A DNA stretch of 64,000 nucleotides, taken from positions 186,001 through 250,000 of the forward strand of contig NW_013657632.1 of NCBI RefSeq assembly GCF_000142905.1. The letters run 5' to 3'. The notes beneath the pieces are model-generated. The model saw only the letters and a list, made by a program, of their open reading frames with translations, did not search any database and was not told the origin of the DNA. The DNA comes from Thecamonas trahens ATCC 50062 (taxonomy: Eukaryota > Protista > Apusomonadida). Below, piece by piece: positions 1-64,000 of this stretch. Position 1 is the first letter of the stretch; every line of letters starts with the position of its first letter. The position numbers were made by a program, and so were the translations under genes.

Positions 1-178
1 CGGCCCGGCGCGAGTCTGCAGTCAGGCTAGCAGGCCCAGCCCGACCGGTGCATGCCCAGCAGGCGTCGGAGCCGAGCATGGCGCAGACGCAGCGGCAGCC
101 ACCATCGACGGCAAGGGAGGCATCTGGCAGGTCGCTTTCTCCCGTTGCGGCTTCAAACCACGCCACTGCTGTCGCCAT
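1..178 (-). CDS. Possible 5' end of an unknown gene running off the left edge
   Basis: ATG at 178 (MATAVAWFEAATGESDLP...) is open to position 1; no recognisable domain. Confidence 0.3.
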   Translation of the reverse strand, partial: MATAVAWFEAATGESDLPDASLAVDGGCRCVCAMLGSDACWACTGRAGPASLTADSRRA

Positions 179-329
179 GATCCTGCCACTCGGCCTTTTG
201 CCAGGGGAGAGCGTGAAGTGCGTGGCGCCAACTGGTCGTCATCCGCCACGTGACCCGTGGAACACGGTGGTTGGTTTGTGTCCATGAATTTGAACCATTG
301 GGAAGCAAATAATAGCAAGGGGACTGGAC

Positions 330-565
330 GGTCTTGATGGGGAACACACAATGGTGGCAATGGTCATGATTGGGAGCAATGGTCGCAATGGTTGCAATGG
401 TCACAATGGGCATAATCAAGAACAATGGTCACAATGGTCACAATGGGCATAATCAAGACAATGGTGGCAATGGTCACAATGGGCATAATCAAGAACAATG
501 GTGGCAATGGTCTTGATGGGGAACAGTAGTCACAAAGGTCTTGACCAGGCAGGAACAATGGTTAC
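330..565. repeat. Degenerate AT-rich minisatellite (CAATGGTCAC / GGGCATAATCAAG units)
   Basis: Reiterated CAATGG(T/G) 9-mers, three GGGCATAATCAAG copies, and a 17-bp direct repeat GGTCTTGATGGGGAACA at 330-346 and 509-525. Confidence 0.9.
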
Positions 566-1201
566 AATCGCCGGTTCGGCTGCTCGACATATCATCGGGA
601 TATAGACCTTGGCTGTGGCAAGGTGGTCAAGTAGAGGGAGGTCCGTCAAGTCATGCACTGCCGATGGATGTGTGCGGTGGTCAGATCAACCACCGCCGAC
701 TGCTCACGCCAAGCCGGTTGAAGATGGCAACGTACGTAATCAACCAGTCAATCTGTCTTCGATCACTATCATCTACAACCATCAGCGGCTGCGCAGAGAC
801 GACATGGCATGGCCATGGTGTTAGTCACGAACAACGGCGACAGTGGTCACATTCGCGAACAATGGTGACAACCGTGACAATCGGGAACGAAACCCACAAA
901 TGCCAACTCGCACGCCTTCATCCCCTCTCCGTCCATCATCTCTTCGCCCCTCGCACCATACATACATACGTACACTCCTTATGTAAACACCAGTAATGGC
1001 GGGGATCGGCCTGATAGGGGGGAGGGAGGGTGGGAGTCATGATTGTCGCGGATGCCTCAGCTTGGATAATATCGGGACCGCCACCAGATGAGCAGAGTGA
1101 TGCAGTCAAAGCTTCACGAAAGATTCCGACGACTCTCATCAAAAGGGCGAGGATACGATCAGCGCCGATCGAGATCGGGGCGCCAAAGCCTTGTCCCTTC
1201 C

Positions 1202-2440
1202 ATGTACACAGTTGATCCACTCGCTTCGTTCTTTGCTCCGAGTCACCGCTCACACATGTCGCCTGAGAGGTACACCCACCGTCGCAGCTCCGGGCCTCGG
1301 CCCAAGACGGTGTTCAGCTCCCGTGGCAGGCGGCCTCCGGACTGGCGCTCGGCATCGCGCTGGGAGGAGCGCCGCCACCCGCTGACCGGTGATCCATACT
1401 ACGTTGATACCTTTACCGGCGAGTCGTCGTGGGAACCGCCGCGGCACGAGGTTCGCCGCACGTCACCGGCGCACACGCGACGGCAGCAGCACGACGCCGT
1501 CCACGCTCGCGCCCATCGCCGTGCCCAAGAGCGTCGCAAGGCCGCCGCCCGCCAGCACGAGGCCCGCCGGGTGGCCGAGGCCGAGGCCCGCCGCCGGGCT
1601 TTGCCCGAGGTCCGCCACGCCTCTGCCATCGTCATCCAGGCAGCTGTCCGCGGCTGGCTCGTCCGCCGCTCCCACATCCTCGACCACCTCCGCGCTCTTC
1701 GCGATGTCATGCACAAGGTGACGGAGCTTGTCCGCGAGTTTGAGGCCAAGCTCGCAAACAACACCGCCCGCGAGGTCGACGCCGTCGGCCTTGGCGAGAT
1801 GCTCATGCATCACGGCATGCTCAAACTCGACTCGATCCCGTCGCACGGCTCAGACTTGGTCCGGGCTCGCCGCAAATCGCTCGTGGCCCTCATCCAGCGC
1901 TGGCTCGAGTTGGTCGACTCGTGGAAAGTTCGGCTCGCCGAGAAGGAGGCTATTGAGGACGCCATGCGCGAGAGCCCCACCGAGTCGGACACAGACAACA
2001 GCCCAGCTCCAGCCCCGGCCTCTACTGTCCCTATGTCGCCTCATGCCGCCGATGAGCCGCTCACCGAGCTTGAGCACGTCATCGTCTCGGCTTCCGACTC
2101 GAACGCTGGCGACGACGAGTCGAGCGCTGGAGACATGTTGGACGCGTCGTCGGCCTCGCACGATTTTGAGGTTATCGACGTCCGCTCAGGCGACACCGAC
2201 TCGGACATCGACCTCGAGTACGACCTGGTCGACATGGACGCATCTGACGCCGTGCTTGATGCTGACGTCCGGCCGCCAGTCCCGCCAAGAAGCTTCCCAG
2301 TCTCGGGCTCGCCTGCCGTCGACACCGAGTCTGACATCTCCGAGACGTCGGACGCGTACGCAATCGACACACCCGTGGTCACCATGAAGTGGGAGCCCGG
2401 CAAGACGTACGTCATCAACATCAACGACGTCGACGAGTGA
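1202..2440 (+). CDS. WW-IQ-BAG domain co-chaperone
   Basis: WW: RWEERRHPLTGDPYYVDTFTGESSWEPP. IQ: AIVIQAAVRGWLVRR. BAG: LGEMLMHHGMLKLDSI...VRARRKSLVALIQRWLELVD. Acidic C-terminal tail. Start is uncertain (1088, 1202 or 1256). Confidence 0.85.
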   Translation: MYTVDPLASFFAPSHRSHMSPERYTHRRSSGPRPKTVFSSRGRRPPDWRSASRWEERRHPLTGDPYYVDTFTGESSWEPPRHEVRRTSPAHTRRQQHDAVHARAHRRAQERRKAAARQHEARRVAEAEARRRALPEVRHASAIVIQAAVRGWLVRRSHILDHLRALRDVMHKVTELVREFEAKLANNTAREVDAVGLGEMLMHHGMLKLDSIPSHGSDLVRARRKSLVALIQRWLELVDSWKVRLAEKEAIEDAMRESPTESDTDNSPAPAPASTVPMSPHAADEPLTELEHVIVSASDSNAGDDESSAGDMLDASSASHDFEVIDVRSGDTDSDIDLEYDLVDMDASDAVLDADVRPPVPPRSFPVSGSPAVDTESDISETSDAYAIDTPVVTMKWEPGKTYVININDVDE

Positions 2441-2461
2441 TCCAGCACCATGCAGAGCGCG

Positions 2462-5182
2462 TCATGCAAACGCGCGGTCCATCTTCTCCGCAACCGTCTC
2501 GGGCATATACTTGAGGTACTTGTACAAGTTCTTGGTAAACGAGACGTCACGATACCGCGCCACAAACTGAGTGTACAGCGGGAGCAATCGCTCCTTTGAT
2601 TCGGCCTTGAGCGCGTCGCGGAGCTCCGGATCCGCCACCGTGTACGTTGCCGCGGCCGCTGTGATGGCCTCAAACTCGGCGTTGAACTTGGAGAACCGGC
2701 TCTTGATGTTTTCGCGGTCAGACTTGGACAGCTTGGCCGACTCGCCTCCCGATGCCTTCAGCGCAAGGTTCTTGTCGAGCAAATGCGTCATGGCCGCATC
2801 CCACGTCCGCTGGTACTTTTCGCGGGCCCGCGCCTCCTGAGCCTCAAACTCGCCCACCAGCGCGCCCGGGACGACCGAGGCGAGGCCCGACGACCGGACC
2901 GAGCTCACGATGTAGTGAAAGTTGTTGAGGAGAAAGATGTGCCGCAGCGAGTCGACCTTGTAGCTCCTCGCCTTGGCGTGGATGTTATCCTCGAGCGTGC
3001 GGAGGACCTTGCACATGTACTCGCCCAGCGGCGTTGTCGCTGCCCGCGCTTCGCCGCTGCCGCTCGCCTCGCCCGCCTCGCGCCACGACACCGCTGGCAG
3101 CCGCGATTGCAGCAGCGCCTCGTAGTCGAGCAGCGCCCGGGCGTAGCCGAGCGTGTTGGCGGTGTGCTCCGAGACGGTTCCATCCTTGGGAACTTGCTTG
3201 GCAGAGTGCGATGCCACCGAGGCCACAAACGACGTCAGCCACGCCCGCAATGCTCCGTTGAGCGAGTCCATAAATTTGGAGAGGCCAGTGGCAAGACCGA
3301 TGCCATCGACGCCGCGCAGCACGCTCGCAAACGCCACAAAAGTCTCTGACAGCACGCCGACCACGTCCATCGTCACCAGCGGCCGCATAGACTCCTCACT
3401 CCGCGCCACTGCCCCGCTCCCGACCTCAACGAGGTAGTCCACCGAGGCCTCGACCACGGTCTTAAAGTTGGCATCAAACGAGTCGAGCGTAAAGAGCCGC
3501 GTCGCAAACTCGCGCTCGGCCTCGGCCATCCCGAGAAAGCTCTGCACCAGCTTCAGGTACGGCAGCGAGCCCTTGGTGTACCAGTGGACGTGGGGTCCAG
3601 TCTCGGCCGACCGCGCCCGGCGCCGCCCGCTCCGTCGCCTGCTCCCACTCTTCGCCGGTGCGTCCGCTCCGAGCGCCACAGCCTCGGCCTTGAGCGACGC
3701 CATCAGGCCGGTTCGCCTCGCGCTCGCCAGCACTGCCTCATGCGCGGTGTACCGCGCTCCGCTCAGCGCCGGCGCCACATCGAGGAGCAGGCTTGCGGCA
3801 TCTGACGCCACCGGCCACGCCCCCTCGACTCCGACGTACTCGGCCGCAAGGCGCGCCTTGGCGCACGACGTCGTCGCTACCCGCGCCACCATCTCGCCTA
3901 CATTCTCCAAGCCCTTGGCCCGCATGGTCCGCAGTGTCGCCGCCGTCGCCTTAGCATCGGCATACTCGGGGTGCGCTCCAAAGAACGCCAGCGCCGCGTC
4001 GATCCGCTCCACAGCCCGGACCACCGGCTTGTACCGTTCCTGTCGGGCAGGCTGCGAGACAACCTGGGCCAGCTCACCAGGCACCGCGTAGTGCGCCAGC
4101 GCCTCCTCCAGCAACTCTGTCGTCGCCTCGAGATTGGCGTGCGTCGTTTGCAGCTGGGAGGTGACCGTGTGGATGGGGACGACCAGCGACTCGACCACGT
4201 CGAGCTTGGCCTCGACCGCCTCTAGTCCGCTCCGCAGGTTGCCTGCGGCATCCTTGGCCCGTCCTAGCGCGTCGCGGAACGACGTGAGCATCGCCGAGTC
4301 GCGCGCCACCGCTGCCTCCAGCTCGGCGAGCGCCGCCTCCTGCGCTGCCATGTGGTCCGGCATCGGCGTCCCCGGCACCGTCGCGTACAGCTCTTCCTGC
4401 AGCAACTTGTCTGTCAGAGAAAGCTCTTGCTTCACCTGGCCCTGCGCCAGAGCCAGCCAAGCATCCGACTTGAGCTCGTGGTCGAGCGCAGACGCAAATA
4501 TCGATGACCGCTGCCGCGCCCCGCCTGTCAACTGCGCCCGCCGCCGCTCGCGCCGCTTGCGCCGGGCTCGCGCTGCTTCGGCAGAGCTGCCGAGTCTCTC
4601 GCCCTCGTCAGTCCATGATCTCGAGCCCGAGTACGAGTAATCGACCGTGTACGACTCGCTCCCGCTGTCAGCCTCGCCGATGCTCTCGTCCTCCCGCCCG
4701 CGGTCGGCCTGGATCTTGCTAGCCGATCGATTGAGGACTCGTGCAGCCTGCGAGAGCTTTGGATGCGACCGCAGAATGTCCCAGCCGTGCTTCCGCGGCG
4801 TCCGCGGTGTCGCCTGTCCCCCATCGCCAGACTCGCGAGGCGCCGCTTGCGCCCGAGCTGGCGTTGGTGTAGGGGCTGGTGGTGCACGCGCTGGTGCTGG
4901 TGCTCGAGCTCGGGCCGCTGACCGAGCGGCCGGGACAGGTGCCTCGCTTCCACTCTCGCTTTCCGAGCTGCTTCCACATGAGAACGAGCTGCTGTCTGAA
5001 CCAGCGGTAGCTCGCGTCTGCGCTCGGTCCGGCGGGCGAGCCGGAACTGCAGGCGCCGGTCTTGCCGCTGACGCCGCCGAGGAGGGCGGCAGCGGAGGGA
5101 CGGCCGGCGGCGGGCCGCTGCTGGCGCTAGAGCCGCTCTGAGACGAGGTGGAAAAGTCCAACGAGGTCGATGACGACGCCAT
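2462..5182 (-). CDS. EXOC7: Exocyst subunit Exo70
   Basis: VPKDGTVSEHTANTL, IFLLNNFHYI, DRENIKSRFSKFNAEFE, VADPELRDAL, FTKNLYKYLKY are typical Exo70 C-terminal motifs. Likely start MASSSTS at 5182, with a low-complexity N-terminus. Confidence 0.93.
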   Translation of the reverse strand: MASSSTSLDFSTSSQSGSSASSGPPPAVPPLPPSSAASAARPAPAVPARPPDRAQTRATAGSDSSSFSCGSSSESESGSEAPVPAARSAARARAPAPARAPPAPTPTPARAQAAPRESGDGGQATPRTPRKHGWDILRSHPKLSQAARVLNRSASKIQADRGREDESIGEADSGSESYTVDYSYSGSRSWTDEGERLGSSAEAARARRKRRERRRAQLTGGARQRSSIFASALDHELKSDAWLALAQGQVKQELSLTDKLLQEELYATVPGTPMPDHMAAQEAALAELEAAVARDSAMLTSFRDALGRAKDAAGNLRSGLEAVEAKLDVVESLVVPIHTVTSQLQTTHANLEATTELLEEALAHYAVPGELAQVVSQPARQERYKPVVRAVERIDAALAFFGAHPEYADAKATAATLRTMRAKGLENVGEMVARVATTSCAKARLAAEYVGVEGAWPVASDAASLLLDVAPALSGARYTAHEAVLASARRTGLMASLKAEAVALGADAPAKSGSRRRSGRRRARSAETGPHVHWYTKGSLPYLKLVQSFLGMAEAEREFATRLFTLDSFDANFKTVVEASVDYLVEVGSGAVARSEESMRPLVTMDVVGVLSETFVAFASVLRGVDGIGLATGLSKFMDSLNGALRAWLTSFVASVASHSAKQVPKDGTVSEHTANTLGYARALLDYEALLQSRLPAVSWREAGEASGSGEARAATTPLGEYMCKVLRTLEDNIHAKARSYKVDSLRHIFLLNNFHYIVSSVRSSGLASVVPGALVGEFEAQEARAREKYQRTWDAAMTHLLDKNLALKASGGESAKLSKSDRENIKSRFSKFNAEFEAITAAAATYTVADPELRDALKAESKERLLPLYTQFVARYRDVSFTKNLYKYLKYMPETVAEKMDRAFA

Positions 5183-5296
5183 TTCTGCCGTCAGCGGCGG
5201 GGAAAGACGGGTCTGTCCCGTTGTATCCCGTGGCCTGTGTGAAGGGTGGAGGGGGAGGGAGGCGAGGTGAGGGTGTGGGGCAAATCGACGACATCG

Positions 5297-5345
5297 ACGA
5301 TTAATCGTTGACGACATGATTCGATTAATCGATGACGACATGATA
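5297..5345. promoter_or_regulatory. Tandem 24-bp unit with CGATTAATCG palindromes in the Exo70/Rab7 divergent intergenic region
   Basis: ACGATTAATCGT (5297-5308) and TCGATTAATCGA (5321-5332) lie 24 bp apart; function is inferred only from position. Confidence 0.35.
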
Positions 5346-5636
5346 AATAGTGAAGAGCCCCAGGGGATGTACATTATCCCCTTCCCTGACTTGATCGTCC
5401 TACCGTATGCCCTCAGCCGCACTTTGGGCATACAGTGCCATGGCAATTGTTTTCGGGTTGGAAGGGATGGATGGTGGGAGGGGCAGGGCATGCGGGCAAG
5501 TCACGCGCCGAAACGGTGTGTGGAAGACAGCAACCAGGGGAGGAAGGGAAGGTGTATTCGAAGCGTGGCCACAAAACCAGGCAGCCTTTCGTGACCACCG
5601 TCTGACATTCCTCTCATCTCTACAAACAGGAAGACC

Positions 5637-6859
5637 ATGGCGACGCGCAAGAAGGTCCTGCTGAAGGTCATTATCCTTGGCGACTCGGGGTACGTTCTCC
5701 ACTTCTCAAATCTTTCTCCTGCCTTGTTCTGCCCTCCCCTAGTACCCCCCCCTTGCCCACCCCCGCACGCCGTCGGGTGGATGGCCCGTCGCGCGGTCAG
5801 AATGTGGAACACGCTCCGCCCCTTCGGGTGTACCCTCGGCCTGCCTTTGACCTGGGAGGTCTGACGGGGAAAGACACGGCCGACAGAACACACAAGGATG
5901 AGACATGCCCATGTGTGGCCACGTATCCGTCTTCCCCTCCCCCTGCCCCCCTCCCCCCCTGTGAGGTTTGTCCCGTCGTGCCTACCCTCCCCCCCCCCTT
6001 TGCCGTCGCAAAGGCTATTGGTGCGATTTTTGCGCCTTTGGTGGAAGCACCCCGCCGTCGCCATGTTGGCGCAGGGCGTGACCCGTGGAAGCCGTGCTAC
6101 GCCACGAATCGGCGGCAGGATGTAGGGGCATGTAGCCATGGTGGTCCGTAGATTGCTGCGGAGGTTGCCGGTGGATTAGCGTGTGTGTAGAGGCGGTGCA
6201 GGGCATGGCGCCTGTCAGCCCGAGTGGGGGGCGGCGAGTGTCACATGCGACCGTCACAGTCGGCACGGCGCGCACGACTCACACAGTAGGACAGTGTGGG
6301 CAAGACCTCGCTGATGAACCAGTACGTGAACAGCAAGTTCTCGTCGCAGTACAAGGCTACCATTGGGGCCGACTTTCTGACCAAGGAGGTGATGGTTGAG
6401 GACCGGCTGGTGACGATGCAGATCTGGGACACGGCTGGGCAGGAGCGGTTCCAGTCGCTCGGCGTTGCCTTCTACCGCGGTGCCGACTGCTGCGTCCTCG
6501 TGTTCGACGTCAACCTTCCCAAGACCTTCGAGAATCTTGACTCGTGGCGCGATGAGTTCCTTATCCAGGCCGGCCCGCGCGACCCGGACAACTTTCCGTT
6601 TGTCGTCCTTGGCAACAAGATCGACCTGGAAGACCAGCGCCGCATCTCGACCAAGCGTGCGATGACCTGGTGCACCCTCAAGGGCAACATCCCCTACTTT
6701 GAGACATCAGCCAAGGAGAACGTCGAAGTTGAGCAGGCCTTCCACACCATTGCCAAGAACGCTCTCAAGCAGGAGAACGATGTCGACCTCGGCTTCCCGC
6801 CCCCGTCGGCTATCAAGCTCCATGACCCGCCCCCGAAGCAGAAGAAGGGCTGCTGCTGA
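5637..6859 (+). CDS. RAB7: Rab7 GTPase, 2 exons (5637-5689, 6295-6859)
   Basis: [18 protein letters not shown]|[38 protein letters not shown]-terminal GCC. Intron 5690-6294 runs GTACGT...GACTCAC...ACAG and restores the P-loop. Confidence 0.97.
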
Positions 6860-7223
6860 TCGCACTGACTCGCATCCCGTGTTGGTCATGTGCGTCGCGC
6901 TTTCTCTCGACCCTTTTCACCCTTGCTCTCGCCTCCTCCTCGCCCTCGATCCTTGCCACCCTTGTCACCTCTTGCCACCCCACCTCCACCACCACCTTCC
7001 CATCCATCCGTGCCATCTGTTTACCCTCCAGTACACACCCGTGCTTCTCCCCAGTCTTGTGCCTTCTCTCTCTTTTTTTTTTCCTACCTTTGGCTCTCTA
7101 CTACCCTCCACGTGGCTGCTCACCCCACCGCAAGCTGTCGGCCCAAAGCCACCCACTTTTGCGGAGCGCACCGAGGGGGGGAAAGAGGAGGCACCCCACT
7201 TCCAACCACCTCCCATCACCCAC

Positions 7224-8249
7224 ATGTCCAACCTCAAGCCGTTCATCCGCGTGGCCGTCACTGGCGCTGCGGGACAAATCTGCTACTCGCTCCTCGCCAA
7301 CATCTGCAAGGGCGAGATGTTTGGTGCCGACCAGCCTGTCGTCCTGCATCTTCTGGACATCACGCCTGCCCTCGGCGCTCTCCGCGGGGTGACACTCGAG
7401 CTGGAGGACTGCTCCTTCCCGCTGCTGGTCGACTTTGTGGTGACCGACAAGCCTGCCGAGGCCTTTGCCGATGTCGACGTCGCCATTCTTGTCGGCGCCA
7501 TGCCCCGCCGCGAGGGCATGGTCCGCGCCGATCTGCTCAAGGCCAACGCCGGGATCTTCAAGGCCCAGGGTGCCGCCCTTGCCGCACACGCCAAGCCCTC
7601 GGTCCGTGTGCTAGTGGTGGGCAACCCGGCGAACACCAACGCGCTCATTGCCCTCACTACCGGCTCGTCGCTCCCCAAGTCGGCCTTTACTGCCCTCACC
7701 TTCCTCGACCACAACCGCCTCAAGGCGCAGGTCGCCTGCAAGCTCGGCGTCGCTGTTGCTGACGTCCGCAACACCTTTATTTGGGGCAACCATTCCAAGA
7801 CCCAGTACCCGGACGTCTCGCACGGCACTGTCACCAACGCTGATGGCTCGTTGTCGCGCGTCATGGATCTCGCCGAGTCGGCCTGGGCCCGCGACGAGCT
7901 CGTCACCACCGTCCAGACCCGCGGCGCCGCCGTCATCAAGGCCCGCAAGCTCTCGTCCGCCATGTCGGCCGCTAAGGCCATCACCGACCACATGCGCACT
8001 TGGTGGTTCGGGACCGAGCCCGACGACATCGTCTCCATGGCCATCTATTCGGACGGCACCCACTACGGCGTTGCCGAAGGTATTATCTTCTCCTTCCCCG
8101 TCACCATCGACGCGGCCACTGGCGACATTAATGTCGTCGATGGCCTCGACATCGACGCCTTCTCGCAGAGCATGCTCGACAAGACCCAGGCCGAGCTGAT
8201 CGACGAGCGCGAAGCCGCCCTTGCCTTCCTCGCCGAGTCGAACCTCTAA
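7224..8249 (+). CDS. MDH1: Cytosolic malate dehydrogenase
   Basis: RVAVTGAAGQICYSL, GAMPRREGM, VVGNPANTN, IWGNHSKTQYPD, RKLSSAMSAAKA. Confidence 0.96.
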   Translation: MSNLKPFIRVAVTGAAGQICYSLLANICKGEMFGADQPVVLHLLDITPALGALRGVTLELEDCSFPLLVDFVVTDKPAEAFADVDVAILVGAMPRREGMVRADLLKANAGIFKAQGAALAAHAKPSVRVLVVGNPANTNALIALTTGSSLPKSAFTALTFLDHNRLKAQVACKLGVAVADVRNTFIWGNHSKTQYPDVSHGTVTNADGSLSRVMDLAESAWARDELVTTVQTRGAAVIKARKLSSAMSAAKAITDHMRTWWFGTEPDDIVSMAIYSDGTHYGVAEGIIFSFPVTIDAATGDINVVDGLDIDAFSQSMLDKTQAELIDEREAALAFLAESNL

Positions 8250-8401
8250 CCACTCCCGCCGCACCTGCAGCCGCAATCCCGTAGTCGCCGCCCAGTTAAG
8301 CGCCCATCGCATCATCATCATCATCATCATCATCATTGTCATCCATCACTGCCCAGCCTTGTGGCCGTAGCCGTAGCCCAGCCGACTTTGCACCTGACTC
8401 G

Positions 8402-10270
8402 ATGACCACTCCCGCCCGTGTCACCGAGCAGGCGCATGCCCTGACAACCAAGCTGTCGCAAGCAACCACACCCCATGCCATCCGCCTCCTTGCAGCTGCC
8501 GACGCAGGTGTGTATGCTGGCTCCACCCCATACCCAGGCCTTGTCGACCCGCCCCTGCTGGAGGCTGCGGCGGCGGCTGCCGCTCTCCTGGCTCCGGCTC
8601 TCCGTTCAGCGGCGGCTGACGAAACCCTGGTGGTGCTCGGCGGATGTGGAACGTCCGGTCGGCTGGCCTTCCTCACCGCCACTGCCTACAACGCCGTGGC
8701 TCCGGCGCCTCGCTTTGCCTACACCCTCGCCGGTGGCGACGTGGCCCTGGTCCTCTCGCGCGAGCTACCCGAAGACGATCCGCACCTCGGGGCCGACGAC
8801 CTAGCTGCCGCCATTGCCTCTGCGCCCTCTCCGCCAGCTCACGTTGTCTACGTCGGCATCTCGTGCGGGCTCTCGGCGCCGTATGTTGCTGGTCAGATCG
8901 AGTACATGCTCCACCACTACGCTGCCGATCCGGCCTCGGGTGCCATTCTCATCGGCTTCAATCCAGCCGAGCTCGCTCGTGACGCGCCCATCGAGGGCTG
9001 GCCGCATACTTTTGCTTCGCTTCTCAACGGGCGGTTTGCAGACGCGGCCGCGGCTGCTCCGGCCTCGTGGATTTTGCTCAACCCGGTCATTGGTCCCGAG
9101 CCGGTCGCTGGCTCGTCGCGGATGAAGGGCGGATCCGCCACTAAGGTCCTTCTCGACACTGTCCTCGCTGGCGCCGCCACCATCGCGGCTGGCGCCAAGG
9201 CCGCAAGCCCAGGACTGCTGCTCAAATGCTTCAACTCGCTTGACAACGCTAGTGTCGCCGCCTACGGTGCCGGGCCGGCACTGGTGGATCTTGTCGACGC
9301 CGCCGCTGCAGCCGTCCGCGGCGGCGGCCACATCTACTACGTCGGCGGTGGCGATGCCGCAACGCTGGGCGTCATTGATGTCTCGGAGATGGTGGACACC
9401 TACGGTGCACCACCCGATCAGATCCGTGCCTTTGTGGCACGCGGTTGGGCCGCGCTCCGTAACGCCGAGGGCGACATGATCGCTGCCCATCCCGACTCGC
9501 CGCTGCTGGACATTTCGCTGGATGCCTTTGTCGCGCTTGTTGTGCCGAGCCTCACCGCAAACGACCTTGTCGTCGGCCTCATGCCTACTGCCGCCGAGTC
9601 GGCCGCCGATGGTGGCAATGCCGCTGCTGCCGTCATGGCCGCGCTCCGTGGTGCGCTGGAGCTTCCGTCGCCGGCGGCGACCCCAGTCCTTGGTCTGGTT
9701 GCCATCGGCGAGCCGGGGCTCGTCGGGGACGCTCGCTACGAGTGGGATAGCCTCGTTGGCCTTGCCACCGCCGCCGTCACCGTCAATTTGCGCGGGCCGA
9801 GTCCTTACACGCTACCCGGCGAGGCGACGACACTGGCGGTCGAGGCAAGGGCCCACCTTGCGCTGAAGATCATCCTCAACACGGTGACGACACTTGCCAA
9901 GGTCGCCGAGGGCGTCGTCTTTGGCAACCGCATGATCAACATGGGCATCAACAACAACAAGCTCTACTACCGGGCCATCGACATGATTGCCACACTTATG
10001 GCGGTTCCGACGCAGCGGGCACACGCTTGCCTCCTGGGCGCCATCTACGGTGCGCCGGGGCTTGCCGAAGCTGCGGCCGCAGGCGTCGACGATGAGGGCG
10101 CTGAACGGGTCCGCCACCACATCGAGATTGCTACGCCGCGCGCTAATGTGCTTCCGCGGGCGCTGCTCCTCGCGGGTCTCGGTGACGACGCTCTTGACAC
10201 TCTCGATGACCTGCTCGCCTCGGAGCCATCGGTGGCGCGGGTGCTCGAGGCGCACGGGCTTGTTTGTTAA
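8402..10270 (+). CDS. GCKR: Glucokinase regulatory protein-like (double SIS, MurQ-derived)
   Basis: GCGTSGRLAF, GISCGLSAPYVAGQ, IGFNPAELARDAPIEGW, GPEPVAGSSRMKGGSATK, KIILNTVTT, NNKLYYRA match the vertebrate GKRP motif order; about 620 aa. Confidence 0.85.
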   Translation: MTTPARVTEQAHALTTKLSQATTPHAIRLLAAADAGVYAGSTPYPGLVDPPLLEAAAAAAALLAPALRSAAADETLVVLGGCGTSGRLAFLTATAYNAVAPAPRFAYTLAGGDVALVLSRELPEDDPHLGADDLAAAIASAPSPPAHVVYVGISCGLSAPYVAGQIEYMLHHYAADPASGAILIGFNPAELARDAPIEGWPHTFASLLNGRFADAAAAAPASWILLNPVIGPEPVAGSSRMKGGSATKVLLDTVLAGAATIAAGAKAASPGLLLKCFNSLDNASVAAYGAGPALVDLVDAAAAAVRGGGHIYYVGGGDAATLGVIDVSEMVDTYGAPPDQIRAFVARGWAALRNAEGDMIAAHPDSPLLDISLDAFVALVVPSLTANDLVVGLMPTAAESAADGGNAAAAVMAALRGALELPSPAATPVLGLVAIGEPGLVGDARYEWDSLVGLATAAVTVNLRGPSPYTLPGEATTLAVEARAHLALKIILNTVTTLAKVAEGVVFGNRMINMGINNNKLYYRAIDMIATLMAVPTQRAHACLLGAIYGAPGLAEAAAAGVDDEGAERVRHHIEIATPRANVLPRALLLAGLGDDALDTLDDLLASEPSVARVLEAHGLVC

Positions 10271-11040
10271 CCCCTAACGGTACGGTCGTTCGGACGCGTT
10301 GTCGCGCCTCTCAACGTGAGCAACTTGATGATGCTTGACTTCCAGGTCACCAGTAGACGATGCGCGACGCCTGCTTGGCCTGCGGCTTGAGGTAGGAGGC
10401 GTACCTGCACGTGATGGCGGCCGACACGGAGACGCCTGCCTGAAGGATGCCCGAGTTGCTGCCGCGGTGACGACCCCAACGACCGGGAAGGAGAGCATCA
10501 GTTGTGGATCTTCTTGCGACGGACGAGCTTGCCGGTCGGCGTGGCTGCGCAAGTGGTGGCACGCCATCCTGTACTGGACTCTGGACGCCGCGTACGCGCT
10601 CTACGCTGACGCGAGCCCACGCCCCGTCATGACTCGCGTGGCTTTTCTCAACGACATCATCGACGCCCTCGCCGCCAGTGCCGACGCCGTCAGTTCGCGC
10701 CCTCGCCGCCAGCGCCGACGCCGTCAGTTCCGCGCCGTCGCACAAGCGGAAGCGTCCCTCTGCAGCGGCTGCTCGTCATCACCACCTTTCCCTGCGAGCC
10801 GCTCTGCGACGCGACTGCCTCGCCTGCCGGTAGCTTCATGATAAGCGATCGCGGCCGTGGACCTTTTGCGCCGCGTGCGGCGTTCATCTCTGCATCGCCG
10901 ACTGTTTTCTGCTGTGGCAGCCAGTAACACATTGTACTACTCTTTTACAACAATTCATGGACGTGCGACGTCTGTGCAGCGTCGCCGAGCGCGGCTTGCG
11001 CGATGGACAAACCTGTCCATTCCGTGGCGTAAACGGCTAA
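10267..11040. mobile_element. Degenerate, internally deleted piggyBac-like element
   Basis: Starts TTAA|CCCCTAACGGTACGG and ends CCGTGGCGTAAACGG|CTAA (13/19 inverted match including the TSD). Internal + frame RKWWHAILYWTLDAAYALY...RVAFLNDIIDAL resembles the piggyBac transposase C-terminal region. Confidence 0.65.
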
Positions 11041-11050
11041 ACGGCTCTTG

Positions 11051-14000
11051 CTACGGGTTCGAGGATGGGAATACCTCGATCATGTCGCCGGTCTTGAGCA
11101 TCGCCACGTCGGTATCGTCCAGGATGGGGATGCGGATACCGCTGTTGACCGGAGGCATGTTCTCGAGCGACTTGGTCATTGCGCTGTATCCACCAGTGCC
11201 GGCCGATGGAGAAAAGAGCTCGAGCCGCGCAACTGTGGCGTCGATGCCGAGCGCGAGCACAGCCTCGCGCTTGAGCCACACAAAGGCGCCGGCCAGCATT
11301 CGAGCATGGGCAGGAATCGCGACCTGTGCCCGCCGGCCTTGGCAGAGGAGTGTAACGTCGGCTGAGCTGGCCTGATCATCGGAAACCTGCTTCTTCAAAG
11401 AGCCCGAGCCCATCCGCTGGTGGCCCCACGAGCTCTTGCCGCGGCGCCCGTGCGACGATAGCACCAGAGAGGCCGCCATACGTGGGTTTGAAGCTTCGCG
11501 CATGAGTGCGCCCCGCTCGAACCGGCGCGGCGTGGCATGGCTAGTTCCTGTCGACCTACCCGAGCCGGCGTCGGCCGACACGGCGCCAGGCAGGTCATTG
11601 GAGCCCTCCGAGACGACGTTCGACGACAACGACGATGAGGAGGACAACGACGACGAGTGTACCGACGAGACTGCTGACGACTTATCTGGGCGCTTCGGCG
11701 AGATCTTGGTATTGGCTGGAGGCTTCCGCATGACAACCGAGCTCGCCGATGGATGGGTCGACATGCCCGCTGACGACGTACCAGCTGCAGAAGCGGCGCA
11801 TGAGGTCTCGTCGATGGCCGAAAGCAGGTCGTTCGAGACGTGAAGTGAGCTTTTGTCGCCAGCGGCCGAGACCATGGCCACCAGGCCGTCACGGACCGAC
11901 TCGGGGTTACGGGTCTGTGAGATATTGCCGAGAAAGAGCGACGAGGACCGCGGGCGCCCCGAGTCGGAAACAGCCGACGACCGGGCGACGGCGCTTGGAC
12001 GCTCGGCTGCCTGTCCTGTCGCGTTGTCATCAGCCGAGCCCTCCATGGCCGACGCAGTGCTGGAGCGAGTCAGGTTCTGGATCGAAGTCAACGGATCGAG
12101 CGAGCCGGTGCCCGGCGGCGGGAGCTCGTCGACGGCGACGAGCGCGCGGCGAATTTCAGCAAGGCGGCGACGAGCAGTGGGCACAATGTCGATGTGCGGG
12201 ACGTCGTTGGGGAACTTTTCGAGGATGGCCTGGAAGTCTTCCTTGCGCAGCACGTCGAGATCGCATGGAGTGATGGCGACAACAGAGGCCGTGCGCCGCG
12301 CGTCGTCGGAAATGAGCGCAATTTCGCCAAAGTACGAGCCGGAGCCGAGCGTTTTGTACACCAGCTTGCCGTCGCCGGAACGGATCTCGACCATGCCGCG
12401 CGAGAGAATGAACAGCTCATTGCCAATCTGTCCCTCGCGGACAATGTGGTCACCCTGGGCGGCGGCCTGCGGGGTGAGGTGCAGGATGACTTCGGTGACA
12501 AACTCGGGCGAGACGTTCTTGAACAGCGAGACATTGCGGAGCTTGACGTCCATGATAAACTGGGCGACGGTGAGCCGGAGAGCCGGGGAGAGCTCGCGAA
12601 GGATGCGCGCCTCATCGAGAACCGCGCGGTGCCGAGTGTAGGCGAACATGTAGTGCTCGCGAATGAGGACACGCAGCTTGCGCGGAAGCTGGCGGTACTT
12701 CATGTACACGTTGACCTCGTCCAGCCGTTTGCGCGTCGGATTGAACGACATCCGCTGGACAAGGTAGGTCATCTCACCGACAGCGTACGAGAACATAGAG
12801 ACGCCGACCACGACCGCAAAGATGATAAAGATGCGCTCGACAAGCGTCTCGCCCACAATGTCGCCGTACCCGGTGGTGGTGATCATTGAAATAGCAAAGT
12901 AGAACGAGATGACGTACTGGCGTACCACGTACTTGTTGGTCATGTCTGCAGCGTCGAGCCAGGTCACCACATCGGCGTCCTGCAGCTCGGCGGTGAGGAA
13001 GAAAGGCATGCGAGAAAGTGCGAGAGGACAAGCAGGATGACAATGAGCTTGATGAGCTTGAAGACCGACGAGTTGACCCGCATGTGGGCCTGCCACTTTC
13101 GGTAAATGCGCGAGAGACGGAAGAGCCGGACCATGCGGACAAGCCGGATGAGCCGGAGAATGCGGAGAAGCTTGGGAAGCCGGAGCAAGTTCCGCGACGA
13201 GGTGTCGACCGTCATGGTGAGAACAAGGTCGATGGGCAGCGCCGAGATAAAGTCGACGGCAAACCAGCCCTTGAGGTAGTTACATGTGATCTCACGCGGC
13301 GAGGTGACAAGAACGCCGGAGCGGTAGAAGGCTGTTCGGAAGTTGACAATGATGTCGATGACAAAGAGGACGTCAAACGTCGACTCTATGACAAAAAAGA
13401 AGCCTGTTGCCTCGACCGAGAAGCAGACCCGGAACGGGATGACCATGACCATGTACATGAGCACAATGGCGATGATGAGGTCGAAGATTTGGTGCCCCCG
13501 CGCGTTCGGGTGGAACACAGTCTTGGAGCCGGTCTTTTCCTCGCCGAGCATCCCGATCTCGACCGCCGATCGCGACGCACGCACCTTGCTTGCTGGTGTA
13601 ACGCTCGATGAGCTGCGGCAGCAGCAGCAGCAGAAGACCGAGGCCCACGACCGGCGGCGGCGGTCGTCGTCGGCCTCGTTCACGGTGCCATCAGCGGCAG
13701 TCCGTGGGCCAAACTCGGCTGAGTACGGCGACGACGCTCCCACAAGATGTGGCGAGGGTGCTCCCGAGCCGGCCTCTGCCGTGGCGGCCGCGGCGCGCGC
13801 ACGTGCTGCAGCGCTCTTGGGCGCAAATGGCGCGAGTGACGAGAGATTCACGAGAGGATCGTCAATGTTGTACGTATTAGCTGGGCTTCCGTCGAGCTCG
13901 TATATCGCCGGCGTGGCCGTGTGCAGCGGCATGACAAACGGCAGCGCGTCCGGATTTGAGCCTGCCATCGAGTCCGGATCGACGTTGGTCACGTTGATGA

Positions 14001-14412
14001 CCGGCTGTGCATAGTGGGCGCTCGATGCCGCAGACTCGTCAAGCGTCACGCGCTTGGCCTCGCGCTCACGCAAGTTCTCGAGCAACGTAGGTCCATCGGT
14101 GTGAAAGATGGCAAGCTCGGGCAGGACCCGCGGACGCGACCGCGGGCGCGAATGCGACGGACTGGCGGATCCGGCCGATCGGTTGCGGACATGGCGGCCG
14201 ACCTGCGGTGACGCACCACCTCCGCCACCTCCGCCAAACCTCGGCGATGTACCTCCTCCGCCAAACCTCGGCGAGCTCCGCCCACCGCGCCTGGGCATGT
14301 TCGGCTGCGAGAGCAACGGGCGATTGACCGAGGCTTCGAGCGACGAGGCCGATGACGCCGATGGCGGCGTCCCAGGAGGAGAGCCATGGCAGTCTGGATG
14401 TTCTGAGCTCAT
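11051..14412 (-). CDS. Cyclic-nucleotide-binding K+ channel (KCNH/HCN/plant Shaker-like), frame broken at about 13002
   Basis: S1-S4 (YLKGWFAVDFISALP, LLRILRLIRLVR) are in ORF 12964-14418. Pore TTTGYGD, C-linker and CNBD (FGEIAL...RRTASV) are in ORF 11051-13096. One extra base in the T-run gives HFLACLFFLTAE. Confidence 0.9.
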
Positions 14413-15080
14413 TTCCACTCACTCGTTTCAGCAGCGGTGGGGGGGGGGGGGGGGGGCGCCTTTGGGTGTCTTGCCGTGGTCTAGGCTCCCGCTGGCCCGA
14501 CTTGAGAGAGTGTAGGTGAGGGAGATGTGGTTGAGGGGTGAGGGGGGGAGGGAGTGGGATGGGAGGGGGATGGCACAGAAGGGTGGGAGGGTGGGTGGGT
14601 GAGTGAGGAGGAGGAGGGGTAGGGGGGTGCGGTGTGGTGCGGTGTGGTGCGGTGCGGTGTGGCTGTGGCCAGGTGGGGAGGCCCGAGCCACAGCCCGTCC
14701 GCCCGCAATTCTCCCGCCGAACGATTCAGGGGATCGGCAAAAATTCGGTGGACTCGTTCAGTTGGCGTTCAGTTGTGTGAGTGAACGCATACACATTGAG
14801 CGTGCGTTCAGTTTCTGTTCAGGCTGAGCCCCAACTGAACGAATTTTGAAGGCACACAAGCTCAGCTACGCAGCAGTGACGTGAGTTGGAGCACCACACT
14901 CGACTTACCCTTACGCAAGGTAGGGCACAGTTTCGGCGATATGGCAGCGACATGATGGGGGAGAGACACTTCAGTACGGTATTGCTGGCGTAGGGGGGGG
15001 GGGGTTAGGGGAGTTATACACTCACGTTGGTGTCCTTGTCACCACGCAGACAGCCGGTAGATTCTACCACCACTGCCGCA

Positions 15081-16133
15081 ATGGATCAGGACCTCGTGAT
15101 GCCACAGAGCGACGAAATGCAGCATGCTTCAGCTTCAGAAGCGTCTCATGATACCGCCGAAGAGGTGAATCCCCCTACTGCTGGTTCCGAGGGCAAACAG
15201 CAGGCCTTGCCTGACAACACCAGCAACGTCGAGACGGCAGTCTTGTCCCCACCCGCTGCGCCATGCAGCCAAGAAGTGGACACTACTGAAGCACGAAGCT
15301 CACCTCGCAAGGCAAAGACCACATCGTCACGCTATCGCAAAAAGCGCGTTTGTGTCCGCTGGGGAGAGCCCGGAAGAATGCAGGATCTAGCCCAGGCGTA
15401 CTACGACGTGGTGACGAAGTACGACTCCTCCAGCTCCACTGCCGGCAGAATGCACAGGTCCATTGCCAAGATCTTGAACGAGAAGTGGGGCAATACTGAT
15501 GACGGTGGGCAAGTGTCTACCCAGACTGTGTCCAAGCAACTCAACCGCCTCCTGTCAAGGGTGCGCGAGCAGGAGGTGTTCTTGACCCAGTCCGGGAAGC
15601 GGGCCGACGAAGGGCCGCTGCCGCCCAGGAACCCACATCTGCATCAGGTGTACATGACTATCACCCAGGCTTGGCAATCATCCGGCCGGCGCAAGCCTCT
15701 CATCAAGCCCATTGACACTTCAGACGACACAAGTGTCCAGTTCGATGTGCTCGAGTCCATGTCCCAGGAGCAGTCGACAAGGCGGAATCGGACCTCCGTG
15801 CACGTCCCTGAACGAGCCGTCGGCAACACTTCGTCGAGGACGACGTCATCTTGCGATTCAGATCCGGGCACGCCATCTGCTGAAACGCCTCGCAAGCGGC
15901 GTCGTTCTGGCGACAGCAGCGGATGTCCGTCCTCGGCGAAGAAGCGCAAGGTCCACTCCGTGGCCGATTCTCAGAAGCTCGTCGATCTGACCGAGAAACA
16001 CATCATGCTGTTTGAGGCCAGTGCCACTGCCGACCAGAAGCACAAGGATGCCATTCTCAGCGTGGCAACTAGTACTCTTGATGTACTGAAGCACCTGACC
16101 GTGACTTTTGACAAGATTGCAGCTTCACTGTAG
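15081..16133 (+). CDS. Harbinger ORF1, Myb/SANT-like (trihelix) DNA-binding protein
   Basis: VRWGEPGRMQDLAQAY...SIAKILNEKWG...STQTVSKQLNRL trihelix-like spacing, an NLS-like RKRRR and a C-terminal coiled coil; lies inside the TIRs. Confidence 0.75.
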   Translation: MDQDLVMPQSDEMQHASASEASHDTAEEVNPPTAGSEGKQQALPDNTSNVETAVLSPPAAPCSQEVDTTEARSSPRKAKTTSSRYRKKRVCVRWGEPGRMQDLAQAYYDVVTKYDSSSSTAGRMHRSIAKILNEKWGNTDDGGQVSTQTVSKQLNRLLSRVREQEVFLTQSGKRADEGPLPPRNPHLHQVYMTITQAWQSSGRRKPLIKPIDTSDDTSVQFDVLESMSQEQSTRRNRTSVHVPERAVGNTSSRTTSSCDSDPGTPSAETPRKRRRSGDSSGCPSSAKKRKVHSVADSQKLVDLTEKHIMLFEASATADQKHKDAILSVATSTLDVLKHLTVTFDKIAASL

Positions 16134-16161
16134 TCTACGGCGACGTGGGACAAGATCACGT

Positions 16162-17649
16162 TCAACAGCATCGGCGACCTGTCAGAGAGTCAGGTCGACG
16201 ATGTTGATAGTGACGAGTTCGTTCAAGCGTTCCTGGTTCGATTGCTTCAACAAAGGCAGCAAATACATCATCTGAGCTTACATCGATGGTGGCGCTGAAG
16301 TCCGTTGCGTCATCGGCATGAACCCCGGCCATCAAGTAGTTGTGGAGGCGGAATGCAGCGCTGATCATCGAGTTGTTGAGCTGATCTAGTTCTGTGGTCA
16401 TACGAAGTAGGTACTGAAAGCGGCTCTTGAGCACTCCAAAGGCACGCTCGATGCAGTTCCTTGCTCTGCACTGTGGATCCCTTCTCTCAGACACTCCCGA
16501 ACGCGGGGTGACAATGTAGGGGAACACCGTACCACGGAATATGGCATCCCCGAGAATGGTGAACCCGGCACCGGTTGGATTGATACCGAAACGACGCGGA
16601 TTAGCGTAGAGGTTGCTCAATTTCAACATGTTGACATCGTTCGTCGAAGCTGGAAACCCCACGACGCAGTTGATGAACTGCACCGTGTCGATTGCAACCG
16701 TGCATAGAGCACTAATGCGAGGGCCGGACCTTCGCCCGTGAAGCGCAATCTGATCGTCGCCATGTGGATTCTGAGCCAGGCAGAAGTCAGTTCCATCCAC
16801 ACAAGCAAACGCGCGTCGCAGCTTTGCCTCTTCACTAGCCTCAAAAGGCTGACCGCCGCGCGAGATCGAGTCCGCGATGTCCATATCCCACTTTCCTTGG
16901 CGAGAACGCACAATGGCTGTGATCTCTGCAACATCCGGCCACTGTAATGGCATCATTTTCATCACGCGCCGCGACACTCGCTCGAGGATGTTCTTCAGGG
17001 ACGAGGCGCTTACGTTGAGGAGAAGGGCAGCAGACCGGAGTCGCATTGCACCGTGACCAAGAACAAAGAGGAACACGGCCAACGCCTTCTTGGGGTGGAT
17101 AGGGGGCCTCCCAACTCGACCAGCGCGTAGGACAACCTGCATTCGCCCGCGGGTATGGTTGGAAGTGAGATCAATCATCCAATCGTCACCGAATAGGAGC
17201 TGCCCGAGTTGATCGAACGACGACTGCGGCATGCGCAATAGAAAGCGAAACGCCTGATCACTTCCCCCAAGCAGCAGCATCAACAGCGGATCACCAAGGA
17301 ACGGTCTTGGCGTCAATCTACGAGCAGTAGCAGCAGCTTCCGCCGCCATAGCCATCTCGTCCCTGGCCGTGGCGATGGTAGAGACACACGCACTGGCGCG
17401 GCGGACGGGCCCGCCTTCACCGACCTCCCACATGAATATCTGTGTGACCAAGTTGACAACCAGGTATGCACAAAGCATCCCAAACATCGCCGCAGCTTTG
17501 AGAAGTGACACGCGCTGAGATCGGAGAGCATGACGTGAGGGCACAGCTTCATCTGGCTCGACGCCGTCGTCGATGTCTACATCGGTGTCGTCGACCCACC
17601 GGGGCTCTCCGCTGCTCTGGCGCTCATTAGTGCATTTCCTTGACTCCAT
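16162..17649 (-). CDS. Harbinger DDE transposase (DDE_Tnp_4/HARBI1-like)
   Basis: FRFLLRMPQSSFDQL, HTH (ALAVFLFVLGHG...), CVDGT, FPASTND, ILGDAIF, RNCIERAFGVLKSRF, LHNY. The D-D-E triad is intact. Confidence 0.92.
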   Translation of the reverse strand: MESRKCTNERQSSGEPRWVDDTDVDIDDGVEPDEAVPSRHALRSQRVSLLKAAAMFGMLCAYLVVNLVTQIFMWEVGEGGPVRRASACVSTIATARDEMAMAAEAAATARRLTPRPFLGDPLLMLLLGGSDQAFRFLLRMPQSSFDQLGQLLFGDDWMIDLTSNHTRGRMQVVLRAGRVGRPPIHPKKALAVFLFVLGHGAMRLRSAALLLNVSASSLKNILERVSRRVMKMMPLQWPDVAEITAIVRSRQGKWDMDIADSISRGGQPFEASEEAKLRRAFACVDGTDFCLAQNPHGDDQIALHGRRSGPRISALCTVAIDTVQFINCVVGFPASTNDVNMLKLSNLYANPRRFGINPTGAGFTILGDAIFRGTVFPYIVTPRSGVSERRDPQCRARNCIERAFGVLKSRFQYLLRMTTELDQLNNSMISAAFRLHNYLMAGVHADDATDFSATIDVSSDDVFAAFVEAIEPGTLERTRHYQHRRPDSLTGRRCC

Positions 17650-17987
17650 CCACACACAAGAACGTTTCCTACAATGCTTCTGCCACAGTGAACTTGGGAG
17701 CAGTGTGTAGGGTCAATGCCGAGAGTGTGACGACCGCAGGCGGACTGCGTCCCGCCGTCCCTTGGCCAACCGGTAGAATTGACCACATCGCACTGACTGA
17801 ACATTTTCTCGAACATGTTGAGTAGGTGAACGTGCCGAAGTTGAAACGACAGCTGAGCGTGTTGAGTTACATCGAGTTTTTGCCGAACCCCTCAATCATT
17901 CAACCGAATGATGGATTTGGTTTGGACTCGATAGCAAAACGGCTGGCAGCTGACCGGCCGGCCACACGTGCTCACCTCGCTCGCTTT

Positions 17988-18086
17988 CGCCCTCGCCCTC
18001 GCCCCCGCCCTCGCCCTCGCCCTCGCCCTCGCCCTCGCCCCCGCCCCCGCCCTCGCCCCCGCCCTCGCCCTCGCCCTCGCCCTCGC
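17988..18086. repeat. (CGCCCT)n hexamer microsatellite, about 16 units
   Basis: Directly visible. The minus strand reads (AGGGCG)n, which could form a G-quadruplex. Lies upstream of the POT transporter. Confidence 0.95.
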
Positions 18087-18188
18087 TCGCGGTCGGTCTT
18101 CGGTCTTCTCGGCTCTACTACCCAGTCAGAGGTGGAGCAAGGGCTACACGGCTACGTATACCGTCCTCCCCCTCCCCTCGTCATCGCC

Positions 18189-19712
18189 ATGGCCGACAAC
18201 GCCAAGAGCGAGAACGGCCAGCGGCAGATGAGGGCCCTGTACACGATTTACGCGGTCATTGTGCTGCAGTCGTTTGCACAGTCGGGAACGCAGGCCATTC
18301 TAGCCATCTACTTTCAGAACTATGTCGGCGAGTCCGAGTCGCGTGCGACAGCATTTGTCAACATCTTTATGGCGCTGTACAACTTGTTTGGCCCCGTGGG
18401 TGCAGTCCTCTCCGACTACAAGCTCGGCAACTATGTGACTCAGGTGTGGTCGGCGGCGATCTGGACGCTGGGCGCGCTTATTATGATGGCATCGACAGTG
18501 CCTGGGGCGCTGGAGCTGGGAGACTGGATCAAGGCTGTCTCGGCGTTTGTCGGCCTCGCCTTTACGGCTGTGGGATACGGCATGATCAACCCGATCCAGT
18601 CAGTGTTTGTGGCGGACCAGTTTGGGCCTGGGCAGGAAGAGGCGATGGTCCGGTCGTTTGGCATCTTTTACGCGCTGTGCAATGTGGGCAACCTGATGGG
18701 CGAGTTTGGCGGACCTGTTCTCCGCGAGTACGTCTCGTACTTTTCGATCCTCGTCTCTGTGGCCGGCGCCTCGTTGTTTGCGCTTGCGTTGTTTGTGGCC
18801 GGTGTGGTGTGGTACCGGCGAGTGCCTGCTAAGAAGTGGATTCCGCCGCTGCCGCCGGGCCACGACCCGACGGCCACGGTCTCGACGCCGCGGGCTGTGT
18901 GGCACTCGCTCCGATCGCTCGGGCACATCTGCAAGGTCTTTGCCCCACTGCCTGTCTTTTGGGCCCTGCTCTATCTCCAGTCGTCGGTGTGGATTTTCCA
19001 GGGCGAGCAGATGTCGCTGACGCTCAAGGGCAATATCCGGATTCCGCCGGACATCATGCCGTCGCTGGACGACATCCTCTGCGTTGTCCTCATCCCGATC
19101 ATGGAGTATGGGGTGTATCCGCTGTACGCGCGACTCCGTGGGCATCCGCTGTCGACGCTCGGGCGAATGGCGTGTGGTATGGCGGCCGTCTCGATCGCCA
19201 ACGTCCTCACTGGCACGTTGCAGGTCTACATCGACTCGCAGCCGGCCAACTCGGTGACCATTGCATGGCAGATCCCGCAGTACATCTTTATCTCGCTCGG
19301 CGAGATTATGGTGGCCGTACCCGGCCTCGAGTTTGCGTACTCGCAGGCGCCGCCCGCCATGAAGAACATTGTGACGGCGCTGTGGTGCCTGACTCAGGCC
19401 ATGGGCTCGCTCCTCGACGCCGGCCTCTTCTCGCTGCCCTACGTCTCTAGAGCTCGCCCGCCAGTCTTCTACGGCCTCGCCCTGCTCATGGCGCTCTTCC
19501 TCGGCATGTTCATGTGGCTCACCTCGTCGTACGAGTACCTCGAGACCGCGACGGCAACGCTGGAAGAGATCGAGCCGCCGCCGCCGCCGCGCTCCAAGCC
19601 GTGCCCGCGGCTGGGTCTCGACCCCGAGTCTGCGCCACTGCTGGCGTCGGCTCCGGCGGCGGGCCTGCAGGCCGACAGCGGAGGAGCGGCGGCGCGGGCT
19701 CGCGCCATGTAA
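18189..19712 (+). CDS. POT/PTR family oligopeptide transporter (SLC15-like MFS)
   Basis: GAVLSDYKLGNY, GYGMINPIQSVFVADQF, FYALCNVG, PLPVFWAL, WQIPQYIFISLGEI, GLEFAYSQAPPAMK. Confidence 0.92.
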   Translation: MADNAKSENGQRQMRALYTIYAVIVLQSFAQSGTQAILAIYFQNYVGESESRATAFVNIFMALYNLFGPVGAVLSDYKLGNYVTQVWSAAIWTLGALIMMASTVPGALELGDWIKAVSAFVGLAFTAVGYGMINPIQSVFVADQFGPGQEEAMVRSFGIFYALCNVGNLMGEFGGPVLREYVSYFSILVSVAGASLFALALFVAGVVWYRRVPAKKWIPPLPPGHDPTATVSTPRAVWHSLRSLGHICKVFAPLPVFWALLYLQSSVWIFQGEQMSLTLKGNIRIPPDIMPSLDDILCVVLIPIMEYGVYPLYARLRGHPLSTLGRMACGMAAVSIANVLTGTLQVYIDSQPANSVTIAWQIPQYIFISLGEIMVAVPGLEFAYSQAPPAMKNIVTALWCLTQAMGSLLDAGLFSLPYVSRARPPVFYGLALLMALFLGMFMWLTSSYEYLETATATLEEIEPPPPPRSKPCPRLGLDPESAPLLASAPAAGLQADSGGAAARARAM

Positions 19713-19722
19713 GGAGTGCATA

Positions 19723-20518
19723 CTAGGTGAAAAAGGTGTGGACCATGGCGTTATACTTGGGAGTCGTGATCTCCTCGCCAAAGGTGTTGATGAGGGTGAG
19801 GCGGAGCGTGTGCTCGCCGGGCTGCAGGCCCTCGAGCTCGTACGGAACCCACTCGTCGACGTCGTCAACAACCTCGTTGTCGACAACAATACGCACAGCA
19901 TAGGTCTCGGGTGAGAGATCAACGTTGTGGACGAAAAAGTCGATGACCTGGTCGGCCTGGATGGTGATGATCGATGGCTGGCCAAACATGAACGGCCGCT
20001 CGAGCTGGACGAGCTGCCGCTTGACGTAGAACTCGGCTTCAACGTACGCCATGTCCGACTTGACACACGTGTGATCCGAGTACACCAGGAACGCCCGCAC
20101 CAAGTGATATCCAGTAGCCAGATTCCGCAGTTGGCACTGGTTCGACGAGATGAGCTGGACGCCGACATCATCCATGGCCACGCCGATAAAGTTGGTCTCA
20201 AGTGAGAAGCCTGCCACGTCAAAGTCAAGCCGCAAGTCCGCAGGCATCACTCGCGAGAGATCGGTCACCAGTCTGAGGCATGTCTTCTACTCCCCTCCCC
20301 CCCCGGCAAAGCAAGTTCGTCTTTCTTCTGTGAGTTTTCCCCCGCAATGCCCATTGTCTCCCTGTCCAAACGGTGGAAGCGCAGGAGAACCGCCAGCTCA
20401 CATGCCACACACACACACACACACACGCCAACTGCCACAGCCATAACATTTCCGACCATACATTGCTTTCTTCGGGCTGCGGCAACGGCACAGCCCTAAC
20501 TTGTCCAACTCCTGCCAT
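19723..20518 (-). CDS. Unknown beta-rich protein of about 206 aa, 2 exons (20518-20462, 20286-19723)
   Basis: MAGVGQVRAVPLPQPEESN|KTCLRLVTD joined by a phase-0 intron 20461-20287 (GTATGG...ACTCAC...TAG). Host-like codon usage; Ig-like end (LQPGEHTLRLTL). Confidence 0.65.
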
Positions 20519-20692
20519 GTTGCGAATGAGTATCGGGAGAGGTGGAGTGTACAGGGAGGGGGGGAGGGGGGGGGGTCATGATCATGATCATGATCATGAT
20601 CGTGGCTATGATTTTGGTGTCGGGGAGTGATTGGAGGTGACGGCGACTTGGAGGACACCACCAGCCCCTCGACCCAGCCACACCTCTTCTCC

Positions 20693-23600
20693 ATGGACGT
20701 CATTCGCGGACGGTCACAGGTGGCCGAGGCCGTGGTGGCCTGCTTCCATGGACAGCTTCTATTCAAGGATCTGTCGGTGGAGCTGCGCAGAGCAAAGCCT
20801 CTGTTCATGAACCCGCTACACTTTCCTGTACGCAGTCTGGTGTGGTGAGGGGGAGGAGGGAGGGGGAGGCCGATGGGTGGGTGACGCTGCGGTGCGGGCG
20901 CGCCAGAAAAAGCCCATCCATGACTGGCGGCTCTCCGCCGGAGAAGGTGCGGCAGGGCGTGGCGCAGAAGAGGGCATGCTGGGCAGAGAGGGGCTCACGG
21001 TGTGCTGTACATGTATGTGGATGTGTGCGGGTGGTGCGTGGGGCGTGGGAGGGAGTAGGAGCGGTCGGCGGATGACGCCAAGAAGGTCAGCGAGGCCGAG
21101 ACGACGCCGCTGAACATCTACGGTAACGAGAGCAAGCGGTCGGCGACGTTCATCAAGCGGGTCAACGAGCTTGCTGAGGACCTCAATCTCAACCATATTG
21201 TAGCTGCGGCGTTTGTGCAGGAGGCACAGCGCAAGCTTCCGGGCTATGAGGGCCCGCTGGGCGAGGACGAGCCGGACCTCGAGGTCCCGCGGCTGGCCAA
21301 GCAGCTGTACTTTGAGGAGCGGCGCGCTCTGCTGCTCGCGCTTCTTGAGCTGGTCAAGGGCCGGATGGACGACTCCTATCGACGGTGCCAGGATACGCGA
21401 CAGCGCCAGGAGGGTCAACGGCGCCAGGCGGGCATTGTGGCGTTTACCGACGAGTTGCTGACGGTCCACGATGTGGCCAGCAAGCTGGCCAAGCTCGTGA
21501 CGCGGGCCAACCGGGTTCTCACCACCGACGCCGAGCTCAACAAGTACGGCCCTGACGGGCGGGTGTACTTTATCGACGAGCGGCAGCACTTGGCGCTCAC
21601 GCTCTTCTACATCTACTACCAGGGCTACCGCGAGCCCAAGACGGTGCGCGAGCTGATGACAGTGTTCAAGGAGACGGCCAAGCTTGCACGGTCAGACGAC
21701 GCCGACGACCCCACGTTCCAGGTGGCGGTCCTGCTTGCGCTTGCGCTGGTGGCGGCGCTCGATCCGACGAGTCGGGATATGGAAACGGGCGGGCCATCGA
21801 TGGCGTCGCCAAGCCAGCGTACCAACTCGCTGCTGGCCGACGAAGCGTTTGGCAAGAACATGCGCGAGTTGCTCGGCACCGCGTCATCGTGGGAGGCGCA
21901 CACCAAGGGACTCCGGGCCTTGGTCCTCCTCGCGTTTTCGCTCTTTGTCACCGATGCCAAGTGGGCGGACCACGCGGCGCAGTTCAGCGCGGCGGTTGCC
22001 GACAATGTCTTTGAGTTTGCGCGGACGCGCATCCTCGCGTCCAAGCTCTTCCTCGAGGCCTCGCGCGACACGCCGTTCTTTGTCTCCAAGCTCGACGAGC
22101 TCATGATGTGCTTCCTCAAGTCGAAGCCGTCGCAAGTGACTCAGCTCAAGCAGGAGGACGAGCAGGCGACGCGGCGCGAGATGACGACGGGCGGGCAGGG
22201 CGGTGAAACGCGGCACGACTTTGAGCAGCTCCTCTTCTTCCTCACGGCTCTGTACTCCAAGTGGCCGGGAGCGCTGCGTTTCTGGACTGACCGGCCGGAC
22301 GTGCTGACGTCGGCGAGCATGAACGTGACGATCCGGCTTCACGTGGCGTACCTCGACTTTCTGGCGGCGCTGGCCAACACACCGGAGGCGGCCGAGCAGG
22401 CGTACTACTTTCTGGACTCGCCGCCCAACGCGTCAGTCGGGTGGGCGCACTTTTTCGAGGTCATCAAGAACTACGAGGCCGAGCTGCGACGCGATGACGC
22501 GCGGTCACACTCTGCGCTCGCGCCGCGGGTGGCGCGCGAGCTGCACCACGACGACGTCATGGGCCTCTGCGCCATTCTCCGGCTCATGGAGACGGTGCTG
22601 ACCCACTACGCCGAGGCGCGCATGGCCATGGAGTCGTCGCGGCACTGGGCCGGCCTCCAGTCGCTCTTTGGCCTCCTCGCTTGCCAGGTGCCTGCCGTGC
22701 TCAAGGCACACCTGCTGCGGGTCATTGCCGCCTTTGCGCGCTCGCCCGAGCTCTGCGCGCGTGTTTGGCAGCTTGTCGAGCAGGCTGGCCTGCTCCCGAT
22801 CCCGCGCGACGGGAACCCGAACGCATTCATGGCGGCTCTCGAGGGCAAGCCATCGGCAGACGTGGTCCTCATTCCGCGCGGCGGTGGGCGCGAGTACGGA
22901 ACCGGGGTGATGGGCCACGAGGCGAGCATGGCGGCGAGCCGGGCGCTGGTGGCAGGCGGCCCGCCTCTCGCCGGCATTGTCTTTGACCTCGAGGAGATCG
23001 AGGCCCGGGACGAGGCTTATCCAGAGACGCTGGCGTTTCTCCTCCTGCTCACCAACCTCATCCGCAGCGGCGTTCCGCAGCGGCTTGGGTTTGGCATGCG
23101 CGACCCGGGCTTCCTCCCGTACTTTAACTTTGTGGCTGGCCATGTGTGGCTCAAGTTTGACACACGCGGCTACGCGTTTACAGGGCAAAAGTGGGAGGTG
23201 GCGCGGGCGGCGCTCATTGTCTTTGACCGGCTGCTGAGCCAGTACGTGCCGGTCGAGTCGGACTTTCTGGACGACGCGACACTTGCTGCACAGCCGGAAG
23301 AAGTGTCCAAGCTCCGCACGCCAGGCTTTGCGCTGATGTCGGCCATGCTCTCTGGCGGACCGTTCTACCGCAAGCTTGTCTCTGTCCTCGAGGTCGGCGT
23401 GGACGCGCTTGAGGGCGACCGGTTCAAGGCCGGCGGCGAGGCGCTCGAGGCGTGCATTCTCCTCTGCCTTCGCATTATCAACCGGACCTTTGAGCTCGAG
23501 CCGGTCTTTCTCAAGTTTCTGCGGTCGGCGACGGTGTTGCCGTCTGCGGTGCGGCTCGACCAGTCGCTGCGGCAGAGCAAGAAGGTGCTCGGGGCGATTG

Positions 23601-26600
23601 CCAACTATGTGTCGTACCGCCACTGCGCGGAGCTCGTCTACAACGCGGTCAAGGTGCTGCAGTCGCTCTCGGCGACGGGCGTGCCGCTCGTCCCGGTCCT
23701 CTCCTCGCTCAACATGGCGGACGAGGTTGCGCTCAAGCTTGTGGGGCGGCTGGAGGACGGGACGCCGGAGATTTTGGAGCCTGAGTTGCTCCACCCGCTC
23801 CTCTCGGTGCCTCCACTGGCGTCGCTGGCGCTCAACGACCCGTTCTTCCTCCTCACGCCCGACGTCGAGGGCGCGGTGGTCGACGTCGAGGCGCTTGTCT
23901 CGTCGGGCCTGCTCTCTGCAGACATTGTGGCTGAGTACTACGTCAACCGGACGCGCGAGGCGGTGCTCGAGCTGCTCCTTGTCTCGCTCAATGCGCCGTA
24001 TCCGTCGATGACTCATCTGCTCTGTGGGTTCGAGCTCGAGCGCGGGCTTGCGGCGTCGCGGCTGGTCTCGATCGCGCACAACTGCCTCAACATCCTGCTC
24101 CAGCTGGCGGCCGACCCTGAGTTTGTGGTCTACTTTCCGACGCTTGCCGAGGGTACGGCGCGTCTGGTGCATGCGCTTGTCTCGACGCCTGCGACGTCGA
24201 CGGCGACGCTGCAACTGCTGCGATCGCGCGATGTGGACTACTTTGAGGGCGCGTACGCGGTGCTGAGGACTGCCTACACCATTGAGCCTGAGCTGCCGGA
24301 CGTGTCGGCCGGGCCGGTGCTCCGTCTGCGGTACACGTCGTGGATTCTGAAGTCGATTGCACTCGAGCTGCATGTGGCTGGCGGGCCGAACACGGTCCAC
24401 CGGCCGCAGGCAGTGCGGCTGCTGACGGCGCTGTACTCGAGCTCGGAGCCGCGGCAGCGAGGCGAGCCTGGTGCGCTGCCGTCGTTTTGGGACGCTGCTG
24501 CGAGCGCCCACGGCGAGGCGTCGGGAGTGGAGCAGGCTCGGATGAAGCTCCTCGAGGTACTGTACTCACTGCAGGAGGTGGACGAGGTCGAGCCGCCGTT
24601 CCCGAGCATTCCGCTGGACGAGGGCCTTGTGGCGACCACGATTTCGAAGAACGCAGCGGGCGTAGAGTGCTTTGACGTGCCGGCGCTGTACCGGGTGCTC
24701 ATGGCTGCGCCGCACCTACGGGCGGGCATGATGCCTGGGACCGGGATGAGCGAGATGGGCGTGGGCGACGAGAGCTCGGACGCGGCGTCGGTGGTGCACC
24801 AGCTGGTGGCGGCGGCGGCCGACTGGAACGGGTACCATGAGCGCTTCATGGCGCGGGTCGAGGTCATGACAGCGTGGTCGCAGATTGTGCTCGCCACGCT
24901 TGCGCGGTGCTACGAGCTACTTGGCTCCGAGTCACGCGAGTCGATCCTGTTCATGGTCCTCGACTCGCTGCTGTTCCTCCTCGGGCGCGGGGTGAGCGCC
25001 AAGGCTGTGGCGCGGTCGATGACCTCTGTCGTCCTCGCCATCCTGTCCAAGCTCCTGCAGGTGCAGGTCTCGTCGCGGCAGACGACACACGTGCCGGTCA
25101 ACCACCTTCACGCGCTGCTCCGCGGGATTCTTGCGGCGCTGCTGCGCCACGGGTCCGACCAAGTCCAGCGCGGCAACCTGTACGCAGCGCTGATGGCGTA
25201 CCTGCAGCTGACGCAGCCGGACGTGACGCTGAGCGCCAAGCACCTCGGCGAGGACGCGGGAAGCTCGCTCAACGAGTCGGCGTGGGGCGAGCCCGAGTCG
25301 CGGGCGCCAGCCGAGGCGCTGGCCAGCCGGCGGTCAGCGATTGCAAGCGGAAACGCTAAGATTGTGGCCGCCGCGGGCGAGGCGCTACTCGACGTGCTCT
25401 GCCGCGACGCGTCGCACGGCAAGCAAGTGTGGCAGGCGCTCGCCTTTAGCGCGCTCAACGTCCTGGTTGCCGCCGTCGGCTCGGGCTCGCTGCTGCAGTA
25501 CATGAAGACGCACGGATACCTGCGTGTCTTCCTCGACGACCTTGACAAGCAGGACTCGCTGCTCTCGTCTGTCCTCACGTCGTCGGCGACTGGAACCGGG
25601 GTCGAGCTCGGGAGTGCGGCAGCGCTCCGTGCGCTGCACGTGTACGAGGCCAAGATGGCGCTGCTGCTGCGGCTGGCCGGGACGCACAACGGGGCGCGGG
25701 CACTCATTGAGAGCGGCCTCGTCCACAGCCTCATCTCGTGCCACTTTGTGGACTACCGGCCCGAGCCGTCGGTGCTGGACACGCTTGCGCCTGTGGTGGT
25801 AGAGACGTACCACTCGCTGCTCATGCCTGTGCTCCAGCTCCTCACGGCGCTGCTGAGCTCGCTTGGATCTGCGGCACTCGACCAAGTTGTCGCGTTTCTC
25901 TCTGCGCACGCCCAGCTCGTCCTGCTGGTACTCAAGGACCGGGCGCCGACGGTCCGCAAGGAGTCGCTGGCCGAGGTGCGTATGATGACCGCGTTGTTCT
26001 ACGCGCTGGCTCGGGTCAACAAGGCCAAGCGGCTGGAGGCACTGCTGCCGGAGTTTGGGTGGCAGTTTCACGGCCACCTCCTCGCGCTCCTCGCCAAGTA
26101 CTCGGTCGCGGCGCGGTGGGAGACCAAGTTGCACCCGTCGACGATCCTTGAGGCTGCCGCACGGTCGATCCGGGTCATCTGCCGCAACGTCATCGGCTAC
26201 TGCACGGTGGTCTCGTCGCCAGCGGCGGGCGACGAGCTCCCGCTCACGGCCTCGGGCCTGCTCTTCTCGCCCGAGCTCAGCGGGGCGCTGATGGGCGCGA
26301 CGGCGGCCGAGCCGGTTGAAGTGCCGCTGGCCATCCAGACCCGCGCGCGCTCGCCACCGCTCGCCACCCTCGTCATCTACGTCTCGTCGTGCGCCCTCGA
26401 GCTGCAGACCACGTTTACCCAACTCGACCTGCTCGAGCGCAGGGCCGGGTCGATGGCCGAAATGGAGGCTGCCGAGGAAGAGGCTGCCCAGGCACTCGTC
26501 GAGTCGATGCGTCTCAAGAGAGAGGACATTGCCACCCTCTGGTTCTCGCTGGAGAACACGCTACTTGTTCTCCTCCGGCACCTGCAGTGGTACTTTGAGC

Positions 26601-26908
26601 TGTTTGTGCCCGGCGGCGCAGCCTCATCCTCGACCTCGCTGGGCAACGGCGCTGCCGGCGACGCAGACTCGCTCACCGTCAAGGAGCTGGCCCAGCTCGC
26701 GTCGGACGCCTCGGCCTGCATCACGCCGGTCCTCGACTCGCTCCGCAAGCTGGACTCGGCCTCGGGCTCGGCCAGCGAGTTTGTGCAGTTCCTTGTCCGC
26801 CGCCTCCGTGAGATGCTCCGCGTCGGCGTGGACCGTCACGGCTCGGCGCTTGCCCGCGAGGAGGTCTTTTCGCACCGCCGCCGGCAGGAAGCCTACCCGA
26901 TGATGTAA
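20693..26908 (+). CDS. NUP205: Nucleoporin Nup205/Nup192, 2 exons (20693-20827, 21059-26908)
   Basis: About 1994 aa helical solenoid with YFEERRALL, LEEIEARDEAYPETLAFL, KWEVA, PGF, QRGNLYAAL, YEAKMALLLRLA. Phase-0 intron GTACGC...GGCTCAC...TAG joins NPLHFP|ERSADD. Confidence 0.9.
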
Positions 26909-26973
26909 AGTACTGATGCGCAGTGCGGGGGAGTATCGGGGTGGGAGCAGGGGGAGATTTTGTTTTATCGTAG

Positions 26974-27262
26974 CTACAATCAAGCGCAAGGAACGAGCAA
27001 ACAGCGTGAGTGGGTGATGAGGAGGAAAGAACGAGAGGAAGGGCATGGCATGGGCATGGCAATCCCCTCAGGGTTAAAAAGCTCTTGTTGTTTCACCACG
27101 AGTGGCGGTCCTACCCGCCGTAAGCGTCGGATTTGTGATCATCATTAGGAGGTCGCATGCCTGCGAAGCGAGCAGCGGCGGGGCGTGTCGGGGCGACAAC
27201 GCGCAGCGCGCAGCTCGGGGAGAGAAAAAGAGAGGGAGAGGGGATCGGGCAGAGTCGCGTAC
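26974..27262 (-). other. Predicted RPL32 3'UTR intron hosting a snoRNA
   Basis: Donor GTACGC 45 nt after the stop, pyrimidine tract, ACTCAC branch, TTGTAG acceptor. Confidence 0.75.
27063..27152 (-). ncRNA. Box C/D snoRNA copy A (U36/snR47-like SSU guide)
   Basis: C box ATGATGA (27145-27139), D box CTGA (27071-27068), short terminal stem. D guide GAGCTTTTTAAC is complementary to the conserved 18S GUUAAAAAGCUC; C' GTGGTGA. Confidence 0.88.
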
Positions 27263-27307
27263 CACATGACGGTTGCACAGTTGCCTGGCTGGTCGTACTT
27301 CTTGGGT

Positions 27308-28149
27308 TTACTCGTCCTCCTCCTGGCGAAGGCGGGCATGAGCATTGGTGAGCTTGATGTCGAGCTGCTGGGCGCTGTGGCAATCAGAGGAAGGGGGCAG
27401 AGAGGTGAGTGAAGGTCGTGGGGAGAGAGAGCAGATGCTGTGCCAGGGAGGCAATGCGATCCCCTCAGGGTTAAAAAGCTCTTGTTGTTTCACCACGAGT
27501 GGCGGTCCTACCCGCCGTAAGCGTCGGATTTGTGATCATCATTAGGAGGTCGCATGCCTGCGAGACCAGAAGCGCGACGTCGAGAGGGCGACGACGGACA
27601 GCTGGGAAAATAAAACGGGGGAAAGATGGGCAAGGGGAGAGAGAGGGAGGGAGGGCAAGGAAGGAGGAACATACCGCTTGACGATGGCACGGCGCTTGCG
27701 GGCCGAGACGCTCTTGCAGATCTCGCCGGCAAACTTGCGGTGCTGCATCAGGAGCACATCAAGGTCAGCGACGTTGCGGACGTTGAAGCGGTAGAAGCCG
27801 TTCGGGTCGCGGTTGCGGGTCACCTTGTCTGTGCCGTAGCCAATGTTAGGCATGGGGAGGGCGCCACGGAAGCGACGACGGACGCGGCCATCGATACCCT
27901 TCGGCTTGCGCCACGACGGCTGTGGGGGGGAGGGAGGTAGACGACGAGGGTGCGGTGAGTGGGTGGGTGGGTGTAGGGGGGGGGGGAAGGGAGGGGGGAG
28001 TAAAAATCAAACACGACCAAGACAGAGGGACATACCTTGACGGAGTAGCGACCGTTGGACGGGCCGAAGACGATACCGGACTGGTGGCGGGTGAACTTCT
28101 TCGACCGCTTGACGACCTTCTTCTTCTGGTAGGGGAGAGCCTTCACCAT
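27308..28149 (-). CDS. RPL32: 60S ribosomal protein eL32, 3 coding exons (28149-28036, 27919-27675, 27374-27308), 141 aa
   Basis: KKFTRHQS...[24 protein letters not shown]...[25 protein letters not shown]. Both introns are GTATGT...ACTCAC...CAG. Confidence 0.96.
27460..27549 (-). ncRNA. Box C/D snoRNA copy B in RPL32 coding intron 27674-27375
   Basis: Within a 105-bp exact duplicate (27459-27563 = 27062-27166). Its 3' end is about 85 nt upstream of the acceptor, typical of intronic C/D snoRNAs. Confidence 0.9.
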
Positions 28150-28154
28150 GTTAA

Positions 28155-28638
28155 CTGTATGCGGTGGTAGGGGAGGGGGGAACAGATTGGGTTGAGTGAG
28201 TGATCGCCAATGGTCTTTGGGCATCCGAGACACACAATGTGCGAGAATGGAGAGGCATCGAACAGATGGCATAGAAATAGATAGACAAAGGCAGTCAAGG
28301 CCATGCTGGTGTGCTCCATGTTCGTGCGACGGGAAGAGGCTGTATCCCGGTCGTGTAGACGTGGACGGGCGTGTGCGAGGGGAAGGAAGGGTGGGCAGAG
28401 TGGGCGCAAACAAAAACAGAGGCTGATGCCCAGACGGTGTAGACGAGGTAGAGGCCAAGGGGCATGGGGCTAGCCACAGCACCGGCAACAACAACAGATG
28501 GCTTGCAGCTGACCCATTTCCATGGACGCATGCGTAGGTAGTGTGGGGGAGGTGGGGGGAGAAGGAGGAGGATGCAAGGGGAAGGAGGGGAGGGAGGGCA
28601 TGCGGTATGGCAAAGCGCAAGGCGTTCGGAGGACGTAC
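28155..28638 (-). other. Predicted RPL32 5'UTR intron
   Basis: GTACGT donor after a pyrimidine-rich leader, ACTCAC branch, and ATACAG acceptor 5 nt before the ATG. Confidence 0.7.
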
Positions 28639-28793
28639 CAATTGAGGCGAGTGGTTGCACTGGAGAGTGAAAAACAGAGTGTGGCCATTTGCGCGAGCTC
28701 AACTCGGATCGACTGCGAAAACCATTCCGCTCGTCTCGGCACGTTTCGCCGACAGCCCGAAAAAAGGCTACTTTTCCGTTCACGTGCCGCACC

Positions 28794-31700
28794 ATGTTCC
28801 GCACGCGTGACTCATGGCCATGCTACAGGCGAGCTCTCTTTGGCCTTGTAGGCCTCGTTTTGCTGACCAGCTCGAGCAGAGTGCTGGTAGAGGCTGCTAC
28901 ACTAGAGTCTGCTGATGTAGCCTGCCCGGGATTTACTGGGCAGGCCCTTGCCTCGCCGTATGGCATGGGAAAGAGCGAGCAGTCCTCCATTGCGCTAAAG
29001 GACTACCGCGCGGCGACAAGCTGCAAGCCGTTTTTACCCACCTCGACGATCTTTGTGGATCCAAGCACCATGTTCCGGATCGGCCAACTGAGTGCTGCGG
29101 CTAGTAGCGGGGACATTGTCACTCGGGTGGCCAACGTGAGCAAGGTCGAGCTCGAAGCCGCGTTTTCGGACAGTCCCTGGACAGCAGATGGCGCGCTCAA
29201 CGACATTGCCTACGCGCCGGGCACATTCGCAGCCTCCATGGACGGAAGCGACGTCTCGTTGTTTACTCTCGGTACCGGCGCAGCATTTGCGGCGACTCTG
29301 ACGGACGTCATCAACGAGCCCAGCTTTGCCGATGGGTTTGTTTTCGAGACTTCGTCGCTTGCGTGCGGCTTGGCAGGCTCGGCGTGCACGTTGTCAGCGA
29401 ACGACGGCGTTGGACGGAACACTGTTCTACAGCTCCGATATTACAAAGTCTGCACGCCGTTCAACTATGCGGGTGGCTCCGCGACGCCGCATACCATCAC
29501 AGGCGACAACAGCGCGCCGCGCGGCGACTCGCTCGCGCTCAACTGCGACGGCGGTGATACGCTGTTTGGCGCGCCGGGAGGCGTGACGACATGCACGGCG
29601 AGCCTTGAGTGGGATCCTCCGGCCGCCAGCGTGCGGTGCGGCCCGCCACCGTCGCCACCACCACCCCCATCGCCGCCGCCGCCTCCATCGCCGCCGCCGC
29701 CACCGCCCTCGCCGCCGCCCCCATCACCGCCGCCATCGCCGCCGCCCTCGCCGCCGCCATCGCCGCCGCCGCCTTCTCCGCCGCCGCCGTACGCCTGTAA
29801 CTTGCTGTCTGCCCCGACCAACGGGACGATTTCATTTAGCAATGCAGGGTATGCTGGATCGCTGGCAACGATTTCGTGCGACACTGGCCTCGATTTGGTC
29901 GAGGGGTCGGCGAACAGGAGCTGTGTGGGGCCGATGTGGGACGGGCTCGGTCCAGCCGTGTGCCGGTTTGTGGCCTGCCCGCCGCTTATCGCGCCAACGG
30001 CAGGCAATGTGGCATGCGACGGCGGATCGAGCTTGTCGAGTCCGGCTGCGTTTGGCGAGACCTGCAGCTACTGGTGCAATGCTGGCTACTCGCTGGTGGG
30101 GGGCGCCTCCCGCGTTTGCCTCGGCGACTCGACGTGGAGTACGGGCCAAATAGCGTTTTGCTCATCTTTCAACATCACAACGTCGTACGCGGTCGTGCCT
30201 GGCAGCAGCAGCGGGCAGATGGTCCGCGAGGTTGGGTCTGTCGTGGCGTACAAAGTCTACGTCCGCGATGAGTTCTCCAACCCAACAGGGACCGGGGCCG
30301 ACGAGCCGTACGCGCGAATGACAGCGCCGAGCGCGAACGGCGCCAACCTGGCGGCGGCGACGTATGTGACGGTCGGCGAGTACGATGTGGCGCTAACGGT
30401 GCCAACGATAACAGGCAACTACGTGTTTGAGCTTGGGCTCAACGACATGGCATTTGTGGTTGCGCCATGGACGCTGGCAGTCACGGCGGAAGCCGGCCCG
30501 GTGTGGGGCCCAGCGTGCGCTCTGGTCGGCCTCCCAAACTCGGGTGTGCTCGAGGTGGAGACTGGGTCGGAGACGCGATTCAATGTTGAGCTGTGGGATG
30601 CGTACGGTAATAGCCTGGCGGCGGCACCGGACACGGGTGCGATCGCGGTCCAGGTTCGGCAGGGAGTGACGGTCATAGCGTCGGCGGTGCAGGTCATCTC
30701 GCTGGATGCGGCGTGGCTGGTGTTTGACGTCAAGGTGCCGGACGGCGGAACGTACACGCTGCTGGTTGAAATAGATGGGCGCGCCATTCCGGGCGCGCCT
30801 TTTGTGATGAACGCGGCTACGACGTGCGAGCCTGGCACAAAGGTGCTCGACGGGGTCAAGTGCGCTGCATGCGGAGTTGGGACGTACTCGGACAGCGTCA
30901 ACGCGGTTGTGTGCCCAACGTGTCCAGGCTTTACCACCTCCCAAGAGGGCTCGACATCGTTCCTCAACTGCACTTGCTTGCCCACGTTCTGGTTTGGAGA
31001 GGGGAAGCGCAGGGCTGACAAACCATGTGTGCCGTGCCCAGCTGGTGCAATCTGCGACGGTGGCGTCACGCCGCCGCGGGCGGCGCCCGGTTTTGAGCCG
31101 ACTGACGACGGAAGCGCATTTGTGGCGTGTCCGCGACCGACGGCGTGCGCTGGCGGCGGGCATTGTGCGGCCGGGTACGCCGGTCGGCTGTGCGCGCGGT
31201 GTGCATCCGGATACTATCGGCTCAACAACGAGTGCCGCAAGTGCAAAGGCTCAAACGTAGTGGTTATTATCGCGCTGGTATTGCTTGTCTTTGGATACGT
31301 GGCGGGCGTAGTGTGGATCAACACGCGGAACACCAAGGTGTACGGGTACGCGGCGTTTGTTATTGCACTCAACACGCTGCAGGCTGTTGCGCTGTACGGC
31401 ACGATCCAGCTCGAGTGGCATCCGGTCGCTGACGCCATATTTGATGCCGTCTCGCTGGTTAATCTCAACCTGGATCTGGCGGCGCCCGAGTGCGGGCTCG
31501 ACGTCGGCGACGTGTGGATGTTCAAGTGGGGCATGACCATGGCAATGCCGGTTCTCTTCCTCCTGCCGTTTGGCATGGTGATTGTTGTGGGGAGCGCGGT
31601 GACCAACGCGCACCACAACCGCGAGGTGGCCGACGGCAAGGCCGACGGCAAGCGGGCACTGCTGCGCCCGAGTCCGGCGCTGATCGGCGCGGGCGGGCGC

Positions 31701-32885
31701 GGATATCTGCAGACCATCCTGCTGCTCTACCTCCCACTGATGTATGCGGCGCTGCGGTATGTCGACTGCACCAACGTCGGCGACGGCATCGTGGTGATGA
31801 CGTCGAATCCTCAGCGTCGGTGCTACACCGCGGCGTGGAACTCGCTCCTTCCGCTCATTCTCATCGTCGCTCTCGGCTACGGGCTGAGTGTGCCGGTTGC
31901 ACTGGCGGTCTTCCTGCGGCGAAAGCATTCGCAGCTGGATCCAATTGCCTTTGGCTCGCGGTACGCGTTTCTTGTGGCCAAGTACAAGCCAGAGCTGTTC
32001 TGGTACGAGCTCGCCATTCTGGGGCGCAAGCTGGCGGTGGTAGTGGTAGTGTGCGCGCTGCAATCCCCGACGGTCAAGGCGACGGTTGTGGCGCTGCTTA
32101 TGCTTGCGCTCCGCGCCGGCGCCGCGGTTGCGGGCCACAAGCCGTATGTGGAGGCGCACCACAACGTGCTGGACGCACTGACACTGGACGGCTCGGTTGT
32201 GCTGCTGTGGGGCGGGACGATCAGCTCGTCGGCGCCGCTGCGCGACACGGTGGTCATATCGGCGCTCGTTGGCCTGCTCTTGGTTGTAACGGCGGGTGCC
32301 GGCTACGAGCTGTGGCGGATCCGACAGCGCGATGCGGCCGAGGTCGATGAGGTCTTTGCCACTTATGGCGGATACGAGTCGGACATGGAGCTCACCGAGC
32401 TGCGCTCCGACTCGGGACGGACGCTCTCATTTGGCGACGGCTCGGTGTCAGTCGAGCTCTCGATGACCGGCGACGAGTCTGAGCTTGGCTCGAGTCCGAT
32501 TTTGATCCAGCCGCCGCCGCCACTGGCGATCAAGGGCGAGGCTGCCGCCAACCATACGCCGGCTGACTCGCCTGGACGCGGCAGTGTGTCGCGCGACGGA
32601 ACGGCAGGCGTGGCCATCACGCCGCCTGCCCTCCCTCCCCGCCGATTGGACCGCCCGCCGCCGGGTCAAGGTCTCACAATCGAAGCGGAAGGCAGGTGCA
32701 ACTCTGGCTGCTGGACCGATGACATGGTTTCGGACGCCGAGATCACCGTCCCTCCGTCACCGATGGGCGAGACGACAGTTCCGGCATCACCGATGACCGG
32801 CGACAGCTGCTACGGAATGACGCCCTCGCTCTCGACAGCATTCGATGCGGAGGGTTTGGGAGTTTGTTGTGGAGAAGACAGATAA
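28794..32885 (+). CDS. Receptor-like membrane protein: signal peptide, sushi/CCP domains, SP3-4 stalk, filamin/Ig-like, Cys-rich repeats, multi-TM domain
   Basis: CCP-type C..L.AP.NG...C..G..L.G...R.C....W, (SPPP)n at 29642-29789, VYVRDEFSN and VELWDAYGN Ig/filamin motifs, CGVGTYSD...C..CP repeats, and a TM region with RYAFLVAKYKPELFWYE..ILGRK. Confidence 0.8.
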   Translation: MFRTRDSWPCYRRALFGLVGLVLLTSSSRVLVEAATLESADVACPGFTGQALASPYGMGKSEQSSIALKDYRAATSCKPFLPTSTIFVDPSTMFRIGQLSAAASSGDIVTRVANVSKVELEAAFSDSPWTADGALNDIAYAPGTFAASMDGSDVSLFTLGTGAAFAATLTDVINEPSFADGFVFETSSLACGLAGSACTLSANDGVGRNTVLQLRYYKVCTPFNYAGGSATPHTITGDNSAPRGDSLALNCDGGDTLFGAPGGVTTCTASLEWDPPAASVRCGPPPSPPPPPSPPPPPSPPPPPPSPPPPSPPPSPPPSPPPSPPPPSPPPPYACNLLSAPTNGTISFSNAGYAGSLATISCDTGLDLVEGSANRSCVGPMWDGLGPAVCRFVACPPLIAPTAGNVACDGGSSLSSPAAFGETCSYWCNAGYSLVGGASRVCLGDSTWSTGQIAFCSSFNITTSYAVVPGSSSGQMVREVGSVVAYKVYVRDEFSNPTGTGADEPYARMTAPSANGANLAAATYVTVGEYDVALTVPTITGNYVFELGLNDMAFVVAPWTLAVTAEAGPVWGPACALVGLPNSGVLEVETGSETRFNVELWDAYGNSLAAAPDTGAIAVQVRQGVTVIASAVQVISLDAAWLVFDVKVPDGGTYTLLVEIDGRAIPGAPFVMNAATTCEPGTKVLDGVKCAACGVGTYSDSVNAVVCPTCPGFTTSQEGSTSFLNCTCLPTFWFGEGKRRADKPCVPCPAGAICDGGVTPPRAAPGFEPTDDGSAFVACPRPTACAGGGHCAAGYAGRLCARCASGYYRLNNECRKCKGSNVVVIIALVLLVFGYVAGVVWINTRNTKVYGYAAFVIALNTLQAVALYGTIQLEWHPVADAIFDAVSLVNLNLDLAAPECGLDVGDVWMFKWGMTMAMPVLFLLPFGMVIVVGSAVTNAHHNREVADGKADGKRALLRPSPALIGAGGRGYLQTILLLYLPLMYAALRYVDCTNVGDGIVVMTSNPQRRCYTAAWNSLLPLILIVALGYGLSVPVALAVFLRRKHSQLDPIAFGSRYAFLVAKYKPELFWYELAILGRKLAVVVVVCALQSPTVKATVVALLMLALRAGAAVAGHKPYVEAHHNVLDALTLDGSVVLLWGGTISSSAPLRDTVVISALVGLLLVVTAGAGYELWRIRQRDAAEVDEVFATYGGYESDMELTELRSDSGRTLSFGDGSVSVELSMTGDESELGSSPILIQPPPPLAIKGEAAANHTPADSPGRGSVSRDGTAGVAITPPALPPRRLDRPPPGQGLTIEAEGRCNSGCWTDDMVSDAEITVPPSPMGETTVPASPMTGDSCYGMTPSLSTAFDAEGLGVCCGEDR

Positions 32886-33089
32886 GCATACAAACTAAAG
32901 ACGACCTTGATGGAGCAGTGTCCATGGGGGGGGCGAGCGAATGTGTTGGCAGAACGACAGTCGACAAAGTCTGACAGCCACAGTGGAGCGGGGCGGGGCA
33001 GAGGGCGAAGGTGACGAGAGGAGACAGACCCGACTAACGGACGACGACACCGACGCTGCGGACATAGCGCGTGCACCAACTCGCACCGG

Positions 33090-35749
33090 ATGTCGTTCTC
33101 GTACCTCATGGGGTACGAGGCTGAAGGCGGCGGCGTGGGCGGCGGTGGTGGCGAGGGGAGCGGGCTCGGCCTTGGAGGGCTGAACGGACTGAACGGGCTG
33201 AGCGGACTGAACGGGTCAGGCCTGGGCACATCGGGTCTGAGCGCGTCAGGCCTGGGTGTCTCGGGCCTGGGCTCTGTGCTGGGTGGTGGTGGTGAGGGCG
33301 AAGGCGGCGGAAACGGGAGCGGATCGGAGCTGCTGACACGGACGTTCCTGGTCTACGACGAGTCGCTCTGTGCCTCAGACGACGATCCGCCGGAAGACAT
33401 GGTGCTGTTCTGCTTTCCACAAGATGCGCCGGTTGGCTTACAGCTCTTCTTGCTTGGTGGTGTTGCGTCGATCGTTCGCTTCTCGCGGGCGTTCTCGGCC
33501 GGAGAGGAGCCCGATGTCATAGTGCTGGAGCGGCACAAGGTGGCATACGCGCAGGTCTCGGGCGTCTCGTTTGTGCTCACGGCGTCGGTGCTAGAGCCGG
33601 ATGCAGCGCTGAGGGCCGATCTCGACGCCGCCATTTCTGCGCTGCAGTTCTTTACAGGGCCGTTTGACGATCTGCGTGCCCGCGGCGAGGGCTTCCGTGC
33701 TGCGCTCTCGGCCGGCTGTGGCGCGCTCGTTCCGCTGCTTACTGACTTTCCGCTGATGCGTGGTTTTGCGACTGTCCCGCGGGCGCCGGTTCCTGACACT
33801 CACCGGCGGCTAGTGGTGAGCGCGTCGCAGCTAGTCTCGGCCATCACAGCCGAGGCCGGGAACCTCGGTGCTGTCGTCCTGTTCGAGCGGCGCGAGCTGG
33901 CGTCGAATGTTCCGCCGCAGCTGGCGGCGCTCATCATTGCGCGACTCAAGATGCTAGGCCTCGGTCACAAGCCGCTGACGGCCAACTGCGTGGCGGCGTC
34001 GACGCGGCTCGACGAGTCGGTTTTGGCGCCGTTTGCCACCGACGGCTCGGAAGGCGGTGGGAGCGGAGTCGCCGACGGCGGCGGGAGCGGGGCGGGCAAT
34101 GGTGAGGTGAGCGCGGGCCTGAGCTCTCTTGCAGGCATCGGGCGCGAGTCGAGTGCAACAGGCGCTCGCTCGCTGGCGTCGTCGTCGTCCGGATTGGGCT
34201 GCGGCGATGCCGGGTCGCGCGGCTCGAGCCCGGCGGCGTCTGTGGCCTCGAGCTCGCGGCGGTCGCGCAAGGCCAACGTGGCATCGCCGTCTGCGGCAGC
34301 GGCAGTGGCGGCACTCAAAGACGCACTGGCATCGCCGCCTTCGTCGGCGTTTGCCAGCGTCGGCAGCGAGGGCGGTGGTGAGGGCGGCAGCAGCAGGCTG
34401 AGTGGCTCATTTGGAGGCCTCGGCTCGCTCGGCCTGCCGGCGACGCCGCACCGAGCCAACATGCTGCGGTCTGGGCTGGCATCGCCTGCCTCCCCGTCGC
34501 AGTCGTCGCTTGTCTCTGCTCTCTCGATGGCGGGATCTGCTACGATCTCGGGGCTCGCGGTCTCGGCGACGTCAGCGGGCGAGGACTCGATCATGCAGCC
34601 AGTCTTCCTCACGCGGGCCGAGCTGGCGAGCCTCGCAGGGCGCGAGACCGAGCGACGCGGAGCGGCGGCGTCTCAGGCTGTGCCGGAGATGCTGAAGCAG
34701 GATTCTGAGGCCGGGGCGTATGTGGGACTGTACATTCTCTCGCTCTCACGCGTGAGCCTCGCGGTACTGCTCGACATCTCGGCCATGTACGATGTGCGGC
34801 ACGTGAAGAAGCTGGCGCTGACGTCGCGACCGCGGCTGGCACAGCTGCAGAGCGTACTCTGCCGGCTGGGCCGCTCCGACCGCGGTGACGACGATGTGGG
34901 CGGCAGCGATGGGGTGCCGGGCGCGGGCTTTACACATCCAAACTTTGCGGCGTATCCGGCGTACGGGCCGGGCGGGACGTTCTACCTTCCGCGCGATCTG
35001 CCGGGTGGACTGGGGCGGGCACGGCGGAGCTCGGGTGCGTCGACGCCTGTGGGCGGAGCCGGCGGGCCGGGTGTCGGCAACAACGACGGCGGGCGCGGTG
35101 GCAACACGTCGCTGCACTCGACCTCGATGTCGTCTGCCATCTCGACGTCGATGTCGGGCTATGGCGGACCTGGCGGGTACCTGAGCTTTGACTCGCCGCC
35201 GGGCACGCCTGTGGGTGGGCGTGGAATGTACGGGACGGGCGGGAACGAGCTTCCAAGGTCATCGCTGTACTACTCGCCGCAGCCGCGTGTGGGCATCTCG
35301 TCGGGCTTGTATCCAGCAGCGATGACGTACTCTGCGCTTCCGCCTGATGAGGACGCGGAGCCGAGCCCGGTGTCGGGCGTGCCGTCGCTGGCGTACGCAT
35401 CGACGTTTTCGGGGTGGGGCCTGCGGGACAGAGGCGGAGCGAGGTGCCGTTCAAGTACTTTGTGCACTCTGAGCTCACGCGCAACGGATTTGGCAACGTG
35501 CCTGTGGTCGAATCGTCGATGGACGCCAACTTTGTGTTTGCGACGTGCATGGCGCACGACGTTTTTGCGGGCGGGGCGGTGACGCATCTCGCGCTGGGCA
35601 ACTCGCTGGGAGTGCTCTACGCGCGGCAGACGGCCGGCACGCAAGTGTTTTACCAGCAACCAGCGACGGCATCGCCGCAAAACGATGTGGCGCGGGTGCA
35701 GGACACAGCCGAGGAGGCGCTTGCCGGCATCAACGTGCATATTTTCTAA
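33090..35749 (+). CDS. HPS4: HPS4-like tri-longin protein (BLOC-3 subunit), frame broken at about 35410
   Basis: N-longin FLVYD.....DDDP....LFCFP...QLFLLG. The C-terminal LYARQTAGTQVFYQQP..SPQND...A...L...NV in ORF 35414-35749 matches the HPS4 C-terminus. Confidence 0.72.
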
Positions 35750-35777
35750 GGCGCGGCCCGGAGGCTCGGGGCGAGCG

Positions 35778-36962
35778 TCAGCGCTCGTCGTCCGAGTACG
35801 GGTACGGCTCGTAGTCCATGTCGTACGGCGGAACGTTGCCGCCGTCTGCAGCGTCATACTCGCCGTAGCCATCGTCATCGCCGTCTGGGTAAAGAGCTGT
35901 GTCGTAGTAGCCGTCGGCACCCGGGCCAGGTCCGTCATCATAGTAGCCGGCGTCTTCATAGTCACCGTAGGGATCGTCGTTGCCGTAGTGGTAGCCGCCG
36001 GGACCAACGCAGTGGCGGCGGCGGGCGGCGTAGCCGCGATAGACTGCCTGGATGCGGGTAGCGGCTTCGTGGGCCTCGGGCGAAGCGCGGAGGTGGTATG
36101 GAGTGGGCGGGCGCTTGCGAACAGCGTAGCCGCGATAGAGCGCCTGGATGCGCGAGGCGGCGGCGTGGGAGCGCGGCGACGGCGGCGGCGGCAAGTGGGC
36201 GTACTCTTTCTCGTACCACTCTTCGAACGAGTAAAACAGCTTGTGTTCGGCCTGCTCGAGGGCGGCGGTGATGATGCCGATGGTGCGGTTAAGATGGTTG
36301 ATCTTGTCGATGACCTGGCGGTACGACGAGGAGCGGGTCGAGGGCCCAGTACCAGACGTGCCGTCCTTGAGGCGCTGCGAGAGCGCATTCAGCTCGTTGT
36401 TGTGCGAGCGAATCATCTTGCGTTTGGCAACCGAGATGCCGTAGTGCTCGGCGCCGGGCTCGCCAGGCTTGACGTAGGTGAGGAAGGCCTCATCCTTGGT
36501 AGGCCTATAGGTGACGACGATGCGCTTGGGCGGTCGGCGGGCAAGGCGGTCGTGAATGGGCTTGTTGCCACGGCCACCAGTACGGGCGCGGGCGCGGGCG
36601 GCAAGCCGCGCCGAGCGCTTATTGGTCGCCGGGCGGAAGGTACAGTTGAGCAGCTCCTTGCGCTCCTTGGCCGAGAGGCCGTCGACATCGATGTCGTGGC
36701 GCGAGGCGATGCGATCGAGCAGAGCCTCGTCCGACGCCGACAGGTTGTCGGACGAGGTGTCTGTACCCGGCAGGCCTGACGAGATCGATGTCGTCGACGA
36801 GGTCCGCGACAAGCGCCGGCCGCCATCGCCGGAGCGCCGGCCACGGTGCGACGACGACGACGACGACGACGACGACCGCCGCGTTCTCGGCCGCGCAGGC
36901 CGTGGGCTGTTCCGGCTTTTGGAGCTCGCCGGCGGTATGTCCCGCGACGATCCACACCCCAT
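35778..36962 (-). CDS. Putative N-acylated IQ-motif protein
   Basis: MGCGSS N-terminus (myristoyl/palmitoyl), coiled coil, two IQ motifs (IQALYRGYAVRK, IQAVYRGYAARR), D/Y/G-rich tail. Confidence 0.75.
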   Translation of the reverse strand: MGCGSSRDIPPASSKSRNSPRPARPRTRRSSSSSSSSSHRGRRSGDGGRRLSRTSSTTSISSGLPGTDTSSDNLSASDEALLDRIASRHDIDVDGLSAKERKELLNCTFRPATNKRSARLAARARARTGGRGNKPIHDRLARRPPKRIVVTYRPTKDEAFLTYVKPGEPGAEHYGISVAKRKMIRSHNNELNALSQRLKDGTSGTGPSTRSSSYRQVIDKINHLNRTIGIITAALEQAEHKLFYSFEEWYEKEYAHLPPPPSPRSHAAASRIQALYRGYAVRKRPPTPYHLRASPEAHEAATRIQAVYRGYAARRRHCVGPGGYHYGNDDPYGDYEDAGYYDDGPGPGADGYYDTALYPDGDDDGYGEYDAADGGNVPPYDMDYEPYPYSDDER

Positions 36963-37385
36963 AGTCTCCTGCTATGTGGCCAGAGTGAAGTGAGGCTCTG
37001 GTGCGCAAAGCCGTGTCGCCTGGCAAGGAGGCCACCACGAGGGGGGAGGAGAGGAGAAGCCGCGCTGAACCACAACTGTCGAGTGGGGATGGGGGGTGGG
37101 GGGTGGAGTGGGGACAAAAAAATTGTTAGTGGCTGGCTAGCTTCCATTCCAAGCAGCGGCGGTGGCAATGGAACGATGGACTCGCTCGCCGCACGTGACA
37201 CCACACGTTCTCGCCTTCCATCTGACGCGGCAGGCGAAGGGTCGAGACAGAGCAAGTCGGCACACTCGTCTCTAAGCAACAACACAAGCAAAGTGGACCA
37301 CAAGTACAAGACGACGCCGCATATGATGCAATCTTTGAGCATGATGCCTGTGCAGGGCATGCGGCGACCAGAGGAGGTTGTCGAC

Positions 37386-38752
37386 ATGAGCCTCGCGCTG
37401 CCGCTTCCATCGCCAGCGGCTTTTTCTCGACGACGCCCTTTCCCGTCGCGCCTGTCCTCTGCGATGGTCCCGGTCTCGGCTGCGGCTTGAAGTGCGACAG
37501 TAAGGCCTCCGACAACTTGTTCGGCGAGCTGGAGCTTGGACTCGGCGAGCTAGGCGGACTTGACCTCGGCAGCCTCGGCGACCTCAATCTCAACCTCGGC
37601 AACCTCGATGAGCTCACTGACCTCGACAACCTCGACCTGTCTGCTCTGGACAACGTCGAGCCTTCTCCGATTTCGCTGGAGGAGTGCTTTCCCGAGGCCG
37701 AGTGGTACTCGTCAGCCTCGCAGTCGGTCTCGCCGTCGGCCTCTTTGTCGCCCGCCCCGTTGTCGCCCGCCCCGTTGTCGCCCGCCCCGTTGTCGCCCGC
37801 CCCGTTGTCGCCCGCCCCGTTGACGCCCGGATTTGTGTGTGCGACAGTCGGTGACGCCGAGGCCCAGGCTTTTGCCGAGCTAGCAGGCGAGCTGCAGACC
37901 GTGCTCACAGTTGTGAGATGGAGCCACCTTTGCCCGACGCGGCTGCTAGCACGCGTGGACGCAGACCTGTCGCTGCTGCTGCCGTATGCCGAGTGCTCGT
38001 CGCCAGGCCAGATGGCTGCGATGAAGCACGGAATGGCCGAGGCTGCACAGGTGATGGCTGAAGTGGCGGCGGACGCGCCGACCGGCACGTCGCTGGCAAA
38101 GCTCATTGTGGCGATCCGGGCTCGGTTTGTCGAGCCGTACTCGCTCCAGCGCGGGCGTGACCTGTGGGCAATCACCTTTCCGGGCGCCAAGAACTCGTTT
38201 GAGGGCTCGTGGGCCGGCGTGCTCCTCCCGCAGGGCGCAACGGTCTACGCTTCGCTCGTCGGGCACATGGTTGTCCTTGCAGCGGCGATCGAGGCCGAAC
38301 GGCCAAAGGCAGCGGCAACCAAGGCGACGCTGCGCAAGGTGTTTGCCACCGCCGCGCCGGCCGTTGCTAATGGCCTCTTCCGGTTCGCAGCACACCTCTG
38401 GGGCCGCGGTCAGGCCAATGCCATTGTCGAGCGCTACGTCAAGGCCGCCGTCCCATCGGGCGACGGCTCGGCCAGCTCGGCCATCTTTGCTGCGCGGCGC
38501 AATCTCAAGGCCACCATCCAGCCCATCGTCCGCGCCGCGCTATCTGCGTGTGCGCGCCGCTGCACCTGCAGCTCTCTCGACACGTTTGCCTCGGCAAGCA
38601 CGTCCCACAAGCGCCGGCGCACCCCGACGCTCCTTGACTGCGAGCCAGAGGTTCGCCCAGTCAAGCGGCTCAAGCCGCTCACCCCCTGTATCGACTTGGC
38701 GGCGCCGGCACCCACACCGCGGTGGGCGCCCGTCAAGATCTACACCCATTAG
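37386..38752 (+). CDS. Hypothetical protein with LxxL and LSPAP repeats; start and frame uncertain
   Basis: ORF 37487-38752 has coding-like bias but no ATG near its 5' end. The ATG at 37386 joins it only through a -1 shift at about 37421-37442. Confidence 0.55.
37745..37829 (+). repeat. 15-bp tandem repeat TTGTCGCCCGCCCCG x5+ (LSPAP)
   Basis: Directly visible perfect copies. Confidence 0.95.
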
Positions 38753-39098
38753 CGAGGTGGCAATAGGCCCCTCTCTCCCCCCCCTTCGTTCATTACAACG
38801 AGCATATTCGAGCAGCTGATGTCCCGAGGTCGCCGAGTTTGACCTGTCACTTTCGCGCGCGCGCGCCTTGCAAACCAGCCGGTAAACACTGCCCAGAGGA
38901 CCAGAGCAGCACACTCCACCCACAACCACATACACACACACATACACACACATACACACACATACCCTCTCACACATACCCCACACACACACGCACGCAC
39001 ACGCACACACCTTCCCGTCACACCATGGACAACCCCCACAACCCACCACACCCACAACCACAACCACAACCACAACCACTAGCGCAGCCACAACAACA

Positions 39099-41869
39099 AT
39101 GTCGGCAGCGTCTTCCTCGCTGTTCTCGTCGTCTTCGCGGTACACAGCTGGCGAAGGGTCGGGCGTAGGCGCAGGCCCAGGCCCAGGCCCAGGCGCAGGC
39201 CCAGGCGGAGCCCGGTCGCTCGCCCTGTCGGAGCTCGGCACGGCGTCGGCCATCAAGCGCGACTTTGACGCCTATCTCAACGCCCCACTGCCGTCACCAT
39301 CGTCGGCTGGCTCGCCATCGGCCTCGCTTCGTTCGTCGACGCTGACCGCAGACCTCGAGGCACACGTTGTCCAGGCGCTGCGGCAAAACGAAGAGGTCTC
39401 GCACGAGCTGGAGCAGCTACTGCGCGAGGTCTCCACCCCCATCAAGCCCCGCGCCGAGACGCAGGGCTCACCGGTGGCCGACTCCGAGACGCAAACGCCT
39501 GACCCAACCGCTCCGCACTCAGAGCTGACCTCGCCGCCGCGATCGTCAACAAAGCGGGCCCTGGAGCCGGCAATGGCCGCCGCCGCCGCCACAGAGCCCG
39601 CCTCGCCGGCGCGCTCCCAGCCGGTGCCACAGCTCGTCACGCCGCCGTCGCAAGTCAAGGCTGCATCCGATGCTGTGGCCCGGGCAAACGCCGATCTGGA
39701 CGCCCTGCGTGCGTCTGCACTCGAGTCCGAGGCCGACGCTACGCTCTCGTACTCGACGGCGCTCAACATGGCGCGCGCACGGTACGGCGGCATGTCGACA
39801 GCCGAGGCCGCAGCCAGCGCCGCTGCGTCGCCATTGCGGCGAGCGGCGGTTGCCAGCAACGATGGCAACGACGACGAGGAGGCTCGGCTCGCCGTCCCGC
39901 GTATTCCGCCGAGCAACTCTCCGCTGCGTGACCACTTTAGCAACATCTCGTCGTTCCTGGCCGAGTCGACGTCGTCGCGACGCGACGCCGACGCCTCGCT
40001 CATGTCGTCGATGTCTGCGCTGGCGAGCTCATCGCCGCCGCGGGCAGCGTACCTCTCGACGCTCTCGTCCAAGCTGCCGACGCCGTCCTACACCCCGGAT
40101 GCGCCACGCGGCAGTGGGCTTCGGCCGCGGGGGCGCAGTCGTCGCCGCGGCCGCAGCTGTCGCCGTCGCGGGCATCATCGCGCTCGCCGCGGATTGTGCA
40201 GCTTGCCGACGACACCGACGACACCTTTGACGCCGACCACGTCAACGCGGCGCTGTTGCAGGCTGGCATGGAGCCAGTCTCGCGGCGCTCGTCCAAGCGT
40301 GCGCTGGCCTCTGTCCTTCTTGCTGTCCTCCGCCAGCTCGAGCACCGCGGGCGAGTGGTGTCGGAGCAGCTTGCAGCGCAGCAAGCGGCGGCAAACTCGG
40401 CTGAAGCAGCCAACTCGGACATGGTGCGGATGCGGCGCGAGCTGCTGGCGGCGTCCAAGGCCAAGGCCGCGCTGGAGCTGAAGCTGGCCGAGGCCGAGGC
40501 CGCCGGCGACGAAGCCGCTGCTGCCGCCAAGCGCGAAACGCGCAAGCTGAAGGCTGCGCTCTCGTCGCTGACGTCGCAAACCCATGTCATGCGCTCCAAA
40601 CTCGCCGCCAAAGATGAGGAGCTCTCCAAGGTCAAGGCCAAGCTGCTCAAGGTGGTCGAGGTGTCTGGGACGCCGGTGACGCGTGCAGCGCACGCCGGTG
40701 GCGCTGCGTCCGGCATGGTCATGAGGCAGAGCCTGGCGGAGAAGGAAAGGGCGCGGCTGGAGAGTCTGAACGATGCGCAGCGGCACGAGCTGCGGCTGGT
40801 GCAAGAGGAGCTGCGCGAGCTGCGGGCGCAGGTGACGGCCAAGGCCGAGACCGAGTACGCCAAGGCATTCGAGGCTGGGTTCAAGGCCGGACAGGCGAAC
40901 GATCCGCTGCGGGCGTCGTTGGAGCGGCAGCTGGCCGAGGCGAGCGGTGAAGCAGCGGACGCACGTAAGCATGCTACCGCGGCCGAGGGCGCGGCGCGGG
41001 CGGCAGTCGAAGCTCGCGACGCTGCGTACGCCAGAATCAAGAGTCTTGAGGACGAGCTCGAGCTAGCCAAGCTCGAGCTGGAGGCGCGGCCGTCGGTCCT
41101 TCGCTGGCGCGAAGAGCGTGAGGCTGCAGCCGAGGCGCCTGCGCTCACTGCCGGCATGGCGGCTGACTCGGGCCTCTCATTTGTGGTTGGCCGCGACGGG
41201 AACAACGCGTCGCGGACCCGTGAGCTCATCCGGCAGGACCGCGAGTCGTTCTCACTCGCACACCACTCGTTGGACAGCCTGAGCGGGAGCCAGGCGCGCG
41301 AGGCGCTGCAGACGGTTCTGGACCGGCTCGGCGTCCCGTCGCTGCGCAAGCTCGAGAGTGCGCTGGCGAAGATCGAGCGGGCCATGGCGGCGCTTCCGGG
41401 CATGCAGGAGTTTATCGAGAGTGTGCTGGCCGCGATCCGAAGTGGCAAGCGCGGCGTGGCTGTCGGTGTCGGCAACGCGCTGGGAGTCCTCGCAAGCTGG
41501 CGCACCGAGCTCGACGAGGCGCGTGCGTTCCGGACCGGCGCCGCCGACGCGTTTGGCCTCCCGTCGATCAGCCTCACCGAGCTGCGGACGCTGGCGGCGG
41601 GCCTGCGGGCAACGAGCACGTCGCGCGAGGTACCCGAGGCCAAGGCGCTCGAGGCGCGAGTCGAGCTTGTGGCGAGACTGGAGGCCCTGCTGGGCGTCAC
41701 GACGCCCGAGGCTGTGCTCAACGAGGTCGTCGCCCTCTCCCAAAAGGTCGATACCTACGAGTCAGCCCTGCCCGAGTATGTGGTCCTGGTCGACGCGCTC
41801 TTCGACATGCTTGACGTTGAGACGCTTGGCGATGTCATGCCTGCGCTGCGGCACGCCCTGGGAGCATAA
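39099..41869 (+). CDS. CEP70: CEP70-like centrosomal coiled-coil protein, frame broken at about 40093
   Basis: HVNAALLQAGMEPVS followed by coiled coils; the C-terminal YESALPEYVVLVDALFDMLDVETLGDVMPALR resembles the CEP70 C-terminus. The two ORFs are joined by one missing base. Confidence 0.6.
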
Positions 41870-41895
41870 GCGGGCACTCGCGTCGGCAGCGGTAG

Positions 41896-42993
41896 CTAAC
41901 TACTGGCGCCATCCGCCGCATCCGCCGCCGGCTCGGCCGCTGGCTCGGCGCTGCTGGTCCCGGCGTCAGCCTGCTCGCCTTGGGCATCAGCTGGTGGCGT
42001 AGGCTTGGAGATGCCCTTGCGGAGGAGGACGAGCGGAAAGAGCTCGTTGGTCCGCTCGTTGAGGCACCAGGCGAGACCGCGACGGCCGTAAACATGCCAC
42101 ATGATGGGCCCAAAGAGGCTGCTAACATGGAACCGCAAAAAGGCCCAGAGCGGGAAGACGGTCGAGGCGGTGCATAGGAGGAGCGTGCCGAGGCCCGGCC
42201 AGGCGTAGATGTCAGTGGCGAGCCAGCCGTCGCGGCGAAAGACGGCGTACCAGGCCACAAAGAGTAGGAGCGGAGCCGAGGTCTGGTACAGCACATTAAT
42301 GCGGCGTGAGTTGGGCGAGAGCTTGGCGGCGGCGTCGTAAAAGTAGAGCGAGTAGAGGACGCGGCGGCGCCAGATGAGAATGATAAGGACCAGCGGCGGC
42401 GAGATGAGAGCAAGCCAGTTGCCCATGAACCATTGCGGGCCGGCGCCTGTGGCGTCAGCGACAGCGACAGGACTCATAGCGCCTGGAAGGCGTAAAACGC
42501 TGCCGAGGACAAGGAGCTGGGTTGGGAGAGCGGCAAGGCCAAAGACCGGCAGCAGCGCCCAGGCCACTACCGGGCCCTCGACCGCCGGGACAAAGGAGCC
42601 AAGAAGCAGGGCGCTGTGCAGAAGAGCAGCGATTGCGAGGGTGTAGCCCGCAGCATGACCGAGGCGAGAACAGGCCTCGTCCGGCCCGGCGTGGTCGCAG
42701 GCGGCAGCGAGAGCGTAGAGTACAGCCCCGATGTAGGCAAAGTGGACAGCGTTGAAGATCGACGAGCTTGCCAGACCAACGACTCGCGCCGAGGGCGGAA
42801 TGCGGTCCTCAAGCGGAGGTAGGCGGGCCTCGGCCTTGCGGCGGGCCTTCTCGGCCTTCTCCTCCTTGGCCGCCTGTGGGTCGAGCGGGGCACCTCCACG
42901 GGCCTTGCGGGCCTTTTCCTCCTTCTTACGTCTGCGCTCCGCCATGGCTGCTGCCCGCTCTGCCGGCGACATGTTGTTGAGCTTGCGGCCCAT
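41896..42993 (-). CDS. Unknown multi-pass membrane protein
   Basis: Basic N-terminus (MGRKLNN...) and about 6 hydrophobic segments. Confidence 0.7.
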   Translation of the reverse strand: MGRKLNNMSPAERAAAMAERRRKKEEKARKARGGAPLDPQAAKEEKAEKARRKAEARLPPLEDRIPPSARVVGLASSSIFNAVHFAYIGAVLYALAAACDHAGPDEACSRLGHAAGYTLAIAALLHSALLLGSFVPAVEGPVVAWALLPVFGLAALPTQLLVLGSVLRLPGAMSPVAVADATGAGPQWFMGNWLALISPPLVLIILIWRRRVLYSLYFYDAAAKLSPNSRRINVLYQTSAPLLLFVAWYAVFRRDGWLATDIYAWPGLGTLLLCTASTVFPLWAFLRFHVSSLFGPIMWHVYGRRGLAWCLNERTNELFPLVLLRKGISKPTPPADAQGEQADAGTSSAEPAAEPAADAADGASS

Positions 42994-43555
42994 AGTGTCC
43001 GGGCGCGAGAGAGGTATGGGTGGGTGTGGGTGAGGAGAGAGGAGCCATGGCGGAGAGGAGGAAGGAGGACAGGGGACCAGACAGGGTGCGATCATGGTCA
43101 GACTGGACTGGGGCGGCTGTCTAACCTGCCGATCACTGGCTGTGTGTGTGGTTGGTGGGCAGGGTGACTCTCTGTGCTGGGTCATCGGCTGAGGCGGAGC
43201 AGCAGAGGGAGGGAGGAGGAGGAGGGGGGGGTGACTCATGGTGGGGTTCCTGGCAGAGAGAGGATTTGATATGATCTGGATTGGTTTCCCCTGCAACTCT
43301 CTGCTCTCTGGCCCTGCTGCATGACGCCATCGGTGACAGACGAGTCGGATCGGTCAGATGGGTCACGTTGAGCGCCACGTGGCTGCGCTCAACTAGTCCA
43401 GAGATGGGGAGGGGGGGGGGGGGGGGGAATGGGGGTTTGGTTTAGTTCACATTTTTTTTCTTTTTCCCCTTGTTTATTTTATTACTTATATAAACTGTTA
43501 GGGCCTTACGATACGATATGAAGTTAGGGTTGCCATGTTGGTTGTTTTTCCCCTC

Positions 43556-43655
43556 NNNNNNNNNNNNNNNNNNNNNNNNNNNNNNNNNNNNNNNNNNNNN
43601 NNNNNNNNNNNNNNNNNNNNNNNNNNNNNNNNNNNNNNNNNNNNNNNNNNNNNNN
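43556..43655. other. Assembly gap (100 N)
   Basis: Run of N. Confidence 1.
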
Positions 43656-43694
43656 GGGGGGAAGGGGGAGGGCAAGGAGACAGACTCGACTGCA

Positions 43695-44513
43695 ATGACG
43701 GTCAAGGCATACGCAGACCACAACCCGTTCCTGTTCTTTGCAGGAGTGTTTGGGGCTGTGGTGGTGGCCAAGCGGAGGCTGCGGAGGAGCCATGGCTTGG
43801 GCGCTCGCTGCCCGTCGGTGGTCACGGCTCTGGCTGCCATTCCGCCTGTGGTGGTCAAGGCGCTGCTGCTGCTGATGTGGCTCTCCATTGCGTGGTTCTT
43901 TGTATTTGAGGCGTACTACTCGGTCTACCGCTGTGCTGTCTCAGCCCGCTACCATGACGAGACCATCCTCATCGCCCGCTCGGTCATCACCTTGCTCGAG
44001 GAGCACAACGTGCCGTACTGGATGGACTACGCCACCTTGCTCGCCGTCATCCGCGGGCAGAGTATCAACGAGTGGGACCACGACACAGACATCTCCATAG
44101 TCTTTCCAGACGATGGGCCTGCCGCCCTCATTGCTGCTATCAATGCTGCCGGTATGTATGCTGTCTGGGACGACCGCGACGCCATCCAGATCATGCCATA
44201 CGAGGGCGCCAACCCGCTCAACTCGCCGCACATGGACATCTGGTTCTGGCGCGAGGAGAAGCTCGCCGACGGCTCGCGCGTTGTCTCTACCGCCTACGAC
44301 GACGTCGCCTACCGCAAGCGTGCTTGGGACGACATCTTTCCGCTCAAGGCGGTGGCCTGGAAGGCATGGCCGGGCCACGACATCTACATCCCGGCCGATG
44401 CGCATGGCGTCTCGCAGAAGGAGTTTGGTGCCTGGCCGGGCTCGTACATGACGCCTGTTGTCTACAAGGGCGATTGCTTCCACAACTGGTTCCAGCGGCG
44501 GTGGCTGTATTGA
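43695..44513 (+). CDS. LicD/fukutin-family phosphotransferase with N-terminal TM segments
   Basis: YWMDYATLLAVIR...EWDHDTDI, HMDIW, DIFPLK. Confidence 0.85.
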   Translation: MTVKAYADHNPFLFFAGVFGAVVVAKRRLRRSHGLGARCPSVVTALAAIPPVVVKALLLLMWLSIAWFFVFEAYYSVYRCAVSARYHDETILIARSVITLLEEHNVPYWMDYATLLAVIRGQSINEWDHDTDISIVFPDDGPAALIAAINAAGMYAVWDDRDAIQIMPYEGANPLNSPHMDIWFWREEKLADGSRVVSTAYDDVAYRKRAWDDIFPLKAVAWKAWPGHDIYIPADAHGVSQKEFGAWPGSYMTPVVYKGDCFHNWFQRRWLY

Positions 44514-44678
44514 ACTCCACTGCCCTTGCCACTGCCCCTGGCTGCGATAAAGGTGGTTGCACACATCGTGCCGTGCTGTACCTTGCTGATATCCTTAAAT
44601 GACCTGAAACAGCCATGACAACGGGCCTGCCTAGTGACCATCATGGATAGCGCGGCTGTTTCTTCAGTCTTGGTCACA

Positions 44679-44975
44679 AGCCATTCATACCACGGTCACC
44701 CATAATCAATAGCCATTCATACCATTAATCAATGGTCACCCATAATCAATAGCCATTCATACCATTAATCAATGGTCACCCATAATCAATAGCCATTCAT
44801 ACCATTAATCAATGGTCACCCATAATCAATAGCCATTCATACCATTAATCAATGGTCACCCATAATCAATAGCCATTCATACCATTAATCAATGGTCACC
44901 CATAATCAATAGCCATTCATACCATTAATCAATGGTCACCCATAATCAATAGCCATTCATACCATTAATCAATGG
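44679..44975. repeat. 40-bp perfect minisatellite, about 7 copies
   Basis: Unit CATAATCAATAGCCATTCATACCATTAATCAATGGTCACC; six full copies at 44701-44940 plus partial copies. Confidence 0.98.
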
Positions 44976-45127
44976 CTTCATACCAAGAATCATGGGAAAA
45001 AACAAAACACAGAAAAAGCCAACGGACACATTCTGACCATCGTGCACACCTCGAGTTCCCCACACCACCCGTCATCAACAACCTTCAATTCATACACATC
45101 GCTCCATACACAACATCTTGCACAAGC

Positions 45128-47044
45128 ATGGGAAATCCGTCAGCAAACCGTGTCCGCCCCGAAGAACAGCAGGAGGCCGCCGCGAGCTCGTCAAGGGCCC
45201 GGGCCGGGAGCTCGTCAAGCTCCTCGGGCGCGTCGTCCGACTCGTCCGATGATGTCATGACGTCCAAGCCGCGCGAGTCGCAGGCTGCTATCACCCGCCG
45301 CCTGCTCGCCGAAAAGACCGTGGCCGATGTGGAGAACCCGGACGATCCGCTGGAGAACCTCGACTTTGTTGAGGACGTCGAAGAGTCGGAGCACTTTGTC
45401 AAGCTCCACGAGCACGAAGGCCTGCTCGAGGGCCTCATCCGGCTCGATCCCGACCTGGTCTCCAGCTACTCGGGCCGCCGGCGGTACTTTAAGCGCAAGC
45501 GCGTCCCTCCGGGCCACGTCGGCCTCGGTGACAACGCCTCGCGGACCATGTTCTTCCGCCCGGGCTCGTACACACGCATCGGCCTCGGGCGCAAGCTCCC
45601 CTCGCACGCCGTGGCGCCCATTCCGGGGCCCGGCGGGCGGCTCAACCACGGCGACATCACGTACGCGCACCTGCGCGACGACCAGGTTGCCGTCCTCAAC
45701 ATCGGCGATGAGTCGCACATCATCGGCAAGGGCCGGTACATCATCCGCACGCCCAACCACCTCTCGGACTTTGTCTCGCTCCGCGAGCCGGGCGACCTCG
45801 AGTTCAAGAACATCATCCGCGAGTCACAGGAGATGATTGATGGCGAGCTTGTCGACCGCCGAGTCGAGGACCGCGAGGGCGCCGGCTTCCGCATCTCGGT
45901 CGGCTCGGTCCAGTTCCTCCGTGCCGAGCCGGGCTACGTCTGGGCCGTCCAGCGTGGTGACGGCCACGTCCGGACCGGCGAGGGCGTCACCGCCGTTCGC
46001 CGTGACGAGAAGTTTATCGACTGGCTCAACTCGCAGATGACCACCCGCACCACCGACGTCAAGGTCTACCTCACCGCCGACGTCGAGGAGGCGCAGATCA
46101 AGCTCCAGCTCCAGTGGCGGCTTCGCGACGGCAACCTCTGGGTCCGCCAGTGCAAGGCCTTTGAGGACCCGTTCGACTACTTTGAGGAGAAGCTCGACTC
46201 GCTCGTCCAGGACGAGATCGGCAGCTACTGCAAGTCGGAGCTCGAGCAGCAGCGGCTGGTCAAGTTTGACGAGTTTGAGGCCCACGTTCGCCCCGCGCTT
46301 GGCGCTGCCGGCGAAGCCGTCGGCGTCCGCCTCCTCTCCATCGAGGTTCGCCACCTCCGCTTCCCGGTTGCCGACCGCATTGAGCGTGAGCGCCGGCTGC
46401 ACGAGGCCCAGGCACTGCGCAACCAGCGCGAGCACGACCACCAGACCCAGCTCAAGCGCCAGGAGTTGGCCCAGATCGCAGAGGCCGCAGAGGCCGAGCT
46501 CTCGCGCGAGCAGAATGCTGCCCGCCGCGAGGCCGAAATCGCTGCCGTCCGCGACGAGCGTGAGCTCGCAAAGGTCGAGGCCGAGTCGGCCCGCTCCCGC
46601 CGCGAGATGGAGGCAGAGCAGGAGCGCGTCCGCATTCAGGGTGAGACCCAGGTGATCCAGGCCGAGAACGCCGCCGTCGTCGCCGCCGTCGAGCGCGAGA
46701 AGCGCGCAGAGGCCGAGCTCCGCATTGCCCGCCTCGAAGCCGAGGCCGAAATCGTCCGCGCAAACGCCGCCGCTGAAGCTGCCCTCAAGATGGCAAAGAT
46801 CTTCTCCGAAAACCCCGAGTACCTCAAGTTCCGCGAGCTCGAGGTCCAGGCCACCATCGAGCAGGCCCGCATCGCCGCCGTCGGCCGCTTTGCCGACAAC
46901 CCCAACGCCCTCCTTCCGGCCACTCTTCAGCAGCAGGTCCTCCGCATGAACGGCGGCTTTGATCCGCGCGACCTCGTCATCTCGCCCATGGGTGTGCCGT
47001 ACACCCAGGCAGCCTCCGCCCCACAGAACGGCGCGCGCTCGTAG
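45128..47044 (+). CDS. SPFH/band-7 domain protein with N-terminal beta repeats and a long coiled coil
   Basis: LTADVEEAQIKLQLQWRLRD, GVRLLSIEVRHLRFP, EAEA-rich coil, ENPEYLKFRELE; MG start. Confidence 0.85.
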   Translation: MGNPSANRVRPEEQQEAAASSSRARAGSSSSSSGASSDSSDDVMTSKPRESQAAITRRLLAEKTVADVENPDDPLENLDFVEDVEESEHFVKLHEHEGLLEGLIRLDPDLVSSYSGRRRYFKRKRVPPGHVGLGDNASRTMFFRPGSYTRIGLGRKLPSHAVAPIPGPGGRLNHGDITYAHLRDDQVAVLNIGDESHIIGKGRYIIRTPNHLSDFVSLREPGDLEFKNIIRESQEMIDGELVDRRVEDREGAGFRISVGSVQFLRAEPGYVWAVQRGDGHVRTGEGVTAVRRDEKFIDWLNSQMTTRTTDVKVYLTADVEEAQIKLQLQWRLRDGNLWVRQCKAFEDPFDYFEEKLDSLVQDEIGSYCKSELEQQRLVKFDEFEAHVRPALGAAGEAVGVRLLSIEVRHLRFPVADRIERERRLHEAQALRNQREHDHQTQLKRQELAQIAEAAEAELSREQNAARREAEIAAVRDERELAKVEAESARSRREMEAEQERVRIQGETQVIQAENAAVVAAVEREKRAEAELRIARLEAEAEIVRANAAAEAALKMAKIFSENPEYLKFRELEVQATIEQARIAAVGRFADNPNALLPATLQQQVLRMNGGFDPRDLVISPMGVPYTQAASAPQNGARS

Positions 47045-47561
47045 CTGATGGCTCGTAGCTGATGGCCCGTAGCCTCCGTCGCCACAGCCGCCCATCTCCA
47101 GCTCACACTTTGCTCTTGCTCCTGCACATTTCCACAGCATAAACCCGCAAAAATGACTTGAATCCATCGCGACGATGTGCGCCGCCCGAGTCGACAATCA
47201 TCCGCCCACAATCGTCCGTCGTCGCACGCGAGACACCAATCGTCGGCGCTGGCCACCACTCAACAACAGCAAAGAAACGAACATGGTATGCTCCTTCAGG
47301 AGAACGGCGCGCGCTCGTAGCTGATGGCCCGTAGCCTCCGTCGTCACAGCCGTCCATCTCCAGCTCACACTTTGCTCTTGCTCCTGCACATTTCCACAGC
47401 ATAAACCCGCAAAAATGACTTGAATCCATCGCGACGATGTGCCCGCCCGAGTCGACAATCATCCGCCCACAATCGTCCGTCGTCGCACGCGAGACACCAA
47501 TCGTTGGCGCTGGCCACCACTCAACAACATCAAAGAAACGAACATGGTATGCTCCTTCAGG
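47025..47561 (+). repeat. Tandem duplication of about 265 bp (47025-47300, 47301-47561)
   Basis: Near-identical copies covering the SPFH stop, the intergenic region and ATG|GTATGC. Confidence 0.95.
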
Positions 47562-49679
47562 AGGTGAAGGGGGGGGGGGAGGGGGGGGGGGGGGGGAGGG
47601 GCTAACGAGGACCAGAAGAACACGGCTGTGGGAGAACGAGTACGTAGGGTTGCTCTTTTGGAGTTGCTCTCCCCGCAGTGGTCTTCATGAGTCTCTTCTG
47701 CATGCCGTGCAGCCGGGGCTGGCTACGTCTGGGCTGCGTGGCAACGATCACACGCGTCGGCGACGAGAGGGAGGTCAGGAGGGCGCAAGACCATGACCTT
47801 CACCTCGCCACCCTGGATGCAGAAAGCCACCAGGAGACCTACCCACTCGCATACACACGCAAGCAAGCATACTCCACTTGCTTGTGTCATAACTATCCCA
47901 CCACCTTCTGCAATCGGTCCCCTCCTGCTCGCCTCGCCCATACCCTGCCGCTTGCCCCGGCTTCCCTTGTCGGCGTCCTCTCTTACCTTTCGCCTCGTTG
48001 GACACCTTTTTTTTAGGACTCACTTTTTTCGGCGGGTGGCTTTGGGGGGGGGGGGACATGGTCACACCGACTATCCCTTGAACTGTACCATCCTCTGCAT
48101 CAATGTCATGTCTTGTCACGTCACTCACACAAACGGTACGAATGCGTTGGGGTTGGGGGTTTGGGGGGGGGGGGGACAGGCTGATACTACTGCCCCTGCG
48201 CCGCCGCTCCTTATCTCGGGCGGAGATGTTGTCAACGCGGATCAGACGTTCCGTGCGGACGTGCTCTGTGTGGATGGTGTGATTGCTGCCGTGGGCCTCG
48301 ACCTGGATGTCCCCGAGGGAACGCAGGTTGTGGACGCGACCGGTCTGCTCGTGATGCCCGGAGGCGTGGACACGCACACGCATTGCCGGCTTCCGTTCAT
48401 GTCGACGGTGGCGATCGACGACTTTGAGACCGGAACGCGCGGCGCGCTGTGCGGCGGCACAACGTCGATCATCGACTTTGTCATTCCGTCGCCCGGCCAG
48501 TCGATTCTGGCGGCGTTTGACCAGTGGCAGGAGTGGGCTGCAGACGCACAGTGCGACTTTGGTTTCCATGTGGCGATTACGTGGTGGTCGGACCAGGTCG
48601 AGGAGGAGATGGGCATCCTGACGCGCGAGCGCGGTGTGGCGTCGTTCAAGCACTTCCTCGCGTACAAGGGTGCGCTCATGCTCGACGACGAGGCGCTGTA
48701 CAACTCGTTCACCCGCGCCAAGGAGCTCGGCGCGCTCTGCACGGTCCACGCCGAGAACGGCGAGATGGTGTACCGCGGGCAGATGAAGATGCTCGAGGCA
48801 GGAATCACCGGGCCCGAGGGCCACCCGTGGTCGCGCCCTGTCGAGTGTGAGGCGGAGGCCACCGACCGTGCGCTCCGCACCGGCGAGTTCATCAACACGC
48901 CGGTTTACATTGTCCACGTCTCGTGCAAGGAGGCCATGGACGTGGTGGCGCGCGCCAAGGCCGCCGGCCAGGTTTGCTACGCTGAGGTGCTTGCTGGCCA
49001 TGCGACCATCGACGACTCGGTCTACTTCCAGGAGGACAAGCGCGCCGCCATGCACTACGTCATGTCGCCGCCCTTCCGCCCGGCTGGCAACCCTGACGCG
49101 CTTATCAACGCGCTCGCCGCCGGCGTCGCCGACACCACCGCCACCGACAACTGCACCTTCTGTACCGAGCAGAAGTCCATGGGCGCCGACGACTTTACCA
49201 AGATCCCCAACGGAACTGCCGGCATCGAGGACCGCATGTCGGTCCTCTTTGACCGCATGGTAGTCCAGGGAGCCATCGACGTCAACAAGTTTGTGGCTGT
49301 GACTTCGACCAACGCCGCGCGCATCTTCAACATGTACCCGCGCAAGGGTGTCATCGCCGTCGGCTCGGACGCTGACATCTGCGTCATGGACCCCAACGCC
49401 AAGCGGGTCATCTCGGTCAACACCCACCACGTCAAGGTCGACTTTAACCCGTGGGAGGGCCGCGAGGTCACCGGCGTCCCGGCCTTTACCGTTTGCGCCG
49501 GCCGCCTCGTCTGGAAGGCCGTCATCGCTGACGGTGTCGCAGACTGGGCCGCTGGTGAGTTCTCCGGCGTCAAGGGCTCTGGCCGCTACATCGAGCGCCC
49601 GTGCTTTGGCCTGCCGTTCGAGACTGTCCCGGTCACCGACAAGCTCCGGGAGAAGCAGCCGATCCAGCGTGCCGAGTAA
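47544..49679 (+). CDS. DPYS: Dihydropyrimidinase; predicted exons 47544-47546, 47616-47639, 48180-49679
   Basis: PGGVDTHTH, GGTTSIIDF, SFKHFLAYK, VHAENG, GPEGH..SRP, YVMSPP, DFTKIPNG.AGIEDRM, GSDAD. The splice model gives M|KNTAVGER|ADTTAP. Confidence 0.92.
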
Positions 49680-50143
49680 CTCGCACATTCTTGCTCTTAA
49701 ACTGTTTGTTTGCTCGTCGCCACTCTTCATCCGCCCATCTAGCGTCTCAACGCGTGCGAGCCACGTCCAGCTCAGCTTGAACAGCTCGTCCACAAACAAA
49801 GCCATTGCGGTGACATAGTAAACATCACCCGCCTTTTCGGTGATCTACAATTTCGAGTCCATCCCGCCGTCCCCTCGCCCATCCTCAACCTCCAGCCTTT
49901 GCGTCGCTCCTTCGCTTCCGTCTCCCACCTCACTCAAGACATAAAGCACACTACCTTCCACCTCCTTCTCCACTCTCCTCATCTGATACGTACTATCGCC
50001 TGTGATCGGGACTAATACCTCGCTTCACCGCCCACCACCTCGGGATCCGCCCACAGCTCAAGGGACCAACACGGCACTTGCCGGCGCGCCGACGCCGACG
50101 CCGAACGGCAGCACCACTCTTCTCCCACGCCCCGCACCCAGTC

Positions 50144-51661
50144 ATGGCCAACTACGGCGAGTGCTCGAGGGACGAACTGGTGGCACTACTCCAGCAGCGG
50201 GACGCTGAGCTGGCTGCCGTCCGGGCAGCGGGCGGACCAGCTGCTGTGCTCCCGGCTCTGGGCGCCGCCGCCGGGACTGCCCGCAAGAAGCGCAAACTGC
50301 TGAGCAACGACGCTGGATCGGGGACCGGCAGCGGAGGCGATGGAGAGGGGAGCGACAGTGAACGGAAGCGCAAGGTTGCTGGCGGTGCGGCGAGTTCGGG
50401 CGGTGCGGCGAGTTCGGGCGGCGCGGCGAACGCGGGCGGCGCGGCGATGACGGGCAAGCAGAGCAAGAAGAGCAAGAAGAAGAAGCAAAAGGGCGGGCGG
50501 GCGTTTGTGTGGAACCGATTTGCAGTGCGGCAAGTGGCGCTCAAGGTGGCATACCTCGGATGGGATTACTACGGGCTGGCGCGGCAGGTCGAGGTGCGCG
50601 AGACGGTGGAGGAGCATCTGTTTGCGGCGCTGATCAAGACCAAGCTTGTGCCGTCGCTGGAAGAGGCCGGATACTCGCGGGCTGGCCGAACGGACAAGGG
50701 CGTGTCTGCCTTTGGGCAAGTTGTGGGCCTGCGGGTTCGGTCCAAGCTGCGGAGCGGGCCTGGCATTGTGGCGGTGCCGTCGGATGCGAGCGCGTTGGCC
50801 AAGCTTTCGGACGATGAGGCCGACGAAATTCCTTACGCGCACGTTCTCAACCGGGTCCTTCCGCCACGAATTCGTGTTGTGGCGTGGGCGCCGGTCTCGA
50901 TCACCTTTGACGCGCGGTTCTCTGCGCTGACGCGGACGTACCGCTACTTTTTCACCGCCGACGACCTCGATCTTGACGCCATGCGCGAGGCTGGGCGGCG
51001 GCTGGTTGGGCGGCACGACTTTCGCAACTTTTGCAAGATGGACTGGAAGAACGTGTCCAACTTTGTGCGCGATGTGCTTGAGTTTGACATTGTGCCTGTG
51101 CCTGCCTTTTCGCACGATGAGGGCGAGGCCGAGGCCTCTGGCGCGCGGTTCACCAAGCGGTACAAGGGCTACTACTTTCACATCAAGGGCTACGCCTTTC
51201 TCTGGCACCAAGTTCGATGCATGGTGGCGGTCCTGTTCATGGTCGGCCGCGGCGACGAGTCGCCGGACATTGTCACCTGGCTCCTCGAGTCGGCCTCCGA
51301 GTCGTCTGGTCGTCCGCAGTACCTGATGGCATCCGAGATCCCTCTCGTCCTCTACGACGTCGAGTTCGAGGATCTGCCGCTTCGCTACGAGCCTGGTGCG
51401 CTGGGTACCGTCCTCACAGCGTGGGAGTCCATGCTGCAGGAGCATGCCATCAAGGCCATGACGCTGGCCACCATGACCACGTCGCTGGTGACGGGCGTGC
51501 AGGTGACTGGGACCGAGGCCAACTGGGAGGCGTATGCGCGCGCCGAAGGTGTCTCGATCCTGGGGCCTCACTCAAAAGCCTCTGAGAAGCACCGTCCGCT
51601 TCGGGACCGCGGCCGAGGCTTGTCATTTAAGGAGCACTGGCGTCGCGAGGGTGGCAAGTAG
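50144..51661 (+). CDS. PUS3: tRNA pseudouridine(38/39) synthase (TruA family, Pus3/Deg1)
   Basis: VALKVAYLGWDYYG, YSRAGRTDKGVSAFGQV, FDARFS, HDFRNFCKMD, AFLWHQVRCM. Confidence 0.93.
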   Translation: MANYGECSRDELVALLQQRDAELAAVRAAGGPAAVLPALGAAAGTARKKRKLLSNDAGSGTGSGGDGEGSDSERKRKVAGGAASSGGAASSGGAANAGGAAMTGKQSKKSKKKKQKGGRAFVWNRFAVRQVALKVAYLGWDYYGLARQVEVRETVEEHLFAALIKTKLVPSLEEAGYSRAGRTDKGVSAFGQVVGLRVRSKLRSGPGIVAVPSDASALAKLSDDEADEIPYAHVLNRVLPPRIRVVAWAPVSITFDARFSALTRTYRYFFTADDLDLDAMREAGRRLVGRHDFRNFCKMDWKNVSNFVRDVLEFDIVPVPAFSHDEGEAEASGARFTKRYKGYYFHIKGYAFLWHQVRCMVAVLFMVGRGDESPDIVTWLLESASESSGRPQYLMASEIPLVLYDVEFEDLPLRYEPGALGTVLTAWESMLQEHAIKAMTLATMTTSLVTGVQVTGTEANWEAYARAEGVSILGPHSKASEKHRPLRDRGRGLSFKEHWRREGGK

Positions 51662-51677
51662 CCGGCGGGCACGGCTT

Positions 51678-53687
51678 TCAGCGCCGGCCCGAGGCCGAAC
51701 GGGAGGTCCTTGCCCGAGATTTGCTCGGCTTGCGCACGCGGACGCGCGAGGTCGAGCGTGAGGTCGAGCGCGAGGTTGAGCGAGCCGAGCGGGCTGATGA
51801 GCGAGCCGAGCGCGAGAGCGGCGAGCGTCTCGAGGACTTGCGCGCCTTTTCGATGGCGAGCCTGTTGAGGCCCGACATGGAGGCCGAGGCGCGCAGGCCC
51901 GTACGCGAGCGGCGGCTCTCGATGCTGTCACTCCCAAACTGCGAGCTGGCGACACGGCGGAAGGCCGAGGAGCGCGAAGTGTGGGTCGAGCGGCGAACGC
52001 GGCGCGGCTTGCGGGACAAAAGCGTCACCGTTGCCGAAGAAGTCGAGGCCGAAAGCGTGTACGAGTCCGAGTCTGTGATAGAGTTAGAGTTGTAGCCAGA
52101 GCCCGAGGACGACGAGGACGACGAGGTGCCGCCTGTAGTGGTGGCGGCAGCTGTGGCAGTGGCGGTAACGGACGAGTCGGACGAGCGGCGCCGCGAGCGC
52201 GAGGCGGCGTGAAGGACCGACGTCCGCCTCCGCTGCTCCTTGGTAGGCGATGAAACATTGTCAAGGAGTCTGCGCGGGAGGAGGTCGCCCTTGTGGTGGC
52301 GGACATACATTGAGTGGTCTTCGGGATTGGCGAGCTTGATGGTGGCCTCGAGGCGGACCTCGGGTTCCATGTGCTCCATGCGAAGTGAGCGGACAGCAGC
52401 GATGTAGCCCTCGGCGTCAGTGAGGGGCAGCCTCCGCCACGACATGTCGTCCTCGCGCGGATCATGTGGGAGCTCGTACTTGTCGCGCGGATGGGCCTCA
52501 AGGTCTTCTAGGTCGACCGCGGTGGTCGACGCGCCTGCTGTCGACGAGGCTGATGATGAGCCCGCGCCTGACGATGACGACGATGACGACGACGATGCTG
52601 ATGACGAGCCAGAGCATGACGATGAACCGAGGGCGGCGCGCTCGGCCTGAAGCGTTTTGAGCTCGTCGAGCTTGCGGCGTGCGCGCTGCTGGACGAGGCG
52701 GCGGAACATGGCCTCGAGAGTCTCGTAGGCGCGATCGCCGCGCGAGTGCGGCGGCTTGGCCTTGGCCTTGCGGAAGCGGGAGCGGGGGCGGGAGCGGGAG
52801 CGTGCGCTGCGGCTGGAAGCTGATGCGCTGGGCTCAGCGGCGGCGCGGTAGGCGGCCTTGGACATGAGCTTGCGGGCGACAGCGTCGACCTTGGGGTGCG
52901 CAGTGAGGAGGTCGTCGACCGAGGGCCGGACATGCGGGTCCTTACGGAGCATGGCGGTGATGAGGCCGGCAAAGGCGTCTGAAAAGTGGCGCGGGATGGC
53001 GCGCGGGCGGTCCTTGACAATGGACTTCATCTGCGACTTGAGGGTAGAACCTTCAAAGGGGAAGCGAAAGGTGGCGAGGCGGTAGAGGACGACGCCGAGG
53101 GCCCAGACATCATTCTTGGGCCCGTATGGCTTGCCACGGCAGACTTCGGGCGAGAGGTACGATGGCGTGCCGACGGTGGTCTCGGCCTTGGACAATGCGC
53201 GGGAGAGAATGGTGGTTGCGCCAAAGTCGCCGATCTTGATGGTCTTGTCCTTGGCGAGAAAGATGTTGCCCGGTTTGAGGTCGCGGTGCAGGACCTTGCG
53301 GTCGTGCATGTGCTTGAGACCGAGGAGCATCTGAGCAAACCACTTGACAAGCTTGGCCTCTGTGTAGTACTCGGCGTGCTTGCGGAGCTTGCGCGAGATC
53401 TCTCGGGCAAGATCCCCTCGGGCGGCGTACTCCATGACGATGTACAGTTGATTGTCATCAGTCCAAGCCTCCTCAAAGGCAATGATGTTGGGGTGTGCCA
53501 TCGAGGCGAGGACAGAGACCTCCGACATGGCATGCTTGGCCGACTTTGCACCAAACAACTTCATCTCCATCTCCTTCATCACAAACACAGCTCCATCACT
53601 CTGCCTGCGGACCTTCCAGATCACTCCCGACACGCCTCGTCCGACACGCCCCACCACCCGATAGCCCTGCGCTTCGGGGCTCTCCAT
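51678..53687 (-). CDS. NIMA-related (NEK) Ser/Thr kinase
   Basis: HPNII, YIVMEYA, HRDLKPGNIFL, KIGDFG, VGTPSYLSPEVC, DVWALG; long S/R-rich tail. Confidence 0.92.
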   Translation of the reverse strand: MESPEAQGYRVVGRVGRGVSGVIWKVRRQSDGAVFVMKEMEMKLFGAKSAKHAMSEVSVLASMAHPNIIAFEEAWTDDNQLYIVMEYAARGDLAREISRKLRKHAEYYTEAKLVKWFAQMLLGLKHMHDRKVLHRDLKPGNIFLAKDKTIKIGDFGATTILSRALSKAETTVGTPSYLSPEVCRGKPYGPKNDVWALGVVLYRLATFRFPFEGSTLKSQMKSIVKDRPRAIPRHFSDAFAGLITAMLRKDPHVRPSVDDLLTAHPKVDAVARKLMSKAAYRAAAEPSASASSRSARSRSRPRSRFRKAKAKPPHSRGDRAYETLEAMFRRLVQQRARRKLDELKTLQAERAALGSSSCSGSSSASSSSSSSSSGAGSSSASSTAGASTTAVDLEDLEAHPRDKYELPHDPREDDMSWRRLPLTDAEGYIAAVRSLRMEHMEPEVRLEATIKLANPEDHSMYVRHHKGDLLPRRLLDNVSSPTKEQRRRTSVLHAASRSRRRSSDSSVTATATAAATTTGGTSSSSSSSGSGYNSNSITDSDSYTLSASTSSATVTLLSRKPRRVRRSTHTSRSSAFRRVASSQFGSDSIESRRSRTGLRASASMSGLNRLAIEKARKSSRRSPLSRSARSSARSARSTSRSTSRSTSRVRVRKPSKSRARTSRSASGRR

Positions 53688-54524
53688 GGGTATGGGGTTA
53701 GGGTTGGGGAAAGAGCACGGGGGAGGTAGGTAGGAACGGGGTGGGTCTGTGGTTGGTGATCTCGGGAGAGAGACAGCACTTGGCCTTGGCTTTGGCCGTG
53801 GTGGTGGTCTCGGGGTCTGCCCGTAATGGGGGAGCGGCTGTGGTGTGGCCTGTCGGCTGACCCGCTTTGATGGCGGCTGGCGCCACCCCCCCCCCCCCCC
53901 ACCCCCACCCTTTTCGGACGATCAACCGATTCCACCACACACCTCATCATCCACCATCACCGATTGCAGCATCCTGGATGGGTCTGCTCTTAGGTCGCGG
54001 ATGTGTCGTCAGGTCACTTATTGGGCATGTCTGATCGCTTCGTTCCAGACCCCACCCTCCGTGAGCTCGCCCGATCAGCCCACCTTCATCACCACCTAGC
54101 TCCCACCCACCACCAGCTACGCAATCCACGACCACACTCACGGCCATCACACGCCCCACACTAGCCCCATTTCCAGTATCGCCATCACCCATACCCATCG
54201 GCCCCGGCTCACTTTGGCCATGACTTCCCCTCCCCTCCCCTCTCCCCCCCCCTCCCCCCCCCTCCCCCCCGGCAGATTACACCATGGTGATGACCATCAT
54301 CACCCGCACCCCTCAGTAGTGGGCGGGCATGTATGACGATGGCCACCACCGCGCCCCCAAACCAATTGGGATGTCTGATCACTTCGTTCCAGACGAAGGT
54401 CTCTCCCAGGTCTTTGACCAGCACGCAAAGACGCTTGTGCGATGGTCACGTGCAGGACGAGACAGGAGGAGGCTGTGGCAGAGGGGATCACCTCTCCCCC
54501 AGCCAACAACCGCACTGCACAAAC

Positions 54525-55625
54525 ATGTGCCAGTGCACGCCGGCAGTCAAGGACGGACGACGATACGTAGAGTGGATGGGAGTGGTGTTCCGGGCATGCG
54601 CGTACAGCCCGCTGGAGCAGGCGGCGTTGCTACTCGGCATGGCCAACATCCTCATCTGGCTCTACGCACAGGCGCCACAGCTGTATCGCAACTATCGCAA
54701 TGGTGGTGTTGAGGCTCTCTCCTTCAAGTTCCTCGCCGCATGGGTCCTCGGTGATGTGGCCAATCTTGTCGGCTGCATCTACACACATCAGCTGCCGATG
54801 CAGCTCTACACCGCCATCTACTTTTGCGCCATGGACACCCTCATGATCTCCCAGTATGCCTACTACCGCATCCGCGCGTACAACAAGGACAAGGCCGAGC
54901 GTGATCAGGATGCTCTCGAGTCGCGCTCGCTCATCCAGGACTCGCCGGCCTTCAATCCCTACTCGTCGTCGTCTCATGCCGCATCGGTGGCCGTCATGGC
55001 ACTCGTCCTCGGTCTCACTATTTCCACCGGTGCTCTCCTCCCTGCCGCTGCTCTGCCTGCGACGTCAGATCTAAGCTCGGCTCTAGAGCCCGCAGACATG
55101 GTGCCCGGCCGCATCCTGCTCGCTGCCGCCGCGCCTACCAACGCCACCGCCCCCGTGGGCAAGTCTTGCCTCATCGCATCCAGCGGGAGCCACATCCAGT
55201 ACATCATCGGCATTGTCGTTGCGTGGATCTCGGGCCTGCTCTACTTTTATGCTCGCATCCCACAGATCTTGCTCAACGCCAAGCGCAAGCGGACCGAGGG
55301 CCTTTCCACCATCATGTTTGTCTCGACGTTTTCAGCGAACACCTGCTACGCGCTCTCGGTCCTGCTCACCGGCCCGGACTTTAAGTCGTCGCACTTTTGG
55401 GCCGCCACCTCGTCGTTTCTCGTCGGCACCATCGGCGTCCTTTTCGAGTCGTCCATCATTCTCTTCCAGATGTGGATCTACCGCAACAACAATGCTGAGC
55501 TCTTCGAGTCCATCAACTCGGTTTCAGACACGTCATCTGTCGCTGGTGCCATCTCCTACAAGGGCCGCCTCTACTCATCGGCTAACCCTTGGCCGTACTC
55601 TGGCCACATGTTCAAGTCTGTGTGA
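54525..55625 (+). CDS. PQ-loop lysosomal/vacuolar cationic amino-acid transporter (PQLC2/Ypq-like)
   Basis: Two PQ loops (AQAPQLYRNYR, ARIPQILLN..RKRTEGLS) and WVLGDVANLVG. Start is uncertain (54333 or 54525). Confidence 0.85.
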   Translation: MCQCTPAVKDGRRYVEWMGVVFRACAYSPLEQAALLLGMANILIWLYAQAPQLYRNYRNGGVEALSFKFLAAWVLGDVANLVGCIYTHQLPMQLYTAIYFCAMDTLMISQYAYYRIRAYNKDKAERDQDALESRSLIQDSPAFNPYSSSSHAASVAVMALVLGLTISTGALLPAAALPATSDLSSALEPADMVPGRILLAAAAPTNATAPVGKSCLIASSGSHIQYIIGIVVAWISGLLYFYARIPQILLNAKRKRTEGLSTIMFVSTFSANTCYALSVLLTGPDFKSSHFWAATSSFLVGTIGVLFESSIILFQMWIYRNNNAELFESINSVSDTSSVAGAISYKGRLYSSANPWPYSGHMFKSV

Positions 55626-55891
55626 TTAAACAGCCTCACCCTTCCCACCTGACCTGCCGCCTTGAGCCGCCCACTCCCTGACCCGGCAGCCCCAGCTCCC
55701 AGCACAGCCCCCACTCCCCACTCCCGCACTCACCACCCCGCCCACAACCCACTTCACCGCACTCCTCCAGTGCCCCCCCCCCCTCCCCCTCTCCCCCTCC
55801 CCCCTTCCCCACATTCCGCCCCCCTCTCCTCCCCCTCCCCCTCCCCCCTCCCCTCTCCCTCGCCCCCCGTTCCCCTCGGCTGATCCACACC

Positions 55892-56935
55892 ATGGCCACG
55901 CCGTCGGCCTCGCCTCAGGCCTCGCCCTTGACCCGCGGAGGAGAGACGATGCGACGACCGGAGCGTGGGACGCCACAGGGCATCTCGTCACGGATCACAA
56001 CAAAGATCCGTGAGTCGCTCAAGGACGGCCGCAGTCTGTCGGTCAAGGCCTCGGTGGACATGGGCGTGGAGACGGTCTCGTCGCTGCGGACAGCGTATCT
56101 GGCGTCGGATCCGTATGTCCTCGGCTCGCTGCGATGCTACCTAATGTTCCTGTGGACGCTCGCTGCGTCGTACGTCATGAACATATGCAACGAGCTCTCG
56201 GATCGGTCGCGGCCGGTGGTACCCGTTCTGGACGATGTCGTCTTCCACATGGTCGACCTCGTTGCGTTTCCCGTCCTCGCCGACTACCTCGTCGGCATCC
56301 ATGTGGCGCTCATGCTGTACATCACAACCTGCTCGTCCATCTCCACCATTGTCTCGCGGAGGTTCTGGACCATCTACGGCTGCGTCAACCTCATCCGCTC
56401 GCTCACCATCACCCTCACGCAGCTGCCGGACCCGTCGCCGCGCTGCGATTTCCACCCCGACTCGGTCGAGCGTGGCAACATCTGGGTCCGCGGCCTGCGC
56501 ATGCTCTTCCCTCTCGGAGTCATTACCTGCGGCGACCTCATTTTCTCGGGCCACTCGTGTGTCATTGTCATGACCTCTCTGTTCTGGATCCGCTACCACC
56601 GGACCATCCAGGTCGGCCCTGTTGCCTACCTCAAGCGCATTGCCTGGCGCCCGTTTGCGCTTGCGCTCAAGTACTGGATTGTTGTCCCGACCACGCTCTC
56701 GCTCTACTACATCGTCTCGACCCGCCTCCACTACTCGGTCGACGTCTTCATTGCTGTTTACGTCACCATTGCTGCGGTCGTCTGCTACGAGCGCTTTGTG
56801 CGGACGCCGCACCTCCGGGCCCGCTCGCGCATCCTGCTTTGGCTCGAGTCGTACGTCGACCTCGACGACCATGTCATCCTCAACCAGTACGCTGTCCGGC
56901 CCAACACTGCGCCGCTGTGGCCGTTCTGGACATGA
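55892..56935 (+). CDS. Sphingomyelin/IPC synthase family protein (PAP2_C)
   Basis: RSLTITLTQLP, CGDLIFSGH, RLHYSVDV catalytic motifs. Confidence 0.9.
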   Translation: MATPSASPQASPLTRGGETMRRPERGTPQGISSRITTKIRESLKDGRSLSVKASVDMGVETVSSLRTAYLASDPYVLGSLRCYLMFLWTLAASYVMNICNELSDRSRPVVPVLDDVVFHMVDLVAFPVLADYLVGIHVALMLYITTCSSISTIVSRRFWTIYGCVNLIRSLTITLTQLPDPSPRCDFHPDSVERGNIWVRGLRMLFPLGVITCGDLIFSGHSCVIVMTSLFWIRYHRTIQVGPVAYLKRIAWRPFALALKYWIVVPTTLSLYYIVSTRLHYSVDVFIAVYVTIAAVVCYERFVRTPHLRARSRILLWLESYVDLDDHVILNQYAVRPNTAPLWPFWT

Positions 56936-56949
56936 GCCTTGCCTCAGCG

Positions 56950-59900
56950 TCACCGCAGCGCAAAGCCCGGCGCCGAGTTGAGCGCAAGGTCGAACGCGTC
57001 GCGCAGCTCGTCTTCGGTCTCGTACGGCGGGAGGAGGAGGATGGAGTAGCAGGTGTGTGCCGATGGCAGCCGCCGCGATGCCTCTGACGTCTCGCCACCG
57101 GCCCGCTGGATGACAAACGGCACCGTGCCGAGCCCGCCGGGCGGCGGCACGTCCGAGCCGGTGACAAACTTGAGCAATTTGCGCTGCCGCTCCGGGCTCA
57201 GAGCCAGGGCGTAGTCCCAGAACCGAGCGACGGGGCCAGACGACGGCGTGTACCCACCAGCGTACCGTGTGTTGCTGCGTAGCGCCTCCATGTCCATCGT
57301 GTCGGAGCCTGAGAGCAGCTCGGCGAGCTCGTCGGCCGAGAGAACGTGCAGAAGCGTCGACGAGCCAAACTTGGACGTGGCGCCAAAGCCGGCCACAAAC
57401 GCCGCAAACGGCTCGGCCACTGCGCCGGCAAGCACCATCTCCACGTACTTGGAGACATAAGTGTCGCGATTGAGCGCCGTCACCGCAATGTCGGCTCCGC
57501 CCGGCAGCAGCTCCACCTCACGCGTGCCCGACGGCGACTCGAGCCGCAGCGTAAAGTTGGCGCAAAAGGTCGACTCGACGTCACCGGCGTAGTCGAGCAG
57601 ACACTGGAGGCCGTGCGCGAGCTGGGCGTCGAGCTCGCTCAGCTCGCGGAGGCCAAACTCGTGGGCCGGCGACGGCTCGCCGCGCAGCTCCGCGAGCAGC
57701 ATCCGCATCATGTGCGGCGGAAAGTGGACGCCGAGCTGTGCACCGGCATACAGTGCCAGGCCCACAAACCGCCCGACCGCCCGGTAGTCGTCCAGCTCGC
57801 GGGTCGGGCACGGATCGATGGTCACGTACCCGGCAGCGTTGACGACAAAGAGGCCGGCGGTGTCAGCAAAGAGCTCGTGCGCCACAGTGGTGAAGAGCTC
57901 GCGGGTGAGGCCGCCGTCGTCGATGCCCTCCTCCTCGGTGAACTGGATGCGGAGCGGGAGGCCCGGGTCAGCGTCGATCTCGTCGCCCATTTCCTTGAGC
58001 AAGTTGATCATGTCGAGCGACATAAAGTCGCGCCGGATCGGGAGGTGCAGCGCCGGTGGCTCGATCACCGGGCTGCCCATCGAGAGCGATGCCAGCGCCG
58101 CCTGCTGCACTGCTGTGTTCTGCCGGTTCTTAAACTCGGAGCGGAGGAGCGCAGTCTTGGACGCCAGCGGCACAATGTACGGCGTCTTGCAAACGTTGAA
58201 CGATGTGGCTCCGAGCCGAGTCGCAGATCGCTTAGCCCCTGTGTACGCCACCGTGTGGTTGGCCAACAGCGAGAGCGCGTCTGGCGATGGCCGTAAGCTT
58301 GCGGCCTCAAAGGCTGAGCTTGGAAGAGCCGCCAGCGCCGACTCGGCCTCTTGCGAGCGAAGCCCGTTGGCCTGCCACAGCACCGCAATCATGGCGAGCA
58401 CCTCATGGACGGCGCGCGGAAGCACAGCTTTGATCGGGCGCGCCGGCGCCTGCCTCTGGGTGTATGGCGAGAGGATGCCGTCAAACGAGGCAATCACAAT
58501 GCGAACAAGCCGCTGGAACGCGCGCTGTGGGTACAGCACCAGCGTTTCGACGTAGCTGTCGAGCAGCTTGGGCGGCAAGCCTGCCACGACCTTGCAGAAC
58601 TGCCCGATCGCATCAAGATACGACGCCGGCGACTCGAGCACAGCCCGCTCGTCAATGGCGAGGCCGACAAGGTGCAGAAACCTCAGCGAGTACGCCGGCG
58701 AGTCCGAGACCAGCGAACGGAGTGAGCGGCAGAGCCGGAGGACGTGGGCGAGGAGCGACATCGGGACCCGCGACGCGACCGGCGCGGTGTTGATGTGTTC
58801 GAAGAACGTTGTCGCCAGATCGAGATCGAGTTCGTGTCTACAGCTTCCCTCTTCCCGCGCCACAAACGACATGTTGAGCGTCGGCGGCGAAGCAAAGGCG
58901 CCGCGGAGCTCCTCCAGAAACTTTCGCTCATATTCGGGCGTCGGCGTCTCGGACGAGAGTTCCGAGAGCGCAGCCCACGAGAGCGCCTGAAAATTGACGC
59001 GGGTGAGGACCGGAAAAGTGAGTGAAGGCTGCTCGTTTGCATCTGCACCGCCGTCGCCTCGGCACGCCACCAGCGTCACATCAGCGGCAAGCGCCATGCC
59101 GTGAACGCGCCACGACGGCGATTCGGGGATAGGACGCGGAGTGAGGATGAACTTGGCAGCGTCTTCCGCTGCTGCGCTGGGCGGGGTAGTGTCATTCCCG
59201 CCAGTGTCGTCCTTGCAGGTCTCCATCGGCACCAGAGTGCCGTCGTCAACGACAGCCTCGTCGAGCAGCAGCTGGCCGTGGGACGTCGAGCCGCAGGCCC
59301 AGACCACGCCAGACTCGGCCTCCATAGCAAAGAGCGCGGAGGGGCCGAGGGCGATCGACGACATAGAAGCAGTAAAGGCGGCGATGGCGACTGGGGCCGG
59401 CGCATCGGCCAGGGAGCCTTGGCCAAGGACGCCGCGGGCGCCGGCGCCCCAGGTAAAGACCCGACCCGAAGCGTCGAGAACGGCCGAGGAATCGCCGGCG
59501 GCGGCGACAGCGACAATGTCGGAGACGCCTTTGACTCGTGACGGGAACTTGGCGGCGCGGCCAAGCGCCGACGTACCAAGGCCAAGCTGTCCGTGACGGT
59601 TGGCGCCCGCGGCCCAGACTGAGCCATCAAAGTCGCGGAGGAGAACATGTGAGGCGCCTGCGGCGATGCCGACGATAGCGATGCCGACTGGGAGCGCAAC
59701 CGAGGCAAACGCCGGCGCATTGTTGGTCGATCCGATGCCGAGCTGGCCGTCTGTGTTGTCACCGGCGGCAAAGACGGTGCCCTCGTCGGTGAGGGCGAGG
59801 GTGAAGTTGGCAGCGGCGATGGCGTCGATGACACGCGGGAGGCGGACGCGCTTCGGCTTGGAGACCGCGCCTGGTGTGGCCTTACCAAGACCGAGCTGGC

Positions 59901-60219
59901 CGACGTCGTTGCGACCCCAGGCAACGAGGCCGCCATCAGCAGTGACAGCGATGTAGTGCTCCGAGCCCAGCGAGACCTTGGCCACCACAAGCGTCTCAAG
60001 GGCAACCATGCGTGTGATGCCATGAGTCATGTCGTCACCCCATTGATATACGGATCCATCTGCAGTAATGCCCACGCCATGGGTCTCACCCAGAGCCAGA
60101 GCCGCCCATTCCTTGCCCTGTGCCGAACCGGATTCACCGGCAGCCTTCGTGAACGGCGTCAGCTGGGCGAACATGTCGTCACCAGCGGCGACGACCCAGC
60201 CCTCATGAGCGAGCGCCAT
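56950..60219 (-). CDS. HERC-type E3 ligase (RCC1 repeats plus HECT)
   Basis: WGRNDVGQLG and GDNTDGQLG repeats; EEGIDDGG, LLKFVTGSD, RLPSAHTC. Confidence 0.93.
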   Translation of the reverse strand: MALAHEGWVVAAGDDMFAQLTPFTKAAGESGSAQGKEWAALALGETHGVGITADGSVYQWGDDMTHGITRMVALETLVVAKVSLGSEHYIAVTADGGLVAWGRNDVGQLGLGKATPGAVSKPKRVRLPRVIDAIAAANFTLALTDEGTVFAAGDNTDGQLGIGSTNNAPAFASVALPVGIAIVGIAAGASHVLLRDFDGSVWAAGANRHGQLGLGTSALGRAAKFPSRVKGVSDIVAVAAAGDSSAVLDASGRVFTWGAGARGVLGQGSLADAPAPVAIAAFTASMSSIALGPSALFAMEAESGVVWACGSTSHGQLLLDEAVVDDGTLVPMETCKDDTGGNDTTPPSAAAEDAAKFILTPRPIPESPSWRVHGMALAADVTLVACRGDGGADANEQPSLTFPVLTRVNFQALSWAALSELSSETPTPEYERKFLEELRGAFASPPTLNMSFVAREEGSCRHELDLDLATTFFEHINTAPVASRVPMSLLAHVLRLCRSLRSLVSDSPAYSLRFLHLVGLAIDERAVLESPASYLDAIGQFCKVVAGLPPKLLDSYVETLVLYPQRAFQRLVRIVIASFDGILSPYTQRQAPARPIKAVLPRAVHEVLAMIAVLWQANGLRSQEAESALAALPSSAFEAASLRPSPDALSLLANHTVAYTGAKRSATRLGATSFNVCKTPYIVPLASKTALLRSEFKNRQNTAVQQAALASLSMGSPVIEPPALHLPIRRDFMSLDMINLLKEMGDEIDADPGLPLRIQFTEEEGIDDGGLTRELFTTVAHELFADTAGLFVVNAAGYVTIDPCPTRELDDYRAVGRFVGLALYAGAQLGVHFPPHMMRMLLAELRGEPSPAHEFGLRELSELDAQLAHGLQCLLDYAGDVESTFCANFTLRLESPSGTREVELLPGGADIAVTALNRDTYVSKYVEMVLAGAVAEPFAAFVAGFGATSKFGSSTLLHVLSADELAELLSGSDTMDMEALRSNTRYAGGYTPSSGPVARFWDYALALSPERQRKLLKFVTGSDVPPPGGLGTVPFVIQRAGGETSEASRRLPSAHTCYSILLLPPYETEDELRDAFDLALNSAPGFALR

Positions 60220-60539
60220 GATGTCTCGCTGATCGATGTTGTCGTCAGCAAGTCGAGTTGTAGGTCGATAACGTGTACACCTATGCCGTGTCCTAGATTG
60301 GGACAGGTCACGATGTCGTTCCCTCGCTTGCCCCTCACAGAACCCTACCCTTGTACTCTGATGCTCTCGCCGTCAAGTATGAGACCCTCTGACACCTTCC
60401 AAACTTGGTTTCGTCCAATGGCTGCCGTGGCTACCGTGGCTGTCGGTCATAGGCAATCTTCATGAAGGGTAATATGGATGCATGATGGCATATTGCCATG
60501 GATGGGCGTGTCTTTTGGTTGTGGTCACTGCCAAGGGTT

Positions 60540-60700
60540 TGTGTGTGTGTGTGTATGTATGTGTGTGTGTGTGTGGTGGTGGGGGGCTGTTTCATGGCGG
60601 TGGTAGTGGTGGTGGTAGTGGTGGTGGTAGTGGTGGTGGTAGTGGTGGTGGTCGTCGGTCATGTCGCCACCATCATGATTCATGATGATTCATGATGAAG
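60540..60700. repeat. Simple-repeat cluster (GT)n, (GGTGGTAGTGGT)n, (CATGATGATT)n
   Basis: Directly visible. Confidence 0.85.
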
Positions 60701-60994
60701 TGCATGGTGCAGCACCATCGGGACGACTAGCCTGAATCCAATGCCATGGCCGCCTCTCCCCTCCCCACTCTTGCTCCTCTTCATAATCCGTACCTACCAT
60801 CGTGCGCCTCCGCCAGGCCTCCCTCCGGCTGTGACCACCCCCTCCCCCCCCCCTCCCCCTCCTACGGTGTGGCTTTCAATTCGGTCAGCAAAGGCAAAAC
60901 AGCCGCAGAATCAAAGGCCAGGGGCCCCTTACCCCTTCTCCTCCCCCCACCACCCGCCACACCTCACCCTCATCCACCCTCACCCCATACACGC

Positions 60995-61139
60995 NNNNNN
61001 NNNNNNNNNNNNNNNNNNNNNNNNNNNNNNNNNNNNNNNNNNNNNNNNNNNNNNNNNNNNNNNNNNNNNNNNNNNNNNNNNNNNNNNNNNNNNNNNNNNN
61101 NNNNNNNNNNNNNNNNNNNNNNNNNNNNNNNNNNNNNNN
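60995..61139. other. Assembly gap
   Basis: Run of N. Confidence 1.
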
Positions 61140-61248
61140 ATTACGTACAGCCCCCCCCAACCGCTGTCATCCCTCCCTCCCCCCCCTCTCTCTCCCTCCA
61201 CTACACCCAACTCAGTCCCTCCCCCCCCCCTCTATCCCTCAAGCATTC

Positions 61249-63381
61249 ATGAGCAGACAGGGGTGGATGCAGCAGTCGCACACAGGGCTCGTGACGGGGG
61301 TCTTTGTCCTTGCCCTGGCCCTGGCAGCCGCGCCAGTCGTCTTCTGGCCGCTCGGTGGCGGGGTGCCCGAGCCGGCTGCCGAGACCCTGCATGGCGTACT
61401 GTACGGCCATGGCCTGCTGACAGTGGGAGAGGTCAATGGCACGGCATCCGGTCCGTATGCGCTGTTGCTGCATACTATGGGCAAGGCGATGTCGGTGCCG
61501 GCGCTGGAGATGGACAAAGCCATGGTGTACGCTGCCGTCCGCGTGGCGCAGATGGTGGTTGTCACCGCCGCACTTGTCGCCGCCGTCTCATCCATCGTTG
61601 TCCTCCCGCTCGCCGGCGTGGTGGTTGTACTGTTTGTCACGGGCGTGGCGTTCAACGATGTCATTCTTGCTGCAATGACGAGCCTTGACGAGGGCGCGCT
61701 GGTGCTGGCGCTGGGCGTGCTGGCGCTTGCCGGCTTTCTTACCTTTGATGTCAAGCTGTACGCGGCGTGCTCGGTCCTCGCTGCGTTGCTCTCACCAGCG
61801 TACACTGTGCTCCTCGCGCTACAGCTGCTGAGCATGTACATTGGCCTCGAGCCGCAGCGGTGGCACAAGATGTGGGCCACGCCGCGGTCGACCTGGCTCT
61901 CGCCGATCTGCTTTGGCGCGTTAATGGTGATCGGCGCCGACACGGTGGCCACCGGCGCAACCGACAAGCTTGCGTGGTTCTCGTGGTATGGCAAGCTTGC
62001 CTTTGGCTACACCGTTCCCGCCGAAGCATTTGTTGACGGCTCGCAGCCGACGATGACCGAGCTACTGTTTTCGGGCAACACGGCGTGCGTCTCTGTCCTG
62101 TTTCTGGCGAGTATCGCGCTCCTCCCGTATTTTGGCCCGCGGTGGTGCATTCCGGTTCCTTACCTGCTCTGGGCAGCTGCACTGAGCAGCTGGCCGAGTT
62201 ATGCGATCGGGCACGCCGCGCTTGTAGTCTTTGTAGCTGTTCTCACCGTTGCCATCAGCGTCACCGACATGCTGTGGAGAGTGGTCCTCTCGCGCAGCAG
62301 CGCAGCGGAGGCCAGCGACGGCGATAGCGAAGGCCAGGGGGTGTTTGGCGCGCCGCCGGCGCGGCGGCCGCCGCAACTGCGCAAGGCCAAGAGCTTCAAG
62401 CGGCGCAAGCCGCGTGCGGCCGGCTCGTCGTCTGCGGGCTCGTTTTGCGGCTCACGCGAGGGCGCTGTCCGGCTCATCCTCGCCGTTGCTGGGCTGGCGT
62501 ATGTCGGCACGCTCCTTGCCGGCGTCCTGCTTTCGACGAGCGCGTCGGCTATGGCGCAGAACGAGTTCTTTGCCACCAAGCTACCGCGTGCGCTAGCGGG
62601 CGCGTCGCGCTCGAGCCGCGGCGACGCGTGCGCTACCAACATCGAGAGCCCTTCGTGGCTCCTACCAGCCACATGCAAGACGCCGGTAGTGATCAGCCTT
62701 GGTGAGCCGCTGTACCCGACGTACTACGCCGAGGTGGTGCGGGCACGGGCGGCCCCGCAGCCGCACATGGCGCGAATGGTGCTGCCGTTTGAGGTAGGAT
62801 CGCAGTACGCCAAACTGTGGACAACCCGCAGTTCCGCGGAGGCGGTGGCGCTACCGGAAGAGCTCGCGTTCGACAGCTTCGACGAGGCTGCGATCGCCGA
62901 GATGATGGCGGAGACGAGCACGAGCGCCGCAGGCGTTGACCCTCAATTTCTCGTCGCGCCGCCGTCGGCACGGATGCGGATCCACACCATGGGCCGCGGC
63001 GCCGCCGGTGGCACCGGACGCGAGGTCGAAGAGGTGGAGCGGGTGTTGCGCCTGGCGTCGCCGCAGCGGGCGGCGGCCGCGCTCCGTGACGTCCAGTTTT
63101 TGGTTCTCCACGACCATGCTGCACCGCGGACAGCAACACCTTCGTTGCGCGAGGCGCTCGCGTACGCCGCGCTCGAGGGCATCAACACGACCGCCATTGT
63201 CGACACAGACGCCGACGCCGTGCCGTCGCTCGAGCTTCTGCGGTGGCACGCTGCGCTCGGCGCCCATCTCACCACACACTATGAGCTGGTGGCACAGGCG
63301 CTTGCAGCGGCGCCGGCCCCGATGGCGAGGAAGGACGAGCCTGGTGTCGTTGCCTCGCAGCTCTGGGTTGCCAAGCAGTAG
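61249..63381 (+). CDS. Unknown polytopic membrane protein with a soluble C-terminal domain (possibly GT-C-like)
   Basis: About 10 hydrophobic helices followed by a globular domain; no diagnostic motif recognised. Confidence 0.65.
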   Translation: MSRQGWMQQSHTGLVTGVFVLALALAAAPVVFWPLGGGVPEPAAETLHGVLYGHGLLTVGEVNGTASGPYALLLHTMGKAMSVPALEMDKAMVYAAVRVAQMVVVTAALVAAVSSIVVLPLAGVVVVLFVTGVAFNDVILAAMTSLDEGALVLALGVLALAGFLTFDVKLYAACSVLAALLSPAYTVLLALQLLSMYIGLEPQRWHKMWATPRSTWLSPICFGALMVIGADTVATGATDKLAWFSWYGKLAFGYTVPAEAFVDGSQPTMTELLFSGNTACVSVLFLASIALLPYFGPRWCIPVPYLLWAAALSSWPSYAIGHAALVVFVAVLTVAISVTDMLWRVVLSRSSAAEASDGDSEGQGVFGAPPARRPPQLRKAKSFKRRKPRAAGSSSAGSFCGSREGAVRLILAVAGLAYVGTLLAGVLLSTSASAMAQNEFFATKLPRALAGASRSSRGDACATNIESPSWLLPATCKTPVVISLGEPLYPTYYAEVVRARAAPQPHMARMVLPFEVGSQYAKLWTTRSSAEAVALPEELAFDSFDEAAIAEMMAETSTSAAGVDPQFLVAPPSARMRIHTMGRGAAGGTGREVEEVERVLRLASPQRAAAALRDVQFLVLHDHAAPRTATPSLREALAYAALEGINTTAIVDTDADAVPSLELLRWHAALGAHLTTHYELVAQALAAAPAPMARKDEPGVVASQLWVAKQ

Positions 63382-63421
63382 TAGCCAGTAACAACCAGCA
63401 ACAACCAGCCGCCACAGTAGA

Positions 63422-64000
63422 TTACTCGCCGCGCCGGCGGAGGTCCGAGGTCGCGGCTGGCGGCGCCGCGGCTGTGGCGCGGATGACGCCATCGGGATGG
63501 ACAGGCGACACACTGGGGAGCTCAACCACGGCCGGAGCAACCGGCGAGCTGTCGTCGCTGGCTGACGAGACGTTGTCAGAGTCTGTCGGCGGGGTGATGA
63601 TCGGGCGCGGTGTCGGCGTCGGCGTCGGCGAGCGTGAGTGGAAGCGGGGTGTGACGGCCACCGGCTGGGCGGTGGAGCGCGAGGCCGGGCGCACAGAGGC
63701 GGCAGGATGGCGAGCCGCCGAGTGGGAGGTCGGCGAGGCGAGGCAGGCAAAGAGGATGAGCTTGAGAACAAAAAGAAAGATAAGCTGGTAGATGACTAGG
63801 GTGGCGACGCCGATGGCGTACGAGGTGTAGAACCAGTGGTACATAAAGTAGCGGAGGCCCGAGAAGCGGGCGACGATGAACAGCTTGGCATCGTAAACCT
63901 GCAGCGGCGCCGAGAGCCCGACAACGGCCGCGACGACCGGCCCGGCGTCGGCGTCGTCGACGTACGCCTCGAGCAGCGGAATGGTCAGCTCCTGGGCCTC
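63422..64000 (-). CDS. BSCL2: Seipin, C-terminal part (5' end outside the window)
   Basis: LQVYDAKLFIVARFSGLRYFMYHW followed by a TM helix matches the seipin end-of-lumen motif. Confidence 0.8.
   Translation of the reverse strand, partial: EAQELTIPLLEAYVDDADAGPVVAAVVGLSAPLQVYDAKLFIVARFSGLRYFMYHWFYTSYAIGVATLVIYQLIFLFVLKLILFACLASPTSHSAARHPAASVRPASRSTAQPVAVTPRFHSRSPTPTPTPRPIITPPTDSDNVSSASDDSSPVAPAVVELPSVSPVHPDGVIRATAAAPPAATSDLRRRGE

What the first reader, a model, noticed from the sequence alone, without database searches (positions are those of the whole stretch)
26974..27674. RPL32 carries two identical snoRNAs, one in a 3'UTR intron placed just inside the NMD-safe distance
Seen: a 105-bp exact duplicate occurs in coding intron 27674-27375 and again downstream of the stop. 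The downstream copy is flanked by a GTACGC donor (45 nt after TAA), an ACTCAC branch and a TAG acceptor. Both copies end about 85-90 nt before the acceptor, and their flanks are weakly similar. Known: 3'UTR introns are rare, and junctions more than 50-55 nt past a stop trigger EJC-dependent NMD. Inference: a snoRNA-bearing intron was duplicated into the 3'UTR, doubling snoRNA output per RPL32 transcript while avoiding NMD. Exact identity with diverged flanks suggests selection or gene conversion.
Basis: partly seen in the sequence, partly recalled or inferred. Interest (0 to 1): 0.85.

Follow-up and report, generated by a model that had tools for sequence, protein, structure and literature searches.

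The report
Duplicated snoRNA in RPL32 3'UTR intron
The ribosomal protein gene RPL32 of the marine protist Thecamonas trahens carries two identical copies of a small rRNA-methylation guide RNA, one in a coding intron and one in an intron just after the stop codon that RNA data show is spliced; this is an unusual layout of an ordinary kind of gene, and the proposed link to mRNA-decay avoidance is untested.

Summary
RPL32 (minus strand; Thecamonas trahens ATCC 50062) holds a 105-nt exact duplicate at 27563-27459 and 27166-27062. These are the only two copies in the 28.7-Mb assembly.

Each copy is a canonical box C/D snoRNA. Its D guide pairs 13 nt with 18S rRNA at the conserved Am619(yeast)/Am668(human) site, so it is U36/snR47-like. 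The best Rfam match is SNORD36, at 22.4 bits, below the curated threshold of 30.

The downstream copy lies in a real 3'UTR intron (27262-26974, GT..AG). RNA contigs from two studies join 27263 to 26973, and a third is compatible. The last exon appears to be only about 21-22 nt long.

Origin by local duplication with later homogenisation is plausible but unproven: the flanks are no more alike than their composition predicts.

The "NMD-safe placement" reading is not supported as design, for three reasons:
- The mature 3'UTR is only about 67 nt, so most possible positions fall under 50 nt.
I checked it: predicted snoRNA-bearing introns lie 70 and 127 nt past the stop, though their splicing is unverified.
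- Vertebrate stop-proximal 3'UTR introns can still trigger NMD.

Verdict: a real feature, a new member of a known kind, of moderate interest.

The parts
28036..28149 (-). RPL32 (eL32) coding exon 1, ATG at 28149-28147, 38 codons
   Evidence: Its translation equals residues 1-38 of P0001. RNA contigs join 28036 to 27919.
27920..28035 (-). Intron 1 (116 nt, GTATGT..CAG)
   Evidence: Skipped in RNA contigs of X1, X2 and X11 (table 5).
27675..27919 (-). Coding exon 2 (245 nt)
   Evidence: Its translation equals residues 39-119 of P0001.
27375..27674 (-). Coding intron 2 (300 nt, GTATGT..CAG), host of snoRNA copy 1. The branch-like CACTCAC is at 27411-27405.
   Evidence: Skipped in RNA contigs of X1, X2 and X11. 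Motif position.
27459..27547 (-). snoRNA copy 1 (about 89 nt), identical to copy 2. The exact repeat core extends to 27563.
   Evidence: 105-nt exact match. Same boxes and guides as copy 2.
27263..27374 (-). Exon 3: the last 22 codons, TAA at 27310-27308, then 45 nt of 3'UTR
   Evidence: Translation equals residues 121-141 of P0001. RNA contigs cover 27374-27258.
26974..27262 (-). 3'UTR intron (289 nt, GTACGC..TAG), host of snoRNA copy 2. The branch-like CACTCAC is at 27012-27006.
   Evidence: Contigs X1 rec3 and X11 rec6 leave the genome at 27258 with one mismatch, then continue with letters that map uniquely to 26968-26952. This gives a junction 27263^26973.
27062..27150 (-). snoRNA copy 2 (89 nt). 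C box AUGAUGA 27145-27139; D' CUUA 27124-27121; C' UGGUGA about 27098-27093; D guide 27084-27072; D box CUGA 27071-27068; terminal stem CCUCC/GGGG. The exact repeat core extends to 27166.
   Evidence: Sequence read directly. Fold shows the terminal stem and an internal hairpin. Full-length sub-threshold SNORD36 alignment. 13-nt Watson-Crick match to SSU rRNA.
26952..26973 (-). Terminal 3'UTR exon, about 21-22 nt, containing AUAAAA
   Evidence: The X1 contig runs into an Illumina adapter after 26953, and the X11 contig ends at 26952. Contig ends are only suggestive of an RNA end.
28155..28156 (-). Probable acceptor (AG) of a 5'UTR intron. A CACTCAC motif lies about 40 nt upstream of it.
   Evidence: The mRNA contig X1 rec3 begins exactly here. 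Sequence. The donor was not located.

Best explanation
RPL32 of Thecamonas trahens is the only host in this genome of a U36/snR47-type box C/D snoRNA, and it holds two identical copies. One copy lies in coding intron 2. The other lies in a constitutively spliced intron that begins 45 nt after the stop codon.

Shown: both introns are removed from the mRNA; the two copies are identical; both have canonical boxes; and both carry a 13-nt guide that places the first A of the 18S GGUUAAAAAGCUC stretch at the fifth position upstream of the D box.

Inferred:
- Each pre-mRNA yields two snoRNAs, released from the excised and debranched introns by exonucleolytic trimming up to the snoRNP. Both copies sit 59-61 nt upstream of a CACTCAC branch-like motif, which is compatible with splicing-coupled assembly.
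- The snoRNA directs 2'-O-methylation of SSU A630, the site homologous to yeast Am619 and human Am668. A weaker D' guide (D' box CUUA) may direct methylation of LSU G3173.
- The second unit arose by local duplication of the snoRNA or of the whole intron. The cores were then kept identical, or made identical again, by gene conversion or by recent copying.
- The mRNA ends about 21 nt after the last splice site, so 3'-end formation follows a very short terminal exon.

The 45-nt distance from the stop is most simply a consequence of a very short 3'UTR, not a device to avoid NMD.
For: Identity and copy number:
- The duplicate is exact over 105 nt.
- Only two copies exist in the genome.
- The organism and protein are identified by a 100% match to T. 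trahens eL32, P0001.

Splicing:
- All three introns are absent from RNA contigs, while the exons are covered.
- Two independent studies (X1 seawater metatranscriptome, X11 organism-level transcriptome) show the 27263^26973 junction.
- A third study (X2) is compatible with it.
- The letters beyond the junction map uniquely to 26952-26968.

snoRNA features:
- The boxes, terminal stem and internal hairpin are present.
- The D guide matches 13 nt of the SSU copy on contig C81.
- The D' guide matches 12 nt of LSU 3166-3177.
- SNORD36 is the best Rfam family, aligned over its full length at 22.4 bits, E 0.13.
- The Am619/Am668/Am621/Am612 site and its guides snR47/U36/AtU36/CD25 are documented in PMC3511168 and PMC8817022.

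Same pattern elsewhere in this genome:
- At RPS14, a 113-nt exact snoRNA duplicate sits in two predicted introns downstream of the stop, again with diverged flanks and with two LSU guides.
- An environmental DNA contig confirms that locus.
Against: - No small-RNA or read-level data were available, so accumulation of an RNA of about 89 nt and methylation of the target are not shown.
- The Rfam score is below SNORD36's gathering threshold.
- The full rDNA copy on contig C44 has four A's, not five, in the target stretch. That would leave 8+4 paired bases with a bulge. The copy on C81 has five, so this is probably a homopolymer error.
- The D' box is non-canonical (CUUA).
- Flank similarity is not statistically significant, so whole-intron duplication is not demonstrated.
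- The RNA 3' end rests on contig ends, which the tool warns cannot prove an end.
- The extended external stems are no better than shuffles.
Confidence: 0.8

Rival explanations
1. The 3'UTR intron was positioned, or is retained, at under 50-55 nt from the stop by selection, so that the exon-junction complex is removed by the terminating ribosome and the highly expressed RPL32 mRNA escapes NMD.
For: - The junction is 45 nt after the TAA.
- The spliced form is the only form seen in three RNA data sets, so it is not grossly unstable.
- UPF1 is present at 176.7 bits and UPF3 at 33.6 bits; UPF2 is a weak match at 24.9 bits.
- A 3'UTR intron more than 50 nt from the stop is the strongest NMD predictor in human cells (PMC5238794).
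Against: - The mature 3'UTR is only about 67 nt, and the convergent Nup192 gene leaves no room. A junction under 50 nt is therefore expected without selection.
- RPS14 in the same genome has predicted snoRNA introns 70 and 127 nt past the stop.
- In vertebrates, stop-proximal 3'UTR introns are common, and those 36-50 nt from the stop are the most UPF1-sensitive (PMC7310861).
- Mago was not detected, although that search is uninformative.
- EJC-dependent NMD is untested in apusomonads.
Confidence: 0.12
2. Only the snoRNA segment of about 105-125 nt was copied recently, by ectopic conversion or insertion, into a 3'UTR intron that already existed. On this view no whole intron was duplicated, and the shared layout of the two introns reflects processing constraints (a fixed distance to the branch point), not common descent.
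For: - The flanks are no more alike than shuffles or than intron 1.
- Identity has sharp borders.
- Both copies sit 59-61 nt from the branch-like motif, which functional constraint could explain.
- RPS14 shows the same pattern of an exact core with unrelated flanks.
Against: - 12 of the 17 exonic nt just 5' of the two donors match in register. Apart from intron 2's own donor, only 2 of 246 GTAYG sites in the window reach this, one being the UTR donor. That hints the copied segment reached into exon 2.
- No poly(A) tract or target-site duplication marks a retroposed copy.
Confidence: 0.35
3. The downstream copy is an assembly artefact or a non-functional relic: either a collapsed or mis-joined repeat, or a copy that is spliced out but never matures into a snoRNP.
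For: - No small-RNA data were available.
- RNA contigs do not cover either snoRNA.
- The donor GTACGC differs from the GTATGT of the other introns.
Against: - The flanks are distinct, and RNA contigs confirm the exon junctions on both sides of each copy.
- X19 unitigs cross both borders of the downstream copy.
- The sequence is identical to copy 1 over the boxes, guides and stem, so any processing competence is shared.
- A relic would have diverged as its flanks have.
Confidence: 0.04

Closest known systems
SNORD36 (U36A/B/C) of vertebrates, snR47 of yeast, AtU36 of Arabidopsis, CD25 of Dictyostelium
   Same: - It is a box C/D snoRNA whose D guide targets the same universally conserved 18S adenosine (Am668/Am619/Am621/Am612; PMC3511168, PMC8817022).
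- SNORD36 is the best Rfam hit and aligns over its full length.
- It is intronic in a ribosomal protein gene and present as several copies in successive introns of one host. From my own knowledge, human U36A-C lie in RPL7A.
   Different: - The CM score is below the curated threshold (22.4 against 30 bits).
- The host is RPL32, not RPL7A.
- None of 80 distant RPL32 loci from metagenomes carries this guide.
- The second guide pairs with LSU 3166-3177, upstream of the A loop, and uses a CUUA D' box. It does not target the U36/snR47 LSU site (Am3703/Am2218).
- One copy lies beyond the stop codon.
snoRNA host genes whose snoRNA-bearing introns lie downstream of the termination codon (GAS5/UHG-type hosts and NMD-targeted protein-coding hosts in human cells)
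   Same: snoRNAs are released from introns that follow a stop codon. In those cases tandem snoRNA-intron units are separated by short non-coding exons, as predicted here for RPS14.
   Different: - In those cases the spliced host RNA is typically an NMD substrate and often non-coding (PMC5238794).
- Here the host is an abundant ribosomal protein mRNA. The single RPL32 junction is 45 nt from the stop and the terminal exon is only about 21 nt.
- NMD sensitivity here is unknown.
[quoted passage not shown] 2020, PMC7310861)
   Same: There is a single 3'UTR intron less than 50 nt after the stop.
   Different: - No snoRNA cargo is mentioned in that paper (the word occurs 0 times in its text).
- Those introns were studied as regulatory NMD features in animals, not in a protist ribosomal protein gene.

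Membership tests
Box C/D snoRNA | C box RUGAUGA near the 5' end and D box CUGA near the 3' end | tested here: met
   AUGAUGA at 27145-27139 and CUGA at 27071-27068 in copy 2, identical in copy 1.
Box C/D snoRNA | Short terminal stem that brings the C and D boxes together | tested here: met
   CCUCC/GGGG(A) pairs in the minimum-free-energy and centroid folds. The longer external stems are no better than shuffles.
Box C/D snoRNA | Guide of 10 nt or more complementary to rRNA, with the target nucleotide paired to the fifth position upstream of D or D' | tested here: met
   The D guide GAGCUUUUUAACC pairs 13 nt with GGUUAAAAAGCUC of the SSU copy on C81, and the fifth position pairs with the first A. 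The C44 copy has one A fewer. The D' guide pairs 12 nt with LSU 3166-3177, but the D' box is only CUUA.
Box C/D snoRNA | Accumulates as a stable RNA of about 70-100 nt bound by fibrillarin/Nop56/Nop58/Snu13, and the target is 2'-O-methylated | not testable with these tools
   No small-RNA reads or RiboMeth-seq were available, and the single read-laying run gave contigs only.
SNORD36 / snR47 (Rfam RF00049, RF01203, clan CL00051) | Score at or above the family's curated gathering threshold | tested here: not met
   SNORD36 scores 22.4 bits against a gathering score of 30, E 0.13, when 151 nt are searched. There was no hit at E<=1 when 3 kb were searched. snR47 and snoU36a did not appear.
SNORD36 / snR47 (Rfam RF00049, RF01203, clan CL00051) | Guides methylation of the 18S A668/A619-equivalent adenosine | tested here: met
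   Guide register as above. The homology of the site rests on the universally conserved GUUAAAAAGCUCGUAG stretch and on the published tables (PMC3511168, PMC8817022). That the target is the first A of the run is taken from my own knowledge.
SNORD36 / snR47 (Rfam RF00049, RF01203, clan CL00051) | Second guide to the LSU A3703/A2218-equivalent site | tested here: not met
   The best LSU complementarity of the D' region is at 3166-3177, 28-39 nt upstream of the A-loop U. That is a different site.
3'UTR intron | GT..AG intron lying wholly downstream of the authentic stop codon and removed from the mature mRNA | tested here: met
   The stop is verified against P0001. The junction 27263^26973 appears in RNA contigs X1 and X11, and X2 is compatible.
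NMD-immune (stop-proximal) 3'UTR intron under the 50-55 nt rule | Junction less than 50-55 nt from the stop, and mRNA insensitive to UPF1/EJC loss in an organism with EJC-dependent NMD | tested here: inconclusive
   The distance of 45 nt meets the arithmetic. UPF1 and UPF3 are present, UPF2 is weak and Mago was not found. No functional data exist. The RPS14 counter-example is predicted only.

The most novel reading that the evidence does not exclude
Thecamonas (perhaps apusomonads generally) habitually lengthens ribosomal-protein genes at their 3' ends with snoRNA-bearing introns made by local duplication. It keeps the snoRNA cores identical by gene conversion. It ends the mRNA on micro-exons of about 20 nt, so that mRNA 3'-end formation depends on splicing of a snoRNA intron. 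If so, either EJC-triggered NMD is weak or absent in this lineage, or decay of the spliced host (as predicted for RPS14, with junctions at 70 and 127 nt) is used to balance snoRNA output against ribosomal-protein output.
Probability: 0.25. Interest if true: 0.55.

Novelty: new member of a known kind. Interest (0 to 1): 0.4.

Why it matters
- It gives an RNA-supported example, in a deep-branching relative of animals and fungi, of a ribosomal protein mRNA whose 3'UTR carries a spliced snoRNA intron followed by an exon of only about 21 nt.
- It shows that the sole genomic source of a LECA-age rRNA methylation guide can be two identical copies in one pre-mRNA.
- Together with RPS14, it offers a small natural test bed for two questions. 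Does the vertebrate 50-nt NMD rule hold outside animals? How are tandem intronic snoRNA copies kept identical?
- It does not by itself change what is known about snoRNA biogenesis or NMD.

Tried and rejected
- Rfam over 3 kb at E<=1 gave only a chance sR53 hit on the other strand. A targeted search gave a sub-threshold SNORD36 match.
- Flank homology: local alignments scored against 1000 dinucleotide shuffles and against intron 1 were not significant. There was also no similarity after the two acceptors. Simple tandem duplication of a unit that includes exon 3 is therefore not supported.
- Extended external stems flanking each copy were no better than shuffles (p 0.17-0.25).
- The whole snoRNA fold has a z-score of -0.04, as expected for C/D snoRNAs, so it is uninformative.
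- Relatives: the nearest eL32 in 5.8 billion proteins is 70% identical, and the best metagenome locus is 67%. No related RPL32 locus could be compared, and none of the 80 distant loci has the guide. Locus L032 comes from a human-gut metagenome and could be host-derived. It was not inspected or used beyond that automatic count.
- RNA evidence for RPS14: the only contig encoding the exact product is unspliced environmental DNA.
- A Mago_nashi six-frame search found nothing, but also nothing in the controls, so it is uninformative.
- Paper searches for T. trahens with snoRNA, NMD or EJC terms found nothing relevant. Other searches found no paper that describes a snoRNA-bearing 3'UTR intron in a ribosomal protein gene.
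- The bacterial-type promoter and terminator scan was irrelevant and empty.
- The joined spliced CDS was never searched. Exon 2 was searched alone by reference, and the exons were compared one at a time with P0001.
Full report
**What is there.**
Read on the minus strand, window 28149-26952 is the eL32 (RPL32) gene.
- The start codon is at 28149.
- Exon 1 is 28149-28036.
- Intron 1 is 28035-27920 (116 nt).
- Exon 2 is 27919-27675.
- Intron 2 is 27674-27375 (300 nt).
- Exon 3 starts at 27374.
- The TAA stop is at 27310-27308.

Each exon, translated on its own, is found in order in the public 141-residue protein "ribosomal protein L32 [Thecamonas trahens ATCC 50062]" (P0001). Pfam places that protein in Ribosomal_L32e. 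The organism is therefore the apusomonad T. trahens, as earlier notes of this scan also said. I did not search the joined spliced CDS. Only exon 2 was searched, by reference.

**The repeat.**
The longest exact match between the two introns is 105 nt, at 27563-27459 and 27166-27062. The repeat finder reports 125 nt at 94%. A search of the whole 28.7-Mb assembly finds only these two copies. The guide-plus-D-box pattern GCTTTTTAAC..CTGA also occurs only twice in the genome, and never in shuffles of the window.

**It is a box C/D snoRNA of the U36/snR47 type.**
Each copy has the following features:
- a C box AUGAUGA;
- a 14-nt spacer;
- a degenerate D' box (CUUA);
- a GGCGG/CCGCC internal hairpin;
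- a C'-like UGGUGA;
- a second guide;
- a D box CUGA;
- a CCUCC/GGGG terminal stem.

The D guide GAGCUUUUUAACC is complementary to GGUUAAAAAGCUC of 18S rRNA. The fifth position upstream of the D box pairs with the first A of that stretch. In the numbering of the assembled SSU this is A630.

The complete rDNA copy on contig C44 shows only four A's at this place. A second copy on C81 shows the universal five, which gives 13 uninterrupted Watson-Crick pairs. I take the four-A version for a homopolymer error or a variant repeat.

This adenosine is the site methylated as Am619 in yeast (guide snR47), Am668 in human (U36), Am621 in Arabidopsis (AtU36) and Am612 in Dictyostelium (CD25). It has been traced to the last eukaryotic common ancestor (PMC3511168, PMC8817022).

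When only 151 nt are searched, the best Rfam family is SNORD36. It aligns end to end at 22.4 bits, below the gathering score of 30, and its D' box aligns to the CUUA here.

The D' guide pairs perfectly over 12 nt with LSU 3166-3177, 28-39 nt upstream of the A-loop U. That predicts Gm3173. This is not the second target of U36/snR47. With a CUUA box I hold this prediction with less confidence.

**The 3'UTR intron is real.**
I laid four runs on 26000-29000. RNA contigs of X1 (seawater metatranscriptome), X2 (subsurface metatranscriptome) and X11 (a single-organism transcriptome) cover the exons, skip both coding introns exactly, and have no depth inside any intron.

At the 3' side, the X1 and X11 contigs align down to 27258 with one mismatch. 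They then carry loose letters whose reverse complement is ATAAAACAAAATCTCC(C).

That string occurs once in the window, at 26968-26952 on the minus strand, five bases after the predicted acceptor. The five intervening bases of the mRNA (CTACG) resemble the first bases of the intron (GTACG). This explains both the overhang of the alignment and its single mismatch. The junction is therefore 27263^26973, and the intron is 27262-26974 (289 nt, GT..AG).

The X2 contig ends inside those five bases with the same single mismatch, so it is compatible with the junction.

X1 and X2 also differ from the assembly at 26509 (G>A). They therefore come from natural populations, not from the sequenced strain.

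**The end of the mRNA.**
The X1 contig passes directly from ...ATCTCC (26953) into Illumina adapter sequence. The X11 contig stops at 26952. Two independent libraries stopping within one base of each other suggests an RNA 3' end there. That would give a terminal exon of 21-22 nt containing AUAAAA, and a mature 3'UTR of about 67 nt. Contig ends cannot prove an RNA end, so this stays an inference.

The space is tight. The convergent gene, a Nup192/Nup205 nucleoporin (ORF 21215-26908, plus strand), has its stop only about 44 nt from this point. Its transcripts reach at least 26920.

**How it probably works.**
Both copies sit in the same position within their introns. The D box ends 59 nt (intron 2) and 61 nt (UTR intron) upstream of the A of a CACTCAC branch-like motif. 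That motif lies 31-33 nt from the acceptor, and it recurs in intron 1 and upstream of the probable 5'UTR acceptor.

From established knowledge of intronic C/D snoRNAs, snoRNP assembly is coupled to splicing, and a position some tens of nucleotides upstream of the branch point is favourable. After debranching, exonucleases trim the intron to the snoRNP. I infer that each RPL32 pre-mRNA delivers two molecules of the same guide. Because no other copy exists in the genome, RPL32 transcription is the only source of the guide for this conserved 18S methylation.

**Origin of the duplicate.**
Local alignments of the 5' flanks and of the 3' flanks score within the range of dinucleotide shuffles, and are no better than either flank against intron 1. 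The sequences after the two acceptors are unrelated. That argues against a simple tandem duplication that included exon 3.

Two small signals remain:
- Identity decays gradually over about 10 nt beside the core.
- In register with the donors, 12 of the last 17 exonic nucleotides agree. Apart from intron 2's own donor (a 17/17 self-match), only 2 of 246 GTAYG sites in the window reach 12/17, and one of them is the UTR donor.

This hints that the copied piece reached from the end of exon 2 through the intron. A recent copy of the snoRNA segment alone into an existing 3'UTR intron is not excluded. In either case, an exact 105-nt core with flanks at chance level means recent copying or gene conversion, not slow divergence under selection alone.

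**A second case, and what it does to the NMD idea.**
An earlier first-reader note (s1-748593) pointed to RPS14. I located that gene and read it.
- After the canonical ...GGRRGRRL stop there are 70 nt, then a GTATGT donor.
- An intron follows, holding a double-guide C/D snoRNA. Its two guides pair with LSU 2865-2878 and 2842-2852.
- That intron ends with a CACTCAC motif and an AG acceptor.
- Next comes a 57-nt exon, then a second GTATGT intron with a 113-nt exact copy of the same snoRNA and unrelated flanks.

An environmental DNA contig (JGI 3300005399) reproduces the locus up to the second copy. I could not test splicing there.

If those introns are spliced, the junctions lie 70 and 127 nt past the stop. 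That is well outside any "safe" distance, in a gene expressed as highly as RPL32.

- With a 3'UTR of about 67 nt, most positions are under 50 nt anyway.
- In vertebrates, stop-proximal 3'UTR introns are commoner than distal ones, and those 36 nt or more from the stop are the most stabilised by UPF1 knock-down (PMC7310861). So 45 nt is not clearly safe even where the rule was defined.
- The rule's machinery is only partly visible here. UPF1 scores 176.7 bits and UPF3 33.6 bits, and UPF2 is weak at 24.9 bits. Mago was not found in a six-frame search that may fail on split genes.

That snoRNA hosts are often NMD substrates is known for human cells (PMC5238794).

**Comparison and novelty.**
The RNA is a new, divergent member of the U36/snR47 functional group. 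It fails the curated SNORD36 score and lacks that family's second target, so I describe it as U36-like by target rather than as a family member.

Several copies of one snoRNA in successive introns of a ribosomal protein gene, snoRNA mobility between hosts, and snoRNAs in UTR introns are all established. PMC3511168 explicitly sets UTR-located intronic snoRNAs aside in its analysis.

The particular features here are:
- the host (RPL32);
- the RNA-supported 3'UTR position in a ribosomal protein mRNA;
- the very short terminal exon;
- the recurrence of the pattern at RPS14.

No relative close enough for a locus comparison exists in the collections searched. The best eL32 matches are 70% and 67% identical, and none of 80 distant RPL32 loci carries this guide.

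**Verdict.**
It is a new member of a known kind, of moderate interest.

Noticed in passing
L011 (G000:C38:341041-344397), minus strand, 1488-862: RPS14 is followed by two predicted GTATGT..AG introns. The first donor is 70 nt after the stop, and a 57-nt exon separates the introns. Each intron holds a 113-nt exact copy of a double-guide C/D snoRNA whose guides pair with LSU 2865-2878 and 2842-2852. An environmental DNA contig (L012) confirms the locus. Splicing is not verified.
   Followed up: partly
window 28155-28483 (minus strand): The RPL32 mRNA contig starts exactly at an AG (28156-28155) that is preceded by a CACTCAC motif, so a 5'UTR intron is likely. Run X1 also has RNA contigs over 28206-28483, at depth similar to the mRNA.
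   Followed up: no
L003/L006 (G000:C44) against L007 (G000:C81), SSU rRNA position about 630: The complete rDNA copy has GGTTAAAAGCTC (four A's), whereas the partial copy on C81 has the universal five. This is a likely homopolymer error in the assembly or a variant repeat, and it changes the apparent snoRNA pairing.
   Followed up: partly
window 21215-26908 (+): A 1897-residue open frame matches Nup192/Nup205 (486.8 bits). It is convergent with RPL32, and the two mRNA 3' ends lie within about 30-45 nt of each other or overlap.
   Followed up: partly
window 28054-28077 (minus strand): eL32 of T. trahens has about 8 extra residues (…[17 protein letters not shown]…) in a normally conserved N-terminal stretch. 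The stretch is present in the public protein and covered by RNA contigs.
   Followed up: no
window 26509: RNA contigs of the seawater run (X1) and the subsurface run (X2) both read A where the assembly has G, inside the Nup192 gene. This is a natural variant, which shows that T. trahens-like cells occur in those environments.
   Followed up: no
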